This document shows, piece after piece, positions 1 through 64,000 of a DNA stretch of 64,000 nt. Source of the DNA: Octopus vulgaris. Lineage: Eukaryota. The stretch lies in assembly GCA_951406725.2 (NCBI GenBank), contig OX597818.1, forward strand, positions 99,696,001 through 99,760,000, written 5' to 3'. The notes beneath the pieces are model-generated. The model had not been told where the DNA came from. It saw nothing but the letters and a program-made list of their open reading frames with translations, and made no database searches. Both the position numbers and the translations under genes were made by a program. Positions within the stretch are counted from its first letter, which is position 1; each line of letters starts with the position of its first letter.

Positions 1-104
1 GAAACACTTCTATCACAAACCGGAAATATAGCGTTTGATATTTCAACAGGTCTGTAAATTCATTGCCCTTTGCCCAGAAATATATGAAACGTAATATTTA
101 TATG

Positions 105-327
105 TCATCTTTTACTTGTTTTTCCTCATTAGGCTGCGGCCATGCTGAGGCACTGCGTTGTATAATTTTAGTCGAACGAATGGATCCTGAATTTTTTTAA
201 AGACTGGTACTTGTTCTATCGAGTGGTCTAACCGCTAGATACGAGGACATAAAAGTATCGATGCCGGTTGTCAGGCTATGGTTAGGCATAAACAGACACA
301 GCCGACACGTATATGCACACACATATG

Positions 328-370
<43 letters not shown>

Positions 371-548
371 ATACATACACACACGCACGCGTACACACAT
401 GCACACACACATATATATAGTCTGCGGCTAACAAATCCATTCACAAAGCCTTGCTTAGCCCGAGGCTATTGTAGAAGACATTTGCCCGTTGAGCCAGGGA
501 AGCATATGGTTGGAAAGTCAACTTCTTACCGCACTGTCACACCTATAT
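105..548 (-). mobile_element. Degenerate tRNA/CORE-type SINE (family B) with internal (TA)/(TG) microsatellite
   Basis: Collinear with the better copy at 35443-35880 (tttacttgttt..ctgcggccatgctg..cacaaagcc..gcccgaggcta..gaagaca.ttgcc). Confidence 0.8.
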
Positions 549-680
549 AATGACTTCGTAGAATTGGTACAAACTCACAAACTGACTGAGAATAGACATC
601 CTCAATTTATTCTGTACGTTCCTCCTTTATCAAACAGTGAATTACTGAAAGACAGTCAACGTCAGAGAATTTGAACTAGG

Positions 681-943
681 GCGCTATGTCTTTTCGCTCG
701 ACATCACTTCACCAAACGTCTTTTCGTCCACGTCTTTTGGTCCGGCGTCTTTTTGACCGATGATTTTTTTTGTCCAACGACAAATCCAATTAATAAAATT
801 CTCAATGATTATTTGGTTTTGATGTTCACCTTGGACAAGAAGTCGTTGGACAGAAAAATCATCTGACAAAAAGACGTCGGAAGAAAAGACGTGGACGAAG
901 TGACGTTGGACAAAGTGACATCGGACGAAAAGTCGGGGTAGGC
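681..943. mobile_element. Non-autonomous foldback/MITE, probably Mutator-like (MULE)
   Basis: Imperfect ~100-bp inverted arms (684-781, 842-941) built from ~15-bp subrepeats (cgtcttttcgtcca / tggacgaaaagacg). Flanked by a perfect 9-bp direct repeat TGAACTAGG (672-680, 944-952). Confidence 0.8.
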
Positions 944-1267
944 TGAACTAGGAATGCTAAGTGCAAAACTAAAGGCCTTTCTTTCGGAGTCAATTCTTTT
1001 TGCTAGTCTGCTATTCAGACGGAAAGGTGCTAAGAGGTATGCCTCCGTCACACTGACCATAGCTGATTCTTTTTAAGAGGCTTTTTTGTAGTATACTAAA
1101 TCAGAGATGCTTAAGCGTCTCTCACAGAACCGTCTTCAATTCTTTTTCGACAAAGAACATTGCGAGTTGTTTCCTATGACTTTCTCACAGATGAAGCCAT
1201 TTCTGAGAGTGTGAGATAAGAAGAAAAGAAGAAAACATGCGCGCGCGCGTGTGTGTATGTATGTGTA

Positions 1268-1308
<41 letters not shown>

Positions 1309-2761
1309 AAGAGAGAGAGAGAGTAAACGATAAAGAGACGAAAAAAGAGAGAAAATGGAAAACTTATAGAATCGAAACCAGCATATGGAAGGATGAAAGG
1401 CAAAGTTCACCTCACTGGGAGTTGAACCTAGAATGCAGAGGACCTGATCGATTAACGCCAATTGTTTGACCGATGTTTGAACGATTCTGTCTATCGACCG
1501 CCTTTGTAAGAGTAATTCGGGATGAGAACTAAGAAGATGCAAAGTTCAGGTCTCAGAAGAGTATGTAAGTGCGTAAGAATAATGAAATGTTTATAAGCAG
1601 CAACACAAAGAGATTCGACTCGTCAAGAGCTTACTTCAAATCTGCGGTGTTTGCCAACTGAAAATGAAGCGTTTATAATCAATCAATTTCTCGTTTTCCA
1701 TAAACTCCTAATTCACTTTATATTGGACATACTCAATTCATATTAACAATTTTTACTATAACAATATGCGAAATTCGTAGAAATAATGTCTGCACAAATG
1801 TTGAAGTTAACCAAATCGATGAAGGTCCAGTAGCCAATAGGACAAACATCTGAAAAACGTACACCCGCCATTTACTGTTATATTCATTGTTTTCCTGTTA
1901 AACACGTAGAGCTCATATCGGTCTAAATATCACTGAATCCTCACCGTATCAGTAACCATATTGTCAACAGGAAAGTGTTTCGTCAAATTTCAGTGCTAAA
2001 TTCAAATCTTCTGAGAGACAACGTTTGATCTCTCTCAATCACTTTGTACAATCTCAAAAATGTTCAGTGTCATCGCGACTACTTGATGTATTATTGATGA
2101 TAATTCTTTTCATATTTTACACTCTTTCTTTGTTCTATGAACTCTTTCGTCTTGTTATTCACATAATCATCATCCTTCGAACTTTACGTTTAAATATTAA
2201 TTCTTTTTTCTCACTCAAGAATTTCCAATAGTCAATTGCTTTCTAAATTAATAAAATCAAACTGTTGTCCGATACTTAAATTCGACCTCAGGTTGTTATT
2301 GATCCGCTGAAATATTTGACATATATGTCAATATTTAAATTATAAAATAATGCCAGCCTATAGACTCAAATCATCGTAGCACAATTTTATACATAAAAAA
2401 ATGCTGAGTACCATGCTGTTTCCAGTAACGTATTTTATTCGTGGATTTCTACCCAACATTTTACTCTGTTTCGAAGAGATCTCTCACCTCTTCTATAACG
2501 ACTGTTGCTCAATAGATTTCTCAGCCAACACAAGCAAATACCCTCATATTATCCCGTCATTCTCTTCATGTATCGCCTCTCACACCAGAATACTTAACTT
2601 GGTCTTTCCTTCCCGACATCGCTATCCTCTAAAAGGCCGGTTCCCAAAATGTTTCTGTTAAACATTTATCTATAGCTGTTTAAAGCCAAACATTAAACGC
2701 ATCAATCTCATAGGTATTATCTCTACTTTTCTGATTATAACAATAGTCATATTCTAAATAT

Positions 2762-3194
2762 ATAGAAATATTAATATTTCTAAGTATCTCTAAAGGAGAC
2801 TACGGCAGCGGTACTGAATATTAATATTTATCGCCAAGCTAAAATAGGACGAAGGCTGCTGTTGATTAGCTCAAAGAGGCCGTCGCCTCTAGCTAGCTAT
2901 CCGACACACGAACCTGTGTCCATTATAACTTTCGAACAGGAGAGGTCAGCCGCTTCTCCTTGCTGGTCTGGCATCTACAGACTAGTTTCAGGGTATTTGC
3001 CCCTTATCAATGTAGAGCAGCCGAACCACGCAGGCGTCGCTATTGACAGCCTGTTCGAAGGATTATTTACCTAAATTCAGTGGAATACATCCACTGGTTT
3101 TCAAAAATAGAAGTATTAATATTTCTAAGTCTTTCTAAAGAAGACAACGGCAGCGGTACCGGATATTAATAGTTATCGCCAAGCTAACATGGCT
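2762..3194 (-). mobile_element. Retrozyme-like / Penelope-pLTR-like element, ~1.25 tandem units of ~345 bp
   Basis: ~80-bp direct repeats at 2762-2842 and 3107-3188; internal hammerhead fold; second copy at 25790-26157. Confidence 0.75.
2974..3016 (-). ncRNA. Minimal type I hammerhead ribozyme fold, U3-A8 core variant
   Basis: Minus strand reads tctaca-TTGATAA-gggg caaata ccct-GAAA-ctag-TC-tgtaga: 6-bp helix I, 4-bp helix II, palindromic helix III (actagt), GUC site. Confidence 0.7.
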
Positions 3195-3327
3195 AATATA
3201 TATATAAAAGAAAAACATGTGAGGGACCCCATTCTCTGCGCTATACTTAAAAACAGATTTGAACTCATCATAAGTAAAGCCGCTACTAATAAGAAGGCCA
3301 GTTGAATAGGAAACACCACTCCTGCTT

Positions 3328-3339
3328 CTGCTGCTGCTG

Positions 3340-3397
<58 letters not shown>

Positions 3398-3850
3398 AAG
3401 AACGTTGTCATGAACAATCCATCATACTTGAGATGCTATGGATGTATTCTTCACGTTCGCAAAAAAAAAAATAAAACAATCATTCCATCTGTCATCCTTA
3501 CCACCACAATCACCACCACCACCGCCACCACCATCACCACCGCCGCCAACGCTGCCACCACCAATACCCCCACCCACCAAAGCTGTCACCACTGCCACCA
3601 CCGCCACCGACGCCACCACCACCGCCACCGACGCCACCACTACCGCGAAGGCCATAAGCACCAGTACCGCCACTACCGTTACCTTCACCTCCACCATTAC
3701 TACGAATAACACCACCACAAACATTTTCTACTGAATACAACAATGTCCATTACATTCACCTCCACCAACCCCATTACTATTACAATCAGCACCGTTATCA
3801 CCATTATCCATCATCGTCATCATCATCACCACCACCATCATAACCGTTAT
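3328..3850. repeat. Compound trinucleotide low-complexity tract ((CTG)n, (CTA)n, (ACC)/(CAT)-rich)
   Basis: Visible simple repeats; source of the poly-Y/T/P/H ORFs. Confidence 0.9.
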
Positions 3851-4323
3851 CACCCACTCCTTCCGTCGACAATATCTATATTTTCGTTGCCTTGTCTTTA
3901 TCTTCTCTTCGTAGGCTTCGTATCCATTTAATTTAGGCGAGACAAATTGTTGTAGATGGCAGCTTAGAGCAGACTTTATTACGCCACTGTGCTAGTCACG
4001 TAGTTGGTAATGAAATTATTTCGTTAGATCGATTTATTAATCAGATCTACTTTTGCCAAATATTATCACTACTGGGTGTAAAAATACGTATTTTCTATCG
4101 TTTAGTTCACTCCAGTTTCTCCAAAAAGAAGATGGTCAAGAATGATAACATAACACCTGAAATACCAACATGTGCAACATGCAGGGTTTTCACTCTAATC
4201 TTTAAATTGTCTACATGTGTAAGTAACAGGTTTCTTACACCAAAAACTGAGCAAGTAATATGATATTAGTTTGAATAGTGAAGAACGTGGACAGTTTCCA
4301 TTTCAAATCGGTTCGAGTGTGGA

Positions 4324-4376
<53 letters not shown>

Positions 4377-4734
4377 AGGTGTGAAATATAATTAATTTAA
4401 TAAAATTAATAATTTTCACCTAGTAGTTTTTTCGGTATGGAAAATACCATATTCGGTAAGGATTATATATAATTATAATAAAGAGTTAATTGCAACAAGT
4501 TGCTTAAACCACATACCGAAAATATTATATATATATATATATCTGTAAATACTACAAATATAGGATAAAATTTGTTTCAGAAAAAATTTCATCAAATGTG
4601 GCAGCATATTAAAATACCTTTAAAGGTTAAAATTGTAAACAATTTATAAACAAGGGCAATTGAAAAATTAAAAAAATTTTTCTGTTGCTCTTGTTTATAA
4701 GTTATATATATATATATATATATATATATACGCG

Positions 4735-4821
<87 letters not shown>

Positions 4822-4930
4822 GATATATATTTGTAATATGTTTCTCTTATGTTACAAGAGTTATATAGTTAATATTAAGTAATATAGAGACAGACAAACG
4901 CAAGCACATCCATCTACCTATCTATCTGTA

Positions 4931-5013
<83 letters not shown>

Positions 5014-5687
5014 GCATCTGCCTGTCTGCCTTTTCGTCTTTCTACCTCGAACATTCATCTGTGTATATCTCTGTGTGTGTTTGTATATGTATATATGTGC
5101 GAACATAGATGTGAGTGATTTTCGTTCGTGATCACGATATAGATGAAAGGAGAGCACATTTTGTTTGACAAACTATATAAATAAAAGATGTTCACAGCCA
5201 CATATTAATACTTTTTGTACTGTATCTCCAGTGACCATATTCCCATAAATATTTAACTCTTCAGTCTCACGGCAACTATTGCGAGATATCCATGTTTATT
5301 TAAATTGTCATTAACGTGAATCTATGTAGTTGTTTATACGTCTCATATTCTTGCTCTTCAGTGTATCGATGTTATGTCTATTCATAATTCTAGTTGTGTA
5401 GTGATTTGTACTGTTTGGTATGGTGCTAGGGCTACTCGTCTGTATTGTAACTTATTCTTATGTGAAGGTACATGAGAGTCTTATATTTAATCTGATATAA
5501 GGTAACTGAGTTTTAAGTTATTAGCGCAAGTTAATCAGGGGTCTTGTGGCATACACACATTATTTGGTTATCTACTCTCTAGTAATCACCTTGGCAGTAT
5601 ACACACACACATGCATACATATATACACGCACACAAGCATACAGAGAGAGAGACACACACGCACACACATATATGTACATATATAAC

Positions 5688-6375
5688 AGGAAGCTTTATG
5701 AAAATAGACAAAAGACGAAGGCAGGTGGAAAACAAACAAACAATTGTATTAGTATGGCGCTCAGGAAATATAAATAAAACAAGTCTTTAACGTTTCGAGC
5801 CTACGCTCTTCAACAGAAAGATACACAGAGAGAAAAAAACACAGAAAGAAGGAGAGAAAAAAAATGCGTGCAGTAACTAACGAATCAACATGGCGATCTG
5901 ATTTCGGCCAGAAGTCAAAAATCAAACATGAGACGCGAGAGCGAAATTAGGGGAGATAATAGGGTTGAATGACCAGCTCCAACATAAGGCTGTGTGTGTG
6001 TGTGTGTGTATGAGAGAGTATTAGTGCGTATGAGAGGTCTGGACGTGTGTATGTATAGGGTTGGTGTATGTATTAGTATGTATTAGTACGTATTAGTATG
6101 TATAAGGGTGTGTGTGTGTGTGTGTATGAGAGAGTATTAGTGCGTATGAGAGGTCTGGACGTGTGTATGTATAGGGTTGGTGTATGTATTAGTATGTATT
6201 AGTATGTATTGGTATATATTAGTTGGTGTATGTATTAGTATGGCACATCATATATGATGTGATGTGTAAAGTCGTGTGGTGTAGTGTGGAGAGAGGAGAA
6301 TGGGGGAGGAGAAGGGGGACGGGGAGAAGAGGAGGGGGGAGAGAGGGGGAGAAGGAAGGGGAGGAGGAGGGGAAC
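5688..6375 (-). mobile_element. Penelope-like pLTR remnant (HHR family 2) with adjacent low-complexity segment and ~115-bp internal tandem duplication
   Basis: 5690-5890 is the reverse complement of 50075-50265 and 42263-42420. HHR-like fold at 5784-5821. Block gtatgagagagtattagtgcgtatgagaggtctggacg occurs at ~6008 and ~6124. Right boundary uncertain. Confidence 0.6.
5784..5821 (-). ncRNA. Minimal hammerhead-like fold, CUGUUGA core
   Basis: Minus strand: tcttt-CTGTTGA-a-gagc gtag gctc-GAAA-cg-TT-aaaga. Confidence 0.5.
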
Positions 6376-6526
6376 ATATAAAATGAGGGATCAAAATGAC
6401 CTTGGCAAATAAATATAGAACTACCTCTAAATCTATCAGGTTAAACGATTACTCGAAAGAAGAATGAAGATCAACCCAAGAAATGTCTAAACTTAATTGA
6501 AAAGTTTAAAAAACTAAAATTAATTT

Positions 6527-6800
6527 AAAATCTTGGCACTAATTCTACTGACCCTTTTTCTCGAACCTCTAAGTAACGGGGGCGTAAACATACCAACACC
6601 GGTTGCCAAGCGGGCGCAATCACACACGCATATACATACACATATATTTATAAACGATATGCAGATTTCAGTTTCTTTCTACTAAGCCTACCAACAAGCT
6701 CTGATCAGCGCGGGTCTAAAGTAGAAGATACTTACCCAAACGATCGAGCAGTGAGATGGAAACGGGTATCATGTGGTTGGGAAAGAAAAAAAATTACCAC
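6527..6800 (-). mobile_element. Degenerate SINE family B
   Basis: Partial match to 35443-35880 (taagtaacgggg..taaaca..gtagaaga.actt.cccaa..catgtggttgg). Confidence 0.6.
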
Positions 6801-6867
6801 ACACACACACACACACCCTACACACATATAATGTATACATACACACATACATACATACGTAGATAGA

Positions 6868-6909
<42 letters not shown>

Positions 6910-6936
6910 TTATTTATTTCAGTCATATCTGTTTAA

Positions 6937-6972
<36 letters not shown>

Positions 6973-6977
6973 GTATG

Positions 6978-7025
<48 letters not shown>

Positions 7026-7074
7026 TATATATATATGTAGATATATATATATATATGCACATATACCTATACAT

Positions 7075-7125
<51 letters not shown>

Positions 7126-7286
7126 TATATATATACATATGTATATATACGAGTGTATGTATACAGAAGTAGATGAAGCTAGTATATTGTAACGCTTGTA
7201 TGCGCATATACATAGACACACACACGTACACACACGCACACATTCATATGCGCGCACATACACCCGCACGCTCACACACACACACA

Positions 7287-7343
<57 letters not shown>

Positions 7344-7649
7344 TGCCAACAACATAATACTTTAGTTGTTGTTCCAAAATTTTATATATGAAGACCAAAG
7401 ATTTTTTTCGGAGAATGTTCTTCAAAAGAGATTACATTCGCTGATTTTTTGAAAATCTTTCCTCCGACCTTTTTCTTTCTCTCTGTGTTCTTCTCTCTTA
7501 ACTTCTAGAGCATAGGGTTATTGTTGCTACTGTCGTTCTTATTTTATAAAGACATTGATCATTTCTTGGATATTTTTTTTTGATATTATGACATATTAAG
7601 AGTGGCATACATACATATACAGAAGCTCGATCATACATACATACATACA

Positions 7650-7687
<38 letters not shown>

Positions 7688-7799
7688 TCTGTGTGTACAC
7701 ATACACAAATATATGTGTATGTATATATATATATATATATAATATATACATATATATGTGTATGTATATATACATATATATGTGCGTATATATATATAT

Positions 7800-7841
<42 letters not shown>

Positions 7842-7873
7842 CATCTGTAAGTACGTATACACAAATATATGTG

Positions 7874-7912
<39 letters not shown>

Positions 7913-8029
7913 ATATATATATGAATATATGTGTGTGGGTGTGTACATATACACACATATATGTGTATGCATATGTATATATATATGTATATATATATAT
8001 ATACATAGAAATATGTGTAAAGGTATATA

Positions 8030-8067
<38 letters not shown>

Positions 8068-8737
8068 CTTATATCGTACACAGATATAAACAAAGAAAAT
8101 GGGGGCAAAGAAAGAGATAGCTCTGATATCGATGTAAACGCTTTTAGTCTTAATTTATTACTCTCGTCTTGATATCTCCAATACATGAATACAAATAATT
8201 AAAAAACAAAAATAAAGACTCTACAAATATTATTGAATAAAAACTGATATCTAAATAGCCCAGAGAGAGACATTCCCATATCTCTAATGATCGGTTATTT
8301 ATTGCTATTGTTGGCCATCTTGGTGCCGTGGAAAAATTAATGCGGATTGAGTTCGTGACCCAAGTTCAATTCTCAATAGCCGACGTTCTCATTGAACCAA
8401 TAATGCTTATTGAAAGCGTTCATACTAGAAAGTCCTAGATTCCATCCAGGAGTGGAGTGGTTATACTTGGCAGGAAGGGTTGAGCCTCGGAGTAAATAGC
8501 TCTTTAGGCTTATGTATGTGAACGTATGCATCGATATCAAACCAAACTAGAGTAAACTGTGATATTTCATCAAGGAAAAGGATCATATTACTTTAAGGTA
8601 GAAATGAGGTCATGATATACAGTGAAAATGTTTGTTGTAACGACATGATTCCAGGTTCAATCTCAATGTGCAAAACCTTGAGTCAGTGGCTTCAATTGAC
8701 TAATTTCATATATTGGGCACAGAAATTGCATTCTTCA

Positions 8738-8939
8738 GTCTATCTATCTATCTATCTATCTGTCTGTCTGTCTGTCTGTCTATTTGTCTGTCTGTCTGCC
8801 TGCCTGTTTGCCTGTCTGTCTGTCTGTCTGATTGTCTACCTACCTACCTACCTTCCTACCTACCTACCTACCTACCTACCTACCTACCCACCTACCTACC
8901 TACCTACCTACCTACCTACCTACCTACCTACCTACCTAC

Positions 8940-9005
<66 letters not shown>
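8738..9005. repeat. Compound tetranucleotide microsatellite (TCTA/TCTG/CCTA)
   Basis: Directly visible. Confidence 0.95.
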
Positions 9006-9006
<1 letters not shown>

Positions 9007-9503
9007 AATATATGTATATATGTGTTATCTCCCTCTCCCTCCCTTTATCTATCTATCTCGTCTGTGTGCAGCCCTGTGTGGCTAATAAAGAAACATATCT
9101 ATCTGTCTATCTATCGTGTGTCTGTCTGCCTATCTTTCTACCTATATCTCTATGTTCGTATTCGTGGGGTCTGACGATCCAGTCGCGGCTTCGAAAGTGG
9201 AAGTTTCATGCCATTTACTCTTCTATCAGGGAGTAAGTAGAAAAAAAACGTGGATGTATATAGAAATGAAGAAAATAATCACCTAACTTTATCATAAGAA
9301 AAAGGAATTTATGCTCACCATCTTTGATCGATCCCACATACTGCAGAAAGCCGACCAGTAATGGTCTTTCACTCTCTCCATATATATATATATAGCTGTG
9401 TGAGTTTGTATACATTCATACACACATACACACACACACGTATATATGATAGCTTATGTACATAATCATATACATACAAACATACATATACACATGTATA
9501 TAT

Positions 9504-9537
<34 letters not shown>

Positions 9538-10100
9538 GTACATAAGCACGAACATAAAGGCGCATATATCGTCATAGTCAAGAATTCGCATTCATTTTCG
9601 TAGATATATCTGAGATAAACCTCTCCTTATAATATATCTAATATTTTCTGATGGAGCTCAACGCTGATGCAGCACAATTAGGCAAATCTGAGACTAAACA
9701 TTTCCTGGCATGAATGGCAGTCAATCGCAGACAGCTTTTCCTAAGGGATGAAATCACTACCCCCTAAAATCTCATGTGATATCTTTTCATTTTCTATTGC
9801 CAGCGTTACTGACATAAAGCCATATTATATTACGACTGGCTGACCACTTTGGGTAATGCGTGTCATGTGCCTTGATCCAGAACTTATCGATTAAAGTGCA
9901 TATTTTATCCCTGTTATGCTTTATAAGAAGGGATAAATGAATTGGTGATGTCTGCAAATAGTATGATATTTCGATGGTGACTCAGATGTATTGCAATGCA
10001 ATCAGATATTTAAATTAGCTGTGGCGTACACTTTCATCTTATTGAGAATTAATGTCGTACAGTGGCAAATAGCCAGATAGTGGTTGCGCGTGTATATATA

Positions 10101-10368
10101 CTCTTTACTCTTTGACTTGTTTCAGTCATTTGACTGCGGCCATGATGGAGGACGCCCTTAGTCGAAGAAATCGACCCCAGGATTTGTTCTTTGTAAGTCT
10201 AGTACTTATTCTATCGGTCTCTTTTGCCGAACCGCTAATTTACGGGCACATAAACACACCAGCATCGGTTGTCAAGCGATGTTGGGGGACAAAAACAAAC
10301 ATGCAAGCATACACACACACACACATATATATATATACATATAAACGACGGGCTTCTTTCAGTTTCCT
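10101..10368 (-). mobile_element. SINE family B, 5'-truncated
   Basis: High similarity to 35443-35740; ends at cgacgggcttctttcagtttcc inside a (TA)n tract. Confidence 0.85.
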
Positions 10369-10413
10369 ATGTATATACATACATATGTATATGTGTATAT
10401 ATGTATATATATG

Positions 10414-10447
<34 letters not shown>

Positions 10448-10459
10448 CACATATATATA

Positions 10460-10505
<46 letters not shown>

Positions 10506-10531
10506 CGTATATATATATATATATAAATACG

Positions 10532-10562
<31 letters not shown>

Positions 10563-11683
10563 TATCCTACTTATCTATGTATGTGTTTGATATATATATA
10601 TGTATATATATATATGCATACATGTATTTATATATGTGTGTATATATAGTGTATCTATCTCTCTCTATATATATTTATGCATGTAGAGTATGTATGCAGA
10701 AATTTTTGTATGTATGTATGTGTGTGTATATAGTGTAGAATCTCTGTACCACAGTCTGGGCTTTTCTAATGATTTCTTTCTTTACTTGTTTCATAAATTT
10801 TCATCAAGTTTCTGTGTTCCGTGACGCAATATTTATGTAAAAACTGTTTGCTTTCGAAATGATGTACATTAACATCATAGTTGTTGTACTGCGCTGTTAA
10901 CTTTGCTTTTGAAGAAACACTTGTCTGCGTTTATGGGCCTGTATATCTAGTCATTATAAACAGATTATTTCTATAGTTGAGTTATACGTTATTATATGAT
11001 ATAACGAATGCAGTTCAGTAATATATTTCATAATTGTTTTGTCCTGCGATGCTAAGTTCATCTTCTCTCAATAGTTATTGCATCGGTGGACTTTAATTTC
11101 TAGCTGAATGTACACCACAGGCAATCACAAGAAAAGAGATGAGCCAACCTTAAGTGGTCAAACGGTTTACCAAATATAGCTACCATATCTCCATCAAATC
11201 AGTGTAGATAAATGATTTTTGAAAATGTTGTGCTTCAAAAACAGTAAGGAATAAAGAAACAGCACGACTATGGTAGAGTGCCTTGTAGTATAAGTGCACT
11301 CAATCAAGATTAGCCTCCGGATAATTAACAACAACAGGTGCATCATCAACAAGAACAAACACAACATAAGGACTTCAGAAAAATGACAGCTCTTCTGTAA
11401 AACCTCGCCATGCAAGCTGCTTAAAGAAATTTCAAAGGAAATATTACTTTCACGTAACATTCACAGCTTTCTTACTCTGAATATAACAAAGAGGTTCTAC
11501 CAGAATATGCCATACTAAGAAAACTGGAATAATGTAGCTCTGAGTATTTTGTCCTTGAATTGAAATAGAACAGTTTATGGTTGGGCAGCTGTTGATGTAT
11601 GTCTGCCCGATTAAAGCTAAATTGCAAAAACAATAATTACTCATAAAAAAAATTGCACTGCTCTTCATAAGTATCCGCCACAT

Positions 11684-12222
11684 ATTTATTGCCCACAAGG
11701 GGCTAAACATAGAGGGGACAAACAAGGACATACAAAGGGATTAAGTTGATTACATCAACCCCAGTGCGTAACTGGTACTTAATTTATCGACCCTGAAAGG
11801 CTGAGAGGCAAAGTTGACTTCGGCGGCATCTGAACTCAGAACGTAGCGGCAGACGAAATACCTATTTCTTTACTACCCACCGTGGGTTAAACATAGAGTG
11901 GACAAACAAGGACAGACAAATGGATTAAATCGATTATATCGACACCAGTGCGTAACTGGTACTTAATTTATCTGCCCCTAAAAGATTGAAGGGCAAATTC
12001 GACCTCGGCGGAATTTGTACTCAGAACGTAAATGCAGACGAAATACCTATTTCTTTACTACCCACAGTGGGCTAAACATAGATTGGACAACTTAATTTAT
12101 CGACCCCGAAAGGCTGAAAGGCGAAGTCGACCTTAGCGGAATTTGTACTCAGAACGTAACGGCAAACGAAATACTGCTAAGCATTTCGCTCGGAGTGCTA
12201 ACATTTCTGCCAGCTCGCCGCC
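11684..12222 (-). mobile_element. SINE family A trimer (one tRNA-like head plus three body units)
   Basis: Head ggcggcgagctggcagaa ends at 12222. Two junctions gaaata-cc-tatttc at ~11860 and ~12045. The head-proximal unit has an internal deletion. Confidence 0.9.
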
Positions 12223-12225
12223 TTA

Positions 12226-12287
12226 TCATAATAATAATAATAATGATAATAATAATAATAATGATAATAATAATAATAATAATAATG

Positions 12288-12359
<72 letters not shown>
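12226..12359. repeat. (AAT)n microsatellite
   Basis: Directly visible. Confidence 0.95.
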
Positions 12360-12360
<1 letters not shown>

Positions 12361-12912
12361 ACACAAATACAAAGCAGAAACGTATTTACTTTACTTGTTG
12401 GTGTCTTAATTATTTTTGCTACAGTGAAGGTACAAACAGTAAAAAACCGAAACGATATGGTAGCTTCCGTATTATAAATAATGTAGGAAAAGAAATGAAG
12501 AAAGCGCAGTCGCATACATACACATGTGCACATGAATATGAGCTACATATATAAATACACACGCACAAACACATGTATGTAAATGTATGTTTGTATGTAT
12601 GTGAGTATGTAGAACCAGCCATCCAGCATGCCAACAACCCGAACGACCAACTGACTAACCAATCTATCAAAGAAACGGTAAACGAGTAACAAATCTACTC
12701 ATACTCAATAGCTAAAATACATATAAGTATACTTATACACAAAGAGATTTATCAAGGAAAAAAAAAAAAACGCGCATGAACTCAGAGAGATTCTTCTTTT
12801 TTTTTGTTGTTTGTTTGATTGAAACAACCAAAAAAAAAAAACACGAACAAATGTAACTATTGATTCCTGGTTTCTTGAAGAAAAAAGTAATTCCGCCTAC
12901 TACGTAGAATTG

Positions 12913-12964
<52 letters not shown>

Positions 12965-13085
12965 GGGGGGAATAGCGAGAAAGAGAGACAGAGAGCGAGA
13001 GCCTGCATGAGAAAGAGCAAGTATTATTGGGATTTAAGAAAGAACGAAAGCCATAGGTATATATATATACATATAAGTTTATACA

Positions 13086-13141
<56 letters not shown>

Positions 13142-13508
13142 TACATATATGCACACAACCACAAAGACACACAGACACACTCACATACATGCAACCCTCT
13201 CATACATATATTGGTATACGTGTATAATCATATACGCATTCATATATCTATATGTACATGCTTACATAAACGCATATTATAACACATATAAACGAGAATA
13301 CATACTTACGTATATGCATGAATGTATTTATGTATGTATATAAGTATGTATGTATGTATTTATCTATCTATTTGTATATATATGTAGATATGTTGCTAGT
13401 TCATACACGACTTCGTCTTTTGTTTTCTATAAATTTCACATGTATTTCTATATACTCTCACATGTATTTGAATATGTATGCCTGTATGATCTGTATATTT
13501 GAACTTTA

Positions 13509-13620
<112 letters not shown>

Positions 13621-15084
13621 CGTGTGTGTGTTTAGGCAATCTTATTTGCACACCATAGGTTTAATTGCTGGAATATATTGAATATTTACACAGAATCCCC
13701 TTAAATCTAATTTCTTAAGAAGTCATGCTGTTTCTGGTTATTGTTAAGTCCAGCTCTCCAAGTTTGGCCCTGAAGCAATTAGTTATATAAACCAGTGTCT
13801 CAATAGTTGAAGGTAACTATTTGAATTCATAGTTCGGCTGTAATATACGTGTAGATCTCTCAATAGTTCAGCACATATGTTTTTGTTTGCAGTTGCCTTA
13901 TGTTTACAGTTGCTATAATCTTGATTTCTGATCCTGTTCACACTTTCTTTTCTCTTTACCCAATTGTTATGCTTACAATGAACAGAACATTCCACTTACA
14001 TCATTTTGTAGTGTGGATGAATATATCTTCTACATCACAGCATCCTTTCTAATATATAGTCTTCATGCATCTTTTTTTTTATATATGGTTATATATTTCA
14101 TTCTCTAGAACTATCATATATACGCATTACATACCACTTGTGTGTATCAGATGTGTTATTATTCTCTGATCTTGGTTCGCTAATAAATATTATTTAAGGA
14201 GAAAGTTAATGCACTTATTGTTGATCCATGACAACCCATAATACTGTCATTCTCAAGTTTTTTGTCACCATAGACAAATATAACTTACCGCTGATAAGCA
14301 GAAAGTCTTTTCTCATCTGTTCTCTTACCATGCATACACATAGCATTAAGCTCGAAGCTCTTGTCACTAGCTTGGAGATGATTCTTTTTGAGGGACTATT
14401 TTCCGTATTTCATAAGTCATTTTTCCTCCTACATTTAAACTTGAATCACGGATGCACTTCAACATTTTCTGCTTTATAAATGCTCTTGAAGATAAAGTTG
14501 GCGGCATTTAGAGGCTGTCATTGATTCGGATCTCAACAAGCGTGGTATGGAGTGGTGCAGATTTGTGAAGAATGCTTATTAATACAACAAATATATTGTA
14601 GGACATTGCTTAATGTAGAAATCATTTAGGAGCATGGTTTTAGTGAGTTCTTTTGTTTCTGGCTACGCGCTCCTTCTTACCAGTTTCTTGTTACGAGATA
14701 TTTTTATCCTTAAATACCTGTTGTTCCCTAATCGAATATCAGCCATTCAGACCGTTGATAAGAATGTCACTTGACTGGAATCTTTTCCTTTCGATTTATA
14801 AACAATACAATCATTTTCCATGTTAAACCTTATCACCTAGCCCTTGAGAATATAGCGATCAATCAAAGCTCATCTTCGTACAATTCATAGTTTTGGTGTA
14901 TGCATTCATGTTGTTTACACTTCTCTTATGAGACCCTTTAAATATTAGCAGTTATAGAGGAATAAGTGTTTCAGCACAAGTATATACATTATTAAGGGGC
15001 AATTAACTCTTTGAAATTTACTCCTGAAATACTCCATCCTATCAAGGACAATAGAATTACTATTGAAATTCAAGAATGGTGAAT

Positions 15085-15594
15085 CAGGACAAAGTCAGAC
15101 TGTTGACGACCTATTTTTAATGGTCTCTACAAGTGTAGCTAGAAGTACGCCTCTAGTGGGGAACGGAATTGAATGATTTCACGTAATCTAGTCAGACTGT
15201 AACCAATTTTTTCGCACTTTGTCGTCATATCTCTGACATCATAGCTTTGTTTGATTTAGTTGTTCAATACATTCTTAAACCCTTTCCTTCCCAGCTGTTC
15301 ATATGTACGTTTGTGCACGCGCAACACACATTCACTCACAGGACAAAGTCAGACTGTTGACGACCTATTTTTAATGGTCTCTACAAGTGTAGCTAGAAGT
15401 ACGCCTCTAGTGGGGAACGGAATTGAATGATTTCACGTAATCTAGTCAGACTGTAACCAATTTTTTCGCACTTTGTCGTCATATCTCTGACATCATAGCT
15501 TTGTTTGATTTAGTTGTTCAATACATTCTTAAACCCTTTCCTTCCCAGCTGTTCATATGTACGTTTGTGCACGCGCAACACACATTCACTCACA
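15085..15594. repeat. Apparently perfect 254-bp tandem duplication
   Basis: 15085-15338 equals 15339-15592 by eye; 2-bp CA microhomology at the junction. Confidence 0.92.
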
Positions 15595-15991
15595 TGCACA
15601 TACACGTATATATTTACGTACAGTACATATATAAGCTGGAAGAAATATTGATAAGAATATATAGAGACGATTACAATGAAAGCTTGCAAGATCATTCCAC
15701 AGAGAGATTGAAAATAGCTTGACAGATAAGAGAAAAACGATCACTGGTAGGAGACACCTAAAGAAAGAGTGAGAGAGTGGGAAGAGAAATGGAGAGAGAT
15801 AGGGAGAGATGGGCAGATGAGGAAAGAAAGGGAGAAGAGAGGAGAGAGAGATTGAAATCGAAAGTGAAAAGAGAATAGATGAATACAGAAAAGCATGAAA
15901 GGCATACAAAAATAGATGTGGAAAGAATAGATGGGAACAATGACGTGTTGCGTACATGTGTGTATGTGTGTGATTGTACGTCTGTGTGTGT

Positions 15992-16024
<33 letters not shown>

Positions 16025-16880
16025 CAGAGAAAGGGACGGTAGTAGAAAGGGGAAAAGAGTAAAATGACACAGACATTGGAGGTGAAAGGGACAAAAAAAA
16101 AAAGAGAGAAAAAGGAAAAAAAAAAACGGGAACGAAGTGATTTACTTGTAAAATGTATTTGTTCATTGTTATGTATACGTTCGTACATGCGGATATATGA
16201 ACCTATGCATATTTTATGCCTATGTGCCTGTGTGTAATTATGTTTGTGTATTTGTATATTCGGTTGTGTGCGTGTATGTGTGAGTAACCATGTGATTTGG
16301 GCCACTACCGTCGCATGCAACGTATAAAACAAAGAATTAATCTCAAAGATATTTTTTTCTACTTCAATCCTACTACTTTAGAAGTACTTTGTAGTGTTAT
16401 TCTTATAGTGTTTGTTGTTGCCGTTATTGTTGTTGCAGTTACTGCTACTATTGTTGTTGGTGTTGTTGTTGTTGTTGTTGGAAAATGTATAAACAAGATA
16501 AAGAAATAAATTTGACAGGCATCAGATCAAGGAAGAGGTCAAAGCCGAAGAATAGATATGAGTTTAGTGAATGACTTAGTAAACGATGGATGAAGAATGA
16601 GCTGAAGAAGCAAGGGAGACGGCGTAGGGACGAAGAAGGAAGTAGAAGATATACATACACACACACACATATATATATATATATACATATAAATGCCTAA
16701 ATACATACACACATACATGCATAAATAGATGCATACATAATACATACATCATACGTATATACGTACATACATACACATATACACACACATATGTATATAT
16801 AGATGCGTTTATGTGTGTATATGTGTGTACGATAGAATTAGACAGTTTAGTGAAGCTGAGTTTTAACGAATATGTGAGTG

Positions 16881-16927
<47 letters not shown>

Positions 16928-17113
16928 GTGTTCAGAGGTATTGGCGAATTTTGATATACACACACTCTCATAGATGAATATGTGTGTGCATGTTTATGTG
17001 TATGTATGTGTATTCATCTATACACGTGTTTGCATGTGTCTGTATATATGTATGCATACAGATGCGTGCGTGTATAGACACGCATACAAACCACGCCACA
17101 AACATATATACAT

Positions 17114-17175
<62 letters not shown>

Positions 17176-17493
17176 ATATATTCCTATGTCTGCAACTGTC
17201 ATGCCAGATTTGATTCCTAAGGCTTTACGGACCAAAAACTTCCACAAAGATTTCTCTGTATATTACAGTTGTGATTTGTCATTGATCTCCTCTGGAATTT
17301 AATTTCTTGCCAATGAGGGGGCGGTATAAAACTAGGTTACCTATTTACAGCTACGCGAACTGGGCCATTGGGTGTTATTTATTCTTTTCACATACTCTAC
17401 GGGTTTTCGAAGCATAAAGACAGAACCTTCAGTTCTCTGGTATATGTCGGCAGCGTGTTTCGTTTCCTGAATTGCCTTTTAATATATGTTTGC

Positions 17494-17524
<31 letters not shown>

Positions 17525-18136
17525 TGTATGTATTTATGTATGTATGTATGTATGTATGTATGTATGTGTCTATGTGTGTGTGTGCGCGTATGTATGTATG
17601 TTGATATATTCCCTTTTAATTTTACTCAGATCTTCCTCTAAGGAATAACCAAGTTTCTAATAAAGATACAAAGCCCTGTCGTTGGAATGTAGGTAATAGA
17701 AGCAAGCCCACATTATAAACTTGAGAGATGTCTTATATATTTATGTTGTTCCACTTACAGGTTATATTTTTAACGTGCAAATTGGCTAGTTGATTCCTTT
17801 TTCTGAAAACCCTAGCTTATCGAGAATGTCAGTGAGGCATTTGCTCAGAAAACGAGATGCACCTGTTGATATTGGTATAAATGTAAATATATAATATGGG
17901 GGTTTCGAAGCAGTTTTCCGTAGTTATCTCATGTATGTATGTATGCATGTATGTATATACATATGGATGTAAGTAAGTACCTATGTATGCATATATGTGT
18001 GCATGTATGTACGTATATGCGTACATTACATATTTCCTATATATAATGTATAAAATGAAGTCAATGGTATTGCGAATGCATTTCCTACGCTCACACTGTT
18101 GAAAGGATCCGGAGTGGATTTTGGTAACGGGCACTG

Positions 18137-18207
<71 letters not shown>

Positions 18208-18212
<5 letters not shown>

Positions 18213-18548
18213 TTAGAGCTAAAACCACTATTAGGCAAATCAAATTTTTCCCTGTAAGTTTGGATTTACTCCCTAATATTATTATTATTATTATATATAT
18301 ATATTCCTAAAAAATGCATATACAACTTCAATACCCATACATATCTTGCATCTATTTTCTTTCCCCCACCTCACTCTCTATTTTGTATCACATCTAAACT
18401 AACTATGACTTAACTATTCTCTCACACCGTCTCCGATGAAAGGATATAATTAATATATATCCTAGAAACAGCTGTAAGACCTATCTATAAATCGTCTAAT
18501 ATCTACACACCCTTGTTTTTGTTATCTTATTACGCAAAAAATTCTGAT
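18208..18548 (+). mobile_element. Penelope-like pLTR remnant (HHR family 3) in a (TA)n context
   Basis: Contains a minimal HHR at 18429-18480 and is bordered by TA tracts; boundaries approximate. Confidence 0.5.
18429..18480 (+). ncRNA. Minimal type I hammerhead fold, CCGAUGA core
   Basis: gtct-CCGATGA-a-aggatata..tatatcct-a-GAAA-cagctg-TA-agac; palindromic helix III (acagctgt), GUA site. Confidence 0.62.
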
Positions 18549-18579
18549 ATATATGCATATGTGAGCGTGTGTATGTTCG

Positions 18580-18628
<49 letters not shown>

Positions 18629-20116
18629 TTATATATGTATGTATGTTTGTATGCATGAATTTATGTATATGACGTTGGCCTCTCCTAAAATAGGAGTTGA
18701 AAACCACATTAGCCGCAAGTTATTGAACCAACTTTTACTTATATAGTATTATCGCTGCCTAGATCAGGGAGCTGATTCTACTCAGTGATATCTTGTTGCA
18801 GATGTGTGTTCTGGATTATTCGGGAGCTATACAGAACACCAACAACTCTAACTGCCAACCATTCAACGATTTTTTGCTGAAGAATTTGTTGATGTTGCTT
18901 TATGAGAAGTATTTATAAATTGTAGTCTTCTATGTTACTAATCATGTTAGAACCGTATACATGAGAGATTTCTAATGTAATAATCTTTCGTCCATTAGAA
19001 TTTACGTCTGATCATAAAAAAATATTTCACAGTTCATTACATTTGTCATGTTTCTGCTGAAAAACCAGTAGAAGTCGTTACTTTTTTAGAAGTCTTTATC
19101 AATTTGAGCAAAATCTATTGTGTGACTGTAGTTACATCTATTTAAACTGGTGAGATACATTAATCATATTTTATATGTTTTTAGAAGACTCGTTATTCTA
19201 TATACACATTGTTAACTGATTTTTGTGTGCAATATTTCAGAGAACATTGTCTCTGTTGAACGTTACTTCGCCTAGATAATATTTTTTTTCTAAAATTGTT
19301 CATTTTAAGTTTTTCAAATTGTATGTGCAAGAAGTATTCGTACTGTTTCCTGAAAAGTTCATGTGTGTATATAATTTCGATGTATAGGAATGCTACGTTT
19401 ATTGCTTCCAAGACTACGAGTGATCTGAGAAACTGCTGTTATCGAGAAACAAATTCCATCAATATTTAACAAAACTGAACCAAACGTTGCGATTCTGATA
19501 AAATTGTTATTTGTCGTATGACCAGTGATTTACAAGCCATCATTTATAAAATATATAAACAAACAAATAAATAGATAAATAAATACATAAATAAATAGAA
19601 AATCTGTCAGCGAAAAAGAATTCATATCCATCCGAAGGAAATAGTGTGCGACTCAAATACGGACTAATCCTTCTAACACACTCATACACAAAAACAGACG
19701 AACCTCCACACACAGGTAAATACCTACAAACCAATGGCTATTCAGTTTTAAATATAATTACATTTACATTAACAATTCTGTCAATCATTCTGGAGTAAAT
19801 AAATATTAGTTTGCGATTTAATTTTGTCCTAAAAATATTCTCTATTTCACTGTATATCTGGTTTATTTCGTTAACATTTATAAATACCTGGCATTCCAAA
19901 AATACGCCATTCTCATTCTGTTGATTGGACAAGAATTGTTTGCATATATTTCTCATAACGTGTTTTTTGACTAAATCGTGTATCTCTCTTCACTCTTGTC
20001 AGCAATATATTTATATAGTATTTCAGCTATTTAATTGTTGAATGCAAATCAACTCAGATATATCAAATATTATATTCTTCCAAACACGTATACGCACACG
20101 AACGCCACACATGTAT

Positions 20117-20159
<43 letters not shown>

Positions 20160-20376
20160 AGTGTGTGTGTGCTTGTGCGTAAACATACATTCATACATAC
20201 TAATATACATACATATATATATATATGTATGTAAGTATATAATGTTCAACTCATATTACTTGACTTTGAGTACATACATACGTTATACAAACATGAACAC
20301 AAATATACATCACGCTGATTGTATATACGAAGTGCACAACCACGCATGCATGCACCCATATATGTGTGCACATACA

Positions 20377-20434
<58 letters not shown>

Positions 20435-20509
20435 GTATATATATATGAATGTATGCATGTATATATACATACATACATACATATATATATATGTATGTAT
20501 GTATATATA

Positions 20510-20552
<43 letters not shown>

Positions 20553-20689
20553 GCATTCAAGTTATTGAGCATTTATCGTTGACTTAATGTATGTATCATT
20601 TATCTATATTTACATGTGTGTATGAGTATACATGAATATATACATGCATACATACATATATACATACACACTCATATATATATATACAC

Positions 20690-20751
<62 letters not shown>

Positions 20752-21802
20752 AAGAGTGATACTAGAAAAGAGAGTGCGGGAGATATTGGGCAAGAGTTGT
20801 GATAGATAAATTAAGAGATATCTAAATAAAGGATATGATGTATTTCTCTCATGAATCATTTTTCTTCTCTCAAATTAATCATTTCCGTTGATGGCGGTAT
20901 GAATTTTCAATTTCCCCAGCATTACAACCGCCTCAGCAATTGCTGAAGCAACAAGAACACAACTTTCTCTGCGATAATTTATTGTCTGTATATCATAACA
21001 CCTGAGATAATTTCAATTTTCATGTCCACCCCTCCTCGATGAACATACACACATACACATACATACATACATACATACATACATACATACATACATGCAT
21101 CCATACATACATGCATACATACGTAAATACATACATAAATACTTGCATGCATGTGTACATACATGCAGAATGTATATATGTATGCTTGTTCGTATCCATG
21201 TATAGTTTTGATGTTTATGTAACCAAATATGAGATCAGCTTCTGATTTCAATGTGGAAATGCTTTCTTATGGTTCACTCACCAATCATCCACAAAGTAGC
21301 ATTTAGCTTCCACCGTCTCGTTTTCTGTCTCCTAGAAACTCTATGAAATAACTACGGGGTATTCGTTCCTGTGAAATCCAGCATTGCATTATACTTTCGG
21401 TTCATACTGTAAATTATCGCACTAAGCTATCTTTAATATATTTGATGAAATATGATCTTACCAACTTCTTTACATATGACATTACACAGGGAAAAGAGGA
21501 ATATTTCTTCTCAAGACATGACGTAAACTCATATTTTTCTTGTTTCTCTTGCGTAAAATGTGTTTTGTAACACGAATAACTAAATATCTGTCCTAACCCG
21601 CGGCCGTGTTTTAATCGAAGGGCAGTTAGTTTTCAAAGAGAGCTAAAACATCTCTTTGAAGTTACCAACTGCAAATGTGCTCTTGCCAGTAGAATTCTTT
21701 GAGCTGGGTATATACACTGAGCTGGGTGTATACACTGGGTTTCTAGCTAGCTATCTCAATCAATAAGATTCATTAAAAAAATATACAATTACTTACATTC
21801 AT

Positions 21803-21842
<40 letters not shown>

Positions 21843-21952
21843 ATATGTATATTTATGCATATGTATGTTTGTGTGTGTATATGAAGGCGCGTGGCTTTGT
21901 CGTTCCTCTACGATCGTACGAATATATAGCGAATAAATAACGCCAATCTTCT

Positions 21953-21989
<37 letters not shown>

Positions 21990-21991
<2 letters not shown>

Positions 21992-22231
21992 CCAGAGGAA
22001 GCACATAAATGCGAAACAAGGTGGAAAAAATGGTACTCGAAACGCACAGGTTGAGTAATATGCTTTATTAGAAAGCAGCAAAAATATCATAAAAACTGTT
22101 ACTCAGAATTTCCCGATCCCGTTTGTCGGACAGTTTGTTTAGATTCTAAACAAAACTATCCGACGAACGGGAACTTGAAACTCTGAGTAACAGTTTTTGT
22201 GATATTTTTGCTGCTTTTTAATAAAGTATAT
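21990..22231. mobile_element. Inverted pair of Penelope-like pLTR ends (HHR family 4), ~174-bp palindrome
   Basis: Arms 22058-22143 and 22145-22231 are reverse complements. Each arm contains an HHR-like core. Confidence 0.7.
22152..22197 (+). ncRNA. Minimal hammerhead-like fold, CCGACGA core (mirror copy on minus strand at 22092-22136)
   Basis: aaaactat-CCGACGA-acgggaactt-GAAA-ctc t gag-TA-acagtttt; helix II is weakened. Confidence 0.55.
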
Positions 22232-22546
22232 ATAATAGCATGGACACAGCTCGTGAGCTGAAACTAGATGAAATAAAATACATAATATATATATACCTGT
22301 ATGCATATATACATACATACCGATGTATGTTTGGACAGTTTGATATTGTTTTATATAGATTATACAAAATGTTGCTTCACTTAACGTGTTTTAAGTGTCA
22401 CTGTTTCATTCAGAGGCTGTGCCTATGTAAAATTAGTATTGTCAGCATTAGGAACTATAATCTTTTTACACCTGCGTAAAACAGTTTTATAACGCACCTT
22501 GTTATGAATTCTGTCTAAATGTACAAAACAATAACGAGCTTTAAAG

Positions 22547-22677
<131 letters not shown>

Positions 22678-23332
22678 GGCATTATAAAATCAAATGGCAT
22701 TATAAAATCATAAAGCATTATAAAATCAAAACCGCTGACTAATGGTATAAACACCACCCTGAAGCTGTGACTGAGGGAGAAAATGTGTCGATTCTCTGGG
22801 ACTTCCCCGTACATACCGACAAGTGTATAAAAGCTAATAAACCGGATATTATCATAAAAGATCAGACAAAAAGGATGTGTTTATTAATTGACATGAGTAT
22901 TCCTTGCAATTACTATATAGCGGCGAAAGAATTTGACAAGATCAGTAAATATAAAGACCTGCTAATAGAAACTGAAAAAATATGGCATCTCAAGGCGACT
23001 ACAGTACCAGTGATTGTAGGATCTCTAGGAATGATAAAAAAAAAGGTACTGAAACCTATTTGAAAACGATGAGAGGCTTATCATCCCTACAGGAAGTGCA
23101 AAAAATCGTGTCAACTGGAACGGCTCATGTACTGAGAAAAGCATTATCGCTGTGAAAACAACTTCCACTCATGAATTTATTTAATTATTAGTTTTTTTAA
23201 ATGCATATTTTACCTGTAAATTTGCGTGTGTAATCTGGGAATGCATACAATGAGCTTCTCTGTACTAGATGTACGGAAAGCACTCGGTGAGAAACGGAAG
23301 AAAATTTGAAGAAAGAAGGAAAAAAAAAAAAT
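22678..23332 (+). mobile_element. 5'-truncated R4/Dong-type non-LTR retrotransposon (restriction-like endonuclease C-terminus plus 3' UTR)
   Basis: Translation ILWDFPVHTDKCIKANKPDIIIKD..LLIDMSIP..KISKYKDL..VPVIVGSLG is the PD..D RLE motif. After a poly-A frameshift it continues ..VQKIVSTGTAHVLRKALSL* to 23155. An upstream in-frame stop shows it is a pseudogene. Confidence 0.88.
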
Positions 23333-24046
23333 TAATCTTACTAAAGCTATTATCTTGATTGGCTAGTCCTGGTCATGCGGATCTATTGTCAAAGACATTC
23401 CAGCCACTACCACATCTTTCAGATATGACTTTCCTTTTCATTAGTACGATAGAGATTTGGCAATTATTTCTAGCAAAAGTTATTTCTAGTAAAAATACAG
23501 AGCATCCCTCGATAGCAGGATTACTCGATTACTGACACTAATGGTCTCATAGGCAAGCATGAAATCATATTCTCTCTATGAAAAATTCAAACCTCGATCG
23601 TAAGTAAAATGCTATTAAAAATAAAATGTTTTTGCATTAACAATACCGAGTTGTTGGCAAGAATTGGCGATTATTATAGATAAGATCAATTAGACTACAT
23701 TTTTCTTACTTTTTTTTCTTATAACAGATACTTGGGTCGTCTTCTCTTGAATTTTACATTTAGACTCATATTACATACAACGCTGTTATAGTGAAATATA
23801 TAATTATGTGGTACATATACAGAGCTAAGTACATTACTGCTTGGTAACTTTGTGTATTAGCTATTGACACATCACTGCGCAAGTAACGTGATACAAATTC
23901 CAGACATTACATTAGTTATTAGCAACTCGTTATATTATCTTACTTTATCGAATGCAGTCACGATACAAGGAGGAAACTAGCAAGGTATCAATTCATACAT
24001 ATACACAGATTTTTAAGATTTTAGATGTTAACCAGCAAAAATGAAT

Positions 24047-24094
24047 TTCTTCTTCTTCTTCTTCTTCTTCTTCTTCTTCTTCTTCTTCTTCTTC

Positions 24095-24129
<35 letters not shown>

Positions 24130-24139
24130 TATAATTATA

Positions 24140-24171
<32 letters not shown>

Positions 24172-24181
24172 TATAATTATA

Positions 24182-24213
<32 letters not shown>

Positions 24214-24225
24214 TATAATTATAAT
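24047..24225. repeat. (CTT)n followed by three higher-order units of (TAG)n-TATAATTATA
   Basis: Directly visible. Confidence 0.9.
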
Positions 24226-24295
24226 TATTGTTAATTTCAGGATCATGTGTAAACACTTGTTTCGAAGACACGTTTTCAATAAGTAACGAATTTTT

Positions 24296-24472
24296 TTTCT
24301 TTATTGCCCACAGGGGGCTAAACATAGAGGAGACAAACAAGGACAAAGGGATTAAGTCGATTACATCGACCCCGGTACGTAACTGGTACTTATTTAATCG
24401 ACCTCGAAAGGATGAAAGGCAAAGTCCACCTCGGCGGAATTCGAACTCAGAACGTAACGGTAGACGAAATAC
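24296..24472 (-). mobile_element. SINE family A headless body monomer
   Basis: Matches the family A body and stops at gacgaaatac, the same point as the multimer junction. Confidence 0.88.
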
Positions 24473-25404
24473 GAGAGAGCCCGTACATGGTCACAAACCT
24501 GATAGAAATCAGCTAAATTCATCCTAGTTGATAAAGAAAACGATTGGTAATGTTCTACAGATGTGCCCAAAAAGATGGGGTTGGTCGGCTCAAACATGGT
24601 TGATCTGGGACTAAACAACTCCAGTTTATGATATGATGAAAGCAACATAAATGCAAAGTTGTGCAATAAACAGAATTGCTTTCCTTTTATACTAGTGGGT
24701 GTATGACACAATATATTACTGATTACTTTTCTTTGCCTCTATAAATTAGTTCTGTCTTCGCTCTACATTCTCCTTTGCTGACGTTAATACTTTAGTTTTA
24801 TTACATGCCATTTATAAAGAAAATACCGCTCTCTTATGTTAGTTAATTGAACATGACACGCTTGCCTGATTTTCCTTTCGATAGATGATGCTAAGAAACT
24901 TTTATAGTGGTTTCAGCAAATTAAAGTTTTTAATCGAACGTAATTATTCATTTTTATAATAAAGTTAAAGATAAACATAAATATACAAATAAATAATGAA
25001 TAAATAATATTTCTTATCTTTCTATTTAAAAAGGAAGAGAAGGAATAAAAAATTCAGCTTGAAGTTTGGCAATTTAACTTTATGTTTTGTTTTGTTTTAC
25101 CTTTCTGCCGTTATAATGGGGCACTGATCTTAAAAGTTTATAACAAATTTAAAATAAAAGACAAATACATTAAAATCTTTAAGTACATTAAAATCTTTAT
25201 CTATATTCTTATATTGCATCTTGAAGCTGAGCTGTGAAATAAAACGTTAATTTTATAAGAAAAATTATTAATGCAAAATGTATAATAAAATCTGTCGAGG
25301 TGAGATTAGAAATCAAACTAAAATTTTCAAATTTTTAAGCATAAAAATACACTACATTGTATTTTGACATAAAATGAAATATATATATATTATAAATCAT
25401 TAAA

Positions 25405-25535
25405 ATCAAATTCCACCAAGGTTGACTTTGCCTGTCATCCTTCGGGGTCGATAAAATAAAGTACCATTTGAATACTAGGGTCGATGTAATCGACTGTTCC
25501 TTTCCCCTCAGGCTTTGTGACTAAAGTTGAGAAGA
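25405..25535 (+). mobile_element. SINE family A-related fragment with a variant tail
   Basis: tcaaattccaccaaggttgactttgcctgtcatccttcggggtcgataaaataaagtacc. Confidence 0.75.
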
Positions 25536-25789
25536 AAAATATGTTATAAATCATTAAGAGATGCGATTTTGTGAGGTTCATGACCTTCCGAAGTTCATTA
25601 ATTTGAATTTGCATTAATCGATCACGGAAACATAGAGGAAATCTCGAATAAGATTTTACTGTATATGAGAACAGAGATATAAAATCTTTGCTTTGTTGGG
25701 GATGGGTGAAGTTGGCTAAATGAAAATTCAGTGAATTGTAAGAATTGAACGAAGAAAAGAGAGTAAACCGAAAACTGATAATAGTAGAA

Positions 25790-26157
25790 TAGAAATATTA
25801 ACATTTCTAAGTCTCTCTAAAGGAGACTACGGCAGCGGTACTGGAAATTAACAGTTCACCAAGCTAATATGGCTGCCCATAAATATACGACGGAAGCTGC
25901 CTTTGATTAGCTTCAAGAGGCCATCGCCTCTAGCTAGTTATATGACACACGAACCTGTGTCCATTATAGCCTTCGAACAGGGGAGGTCAGCCGCTTCCCC
26001 TTGCTGGTCAGGCATCTGTAGACATGTTTCAGGGTATTTGCCCTTTATCAATGCAGAGTAGCCAAAACCAGCAGGCGTCGCTACTAACCATCTGTTCGAA
26101 GGATTATTTACCTAATTTCAGTGGAATACATCCACTGGTTTTCGAAAATAGAAAATT
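25790..26157 (-). mobile_element. Retrozyme-like element, unit-length monomer with 14-bp TSD
   Basis: Homologous to 2762-3194; flanked by TGATAATAGTAGAA at 25776-25789 and 26158-26171. Confidence 0.8.
26015..26057 (-). ncRNA. Minimal type I hammerhead ribozyme fold, U3-A8 core variant
   Basis: Minus strand: tctgca-TTGATAA-aggg caaata ccct-GAAA-catg-TC-tacaga; helix III palindrome acatgt. Confidence 0.7.
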
Positions 26158-26860
26158 TGATAATAGTAGAACTTGAATTTTAAACAGAAAATTTAGAGGC
26201 AACCCACATACAATGGGCTGTTCTTAAATTTTCCAAATTCTATCATTTACCGAAGGGACAAAAGCAAGGCTCAGGCAGGCGAGAGTTGAGCTCAGAAAAT
26301 AAAGGAACATAATTAGATGCTGTTATATAATATATTTCTCGTTCTATTGTTGTAATCAACTTACTGTTTTATTTTATGTTGATAAAATATATACAATTCT
26401 ATGTGGAATTATATTAGAATGGTATAATCACTCCTTTTATAAACAAAACGATAAGGGTTTTCCTTAATAAGTCGCAAATATGATGTGAGGATCCAGACAT
26501 AAACATTAAAAGATAGATATAAATTTAGAGACAGAGCGAGAATGAAAGAGAATGGGAAAGAAAGGAAACGAGAATAGTAGAGTAAAAGAGAGAGCGGTGA
26601 ACTGATTATAAAAACAAATAAGTTCATTTGCGAATACTGAAAGCTAAATCAATTACTAACAGAAATACAGAGAAACAAAGTTAGACAGAAGACGACTATA
26701 GACAGACAGAAATATAAATGAATATTCATAAAGAATCTGAAAGACCAATATATAAAAGTGAGTGATTATGATGTACAACGTGGTAAATGTACAGAAGAGT
26801 TAACTAACTATAAAGATGGATGGATATACACACACAGGAACACACACACACACGCACGCA

Positions 26861-26914
<54 letters not shown>

Positions 26915-27399
26915 TGTGCATATGTATGTATTCCAGCCAATGCATACATTCATTCATACATACATATATGCATACGCACATACATAATTAAACTGGCACA
27001 TACATATAAATATACGAACATACGCTCATACATGCATGTATGTATATATGATGTGCATACACAAAAATCCTTATATAATTGTATGTGAGAGTGTATATTT
27101 GTCTATCTCCCTCTCTATCTCTCACATAAAATATTATATGTAATATGTGTGTGTAAATACATACATAAATACATACATACATACATACATACATACATAC
27201 ATACATACATACATACATACATACATACAGTGAAACAGACAGACAGACCTAGTGATGTCATGATACGAATACATTAATTTAAATATGGAAGAAAATAACG
27301 AATTTAAAATAGTTTATAGACACTGACGTTATTACAATAACAGCCAAAGTGATAATAACGATAAATAAATGAAATAAATATAAAACTCGAATGTATATT

Positions 27400-27822
27400 T
27401 TATCTCGACTGTATTTCAATCATTGAACTGTGGCTATGCTGGGGCACCGACTTGAAGTAGTTGTTTTTATTTGAACAGATCTAACCTAGCGCTCATTGTT
27501 TGGTACTAACACGTATTATCTCTGTTACTTTACTGAACGGCTGAGTTACGAGGGCGTAGCAAACCAACACCGGTAATGAAGCTGGTGGTAGGTGCAAAGA
27601 CGGACAGACAGAAAGACAGACAGATACATACACACACGTACACATACGCATACGCAACACACACATATATTCCTATATGACAGGCTTTCACAGTCTCCGT
27701 CTACAAAATTCATTCGGTAGCCAATAGCCTGCACAGCGTTACAGTAGGAGATACTTGACCAAGGTGCTGCACAATGGGACTCAATCCGAAACTACATGCT
27801 TGCAAAGCAAGTTTCTAAACCA
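27400..27822 (-). mobile_element. Old, degenerate SINE family B copy
   Basis: ctgtggctatgctggggcacc..acaggcttt..tccgtctac..acttgaccaaggtgctgc..gggact is collinear with 35443-35880. Confidence 0.7.
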
Positions 27823-28449
27823 ATTTCTAATTTGTCGTATATTAGAATAAAGATGTTCAAATTTCTGATAAACAAAGTATACATCTTAGGGTGCCGTTAA
27901 GAAAGTTTCTTTTCTTTCTGAAATTGAATGTATGACACTTTTTAAAGTATCATGAAGTTCTGTTTTGCTAGTCAAAATGTCTGAAGTGTGATGCGTAATG
28001 AGGTTCAGTAATATATGAATAACAAAACCGACGCTCACATTACATAAGTGTATATCTGAAACACATTTGATAGTATGTGATATAGGCGCCGTTGTATTAA
28101 GGTGATAGGTTTAGATACGTCTATATGAAGGAGTTCTGTTGCTGATCCTTCTTGTATCAGTACATAGATATTTAGATTGTGCTTACAATTTCGTCGTAGT
28201 AGAGTCATATGAACTTTAAAAGGCATTTATATTCACGTTTCTTTTATTACTTTTACGCAATCATATTATATACACTAAGATATGAAGATACTTTCTCATA
28301 GATATACAAACTAGACATTAATACGATATTTTATTGTATTTATTCTAAGTGAGATTGTATAGAACGAAAAACTGATGATAAAACAAAAGGAAATTTTACT
28401 GTGTATTTGATTTAACGGTGAACAGGCCTCTCTATGTAAGCAATTGTTA

Positions 28450-28507
<58 letters not shown>

Positions 28508-28660
28508 ATCTAAATATTTGTATAAGTTTGAAAGAGAGTTGTGCACCCTAATGGATTTCAGAAGAAAATGGAGATTGCGTTTGTGTCCATGTTTCATTAT
28601 TTAATAAAGAACTTCCATAAAAAACACAGCAAATAGATATTATAAACTGTAAAAACAAAT

Positions 28661-28709
<49 letters not shown>

Positions 28710-28836
28710 CTATCTATATACAGTATTGCTACAACATACAATGTTGAAGTAGTATCACTCTCTTTCTCTCTCTCTCTCTCTCTCTCAGACGCACACAGAG
28801 GAATATTCATACATTTAATCATATATACATATATAC

Positions 28837-28882
<46 letters not shown>

Positions 28883-29339
28883 CTTGTATATCAATGTCAT
28901 ATAATTGTATGTTCTAAAAATAACTACATTTCTTTGGCAACTTGTTCCTTTCTTCTCGAACATACAGCAATTTTCGTGGTGTATCAATTTGTTTTGACAA
29001 CTGAGCTAAGAATATTCGATTAAAATTTAATATAATTTTAGAATTTGCACGAAGAGCGTAATTTATAAGTTTCTCAGTGAAGAATTTATAGTCGTTGTCT
29101 TATTCTTGAACTTGTAGCTGTCGTTGTTGTTGTTGTTGTTGTTGTTGTAGTTATTTTAATATCTACTCAACTATTCATTTTGCTTTTGTCTGCGACTCCA
29201 TCAAAGAAGGCTCCATAAATATGTTATCGTGCCTTAGCTATAACTGTATCTTTCGTGTTCTTCAATTAAAGAGTATTGTTGATCAAGGGCGTCAATTCTA
29301 GTGACATTTAAATGACAAGAACAGGAAAAACCAAACTGC

Positions 29340-29365
29340 ATTAATAATAATGATATTACTACTGC

Positions 29366-29443
<78 letters not shown>

Positions 29444-29600
29444 CATTATTATTATTATTATTATTATTATTGTTATTGTTATTATTATTGTTGTTGTTAT
29501 TATTATAATAATCATTATTATTATTATGGATAAAAATAATGATGATGATGATGACGATGATATTGATGATAACAACAACAACAATAATAATGATAATAAA
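29340..29600. repeat. (ATT)n/(GAT)n compound microsatellite
   Basis: Directly visible. Confidence 0.92.
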
Positions 29601-29849
29601 CCATCATCATATGATGTCAGATACTTTTTTTTTTAAATTCACATTTACTCTTTCCAGTGAACTATTCTTAGAATATTAGATATATCTGTGCACTTAGTGG
29701 AAACATAATAGCAGTTTTTTTTTTTCAAAAGTGAACCACCGTTCGATAACATTATATATATATATGTGCGTGTGTGTGTGTGTGTGCGTGCAGGCGTGAG
29801 TACATATACATATATATATATATATACATATATATACACATACACATAC

Positions 29850-29937
<88 letters not shown>

Positions 29938-30129
29938 GTGTATATATATTGCTGCTAAGTAATTTTAACTTGATCAGGTAAAGATATCCATCCACCCAAA
30001 TAGCTACACAATTCATTGACCACTCTTCGTCATGTAAACCACTTTCTATTAGACACTGTTCAACTCTGTCTTTTTGTGGCTCCTTCTCTTTCTCTCTCTT
30101 TGAATATACATACATACATACATATATGG

Positions 30130-30185
<56 letters not shown>

Positions 30186-30198
30186 CATACATATACAT

Positions 30199-30241
<43 letters not shown>

Positions 30242-30250
30242 TAAATATGC

Positions 30251-30309
<59 letters not shown>

Positions 30310-30826
30310 TCAATGTGTACGTCTGACGAGATGTATATTTATTTATAACTTTAGTTGGTAATGCTTTACAATAATGTCTCTAATTTCTTTCTCTCCGTCT
30401 ACTCGAATAGTTTTCTATTTGCCATAATACATCATGACATAATATAATAATTATATATTACGATACAATATAATATAGTAACAGAACATGATATACACAC
30501 ATATATACATACATACATACATATATATATGTATATATACATATATATATATATGTATGATTGTGTATGTACTTACATATATACATGTGTATATATATAT
30601 ACATATACATATGTGTGTGTGTGTATATATATGTCTACATACACGTTTAAGTTCATCTTTAATATTCTATATTTTGTTTTATTGATTATTTGTGCTTGCA
30701 TATGAATCACATATTTTCATGTAGGTATCAGTTATTCCTGTTGATGCCGTTCTGCCCTGGTCAGCTCAGACCAAACGTACTTATGTTCGAATGTTTTCAA
30801 TCCGGTACTACTCTCTCTTTGTTATT

Positions 30827-31156
30827 GGGGTTGCTCAGTGGTTAGAGCGTCGAACTTACGATCGTGAGGTCGTGAGCTCGAATCCCGGACCGGGCTGCGT
30901 GTTGTGTTCTTAAGCAAGACACTTTATTTCACGTTGCTCCAGTTCACTCAGCTGTAGAAATGAGTTGTGAGTCACAGGTGCCAAGCTGTATCGGCCCTTG
31001 CCTTTCCCTTGGACAACATCGGTGGCGTGGAGAGGGGAGGCCGGTATGCATGGGCGACTGCTGGTCTTCCATAAAAAACAACCTTGCCCAGACTTGTGCC
31101 TCGGAGGGTAACTCTCTAAGTGCAAACCCATGGTCAGTATCTGACCGAAGGGTGTC
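30827..31156 (+). mobile_element. tRNA-derived SINE (family C) with Pol III A/B boxes and CORE-like segment
   Basis: A box tgctcagtgg, B box gagctcgaatccc, then gtgttcttaagcaagacacttt..cactcagctgtagaaatgagt. Confidence 0.8.
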
Positions 31157-31665
31157 ATCATGTCACCATGCCATGTATAACTGTGATAGTTAGAAGGACA
31201 TCATTTCCCGATCACTTCATTTCTCAAGACAGAAATTGTGCATCGAATATCTTGTTGATATTTATCGCATGATAGGTGAGGCTGGTCACAACCAGTCGCG
31301 TTTCTTTGATCTTATATACCTAAATTCCATTCTGCGCAGTGAATGAAGAAAAGATCGTTGGCGTTGCTGCAGAGATTGCAGAGTAGAGAACATTATATTT
31401 AATTTACTGTTTCTGAATCTTACACAGAGAAAACTATGTTAATTGAACGATAGCATTCTAATATTTAGCTGATCAATTGTCGTGCTGTGTTTGAAGTGAG
31501 CACGCTTCTTCAATTATTAAGCGGTAAAACATCTCCAGGTAGAGAAACGGTTTTAGTAAATTAACATTACGTTCAATAAGTGCATAGAGAATACTTCACC
31601 GCCAGTGGAGGAATGAAAGGAAGGAATACATACATACACACACATACCAACATATATACACAAAC

Positions 31666-31719
<54 letters not shown>

Positions 31720-31729
31720 GTATTTTTCC

Positions 31730-31806
<77 letters not shown>

Positions 31807-33092
31807 GGTATGTATGTATATATATGTGTGTGTGTGTGTGTGTACACACAAACCCACGCACACACACACTTATATGTTTATGTATATGCATTTATAAAAG
31901 ATAATAGTCCGGAATGGCAGAAAAATAGTCCCAATAGAGCAAGGAAAACTTAAAATAAAACAGCAATAACATCACTAATGCAGTAGAAAGAAACATATAA
32001 AGCAAAGAGTCGAATAAACTCGATGTAGCTTCCTAAACGAGTAGGGGGTTGCTGTCATTAAAGTTCTCTTGGGTAGTTGTACGACGGGAACATTAACGCT
32101 ACCTCTGACGTTGTAGCATCACAGCAGCGACTACATTAGCTTGCAATACCATCCTCTCCGGAGAATATATTTAATGGGCTCTGAACACACATTCCTTTGT
32201 TTCATTCTCTTCATTTATCGTTATTTTTCTTTTTTTGCTCATATTCATTTTTGTTCATTTGTTTTATTTGTTTCTTAATTGTTTTATCAAACAATTGGTA
32301 GAGTGATTATAGAAAACAGAAAACACATGCTCGCAGGCGGCGCCATAGTAATCGACCTTTGAGTTACTACTGAGTCTTTGGGGAACTTACGAGATCTGGC
32401 AAAACGATCATTCCCTGGCTTGGTGTTTATTTTATTTAATAATTTTCTTGTTGTTGTTGCTGTTTTATTTTGTTATTTTTACTGTTGTTTTTGATTTCAG
32501 TAATGATGTTGATTCGTATTTCTTCTGTTAATGCATCAAGGGTGACGAACAATTGCATATAGAAGCGCACAGAAGCACAAAACTAACGCAGATATGTCGA
32601 AGAACACTCATTTTAGCATACAGCACACATGCATGTATATGAATAAGAGAGGAAAAATATACGAATATATTTCCATACGTACAGACAAATCCCACTCATT
32701 TACATACATATGCATATATCAATGCATATATACATACCTATATACACGCATATAACGTAAACACCCATACACACAGACACACACACACATATATATATAT
32801 AATACAGACACATACATTCATAGTATATACATGAATGTAAATACAGACATATATATATACGTATGTATGTATATATATATATATATATATATATAACATG
32901 TTAAAATGCAGATATGCGTATTAAAATATAAACGTGGCGCATTATGGTGATCAATAGAAGCAAACATGAATATATTTCGTTGGAATCACATTCATTCCTT
33001 CTTTCTTTCTTTCTGTCTGTCTTTCTTTCTACACGCACACATATTATAAAGATATATATTTATACATAGATACATACATGCATACATACACG

Positions 33093-33133
<41 letters not shown>

Positions 33134-33711
33134 TTGCGTTTAAATTCATACATGGGCGTCTGTGCTTTGTTGTACCATTATCTTTATTTACTGGACGATC
33201 ATGCTACCAGAAACCTTTTTTAAAAGAGTTTTATACACGTCATATTAGAGACGAATATTCAACAATATACATAGGCATAAATAAAACTTAGTCCCATATA
33301 TATATATACATATATATATGAAGACCTGAAAAAATATCGATGAAAAAATTCATATCTGTTATTTTTTTATTCACCTATCTCAATCTATAATGTTTTAATC
33401 TGCATCAATCTGCATTAATCATCGCTTTCATCTAATATTTTTTTTTACATATTAAATATCACGTGCAGGAACCAATATTGATAGTTGCAACTGCACACAA
33501 TTATGTGAAACATTGATCGCATTACAAGGGTGGGGCTCCAGATCGATTGCTTCTTTGCAAGCTAATGTTAGTTTCGATAGAAATTTCAGCTCATAACCTA
33601 ATGAGGTGAACTCACATACTGTGATGTATTTCGCCCGGTGATCTAATGTTTCAACCATATCAATTGCAATTTAAACACATTATGTTTTATAGCTTAATTA
33701 AAACTTAACAT

Positions 33712-33872
33712 AAGCACAGGAACGCCTGTGTGGTTTAAGGAACTCAATTTGCAAACACGTAGTTTCAGGTTCAGTGCTACTGCGCGGCACCCTGGGTTAC
33801 TCTGATAGCATCTCCCCCACCAACCAAATACCTGTGAGCGAATCTGGGGGTCGGAAACCGTGTGGAAATCTG

Positions 33873-33875
<3 letters not shown>
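33712..33875 (+). mobile_element. Degenerate SINE family B head
   Basis: gcacagga..ctgtgtggt..ggttcagt..actgcgcggcaccctggg..tgtgag..ggaaac matches the reverse complement of 35720-35880. Confidence 0.6.
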
Positions 33876-33924
<49 letters not shown>

Positions 33925-34111
33925 TGAATATATATATATATATATATATTTTATGTATTGATTAAGTCTTTCCTTGTTTGTTTTGCAAAATAGTGGTTTT
34001 GTCTCTAATAATATTTTATATATATATATATATATATATTTGCAAATATATATATACCATGAATATATATATATATATATATTCATTTTTAAATATATAC
34101 ATATATATATT

Positions 34112-34155
<44 letters not shown>

Positions 34156-34273
34156 TATGCATATACATATGTATATATATATGTGCATATATATGTATAT
34201 ATTTATATATGTGTATATATATGTATATATTTCTATATGTGTATATATATTTATATATGTGTATATATATTTA

Positions 34274-34338
<65 letters not shown>

Positions 34339-35442
34339 GTATATATATATATTGCCATATTTGTATGGGCAGAAGAAAACTGCACTCACGATTTATATTG
34401 TCTTGATCATGTTCACCGTACAATGGCGTTCCCTTTAAATTTCTCTTGTCGAAAAGCAGGCCGAACTAAAAATGTTTGCTAGTCTGAGAGAAATGTCTCT
34501 GCGTTATATGTAATTTATAGCATCGCTCATACTTCTTTTTCTTATGAGATATTGACAGGATCTTTTCACCATCTACGAAAATTTAGTTTTTCTCTGAGTG
34601 GCAGCTATCAGACATCATACCATGTATTACTCAGCCGCACAGCTGAATGTAGCTTTAACTAAAAATGTTGCTGTTGTGTTCATATTTATTGATATTACTT
34701 GGGTGGTTCAAATTTGTGTATATATGGGTTGGTGCTCGTTGTTTTGAACGGCTTATCTGGCCTCCAAGTCGAAGTTAGATGTTGCGTCAATGGAGTTTAT
34801 AAATTACAGATTTTCATTGATTGACACTCTCAGGTTGAATATGTTGAAAGCTGGTCTGTGTCTTTTGTACTTTTACGAAAAAGCAAGCAGTATGTTTTCT
34901 ACTGTATAGATTATTTAAACTAATAAATTTTGTCCTAGCATGCTTGTTTTTATCTATTTCATTAAAATATATATCTCCAAAGGACATTTGTAAACAGCTC
35001 ACGAAAGATCAATGCCTACTAGATGTAATACAATTTGTTTATACCGATATAAACAATTTCGTAGCATGTACACACATTTTTAGGGCGGTGTATAGACGAT
35101 TTGATATCTAAAAGCAAATAATTGACCACTACTTAATTTCTTCAAACTACGAATGATGAAAGCAAAGTCGACTCCAATAGAATTTATGCTTTCAACATAA
35201 AGGGACATAATTAAATCCCATTAGGAATGTATTCCAGCATTTCACCGTCTTGCTATTACATAGCAATAATAATAATAACGACAATAATAATATTGATAAT
35301 AAAACTAATGATTTCTAAATTTGGCACAAGGCCACACATTCTTAAACGATTAATGTTGTCGATTCAATCGATTCAACTCGAGCATACGTCATCGATCTCC
35401 AAAGACTGTGAAATATCGAGTCAACATTGGTATGTTTTAATA

Positions 35443-35629
35443 TCTCTTTTACTCTTTTACTTGTTTCAGTCATTTGACTGCGGCCATGCTGGATTACCGC
35501 CTTTAATCGAGCAACTCGACCCCGGGACTATTCTTTTGTAAGCCCAGTACTTATTCTATCGGTATTTTTTGCCGAACCGCTAAGTAACGGGGACATAAAC
35601 ATGCCAAATTGTGAAGCAATGCTAGGGGA

Positions 35630-35703
<74 letters not shown>

Positions 35704-35880
35704 CATACATATATACGACGGGCTTCTTTCAGTTTCCGTCTACCAAATCCACTCACAAGGCTTTGGGCGGCCCGAGGCTATAGCAGAAGACACTTGCACA
35801 AGGTGCCATGCAGTAGGACTGAACTCGGAACCATGTGGTTGGTAGACAAGCTACTTATCACACAGCCACTCCTGCGCCTA
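35443..35880 (-). mobile_element. SINE family B, near full length (tRNA head, CORE-like domain, internal microsatellite)
   Basis: Minus strand begins aggcgcaggagtggctgtgtg (A box), then gagttcagtcc (B box) and ggcaccttgtgcaagtgtcttct (CORE-like), and ends in a gagtaaaa-type repeat tail. Confidence 0.9.
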
Positions 35881-36239
35881 CGCAGGAGTGGCTAAGTAAT
35901 ATTTTAGTTCAAATCCTGCCGAGATCATCTTCACGTTTCCTGATCTTTAGATAAATGCAATAAAACACTGAAATGAACCAGTTAGTAACACTACTATATT
36001 CGCTGCGTTCAAATTCCACCAAACTTAGCAATACCCTTCATCTCCTTGGGATCGATAAAATCAATAGATCGAATTGGTTGTGTAGCTGAAAGGCGTACAA
36101 CTCAAACATGATTAAATGATTGTTTGTGGCGGAACAAGATGGAGGTATTTTCAAGATGAACTACAATAAGTGTCTAATGAAGAAATATGCATTAAATAAT
36201 TGCAGAATTTATAAAGAATGGGAAGAAACCATTAATCAA

Positions 36240-37060
36240 ATTGTCTCTAACTTTGTTGTCATAACAAAGAAAGCAGGCACGGCTGATGGTACTACCATGC
36301 ATGTAGAGTTTATCACGAATCGGATATACTCCTCTGGTAACACTACTTGGTTAGGGATTTCAGGAAGTTATCTATTAGCCCCAGCTCGAAAGTCCCCCAG
36401 AAAAAAAAACTAGCCAGTTGATCTTGATCGTCGCTCAAGGATTTCCCGAGCACATCATCGTTCTTAACCACATTTGTTCGTCTATAGAACGGAACGCTAA
36501 TCTAGATCTTAAAGCGACTTCATTGATCGACAAATATATATCTGTTAGAAAGACGAGCTGCAGAAAAACGCATCTGGTAAATGAGGACTATCTTTTCAAC
36601 GCCAAGTAAACACTGGAGATCTCGTAGCCTCAGTGCATGTGTGCGTATTATTAGCTCTGATATACCCAGTGCTCCGTGCCTGGAACGTTGATTGACAGCA
36701 AATTGATAATCTGTCCAACGGAACGTGCCCCATCTATAGAATACAGAAGAGCAAGCGCTACATTCTGGTCAGCCATCAAACGGAACAGGGTAAGACGGTT
36801 AAGCAGTAACATCTGATGGATGGGGGTATTCCTTTCCCCCACCTGACACCTCAGGGAAAATTTCATCTTGGTCCGTTTTTGGATGAGATTGGCCTCCTTG
36901 CTCGCCATATCTTTGAGTTTTTGTTTAACTGGAGGTCTGGAACGAACCAATTGTAAATGGAGCAGTTTAAACGGCCTGATTGTCCAGAGCCCCATGGTTT
37001 TGTTGGATGGCATGAACCTTCCAGCTGACAACAGATGGGTCTTTGTAAAGTTTTAACAAA
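36240..37060 (-). mobile_element. Decayed Tx1/L1-clade LINE ORF2 fragment (post-RT region to zf-RVT-like motif)
   Basis: Frame-shifted peptides WFVPDLQLNKN, LIQKRTKMKFSLR..NRLTL and RGVYPIRDKLYMHGSTISRACFLC resemble the L1/Tx1 C-terminus. Confidence 0.65.
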
Positions 37061-37471
37061 AACTCAGAGTAATTTTCAACAAAATTTAACAAACCGTACT
37101 TCAGCATGGCCGCAGTTAAATAACTGAAACAAGTTGAAGAATAAAAGAATAAGCCCTCGGGAGACGATACGACCACGTCCAACATAAATGGAAATAACAG
37201 CACCAAGGGCAACGACCTCAGCAGCAACAATGATAACAATAATAATAATCGGAACGACGACGACGACGACGATGATGATAATGATGATGATGATGATGAT
37301 GTTGATGATGTTTTGGCACAATGCCAATAATTTTGAAGTGAGGTGTTTATTCGATAGTTTCGATATCATAACATGATTGGTACTTATTTTGTCAACTTCG
37401 AAAGGATGAATGGCGTGGTTCATCTCGGTGGGTTATGAGATCAGACGGAAGAAATAATGGTAATAATAATA

Positions 37472-37968
37472 ATGGCTTCTGATAGGAAGTGTTATCATGA
37501 ACCTTATTTTGTGTCGGTATAAAAGATGGGCTACAACAAATATTCTGCTCAATACCACAGATTTGCTCGTCAGTTGCTTGACCGAAACCAGTTGAGCATG
37601 TCCCTTGATGGCTGTCGATATGTGCACCTCTGATCACGAACAGAGGTAGTGTTGGGAGGCATAATAGCCATATGTTGAAAGGGATACTTTGGGATTTGAA
37701 TAATTCACATGAAGAAACATTCTTAAACAAGTCTAATTCAGGGACCTTTTGAGCAGGATGGGCCACTCAACCTGAGAAAAATTCTAAGTTGGCTCCACCT
37801 GCAAGGTCATGCGCTATTTATCTTGACATAAGATCACCATGTCGTGCACACGTGGTTGTGATGCATGTGCCTAGTGTACCCTTATCAGACGGGTAGTCAT
37901 GATGGGTATATACTGGGTTTCGTATATTTTATCCCAGTGTCATTTGATGGCATGCACTGCTCTCTCAC
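37472..37968 (+). repeat. Unclassified interspersed repeat following a short (AAT)n run
   Basis: GC-richer block with sharp boundaries between SINE fragments. Single copy here, so repeat status is an inference. Confidence 0.4.
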
Positions 37969-37974
37969 ACATAT

Positions 37975-38206
37975 GGCGGTGAGCTGGTAGAAACGTTAGC
38001 ACGCCGAGCGAAATGCGTAGCCGTATTTCGTATGCCGTTACGTTCGAAGTTCAAATCCCGCCGAAGTCGACTTTGCCTTTCATCCTTTTGGGGTCGATAA
38101 ATTAAGTACCAGTTACGCACTGGGGTCGATATAATCGACTTAATCCGTTTGTCTGTCCTTGTTTGTCCTCTCTGTGTTTAGCCCATTGTGGGTAGTAAAG
38201 AAATAG
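37975..38206 (+). mobile_element. SINE family A, full-length monomer
   Basis: ggcggtgagctggtagaa head, B box gttcaaatccc, tail gtaaagaaatag; possible short TSD ATAT(GG). Confidence 0.92.
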
Positions 38207-38987
38207 ATATGGGTCATCCTTCCCACAACAACAACAACAACAAAAACAGCAGCAATAACAACAACAACTACAACAACCACAGCAGCAGCAGCAATAGCAA
38301 CAACAACAAAGATTTCAGTAATAATAAAACTCGAGAAAAAAAATAAAGACGGGTGCAATAATATTAATATTAGTTATAAAAATAAATTAATAAGCAAAAC
38401 ATAAGCAAATATCATAAGAGCAAGTTCAACAACATTTCTATTGCTGAAAATATTATTGATTTTTCTTTGCGAAAAACTAATTATTTACTTCTATCACTAA
38501 ATTTGATTTTTGTTCATTTATATAGTATTTTTATTTTCTTTTTCCAGTATTTGGCAAAGCATATTGGAATTGCTGTTCCGGTTATAGATTCAAAAATTCA
38601 ATTTAGATATAAGACAAACACATAAAATGCTATATACGTACACACATACATTTACACACGCACATGCATATATATGTGTGTGTATGTGCGTACTATCGTT
38701 ATATATATAAGTATATATAAGCTTATATAATATGGATGTATATGTGTATAATATATATATATATATATCTTATATATATATATCCATATGATATACGTTT
38801 ATATATGAGTATTATATATGTAATATATTAAATGCATTATATATTGTATATTATACATATATATATATATATATTATTCCTTAATATTCATTTACAAATA
38901 TATATATATATATATATAAATCTAAAATAATATTAAACATACATATGCATATGATATATGTATGGATAATAAATACATGTATGTATG

Positions 38988-39049
<62 letters not shown>

Positions 39050-40463
39050 CACGTATGTATAGGCATGTAGTTATGTCTGCATATACATTTATGCATATAT
39101 CAACATAGCCGTAAACATTTATATACTCCATATTCTCGCAGATGAAACATAAAGAACTACACCTCACTTCATGAAATTTTATAAGTTGAGAAAAATATAT
39201 GTAACTGATTGAAGTTTTATTTTTCTCCAAAGAATACGTGAACATTTCGTATAATTGAATATATGCGAAAATCGTTACATTTTTAACGGTTTATCTTTAA
39301 TTTTTACCGTTTTCGTTGGTTTCGTTTCTTTAGGTTCACATTCTCTTCTAAAGAACAAGTGGATATGATAAACAAAATTAAATGTTCATATAGTCTTAAC
39401 GCTTTCTATGAACTTTTATCTCAATATATTCCTTTGGAACTCGCAAATATGCGCCATTAAGGGAATAATGCATGAAGGCACATTTTACATATATACTTAT
39501 ATAAGTACATGCATAATAGATAGGTTGCTAAATTTATACATGCATACAAGTATACATACACAAATCAGGCAGACATATATACGTCTATAAATTCCCTAAA
39601 AATATTCATGCGTACATATATACTTATACACACACATACACACACACATATGTATATACATATTTATAGTGCGTGGTTGTATATATTTGTATGTGTACGT
39701 GAACCTGTGTGTGTGTGAATGTGTACGTGTATGGGCGCGTGAAAAATGTCATTCCCTTACTTTCACATTCGAACATTGATTCGGATACTCGCGTGAAGTG
39801 ATGGTATAAATTTCATGGCAGACATATAACTTACTACATAAGGCCTACAAGAACGTAATGTACATGCACAGGCATACATACTTTAGAGCACGACATTATA
39901 CTTTAAAATCCTACGCGCGCATGCGTTCTAACAATGTATATACATAGATGTATAAGTCTGTGTGATCGTGTTTCTGAGCATCCGCCGTTAGCATGCGTAT
40001 GAATTTGTGAGTATCTCCGTATTTAGTTGCACCATTTCAAGTATAGAGAGTACCATATATATGTATATATTTAGAGCAATCATCAGCTGCATAAAAATAT
40101 AGAATTTAGTTAAACTATTGAAAAGGTTGCAAGACGCAACGAAAATTTTCGGACAATAAAAATAAGAAACAAGTGGAAATTACATAATAAAGCACAAAAA
40201 GAAAATGATTCTCCCCAGACACAACAGAATATGCTTCAACACACGAACTCATGTAACGAATCTGGCTAAGCTAACCAAATACCAAAACGAAATATATATA
40301 TATATATATAAATGTGTAGGATGAAACGATCGTACCACATTACTTCGGATATACTTGTTGCGTATTTTGATTATAATCACCCCATGGATTTATATTGACA
40401 ATACCATAAAAAAATTCTGGTGCCTTTGACTTAAGTACTATATTCATCTGAATCTAAATTTTG

Positions 40464-40503
<40 letters not shown>

Positions 40504-40944
40504 ATATATATATAATATATCTATATATTTATATATAAATATACAGGCGAAATTCATTGTTTCTAACATAAATCCATTCATTACGTACTTTACGGCATTT
40601 CATTTAAATAACTGTACAGCAATCACTGCATCAGCTATCTGCACACCTCAGCGGAGGAATTTAAATGATGGATGCACGAGAGAGAAAGAAAGAGAGAGAC
40701 AGAGGAGAAAGTAAGAGAATGAAAATAGAGAGAGAAATAGAAAGACAGATGGAGAGAAAAGGAGAGAAAGAGACAAAGCTTATGTTTAAGATGTGTGAAG
40801 TATGGCGACGTTATTTTTTGTATAAAATATATTATTATAATAGTAGACAAAATTGCGTGGCACTATTGCAAGATGCTCACGAGGTCTATGCTTATTGAAT
40901 TAGTAAAGTTTTAACGCAGCTTGTGTGGAAGAGGGTTGGATTCA

Positions 40945-41055
40945 GAGGGCTGGAGAAGAATGGATTGCTGTATCATCTGAGTAACAATGAGCTTTGTTGG
41001 AGTTCAGTAGTAGGTCGTTATTGTAAGAAAGGAAAATGTTTGGATAAGCTCTGTT
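40945..41055 (-). mobile_element. Non-LTR reverse transcriptase fragment
   Basis: [30 protein letters not shown] resembles the P.LF.I.INDL...YADD RT motif region. Confidence 0.65.
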
Positions 41056-41113
41056 TGTATCTGCGCACATATCTTTTGAAATAATTAGAATATATTTGGA
41101 TACGCTCCTGTAC

Positions 41114-41173
<60 letters not shown>

Positions 41174-41276
41174 AGATATGTGTGTATATATATATATATA
41201 TATGTATATACATGTTTGTACATATATATGTATATACATATGTGTACATATATTAATGTACATATGTGTACATATA

Positions 41277-41313
<37 letters not shown>

Positions 41314-42262
41314 GTACATATATATATACATATGTACATATATATATATACATATATGTACATATGTATATATATATATGTACATATGTACATATGTATA
41401 TATATATATATATATACATATATATTAATATATATGTACATATATGTACACACATGTATATACATATATATATATTTATATATATATATACACGGTTGAT
41501 ATGTATGCATATATATATGTATGTCAATCATTCATTGCACACCTCCTCCATTGTTTTTTATTGTTGTTTTCACTTTTATTTCAGTTCCCCGCTTATCTGA
41601 CTCAACGTACTATAATTTGTTTATCTGTTTCCTCTTTGCCTCATTATGTTACTCCATTTATTTGTTTAATTTTTCAGTGTCTGGTTAGCCATGTGTATGT
41701 ATGTATGTATGTATGTATGTGTGTGTGTACAAATTATATGCGCATATATGGATGCGTGTATGTATGTACGCCTGCATTTATGGATATATATATATATATA
41801 TATATATTTGGTTATAAATAGCATGACGTCGCCCATGTCTAATTAAACTCGCTTTCGTTTGCAGACGTGATCAAAGACTTTGCATGATAAGTGCTGCTTT
41901 GAACGTATTTATGGAAGTGATTCTCCGTGTTTCATATGCCGTGCAGCACGTTTCATGTTGCCGCAAGCTATGTGCTTGCTCTCATGATACTGAATACCAA
42001 TATAATATTCTCGTATGTTTCGCGCATATTTTTGGAATTAGAATATGTTGTTCTGTAGGTGAGTTAAATCACTATTGCAAGGTATGGTCACCAAAGGAAT
42101 AAATTCTAGGCGGTAAGGTAAATACAGACTGGATTGGGGCGTATTTTGTGATAACTTCGTAATATGTGCCGTCAATGTCTAACTACTGGTTTCACGCATA
42201 CCCTCGGATACGGAGTAACGTCCATCCGCATTGTGTATACGTATATATATATATATATATAC

Positions 42263-42415
42263 ATTTTTCTCTCTCCTTGTTTTTTCTGTGCCCTTTCTGT
42301 AGAAGAGCGTAGGATCGAAACGTAAAAGACTTTTTCTATTCCTGAGCGTTATACTAATACATCTGTTTGTTTTGTACACCACCTATCTTCGTCTTTTGTT
42401 TTTTTCGTAAACTCT

Positions 42416-42420
<5 letters not shown>
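42263..42420 (+). mobile_element. Penelope-like pLTR remnant (HHR family 2); HHR-like fold at 42293-42328
   Basis: cttt-CTGTAGA-a-gagcgtaggatc-GAAA-cg-TA-aaag; (TA)n on both sides. Confidence 0.65.
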
Positions 42421-42497
<77 letters not shown>

Positions 42498-42691
42498 GTA
42501 TATATGTTACAAGGATCCTTTTTACTTACATTCTGTTCACCTAACTTGCTGCTATGCGGACTATACCGAACTGGCAAGGGGCCTCTATTTAGATACCTGA
42601 TTGAACTGAATCTTAATTATATTCTATGTATATGCATGCGTGCGCGCATGCGCAGGCGTGTGTATATGTCTATGTATATATACTTATATGT

Positions 42692-42920
42692 ATCATCATC
42701 ATCATTGTTCGACCGTGGTCGAGACAATGGAATTTATCATGCTACGCCAGACTTCACGGTCCATCATGGCATTACGGAGGTCCTGTTGCTGGTTGCCTGT
42801 ATCTCTGGAGATTACATCAGGATAGGAGAGTGTGCGCCCTCTGGTATTGCGAGTAGATGGTTTCCAGAGGAGAAGAGTAGAAATTACCTCTTTTTCAGCT
42901 CTACAACAATGTCCAGCATA
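42692..42920 (-). mobile_element. RTE-clade LINE 3' end with (TGA)n tail
   Basis: AGHCCRAEKEVISTLLLWKP..RGR..YPDVISRDTG..DLRNAMMDREVWRS is a typical RTE C-terminus; the stop codon runs into a tgatgatga tail. Confidence 0.85.
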
Positions 42921-43082
42921 CATTGTTTTACCTTTCACGGGAGATGACACAGGTGGTAGTTTCCCATATATGTATATTTTTGCACCACCCATGTGCATAT
43001 TTAACAACTGTATATATGCATGTATTTGTATGTGTATATATGCATAATACCCATATAAATATATATGTATGTCCCTCACTTC

Positions 43083-43120
<38 letters not shown>

Positions 43121-44086
43121 ATAAAACTTAACGCATGTATTTTCATAGATAAGTATTTCTATTCTTAGAAAACTAACAGCATTAGTCTCAACTTCGTGAT
43201 CGAACGTGACAAGCAGTATTTATCAATGGGTGATCATTCTTATTGCTTTCAGACGTCGGTGTATGCCCGTTGTTTTATTCATGTTGTATTCACGTATCAT
43301 CTCCCAAGGGCATTGTCGATGTGATTGAAATAGTTGAAACACTCCAGCAGATTAACGTCGTCAGGAGTTCAACTTGTGACTACGAGTGTGCCTGGTACAG
43401 CCTTTGCATAGATATACATTCAAGCTATCTCATTCGCTCAGTCTCCCTATTGTCTCTCACCTTTTCTTCTGCTGCACGCATACACACACACATACACACA
43501 CACATTCACGCGCACACATATGTAAACAGTTTTGTAGTTTTGCGTTTACAATAATTCATAATCTGCCATCACGTCCTAGGGTGATGGCATGATTGCTAAA
43601 ATGGCGGAGAACGCAAAATCTTTATTGTTATTTGTTCTGACTCTTTTAAGAATTCAAATCCCGCTGGACTCAATTAGCTATTCACATCTCTGAGTTCCAT
43701 AAAATAAAGTACAGGTTAAGAGAAAATATCACTAATGTTTTCTTCCCAACTACCTCATATTTTGCAAGTATTTGATGTACTCATCTTCATTACGTATGGT
43801 TGTTCCTGATTCTTTTCCCAAACAAGGAATGCATCTATATTATCTATATTATGCAACTATATTTTTGGTTGCTATGCTGTCCAACTGCTGATGGGAATTA
43901 TCTTTGTGCATTTTCAACCCGCTCTGGTTTATCTTTCAGATATTTTTGTAGTTATCCGAACGTTTTCTTATAATTGTTTTGTATTTGCCTGAGATCTCCA
44001 CAGTCTTCAATTCATGCTAAGTACAACGCTGTTCATCAGATTTTTGGTGGTGTAATTTAAATGCAGTGAAGGTAATTTTGTTAAGG

Positions 44087-44338
44087 CAGGAATCTCCAAC
44101 CTTCTTTTGCACTACAAATCGTTTTCATGCAAGACAACGTTTCCATAGACCGGCCATGCATGCGCATAAAAACATGAAAACTGTATAATATATAATTCAT
44201 TTATAACATTTTATAATACATATATAATGCAAAAAAATCCATGCAGAATGGAATAGCCAATAAAATAGACAAAATTTTAAAATCTATTTTTCTGTGCGGC
44301 CCAGAACTCCTTCGCGGCCCGGTGGTTAGGGACCCATG
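44087..44338. mobile_element. hAT (Charlie/Buster-type) MITE
   Basis: Ends caggaatctccaacc / ggttagggacccatg are a decayed CAGGGGTCCCCAACC TIR. Subterminal gcggccc motifs. The 8-bp flanks tgtTAagg / aatTAggg have a central TA. Confidence 0.7.
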
Positions 44339-44880
44339 AATTAGGGCGTTCAGCTATCATAAATAACTTGGGTTCAATTTTTAAACTGGCCTGTGTGTTG
44401 TGTTCCTTAGCAAAGCGCTACGTTTCGCGTCCATCCAATATACTTAGCTGGAAATAAGTATCCTACGAGTGCTAGTTAACCTCCTTCATCCTCCAGTTTT
44501 CACACCTGGATGTACCTCTGGATCAAAGTGTGAGAGAGCCGATAGTGAAAGCATAGTACATGTTTCCAAACCAAACTCGTTCCTGGATGCCGACTGGCTT
44601 TTGATTCTACAGACGATAATTTTTTTTCTTTCCTCTCTAGTCTCGATTTATTTCACCTCCAGTTAGAATATTATAACCATAACCAAATGCCGGTGAAGAC
44701 ATTCAATTGAAGTCGATTAATTTATTCTTAACTTTTAGTTTTGTGTTAATTTTTAAATTACTGCGATTAGCTTTCTTAATTTTTCTTTCGTTCATCAGTT
44801 ATACAGTATCCATTTCAATGATTTCCAAGCATTTCCAGGTTACGATTAGATCTTATAAGCTTATATGTATATTTATGGAA

Positions 44881-45111
44881 GGCGGCGAGCTAGCAGAAAC
44901 GTTAGGGCGCCAGGCGAAATGCTTAGCGGTATTTCGTCTGTTGTTACGTTCTGAGTTCAAATTCCGCCGAGGTCGACTTTGCCTTTCATCTTTTCGGGGT
45001 TGATAAATAAAGTACCAGTTTCGCACTGGGGTCGATGTAATCGACTTAATCCGTTTGTCTGTCCTTGTTTGTCCCCTCTATGTTTAGCCCCTTGTGTATA
45101 GTAAAGAAATA
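44881..45111 (+). mobile_element. SINE family A, full-length monomer
   Basis: ggcggcgagctagcagaaacg...gtaaagaaata; tatatttatg occurs on both flanks (possible TSD). Confidence 0.92.
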
Positions 45112-45269
45112 TATATATATATTTATGAGACTTGGTAATAATATATAATTAATTTTCTCCTCATTCGGACTGGATTGGAATATTTCTATTTGAAGTTTAT
45201 AGCAATTCCTCTTCCAAATCCGTGCATTATCTGCTGTTATTGCTTCGTTGATTTCAGCAGCGTATGACA

Positions 45270-45560
45270 AGAAGTAACTGGAAGAGCAGGTCTAACACAC
45301 GGTGACCACACCTGCTCACCGTAAAAAAAAACGATGAAGATGCTGCAGCCTGTGCGCATGGCTGCGCACCAGCAACCACAGCGTGCTCAGGTCGCCATTA
45401 AGCGGCTGTTGACAGCAGATGGAGCGCCTTGCCAGCGGAACGCGACCCTTCCACAGAAAGCAGAAGTGTATGCGGACCAGCTTGTTTAGCCAACATAAGG
45501 GGCAAGGAACGACGGTCAAGCGGATACGATGTTCGCATTCGCCACCTCGGCTCGACCTTT
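45270..45560 (-). mobile_element. Tx1/L1-clade LINE ORF2 fragment
   Basis: RLTVVPCPLCWLNKLVRIHFCFLWKGRVPLARRSICCQQPLNGDL resembles the post-RT F.F.W.G..(P)..GGLG region. Confidence 0.75.
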
Positions 45561-45561
45561 C

Positions 45562-45650
<89 letters not shown>

Positions 45651-45735
45651 AAATAATAATGAACACCACTTATTATTATTTGTTATTATTATTATTAATT
45701 ATTATTATTAATATAATAATAATTATTATTATTAC
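45562..45735. repeat. (AAT)n/(ATT)n microsatellite
   Basis: Directly visible. Confidence 0.92.
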
Positions 45736-46457
45736 AATTCCACTGCGGCTAATTATTTTTATCATAATTATTGTTGTCGTCGTCGTCATCATCTCCATCA
45801 TCATCATCAAAATCAGCAGCAGAAACTGTGATATGTGGGAGGCAAAGATAATTTTAGCACCAGCGCCTTAATTAACAGGCATAATAGTCCAGTAAAAATT
45901 TTGTGCTCCTTCATACCCCCCTCAACTGGTAATACGCTACTCCGCCTCCTCCTTCCACTCCTGATCCCCCTCGTATTCGTCGTCATCGTCGTCGTCGTCC
46001 TCCTCCTCCTCCTTCTCCTCCTCTGCATTATCATCTAGTCGCCCAAAGTCAGAATTACAAAAAAGAAAAAAAAATGTATTATATATATTTACCGTTGACC
46101 TAGCCAATCTGACAATACTTAATGAACTGGAAAATAGATCATTAAATTAAAATTGAGGAAGAAAAATCCCAATTACATTTTCTGTAATTAAGCAAATGTC
46201 TGTAATTTCTAGTCAAGAGAAATTAAAGACCATTACTGAAACAGAACAACAACAAACAACAACAAATAACAAGGCAGTTAAAGACCACCACGACCAATAA
46301 CTACAACAACAACAACAACACAAAAGACTACATGAAAGGACTTCGTTGGTGATAGTTGCTGAAGATAATAAACCAAAGTCCTTCATTGCTTCTTCAGTTA
46401 GTTTCTTCTGTTACTAACACACAGTTAACTGTATTGCGTGGTCAAGTAATAATGATT

Positions 46458-46472
46458 TCACTAGATGGCGCC
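46458..46472 (+). promoter_or_regulatory. Candidate CTCF-binding motif
   Basis: tCACTAGATGGCGCC matches consensus CCASYAGRKGGCRS except at position 1; lies in non-repetitive DNA. Confidence 0.4.
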
Positions 46473-46862
46473 AAAGTAGCGCTATGACTGATCATCTCGG
46501 AAAAAGGCGCCAATAACACAATTTCACAGAATAGTATTCTGCTTCAATACAATCTCATGGGAAATCATGAAGTTTTGAAGAACGTGGATTAGGCGATTAA
46601 GACACATTACTAGAAGAACTACTCAGGAGACTGCTGATCTTGTCAAGTCGTTCCATAATCTAAAATACGGAAATAAGCAACTTACAAGTATGAAAAAATT
46701 AATTAATATATATTTGCCTCTGAGTATATTTACACACACACACATACAACAAGTTATTAGTCTCGCTATGCCTAAGCGAAATATATATATATATAAACAC
46801 ATCCACATATATGTATAAACATTTTATACACGTGCATGTATATACATACCTTTATATATGCA

Positions 46863-47317
<455 letters not shown>

Positions 47318-47331
47318 ATATATATACATTC

Positions 47332-47368
<37 letters not shown>

Positions 47369-48797
47369 TATATTTATGAAACACAAGTGTAAAATACTGT
47401 ATTATATTTATTGCGTATTATTGAGGATCATGTATTTACTTGTTTATGCAGATAGCACGGCGGCACTTTAATATCAAGATGATTGTTAATAGTATAACTG
47501 TAGCTCCAATCCATCGAGCTTTTAACGCTTATTGTCTCTGATTGTGATCTACCAATCTAGGAATAATTCCAAGGAGATTTATAGTTGCAGTACATAGCAG
47601 TGCAGTTAATCTAATAATGTTTTTGGTTCTGAAAGGTAGCCATGATTGATAACCAGTACAGTGAATCGGCCTGAAACTGCAAGCAACGGCGTTTACTATA
47701 TTTTACGAGAGATGCGAATTGCTTTGAAAGAAACGACTGTTCTGCATAAAATAAACACACATACACACACACACATACATATATACAAGCACACACACAC
47801 GCGCATCTCTGTGGCATTCTCTTCGGATTCTAAGAGAAAATCGAATTTCAGGCATTGCAACTATAACAGTTTTTAACGACATGCTCCTTCTATCGAGTCT
47901 TTATATTATTTAAGTTCCCTCCTCCTGATTTCCTATACATTTCTATTTTGCTTCTCTCTATCAAATACGATGTTTCTTGTGTTGAGCATTTTGTATTTTC
48001 AGTATATTTCCCCGAAATGTTATACATATATATGTATGAATTTTATATACCCAATAAACAAGCTTATCAATGTTTGTATTACACTCGCATCACTATACCT
48101 ATCCTCTCTAATTGCTTCGTCTGATTTCTTAATATTTCATATTTGCTCTCCTGAAATATCAATACGCTTCTGCGATTACTAGAATACACACATATGTTTC
48201 TATATTTGCACATCAGACACAGACGAATCTCAGGTCAGCAATAAATCTAAACATGCATATATAACATTTCAAATGCATAGATAGTTTAATCCTATAAAGG
48301 TATATTATTTTTCTCTTTTTCTTTCATTCTATACTTCACTTTTTCCACCTCTCGTTTTTAGCCACACACACACACACGCATGCATATGAACATAATACGT
48401 ACTTTCATATACAAATACACATGCTAACACACATATATTCATTGATTTAAAACAGCAAACACCATGCATAATACCATACGTAGTGTAATAGTGCATTTAG
48501 AGTGGAGGTAGGGGCTACTGTTTCTCTGGAGTTCACCTGATGTATCATCATTGCCTCAGACACGAGCTAACAGGATGTGGTGTTCTCTTGACTGAGAACT
48601 GGTAACATTCCGGGTAATCCCCAAAACAGCAGATCACTGGATCAACTTAAATAACAACGAACACTGCTACTCATACATAAATATGGTTGATACCAAAATA
48701 AACTGCAAAAAATCGCAAACTGAGGCATACTAAATATTACAAAAACACGCAAACTAAAAATATATGTATGGATATATGTATATATATATATATATAT

Positions 48798-48845
<48 letters not shown>

Positions 48846-49804
48846 GTATATATCTATCTATACATACATCATACACACATATACACACACGAACACACAA
48901 ATACATGATTCCAATTGAATGGAGATATATATATGTCACTGAGGAGACGAAATTACACCGAAACACCGTCTAACACACAAGGAGACGAAATCGTACAGCG
49001 AGCTGCATTTCCTATTTCTGTTTAAATATGCGTGTTATAAATAATCTGCTCGTCATATTTTTAATCTCTGCTGCTTCGGGTATTTATGCCCTCTTCACCA
49101 TAAGCCTAGCAAGCTTTCCCAGACATTTACAAATGATTTGTTTGTCAAATTCTATATCGCAACGGAGAGTTCTAGCTTGCACCAAGTGAATGATGCGGTT
49201 TGTCACTGAATGAGTGGGATCACACCGAAACTAGGATAGTTGACGTCATTTAGAACTTGTTCTGCCTTCCTCAAAATGTCTGAAATTTTGTGCTAAATAA
49301 CATGGTAATACACACAAACACAAATATGCATTATGAGGGTGAAGGATAGAGAGAGAGGGAGAGAGAGAGGAGGAATAGGATGTGGGTGAAAGATTGGTGA
49401 ATGTGTATTTTACTCGAGTTTCAGTGGGGATATTCATTATAATCAACAAAAATATAGACATGTGATATCATTTATATATTATGATACTAGTGCTGTACTA
49501 AGATAAATGCATTATACGTTTTGTGCTATTTACAGTAACGCATTATATAGAGATTGGAGACAGGTAATGTTGGCAGAAACGAGTAATGAATAATTACATT
49601 TCTATATATAAATCTACACTAATTCACACTCTCTTAGAGAATCACACACATATATATTTATATATGAGTGCATACACACATACATACATACATACATACA
49701 CATACATATGTGTATGCGCATATATATATATATGCATATATATATACATATGTATATGTACATACGTACATCTATACGTATACACGCACACACACACACA
49801 TATA

Positions 49805-50022
49805 CATATGTGGGCAAATGACGTCTCGAAACGTGTACAACAAAATGCGAAGTACGAGTACATGGAATATGAACTATTTCTTCGAACAGCGAAAGACACA
49901 AACGGAAAACAAGACAAACAACATTTGTGTCGTTCGTTGTTCGAAAAAATATTTCATATTCCATGCATTCGTACTTCGTATGTTTGTTGTACAAGCTTCG
50001 TGATGTCCTGTGCCCACATATG
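49805..50022. repeat. ~218-bp imperfect palindrome (foldback repeat)
   Basis: Arms 49805-49902 and 49924-50022 are reverse complements with scattered mismatches; ~20-bp spacer. Confidence 0.85.
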
Positions 50023-50027
50023 AATAC

Positions 50028-50074
<47 letters not shown>

Positions 50075-50079
<5 letters not shown>

Positions 50080-50260
50080 ATTCGCTAGCTTCTGCACGGA
50101 TTTTCTTCTCTCCTTGTTTCTCTCCGTGTTTCTTTTCTGTGTATCTATCTGTTGAAGAGCGTAGGCTCGAAACGTAAAAGACTTGTTTTATTTATATTCC
50201 TGAGCGCCATACTAATACAATTGTTTGTTTGTATTCCACCTGCCGTCGTCTTTTGTTTAT

Positions 50261-50265
<5 letters not shown>
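50075..50265 (+). mobile_element. Penelope-like pLTR remnant (HHR family 2); HHR-like fold at 50144-50181
   Basis: tctat-CTGTTGA-a-gagc gtag gctc-GAAA-cg-TA-aaaga; (TA)n on both sides; reverse complement of 5690-5890. Confidence 0.68.
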
Positions 50266-50315
<50 letters not shown>

Positions 50316-50602
50316 CGTATAGATGTAAGTATGTACATATACGTATGTATATATGAATATACATATTATTTATGTTTTATCTACATATATATCTACATAT
50401 ATACATACGTACATATATATATATATGCATATACTGAAGACTGACAAAGAGATATATTTGTTAGGGAATAATTAGATAGATGGCACTCGCATACGTATAC
50501 GAAATTATATATTTCTATTTCTCCTGTCGTCTTTTCATTTTCTCATATTTCTTTCTTATGCCCTCCTCTTCCTTTCTTTGGAAGTCTATGGCCCTGTATA
50601 TG

Positions 50603-50677
<75 letters not shown>

Positions 50678-50915
50678 ATATATGGGTGTGTGTGTATATA
50701 TATATGTGTGTGTATATATATATATTCGTATATATACTCTCTCACACACATATACACGCACGTATGTGTAATATAAGTAAATGTATTTACTTATGCATGC
50801 CGTGTGTGTGAATGTGTGTGTATGAGTGTGTGTTTTGTCGCGCGAAATGTATTGCAAAATTAAGATAGAATGGTGAAGTATATGAAAAGAATCGGGTTGA
50901 AACAGCATTGTATAG

Positions 50916-50961
<46 letters not shown>

Positions 50962-51050
50962 CTGTGTGTCTGTGTGTGAGTGTGTGTGAGTCTGTGTGTG
51001 TGTGAGTCTGTGTGTGTAAGTATATATACATATAATTATATATATACATA

Positions 51051-51098
<48 letters not shown>

Positions 51099-52518
51099 TA
51101 AATACGTTTGTGTGTGTGTATTGACGCTCGCATGCAGACAGGCATACACGCTTGTGTGTCTGATTGCGTCAGTATGTTTGTACATATGTCTGTACTTTAA
51201 TTTGGTGCGCTGTGTTTCTGTCTTGAGCAATAAATCAATGAATTACAGTAATTATTAGAGTAAAGTGAATATAACATTACATGAAATATAAAAAATATAT
51301 TCCTATGAATTATAATACAACGACATACATCTAAATGTCTACGGTAGGAATACTGAAATAAATAAGAGCTAGCATAATAATCAAAATTGGTGGCAATCAA
51401 CACAAATTTTATAGGACTTCATTGATAATTTACACAGAAAATGCTGTATGGAGTGCGTTCAAAATGTCTATGATTTTTAGTATAGTTAATTTATTAGTGT
51501 TGCCTTTCTAGAATGTTATTTTTAGATTTGAAGGCTATCTAAACTGATTTGTTTGTTCACAGAATGCATGGGTAATTTCTGTTACATATTTGTAGTTCCG
51601 GTTACATATTTAAAACCCTATTTTGCTTGTAGGACAATTCTGACGATGTATGCAAATGCACCTCTGAAACCTGATATGTTATGCCAATGAACGGCTTTAT
51701 TCGCTGTCGTTCGACAGGAGTATGTTAAAGGGGGAGCGAATATACTAGTATTTTTTCCCTTTAAGATGACCAGTTTGATATTCATCAAATTACATCCCAT
51801 TATTTTATTATTATCTATAAATATATCACATCGGTTTATTACCATGACACCTTTATTGTTTCTTGGTGATTTATAACCTCCAATTTAATCTCGATCAAGA
51901 ACGATATTGGATCTTTTTTACCAAATGTGTGCTATAGGATGATGTATATTGTGTGTTATATGATGATCTATATTGTGTATTTATATGTATATATCGTTTG
52001 TGTCCCATTATAGTGCAAGTGTAGGAAAGTAGGGCACAAAGAAAAGAAAAATAATTCCAAGAAATTTGTGAGATTTAAAGTCATAGTTGGAAAAGTGAGC
52101 TTGTTTGAGGATTGCTAAGAACAGAAAAGTGAAAGAGGAAAGAATTAAGTGAAGACAGAGATAGAAGGAAATACAAATGACATGAGGGAATACAGGCTTA
52201 TAAACTCAGACATATACATATTTTCACACATATGCACACATAGTAAATTTCGTTGTAAATGTATGCATACATACATGCATATATACATGAATAGATACAT
52301 ATATATGTATAAGATGGGTATTAATATGTATAGATCCACACATTAGGATCTACAAAAAGCAGAACTTAACAGCACCTCTTGGTGGTCCAAGACAGATATG
52401 CAATCGATGTGGGAGTATTTTCAATACAATGTCGAGTTGAAAAAGCCACATCAGACGCCATGATTGATCAACGGTGCAAACACAGGAGGTGGTCAGACTC
52501 TGCATAAAGAGTAGAGAA

Positions 52519-52575
<57 letters not shown>

Positions 52576-52576
52576 G

Positions 52577-52607
<31 letters not shown>

Positions 52608-52697
52608 ATACATATATATTATGTACACACACACGCACTCATATATAAGTTTGTATGTATACATATGTGTATACCTATTTATCTGACATTTTGTCTA

Positions 52698-53786
52698 CAG
52701 AGGTTAGACAAAATAATAGAAGCAGCACTTATTATTTAACTATTTTTTCTATTAGCAAACTGACAGATTTAAAACTCTTCTTGTCTTTGTAAATCTGTTT
52801 GTGATATGTTCATGATATATTTCATGATATAGCTCTTATGTTTCTGATTAATTTAGAATGCGTCGCCCTTCTAATTTCTATAAAAGTCAACACGTTGTGG
52901 TGCAGATGGTTAAAGCTTCAGTCAGTTGACTCTGGGAGGCATAATTTCAGACGGAGGCAAATCTCACTGAGAAGGATCGCAAGTCAATGAAACGTATTGT
53001 GCATGAAAAAACATCGAATTACGGCACCAAAACTAACAGCAGAACAAAACCATCACCTTGCCAATCCTGAATCATTCAAAGTCGTTCCCAGTGAGCCCTG
53101 TTGTGTTGGATACATTGAAAAGGGACCAACTACTAAATCTTTCACGTCTTCCATCGACATTAATAAACTGAAAAATGGCGTCTCAATTACCAAAAGTGAT
53201 CTGCGCCGCAATGGGACTTTTCTGATGAATCCTCATTCATCCTTTTTCTCACTTTAAGTTGATTTTATGTCCCGAGACAGACGAAAGAAAATTTCAAACT
53301 TGATTATTTGGCTGCTATCGAGAGGCATGGAGGTGGATCTGTGATGATTCGGGCAACCATATCACAAGATTCTTTCAACCCTTAAGGTGTTCTATATGGC
53401 AAAGTTAACGTCAAGTACTTTTTTTATGAACATCTATCCTATGTTACCAACATTTTTCCTGGTGGAAGAGCAATATTGTAGGATGATAATGCACCAAATT
53501 ACATGGTTAATGTTATTTAAATTTAGTATGAAGAGCACAAAATTGAAGTAGACCACATATATTGTCGCGCACAGTCAACCATTCTCAGTATAATCTAACA
53601 TTTATGATGCATTGGGGAGCAGCAACTAAGAAGCCGCATCCATTCACTATCGTCCTTGTATGAAATAGCTTTTACGTAAAGATTTACAAAAATTCCCCTA
53701 ACAAATGTTCAGAACCTGTACAAATCAATTTCTCCATATATTGGTTTCTGTTTCAATAGGTGATTCGATATTTTATCTAACCTATG
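52698..53786 (+). mobile_element. Decayed Tc1-family DNA transposon with transposase pseudogene
   Basis: TA-flanked TIRs cagaggttagacaaaata / tattttatctaacctatg. Broken motifs KHRITAPKLTAE, FSDESSF (~53219), HGGGSVMI (~53326), DDNAP (~53482) and a decayed SPDLNII-like segment. Confidence 0.88.
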
Positions 53787-54051
53787 TATGTGCGTATGTA
53801 TGTATGTATGTATGTATGTATGTATGTATGTATGTATGTATGTATGTATGTATGTATGTATGTATGTATGTATGTATGTATGTATGTATGTTTGTATGTA
53901 TGTATGTGTGTGTGTGTATGTATGTATGTATGTTCGTATGCCTGTATGTCTGTCTATTCCCCTACAGACAACAAAAGCTTCTACAGTAGTAATAGTAGTC
54001 GTATAATAATAGAAACAAATGATGATGATGATAATGATAATGATGATGATG

Positions 54052-54106
<55 letters not shown>

Positions 54107-54112
54107 TAATAA
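53787..54112. repeat. (TATG)n followed by (GAT)/(AAT)n microsatellites
   Basis: Directly visible. Confidence 0.9.
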
Positions 54113-54209
54113 TGGTAAAGTTACAGACCTTAAATGTTCGTGAATTGAAAACAAGAATGTTTATATATATTCTAGTCAAGGTCTTCTATCCACCGAGACA
54201 AAACTAAAG

Positions 54210-54262
<53 letters not shown>

Positions 54263-54731
54263 AACCGAACAAAAACGCATTTCAAGGCAAATCAATGAGA
54301 AAGAGAAATAAAAGAAAAACATGATGAAAAGGCCCCCACAACGCAACCAAAATAATGCTGGTAAAGCACATCTTTTAATGTACCTATTATTCCAAGTCAC
54401 GAATATATTACGTTTAAGCTGGGCATAAACAATCTCTCCTCTCCTTTTTTTTTCCACTTGTCTTATTTTTATATACACCAATAGCTTAAAAGCAATGAAA
54501 ACCGGATGAAGAGACCAAAAACCGCTGTTTTACTCGAAAGATAAACCTTACATACACACACTCACACACACATACACATACACACACACACATACACACA
54601 CACACGCGCGCACACACACACTCACACACACAGAATCAAATGGACAGCCATTTATATTGATAGAATTTAATGAATTTCTTCTGCTGTTTTTCTCTAAAAT
54701 CGATAAATCCGAGACTTGATTTTACTTATTG

Positions 54732-54763
<32 letters not shown>

Positions 54764-56460
54764 TGTATGTTATGTATGTAATATATGTATGTATGTATAT
54801 GTGTGTGTATGTATGCATGCACGTACGCATGCTGTAGCATCTACGTAATATGTTAAACTCTTTGCCTTGTAAAATAATGAAAGATGCGATGAAATCGGTG
54901 AACACGACAGCATAGTCAGTTTTGGACAAATAATAAACTTAACTCAAGTATTGAGTTCTCATTCATAAGTTTGTGCATCTGAATAAAAACATTAATTTCT
55001 CTTTTCACTAGCGCAGACACATAAATTTTAATATCAGAGTGAAGATTAGTTCCATTGCCATTAAGAATCTCACGCTGGTGGGTACACATGATCATATTCA
55101 CATGCTATTTGGATTCATGGTCGATTCATGTTGATCCAACTGTGTTGTGTGTTGCAGTATTAGGTAAATAATAAATATATTTATTCTCAAATTGGAGTGA
55201 GCACCTACTTCATGAGGCTTGTTCGATCTGTTGGCAGTGGATTTTCGTGTGTTTGGAAGCCTTCCACACGGAAATCTTTCCGATGCTGAAAACTATATGA
55301 TATCCCTCATATCTGGTGAACTAATCTCCAGCGATTTTGATATTTGGAACTTTGTAGACAAGCATGGTCATTAGTTTTGCCATGTATTCATGGAGTGGCC
55401 TCGTCTATTATGTCCCTGTTATTAGAATGCATTACAGTCTATGTTCATGTGAATTGTGGCAAGGAACTGAAGTTTCCTTGTCCGTACTTCTGAATGAATG
55501 CTTATGCTAATAATAACTGTTTTTCAAAGCGTTAGCTGTGATTCTCGTGACTCAATATTGTTACTAGGACGTAAAGGATAACTTATACATGACTGATTTT
55601 GAAAGACAATATCACCTGAGAGTAATGGCATGAGAATTTGAAATTTAACTGACGCAGTAGGATGTGAGTGACTTGTCAACTCTGCTTTTGCTTGTAGTGC
55701 ATGATTTGGGAACAATGTTATTTCGGCAAGAATGGCTGATCATTACCTCATTTGCCTATGGTAATTGTTTGCCAGTGGGACTTAACATAATAAATAGCGA
55801 AAATTAGTTATATTCATTGATAAAGTAATAGTAAATTGTAGATTTAATCATGTTACTGTCTGTTTCTTGCTTCACATATGGTTTGTCAGTATATGGGTAA
55901 TGCTAATTTCGTATAAATTCTCCTTCATGTAGGTTGCTTCCATTTTTATAATATTCTAGCCTAAGGCTATCTTGAAAACACTTGACTTAACCTGCAAGAT
56001 GCGTATTTATGACTGATACACAAACACACACACACACACACACACGCATATTCATGCATAATACAGACACATACACCAATTTATACATATATATACACAC
56101 GTATATATATAAACATAACAATTTGCAACCAATTGATAATTACTAACACACACAAGCACACACGCAAACACACACACAAGCATGCAGACACACACACACA
56201 CACACACACACACACCAATATGTATATGTATATATATATTTGTGTGTGTGTGTATTAGTTATTATCAATTAGCCGCAAGTATTTATGTTTTAAAACAAAA
56301 TACGTGAACATCCTAAAACCCTGTCTAAATCTCTATGCGCCGTTATCTCTGTACAAGCTACTAAATCACCAATACCTAAATAAATTTATACTCGATGCAA
56401 TATACGTACAGAGAACATTTTCTTTTGAAGTTTGGACATCTTTATGCATGATTATACTTA

Positions 56461-56499
<39 letters not shown>

Positions 56500-57259
56500 C
56501 GTGTGTGTTGTGAGTTTGCGTTTGTGAGTTTATTGATATATCGATATATGTATATATATGAACACGCAGCCATACATATCAATGTATCGAGTGGCGAGGC
56601 CAGATACATAACATCACCGAAGTAAAAAAAAATGCCTTGTGACGTCCTTTTGAGGTATTTTTATGGCTTGTTATCAAACCGTTCTACGACCAAACCAGCT
56701 TCTCCACGTTGTTAATAAAATCACCATCAAAATATAGTGATTGATATAATGGACTAAAACCGTTACCGGCTGTGCCCCAGCATAGCCATAGTCCAATGAC
56801 TTGAACTCGTAAAAACATTACAGCAACAACAACAATAATAATAATATCAATTTGTGACGCGTTTGTATATAATTGTGAGTAGGTGTATATATATATATAT
56901 ATATCTTTAGCTGTTAGTATGCATATGTCATGATTTGTATTTTGTTTCATCTATATTATTGAAATGTAAGCGATTGGCAGCAAAATGAAAAGAAATGTAT
57001 ATGACACAACAAGTTGAATTGGTAATAAGAGATAGCTAAATTGATATATGGATAAGCTCATATACAAAATTGATGCGCACGTGTATGTATGACAACTCCA
57101 GATACATACAGGCGCTTATACGACTATATATGTTTATGAGTGCGTGTGTGTGCGCGAAGGTATGCATTCATATGAACACACACATACACACACATATATA
57201 TAGATATGCATGTATATAAATATTTCTGCCTGTTTGCTTGAATATCTTTCTACCTAGTG

Positions 57260-57548
<289 letters not shown>

Positions 57549-57984
57549 AACACACACATACACACACATATATAAAGACAATCACAGAGACAGGGAGGAG
57601 AGAGCGTGGTAAGCAACAAACACAGATGAGAGAGGGGGGGGGCAAAATTGGGTGAGATTCATGTATTTTGCCTATGTTCGCTGATACTCATAAATCGATA
57701 GGAAAGGTTTCTTTTCAATCATTCCGAATTATACGTTCAGATTATTGGATTACCGTATATGGAAATGAGTCGGACTGAGACATCAAGCTGCTAACGTCAA
57801 TCAGCTAGTCTCTTTCCGGTTCAGAAAAGGAATATATTAGAAGTCGGGGTTTTCTTAAAACACAGATTTTTTCTACTTGAAGTGAAAGGTATAGGTAAAC
57901 CTGTGTGTGCTTTTTTTGTTTTTAAATATTTTGTGTTATTTTATCTGTATGTCTCACTACTTGCACGAATATGTATTTGTGTGC

Positions 57985-58036
<52 letters not shown>

Positions 58037-58402
58037 ATATTTATATATATATGTATATATTTATATATGTATATATATATATATATATAATATATATATA
58101 CACATATGTACATATAAATTATATATATGTATATGCATTTTATATATGCATATATGTACACAGACACACACACACACGTATATATATATGTACAAATATA
58201 TATATATATATACACACATATATATATATACATATATATATACATGTACAAATATATATATATGCATATCTTCACACAAATAAATACATGCATATATATA
58301 TGCGTATATATGTCTATACATATGTGTGCAGTAATATACACACAAACATGCTCTCACATATATACGCATACATACATTCACACTCACACACATATAAATA
58401 TA

Positions 58403-58444
<42 letters not shown>

Positions 58445-59329
58445 GGAGTTGGTATATAAACATATATAAGTGTTAATATCTGAACAGTCCTGTGTTTAGG
58501 CGGACAAGTGAATCTATATCGCTATGTATGAGGAAGATAGAAAGAAGGAACGCCATTTAATATCATAATTTTTTTTCTTTCCTTTCCTTTCTGTGAATTC
58601 ATTTGGGTGTATATTGCGCAGATCAAAGTGGTCACATCAATCAGAGTGCACATTTAGCAGTTATCGATCTCTCAGTTCACGTACACATCTCTACGTACCT
58701 AAGCAAGAAGCACATACATAGACACACACCACGCCTCACATAAGCACGTATAGACACACGCAGACACCCACAGACATGCGCAGACTCTAGCACATACACA
58801 CACACACACACGCACACACATGCAGACACAAACACAGACACACCTATATTGATATGTACATGTACATACGTCAATACACACATATGTAAATGTGCACACA
58901 CACATACACATATATGTATGTATGTATATATATATATGTGTGTGTGTGTGTATATACATATATATATATATATATATTTATATGTATATATGTATATATT
59001 TCCATGCACTTATATATACGTATGTGTATTAGTTTGTTTGTGTGTGTGCGCATGTGTGAGTGTAAGTGCGTGTGCATGTATGTATGTGAGTGTGTGTATA
59101 TGTGTATATATAGTTAGTAACGGGCCCACACTTTTATGAAACCAATATAGACAACTCTGAGCAGCGACTCAAACAGCGACTCACCTTCGAACAACTAATA
59201 TTATCTTTCTGTCCTTCTCTTTCACAATATGCGTATGTGGTCATACACACACACACACACACAATACACATATATATGTGCGTGTGTATGTACATATATA
59301 TACACACATACACATACACACACACACAC

Positions 59330-59369
<40 letters not shown>

Positions 59370-59442
59370 GTATATATATATATATATATATATCTGTGAA
59401 GATATGTATATATATATATATGTATGTATATATATATACACA

Positions 59443-59473
<31 letters not shown>

Positions 59474-60574
59474 TGGAGGGGATAGAGAAAAAAGAGAATG
59501 AGGGAAAATTAGAGAAACAGAAATCTCGATGAGTGAAAATACTCATATATATATATATACTCATGCATAGTGCCCTCACGTATAATGCATGGTAAATGCC
59601 GCCATACGTATATTCTATTTAGAGTTTCCTCGTTTTATCAGGTTTGTCCAACCATGTTCAATGGTCGCAATTTCGCTGGCAAATTAATGACACATTCTCG
59701 AAAAAGAGAAAAAGTCGTGCAATGGGCAAAATTACAGAAAATTCGAGAATAGCACATTTTTGTCAATTGTTTTTAAACCAAAAGTGCATATAGGCTATAT
59801 AATTCACTATAATTGCCTCAAGTCTCCACTAGAATGTCTCTTCGTTGCGCCTATATTTACCACCAAATAAGCATTGCTTTGATGTTTATGTCTTGGGAAA
59901 CATATGCCAACTTCGATTTGCCCTAAATAGACTAGTGTCATTAGTCCATATAGTTATAACCAGTAATATTGTGCTCTTAACATCTGTCTCTAATTGAACA
60001 GCGATTTAACATTTCTGTATTTTTATTTGATACTATGCGCTCAATATTCTTTACACTCGCAGTAAGTGATTTTCCTTTTCATCCACATGCATAACGTATT
60101 TATCTGGGAAAATTATTTTTAATAATCGACACTTTTCATATTTCAGTAACAGGAAAATGTATCCTCGTATACGCTGCGAATTCTTAGAAACGCGACTTTT
60201 TGTTTTCAGGGAATCTATCTAATTTCCGGCTATTTAGAAATGTTATTTAAAGAAAGCTTTGTCAGGTTTTTCGTTTGATCTCATTTATATATTGATGGAA
60301 ATTCTGCATTAACTTAATCCATTTCTTCAAAGGTAAATGTTTCTATGTTCCTATCTGAATCAGTATTGTGAATTTAGTTACAGTTCCTTCTTCCTTTTGA
60401 GCTAAGTTTCAAACACATGTAAATTGTGTTTTAAACGCTGGAATATTTTGAAAGTGAATTATAACTAATACATATATACATTCATGTATACATACATACA
60501 TGCATGCATACATACATACATACATGCATGCATACATACACACACACACACATGTGTGTATATATATATATATA

Positions 60575-60826
60575 TCACCGTCACCGTGACCGACAAGGCT
60601 ATCAGATGTTTTTTCACATCGCTGGTCACAATGCGTTTCGCATTGTTTTAGCCTTCAAATGACGCTACCCCGCTGGCTAAGCGAGCAGGCCAACAGAAGA
60701 AAGAGTGAGAGAAGGTTCTGGCGAAAGAGTACAGCAGGGATCGCCACCACCCCCTGCCAGAGCCTCGTGGAGCTTTAGGTGTTTTCGCTCAATAAACACT
60801 CACAACGCCCGGTCTGAGAATAGAAA

Positions 60827-60828
<2 letters not shown>
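60575..60828 (-). mobile_element. SINE (family D), 5'-truncated at the B box, inserted in (TA)n
   Basis: Minus strand starts ggtttctattctcagaccgggcgttgtgagtgtttattgagcgaaaacac (B box/CORE-like) and ends cggtcacggtgacggtga. Confidence 0.65.
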
Positions 60829-60869
<41 letters not shown>

Positions 60870-61165
60870 GCACAGGCATAAGTCTATGGATGTAACTAAA
60901 CCTAAAAACTGCAGGAACAAACATTTTTTATACCCAATATTTTCTTGGGAAGTTTTACTGATCCGTCTCATTCTACTTCCATAGATATTGTATGAAAATA
61001 AAATGTATTTAAAGTTGCTATAAGAAATAGTTTTAGCTAAAATTTGCAGATATATTAGTGTGGCAAAATATACCGCAGTAGAAAAAGTTGGGTAAGAAAG
61101 GAAGACCATAGCCTTAGTAATAGCAGCTGAGGTTTCCCCAATCACGTCTCGTTTGACCGTATATA

Positions 61166-62030
61166 CAAGGTCTGATCAATAAGTATCTGGACTGTTGCCC
61201 ATAGTAACGAAGCTACAGCACGCAGAGTAAAGCAACTTGTCAAAGATTGACCTTCATCTCTGTTGTGCATGTGCATTAAGTTTCAACGCTCTAATTTAAT
61301 TCCGCTGTTTACAGCAGTGCTTGGAAGGAAGGTGTACAGCGTGTGATCGTCGCATTGACCATGACAAAGTTGTCATGGCGATATCTGCTCGGAGGCCAAC
61401 GCAAAGATGCAGAACGTGTATGGAGACAAGTGTATGAGCCGCGAACAAGTGTACGAGTGATTCAGAAGTCTCCAAGACGGCCGTTCTGGGAGACTCGCAA
61501 CCAGCAGAACTGAGAAAAACATCCCATGTGCGTGCAGCTGTGAGAAGAAATCGTCGAATCACTATCCGTGAGTTATCAGAGGACATGCAGATTAGTTACG
61601 ATTCAGTTCAGTCCAGTATGACTGAAGAGTTGGGTACGAGACGCGTGTCTGTCACATTTGTGCCAAAGCTGCTTTCAGCTAACCAGAAAGTCACTCGAGT
61701 TTCACTTGCATAAGATCTCCTTGATTGTGTCGTGAAAGATGAAAACCTTTTCAAAATTTTGCGTAGACCTCTGAGTAGGTATCGTCAAGCTTTTGACAAA
61801 ATTTGATGCAGCTTCTCTGCTCAGCTTTCTCTGTCATGGCCATGCGACGATCTCACGCTACATATGTTCCTTCCAAGCCCTGCTGTAAATAGCGGAAGTA
61901 AGCTAGAAAGTTAAGACTTAGTGCTCATGCACAATGGAGTTCTATGTCAATCTCTGACAAACAGCTTCACTCTGCGTATCTTAGCTTCGTTACTCTGGCA
62001 ATGATGCACATACTTATTGATTGAACCAGT
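61166..62030. mobile_element. Mariner-derived non-autonomous element with ~200-bp inverted arms
   Basis: TA-flanked ends caaggtctgatcaataagtat / atacttattgattgaaccagt. Plus-strand transposase piece NRRITIRELSEDMQISYDSV..LGTRRVSVTFVPKLL; minus-strand N-terminus MTEKAEQRSCIKFCQKL. Confidence 0.88.
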
Positions 62031-62461
62031 TACAGGCCGTGTTTCTCCTCTCGATTAAAAATAACGTGGTGTTAGACAACGATACCAAATAGCAGATTAT
62101 TGCCAAACATGAAACAGAAAATGCACTTTGACTTCGACAACAGACCATAAAACTCATTTACATTATTCAGACTACTAACAGAACCATTAAGTCCTTCGAC
62201 TCTATCCTTGCCATCCGTAAGAAAAAATGCTAAACGCTTCAGTTAGAAGCAATACACAACACGGACTAGAGCACTGCCTTCCAAATTATCGAATCTATGT
62301 AAGAGCAGTACTAAAATCTGTATGTTCTAAATGTACCTCAAAGACTTTCCTTTATCCGTTTAAGAATTGTATTTAGCTGCTGTTTCTCAAATCCACACAC
62401 CTAGATGACATAACAATCATTTTGCACTAATCCACAAAAGTAGATACAACCTTGCATTAAC

Positions 62462-62878
62462 TTATTTCTTTACTACCCACAAGGGGCTAAACACAGAGAG
62501 GACAAACAAGGACAGACAAACGGATTAAGTCGATTATATCGACCCCAGTGCATGACTGCTACTTATTTAATCGACCCCGAAAGGATGAAAGGCAAAGTCG
62601 ACCTCGGCGAAATTTGAACTCAGAACGTACGGCAGAGGAAATACCTATTTCTTTACTATCCACAAGGGGCTAAACACAGAGAGGACAAACAAGGACTAAC
62701 AAACGGATTAAGTCGATTATATCAACCCCAGTGCGTAACTGGTACTTATTTAATCGACCCCGAAATGATGAAAGGCAAAGTCGACCACGGTGGAATTTGA
62801 ACTCAGAACGTAGCGGCAGACGAAATACTGCTAAGCATTTCGCCCGGTGTGCTAACGTTTCTGCCAGCTCGCTGCCTT
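62462..62878 (-). mobile_element. SINE family A dimer (head plus two body units)
   Basis: Junction gaaata-cc-tatttc at 62638-62651, identical to those in 11684-12222. Confidence 0.92.
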
Positions 62879-63667
62879 GCACTAACCATCTCTGAAACAG
62901 CAAACTTAAAGCAGCTCCTAGGAAGTAGACCATCACACCTCATACCAGTAACGCCAGAGAACCTGATTTGAAGTAAACCATCATACTGAGTATTATAAAT
63001 AGAATACACACACTGAAGACAGACATGTTTTACATATATACTTCTTTCAGTTTCGATTGCTTTTGTAGAGAAAAAAGCAGACCAATGCACAAATACTTAG
63101 ATTTCACAGAAGCACAGCATGCAGTTAGCACAAACAAATGAAAAAATCATTAAGTAAAAAGAAAAACAGTCGATAAATATGTTTTTCGATTCATCATGTT
63201 TCGTAGCAGTCCTGGCTGAGCCTCTAGGCTTTCACATTTAATCATAACAAGCTAAGAAAGAACAACAATTATATCGTACTTTGTTCCATCATGGGCTATA
63301 CGCAGATTACACGCATACATCACCAGCATAAAGGAAAATAAAAATAAAACAACAAAACCAAGCATAAAACCAAAGCTGTATCAACGTACGTATGACATTT
63401 TTTTCTCACAATTACTTCTGCTACATTTTCAATCACCCAAAGCAAAAATGATTTTTCGAAAAGAATAAACGATTTCTATTAATCCTACCATTCATTCAGT
63501 CCAGACAAACTGAAAATACTTAGTACACATGAAATTAACAGCATTAATAGCATCCATATACCATATTGAAATACCAAGCAGCAAAGATGAATGCAAAGGA
63601 GCAGCAGCTACTGACTTTGGCTGGGATTCAGCTGCCATCTGTCGTGGCCGCCATAATACACAGACAC

Positions 63668-63727
<60 letters not shown>

Positions 63728-64000
63728 TATTTGATAAACAGAAACTATGTTTTTATGTGGTATCATTAGTTTCATGCGATGGGAGTATGCCAGACAGTAC
63801 TTTTTAACATTTATGGTGCCTCAGCTCAATCTCCGGACATTGCCCACATAGCTTAACAAGAAGCAAATAGCTATTTTTAGCTTGTTATACTATGTAAGTA
63901 GCATCTGAAGATTGCATTGATAGACCAAACGTGTTTAAAAGTGCTGTTGGAATGTTCTCATCGCATGAAACCAATAATAGCACATAAAAAAAATATTTCA

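What the first reader, a model, noticed from the sequence alone, without database searches (positions are those of the whole stretch)
25776..26171. Second copy: exact unit length, 14-bp TSD and structure-preserving changes in the ribozyme
Seen: starts at essentially the same point as the 2762 copy, spans one unit, and is flanked by TGATAATAGTAGAA. Relative to copy 1, the helix III palindrome changes actagt to acatgt (still palindromic), helix I swaps an A-U pair for G-C (plus one mismatch), and helix II closes A-U instead of G-U, while UUGAUAA/GAAA/GUC are unchanged. Inference: selection on the RNA fold (dimeric cleavage through the palindrome) and insertion by target-primed reverse transcription using a helper RT.
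Basis: partly seen in the sequence, partly recalled or inferred. Interest (0 to 1): 0.72.

Follow-up and report, generated by a model that had tools for sequence, protein, structure and literature searches.

The report
Hammerhead retrozyme riding Penelope-like machinery
This is one decayed copy of a small, many-copy jumping element whose RNA folds into a hammerhead ribozyme; its relatives show that the fold was kept by selection and that it was likely pasted in by a Penelope-type reverse transcriptase, a known kind of element seen here with unusually clear evidence.

Summary
The observation largely holds. The 14-bp repeat flanks 25790-26157 exactly and occurs only twice in the window. A type I hammerhead with a U3-A8 core lies on the minus strand (26015-26057), and the listed differences from copy 1 are right. 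'Exact unit length' is not: the insert is 368 nt, the unit 359 nt, and 0 of 83 tail-anchored copies are unit-length. The element belongs to a family with 2,964 first-look candidates. Stem changes between subfamilies are compensatory, and all four palindromic helix III loops define lineages (43 of 43 G/C loops palindromic). Selection acted on source elements; inserted copies, this one included, decay neutrally. Insertions have two fixed start sites 57 nt apart, inverted arms, (TA)n targets and 9-14 bp TSDs: the Penelope-like (PLE) signature. Two Neptune/Nematis-type PLE families in the genome are candidate helpers; neither shares more than a 9-nt end. Cleavage, circles and expression are untested. 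Verdict: new member of a known kind (non-LTR retrozyme, non-autonomous PLE).

The parts
25776..25789 (.). Left copy of the 14-bp target-site duplication
   Evidence: exact match to 26158-26171, only two places in the window
25790..26157 (-). Retrozyme insertion, 368 nt: one 359-nt unit (25790-26148), 6 nt of a second round, 3 further bases; 43.5% GC; longest ATG frame 44 aa
   Evidence: (joints that go back 359)
25790..25846 (-). PLE-type 'tail': 57 nt between the two fixed start sites; begins with a 20-nt palindrome (one change here, perfect in copy 1). First start site (q1) at 25790
   Evidence: fixed insertion ends at q1 and about q58 across 162 insertions; palindrome; role as RT start site inferred from PMC11167929
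25847..25864 (-). Second fixed start site of the family (about q58); not used by this copy
   Evidence: 63 of 162 insertions have their inverted arm ending at q50-75
26015..26057 (-). Type I hammerhead: helix I 26052-26057 with 26015-26020 (C.A mismatch at 26053/26019), core UUGAUAA 26045-26051 (U3-A8), helix II 26041-26044 with 26031-26034, GAAA 26027-26030, predicted cleavage between 26021 and 26020
   Evidence: the cleavage position follows from hammerhead numbering, not from an assay
26022..26027 (-). Palindromic helix III/loop III (ACAUGU), predicted to pair between two ribozymes
   Evidence: all four palindromic loops occur in the family; cofold
26158..26171 (.). Right copy of the 14-bp target-site duplication
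   Evidence: both junctions are also held by contigs of two other runs
2763..3194 (-). Copy 1 of the same family, other subfamily (83.6% identical): 345-nt unit plus 85-nt partial repeat, hammerhead core ending at 3010, flanked only by short TA-rich repeats

Best explanation
The stretch is one dead-end copy of a 359-nt non-coding element with a minus-strand type I hammerhead, flanked by a 14-bp duplication, and it was likely inserted by the reverse transcriptase and GIY-YIG endonuclease of a Penelope-like element acting in trans. Shown: the family has thousands of candidate copies, two fixed insertion ends 57 nt apart, head-to-tail partial repeats, inverted arms, AT-rich or (TA)n targets, 9-14 bp duplications, compensatory stem changes between subfamilies and a loop that stays palindromic through three double changes. 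Inferred: rare tandem source loci are transcribed; two ribozymes pair through the palindrome and cleave; the monomer likely circularises (or uncut tandem RNA is used); the PLE protein nicks both DNA strands about 12-14 bp apart and starts cDNA at the internal sites, usually one site per strand; copying runs past the cleavage site and round the unit and stops at variable points. This copy used only the tail site, made one round, has a single ribozyme with a helix I mismatch, and would not be a source.
For: TSD exact; 25 of 162 insertions have a non-simple exact flanking repeat of 9-14 bp, 10 of them 12 bp, against 19 of 480 shifted controls of any complexity. Ends: 63 of 162 have q1 at one end and an inverted q58 arm at the other, 63 q1 plus a variable end, 14 q58 plus a variable end. 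This is the tail, inverted copy and partial tandem described for PLEs (PMC8557442 passages; PMC3846280 passages, 8-10 bp TSDs) and matches two internal RT start sites and two-strand priming shown in vitro (PMC11167929 main text). Covariation: 94.0% of cells paired against 88.9 shuffled, 135 double-change cells against 49.7, 0 of 500 shuffles, slid controls at most 23; on a tree from non-ribozyme columns the changes fall on subfamily branches. Loop III: 100 of 100 listed matches UA or AU, 98 of 100 palindromic, 43 of 43 G/C loops palindromic. No shared variant in 13 core columns against 72 of 211 others (composition-matched P about 0.018). Intact 784-aa RT+GIY-YIG frames exist in the genome.
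Against: No autonomous PLE with extended homology to the unit was found among three PLE families sampled. Most insertions lack a recognisable TSD (25 of 86 with non-simple flanks; 5 of 34 in this copy's own class; one of the 25, L167, is element-derived). No empty site was seen. The shuffle control ignores relatedness, so the independent events are few (about four double stem changes and three loop changes), and 17 of the 102 aligned rows came from a search that required an intact core and helix II. Piece ends do not pile up at the cleavage site (8 of 130 against 13 and 7 in neighbouring bins), so genomic DNA gives no direct trace of cleavage. In the one PLE tested in vitro, ribozyme cleavage was not needed for insertion (PMC11167929), and 8 of 9 Xenopus retrozyme dimers did not cleave in vitro (10.64898/2026.07.22.740005).
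Confidence: 0.8

Rival explanations
1. The template is uncut linear tandem RNA, and the ribozyme matters at another step (trimming read-through transcripts, RNP folding), not for making circles.
For: No excess of ends at the cleavage site; 120 of 162 insertions cross it (sample biased to long copies). Unprocessed RNA was the main substrate in vitro (PMC11167929). Loci of more than two units exist (L288, L289).
Against: Same-strand ribozyme pairs are rare (2 of 162, plus two), yet 63 of 162 insertions cross the head-to-tail junction. Mussel, coral and axolotl retrozymes accumulate as circles (PMC7229834). This rival shares the PLE helper and differs only in the template.
Confidence: 0.35
2. The copies are solo pseudo-LTRs: 5'-truncated ends of an autonomous PLE not yet found, so the unit is not an independent element.
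For: PLE pLTRs carry hammerheads, including U3-A8 cores (PMC4209133); 24 of 57 Xenopus retrozyme families match Repbase elements, nearly all PLEs. The oldest lineage here has the ACCGGU loop also found in the Neptune-type B ribozyme.
Against: After q359 copies return to q1 rather than run into coding sequence (63 of 162). PLE coding fragments near copies lie in unrelated positions and families; none of six 10-kb regions round the oldest lineage holds a PLE frame.
Confidence: 0.12
3. A LINE (RTE or CR1 type) mobilises it like a SINE, and the inversions come from ordinary twin priming.
For: Variable TSDs and 5' truncation also mark LINE insertions; LINE fragments occur in the loci.
Against: No poly(A) or simple-repeat 3' end of its own; the inverted arm starts at a fixed site; the two arms overlap on the template by 20 nt or more in 60 of 63 cases, unlike twin priming on one linear RNA (recalled); the local PLEs show the same two-end pattern.
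Confidence: 0.05
4. The 14-bp repeat is chance or a DNA-level duplication, and the copy-1/copy-2 differences are drift.
For: AT-rich flanks; no empty site seen.
Against: The repeat is exact, non-simple and at both boundaries; 24 other insertions show the same class of repeat; covariation and palindrome counts exceed controls.
Confidence: 0.03

Closest known systems
Metazoan non-LTR retrozymes (Cervera and de la Pena 2020, PMC7229834), e.g. the 350-390 bp mussel repeats
   Same: Small non-coding unit under 50% GC, one type I hammerhead per unit with short palindromic helix III, thousands of copies, TSD longer than 4 bp when present.
   Different: U3-A8 core; mostly dispersed fragments of under two units with inverted arms, not long arrays; expression and circles not shown here; two fixed start sites are not described in the sections read.
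Penelope-like elements, Neptune/Nematis and Poseidon clades (PMC8557442, PMC3846280, PMC11167929)
   Same: Optional tail at one end, inverted 5'-truncated arm, partial tandems, (TA)n or AT-rich targets, TSD near 10 bp, internal start at two adjacent sites, hammerhead in the repeat.
   Different: No reading frame; tail 57 nt rather than 30-40; no extended homology to the pLTRs of the three local PLE families sampled.
Xenopus retrozymes as non-autonomous PLE derivatives (bioRxiv 10.64898/2026.07.22.740005)
   Same: Retrozyme and PLE co-occur; monomers are dispersed.
   Different: That link rests on co-occurrence and pLTR similarity; here it rests on insertion anatomy, and pLTR similarity is lacking.
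U3-A8 hammerheads of Schistosoma Cercyon PLEs (PMC4209133)
   Same: Same compensatory core pair; palindromic helix III; proposed dimeric cleavage and circular template.
   Different: Those are minimal motifs with long helix II and short helix I; this one has 6-bp helix I, 4-bp helix II and a 2-bp helix III.

Membership tests
Type I hammerhead ribozyme | Conserved core with a 3-8 pair, GAAA and NUH triplet | tested here: met
   UUGAUAA/GAAA/GUC; U3-A8 in 95 of 96 distinct rows; variant known (PMC4209133)
Type I hammerhead ribozyme | Three helices supported by covariation | tested here: met
   helix I 95.8%, II 93.2%, III 94.8% paired; double changes in helices I and II; one mismatch in this copy
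Type I hammerhead ribozyme | Match to an Rfam hammerhead model | tested here: not met
   no match at gathering score or E<=10; likely because of the U3-A8 core and minimal helix III (inference)
Type I hammerhead ribozyme | Self-cleavage, as monomer or dimer | not testable with these tools
   cofolding pairs the palindromes between two molecules, which is a prediction only
Non-LTR retrozyme | 150-450 bp non-coding unit, GC under 50%, one hammerhead per unit | tested here: met
   359 nt, 43.5% GC, longest ATG frame 44 aa
Non-LTR retrozyme | Many genomic copies, some in tandem | tested here: met
   2,964 first-look candidates, 566 exact motif matches; tandem ribozyme pairs at L026, L140, L288, L289; no long array seen
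Non-LTR retrozyme | TSD longer than 4 bp when present | tested here: met
   14 bp here; 9-14 bp in 25 of 162
Non-LTR retrozyme | Expressed as monomeric linear and circular RNA | not testable with these tools
   only assembled contigs of runs guessed to be RNA were offered
Non-autonomous Penelope-like element | Tail at one end, two fixed 3' ends | tested here: met
   q1 and q58 ends; 63 mixed against 1 q1/q1 and 0 q58/q58 among 162
Non-autonomous Penelope-like element | Partial tandems and inverted 5'-truncated arm | tested here: met
   63 of 162 with head-to-tail junction; inverted arms in 63 or more; absent from this particular copy except 6 nt of a second round
Non-autonomous Penelope-like element | AT-rich or microsatellite target | tested here: met
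   76 of 162 left flanks are simple repeats; flanks of 90 q1 ends are mostly A/T
Non-autonomous Penelope-like element | Terminal sequence shared with an autonomous partner | tested here: inconclusive
   9-nt end shared with Neptune-type A (19 of 30 loci); no longer homology with A, B or a third family; other PLE families not sampled
Autonomous PLE | RT plus GIY-YIG reading frame | tested here: not met
   no frame in the unit and no PLE protein match in the window

The most novel reading that the evidence does not exclude
The family records the retrozyme life cycle in its sequence: a circular RNA made by palindrome-paired double hammerheads is copied by a dimeric Neptune-type protein that primes the two nicked DNA strands at two different fixed sites, one each, recognising the RNA by a short end motif and fold rather than by pLTR homology. 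Purifying selection on the ribozyme would then show that cleavage is required in vivo although dispensable in vitro, and the intact 784-aa protein plus a 360-nt RNA would be a minimal system to test it.
Probability: 0.35. Interest if true: 0.65.

Novelty: new member of a known kind. Interest (0 to 1): 0.42.

Why it matters
How animal non-LTR retrozymes move, and whether their hammerheads matter for it, is open: published links to PLEs rest on co-occurrence and pLTR similarity, and the one in vitro PLE system did not need cleavage. This family gives population evidence on both points: PLE-type double start sites on a protein-free 360-nt unit, and lineages that tried all four palindromic loops and no other. 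A candidate helper with intact frames is in the same genome, so the question can be taken to the bench. The single copy flagged is itself an ordinary decayed insertion.

Tried and rejected
Rfam: nothing at gathering score or E<=10. Repeat and tandem finders were swamped by microsatellites. One search used a structure that was off by one column and gave 52% pairing; it was discarded and repeated in register. Whole-unit consensus folding (54 near-full copies) gave a weak structure, with few double changes outside the ribozyme domain, so no claim is made for covariation over the whole circle. My script's label for the young subfamily failed and was redone. Expression: no RNA holder listed on record; contigs of two runs guessed to be RNA cover parts of the unit and also the flanks, which says nothing either way. 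Empty site: none for this copy; joints across L065 had short sides and variable fill and were not accepted. Helper by homology: unit against 60 + 8 + 2 PLE loci gave only embedded retrozyme copies and exact matches of at most 13 nt; a 13-nt match in Neptune-type B lies about 13 nt inside its short end and was not taken as evidence. Pile-up of ends at the cleavage site: not seen. Earlier findings: none by sequence or words. Literature: searches for octopus or cephalopod with ribozyme, Penelope or retrotransposon terms listed no description of this family; Repbase, Dfam and paper supplements were not seen and may hold it.

Full report
Observation. The 14-mer TGATAATAGTAGAA stands at 25776-25789 and 26158-26171, nowhere else in the window, and cannot be extended. 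Between the two lie 368 nt that align with the copy at 2763 at 83.6% identity from the same first base. Read on the minus strand, both copies carry a type I hammerhead: 6-bp helix I, core UUGAUAA, 4-bp helix II, GAAA, a 2-bp helix III with a 2-nt loop, and GUC. A descriptor finds only these two in the window, against 0.3 per shuffle. Rfam misses them. The core has U3-A8 in place of C3-G8, a variant reported in PLE ribozymes (PMC4209133, main text read). 'Exact unit length' is not: the period is 359 nt (joints), so this insert is one unit plus 9 nt, and copy 1 is 345 + 85 nt. I number the unit q1-q359 from 25790; the predicted cleavage site is at q232/q231, far from either end.

Family. The genome (G000, 2.8 Gb; microsatellite-rich and octopus-like by my recall, not by a call) gives 2,964 first-look candidates for the unit, 277 and 566 exact ribozyme-motif matches and 214 exact tail-motif matches, with 0 for reversed controls. 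I examined 179 loci, 162 distinct insertions, drawn from two full-length searches, one ribozyme-anchored and one tail-anchored list. The sample is therefore not random; the 83 tail-anchored insertions are the least biased for length, range from 47 to 805 nt, and include no unit-length monomer. Contigs of two other runs hold both junctions of this copy, and one is labelled as a different organism.

Anatomy of insertions. One end is nearly always q1 (the RNA's 3' side). A second fixed end lies near q58. Of 162 insertions, 63 have q1 at one end and an inverted arm starting at q50-75 at the other, 63 have q1 and a variable end, 14 have q58 and a variable end, 1 has q1 at both ends, none has q58 at both, and 21 are other (the tail anchor excludes q58/q58, but the 26 ribozyme-anchored insertions have none either; one more q1/q1 fold-back appeared). 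The two arms overlap on the template by 20 nt or more in 60 of 63. 63 insertions cross the head-to-tail junction and 120 cross the cleavage site; ends are not enriched there (8 of 130 against 13 and 7). 76 left flanks are simple repeats. Exact non-simple flanking repeats of 9-14 bp occur in 25 of 162 (25 of 86 with non-simple flanks; 18 of 32 in the inverted class, 5 of 34 in this copy's class; one is element-derived), against 19 of 480 shifted controls counted at any complexity. A tail at one end, an inverted truncated arm, partial tandems and (TA)n bias are the described PLE traits (PMC8557442, passages); 8-10 bp TSDs and TSD-less copies both occur in rotifer PLEs (PMC3846280, passages). A purified PLE protein cuts AT-rich DNA on both strands and starts cDNA at two internal RNA sites that bound the tail (PMC11167929, main text). 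The q1 and q58 ends are best read as those two sites (inference).

Selection on the fold. Of 118 ribozyme segments I aligned 102, leaving out 14 second copies from the same locus and 2 with deletions. With the structure in register, 94.0% of cells pair (88.9 shuffled), 135 cells show a change on both sides (49.7 shuffled, 0 of 500; slid controls 8-23). The shuffle ignores kinship and 17 rows were found by an intact-core pattern, so I also built a tree of 90 near-full copies from non-ribozyme columns. The changes sit on subfamily branches: three double changes in helix I, one in helix II, G.U to A-U or G-C at the base of helix II, and UA to AU in loop III. A scattered C-to-U change in helix II (10 copies, G.U) does not follow the tree. 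Four complete pairs out of ten by chance has a rough probability of 2e-5. Loop III is the sharpest test: with both positions free, 100 of 100 listed matches are UA or AU and 98 of 100 are palindromic in a looser search; with both set to G or C, 43 of 43 are GC (28) or CG (15), none CC or GG (the 15 CG include five segmental duplicates, two arms of one insertion and one unrelated element). GC arose in the youngest lineage, CG marks the oldest. Since these two bases are a loop in a monomer, keeping them self-complementary points to pairing between two ribozymes, as proposed for metazoan hammerheads (PMC4209133) and shown for axolotl dimers (PMC7229834, results sections). Rare variants, in contrast, fall on core, stems and the rest equally (1.8, 1.6, 1.7%), whereas shared variants avoid the core (0 of 13 columns against 72 of 211; matched P about 0.018). 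Selection therefore acted on source elements, and inserted copies decay. This copy's C.A mismatch is seen in 3 of 102 rows and it has one ribozyme only; tandem pairs, the likely sources, are rare (L026, L140, L288, L289).

Helper. The window holds no PLE protein match. Fragments beside other copies led to three PLE families. Family A has a C-terminal GIY-YIG behind a CxxxxCxxC motif (Neptune/Nematis type by the criterion in PMC8557442; no tree was built), mostly broken frames, and ends in ATATTTCTA before (TA)n in 19 of 30 loci, the same nine bases that end the retrozyme RNA; 5 of 30 end about 49 nt earlier. The 9-mer occurs 8 times in 128,000 window positions, but both ends are AT-rich and several ends were compared, so this is a lead. 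Family B (58% identical to A) has dozens of intact 784-aa RT+GIY-YIG frames (GIY-YIG just under Pfam's cut-off), a U3-A8 hammerhead with the palindrome ACCGGU, and two ends about 33 nt apart; all 5 loci with both orientations have one of each. Mean identities are 96.2% (A), 98.7% (B), 97.0% (youngest retrozyme lineage) and 86-91% (older lineages) (A and B are best-hit samples). Neither family shows extended homology to the unit. My odds: A 0.4, B 0.25, unsampled 0.35, and the helper may have changed over time.

Mechanism and limits. Shown: anatomy, TSD class, covariation, neutral decay, presence of PLEs with the same two-end pattern. Inferred: transcription of tandem sources, dimeric cleavage, circularisation, PLE priming at q1 and q58, one site per strand. 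A circle explains copying through the cleavage site and past the junction when dimers are rare, but uncut tandem RNA is not excluded, and cleavage was dispensable in vitro (PMC11167929). No empty site and no RNA evidence were obtained.

Comparison and verdict. It works like, and meets the sequence-level tests for, a non-LTR retrozyme (PMC7229834) and a non-autonomous PLE; the view that these are the same thing is already argued (bioRxiv 10.64898/2026.07.22.740005, main text read). I found no description of this family in three searches, but repeat libraries and supplements were not seen. It is a new member of a known kind. Its value is the clear palindrome series and the two-site anatomy, which make the retrozyme-PLE link testable. 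Interest 0.42.

Noticed in passing
L278:2833-5184 (+) and about 150 matches in G000: Very young Neptune/Nematis-type PLE family with dozens of intact 784-aa RT+GIY-YIG frames, head-to-tail tandems, a U3-A8 hammerhead and two 3' ends; likely still active.
   Followed up: partly
L181-L209, about 150-260 nt after the GIY-YIG frame: Family A carries a hammerhead-like motif with a long palindromic helix III but an apparently incomplete core (no clear C3-U4); my descriptor did not call it.
   Followed up: no
L317 (G000:C25:21385691): A U3-A8 hammerhead with ACCGGU loop in a sequence unrelated to this unit and with no PLE frame within 5 kb: possibly a second retrozyme family.
   Followed up: partly
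L306/L307 (G000:C9:13668155-13668598): Insertion that is a perfect fold-back including its flanks, with the tail site at both ends; a different route from the usual mixed ends.
   Followed up: no
L312, L313, L315, L316 and G000:C29:16097760: One old insertion carried in large segmental duplications on C29 and C10 (flanks 90-97% identical over kilobases).
   Followed up: partly
window 25406-25495, 11685-12224, 24293-24473, 37975-38210, 44876-45116, 62460-62881: A very high-copy SINE-like family, some in tandem 185-bp units; one fragment lies 280 bp left of the finding.
   Followed up: no
window 15085-15594: Perfect (100%) tandem duplication of 254 bp of non-repetitive sequence: very recent or an assembly artefact.
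   Followed up: no
L216 and L246-L247: An older Penelope/Poseidon-like family with mostly broken frames; one locus has a canonical C3-G8 hammerhead downstream.
   Followed up: no
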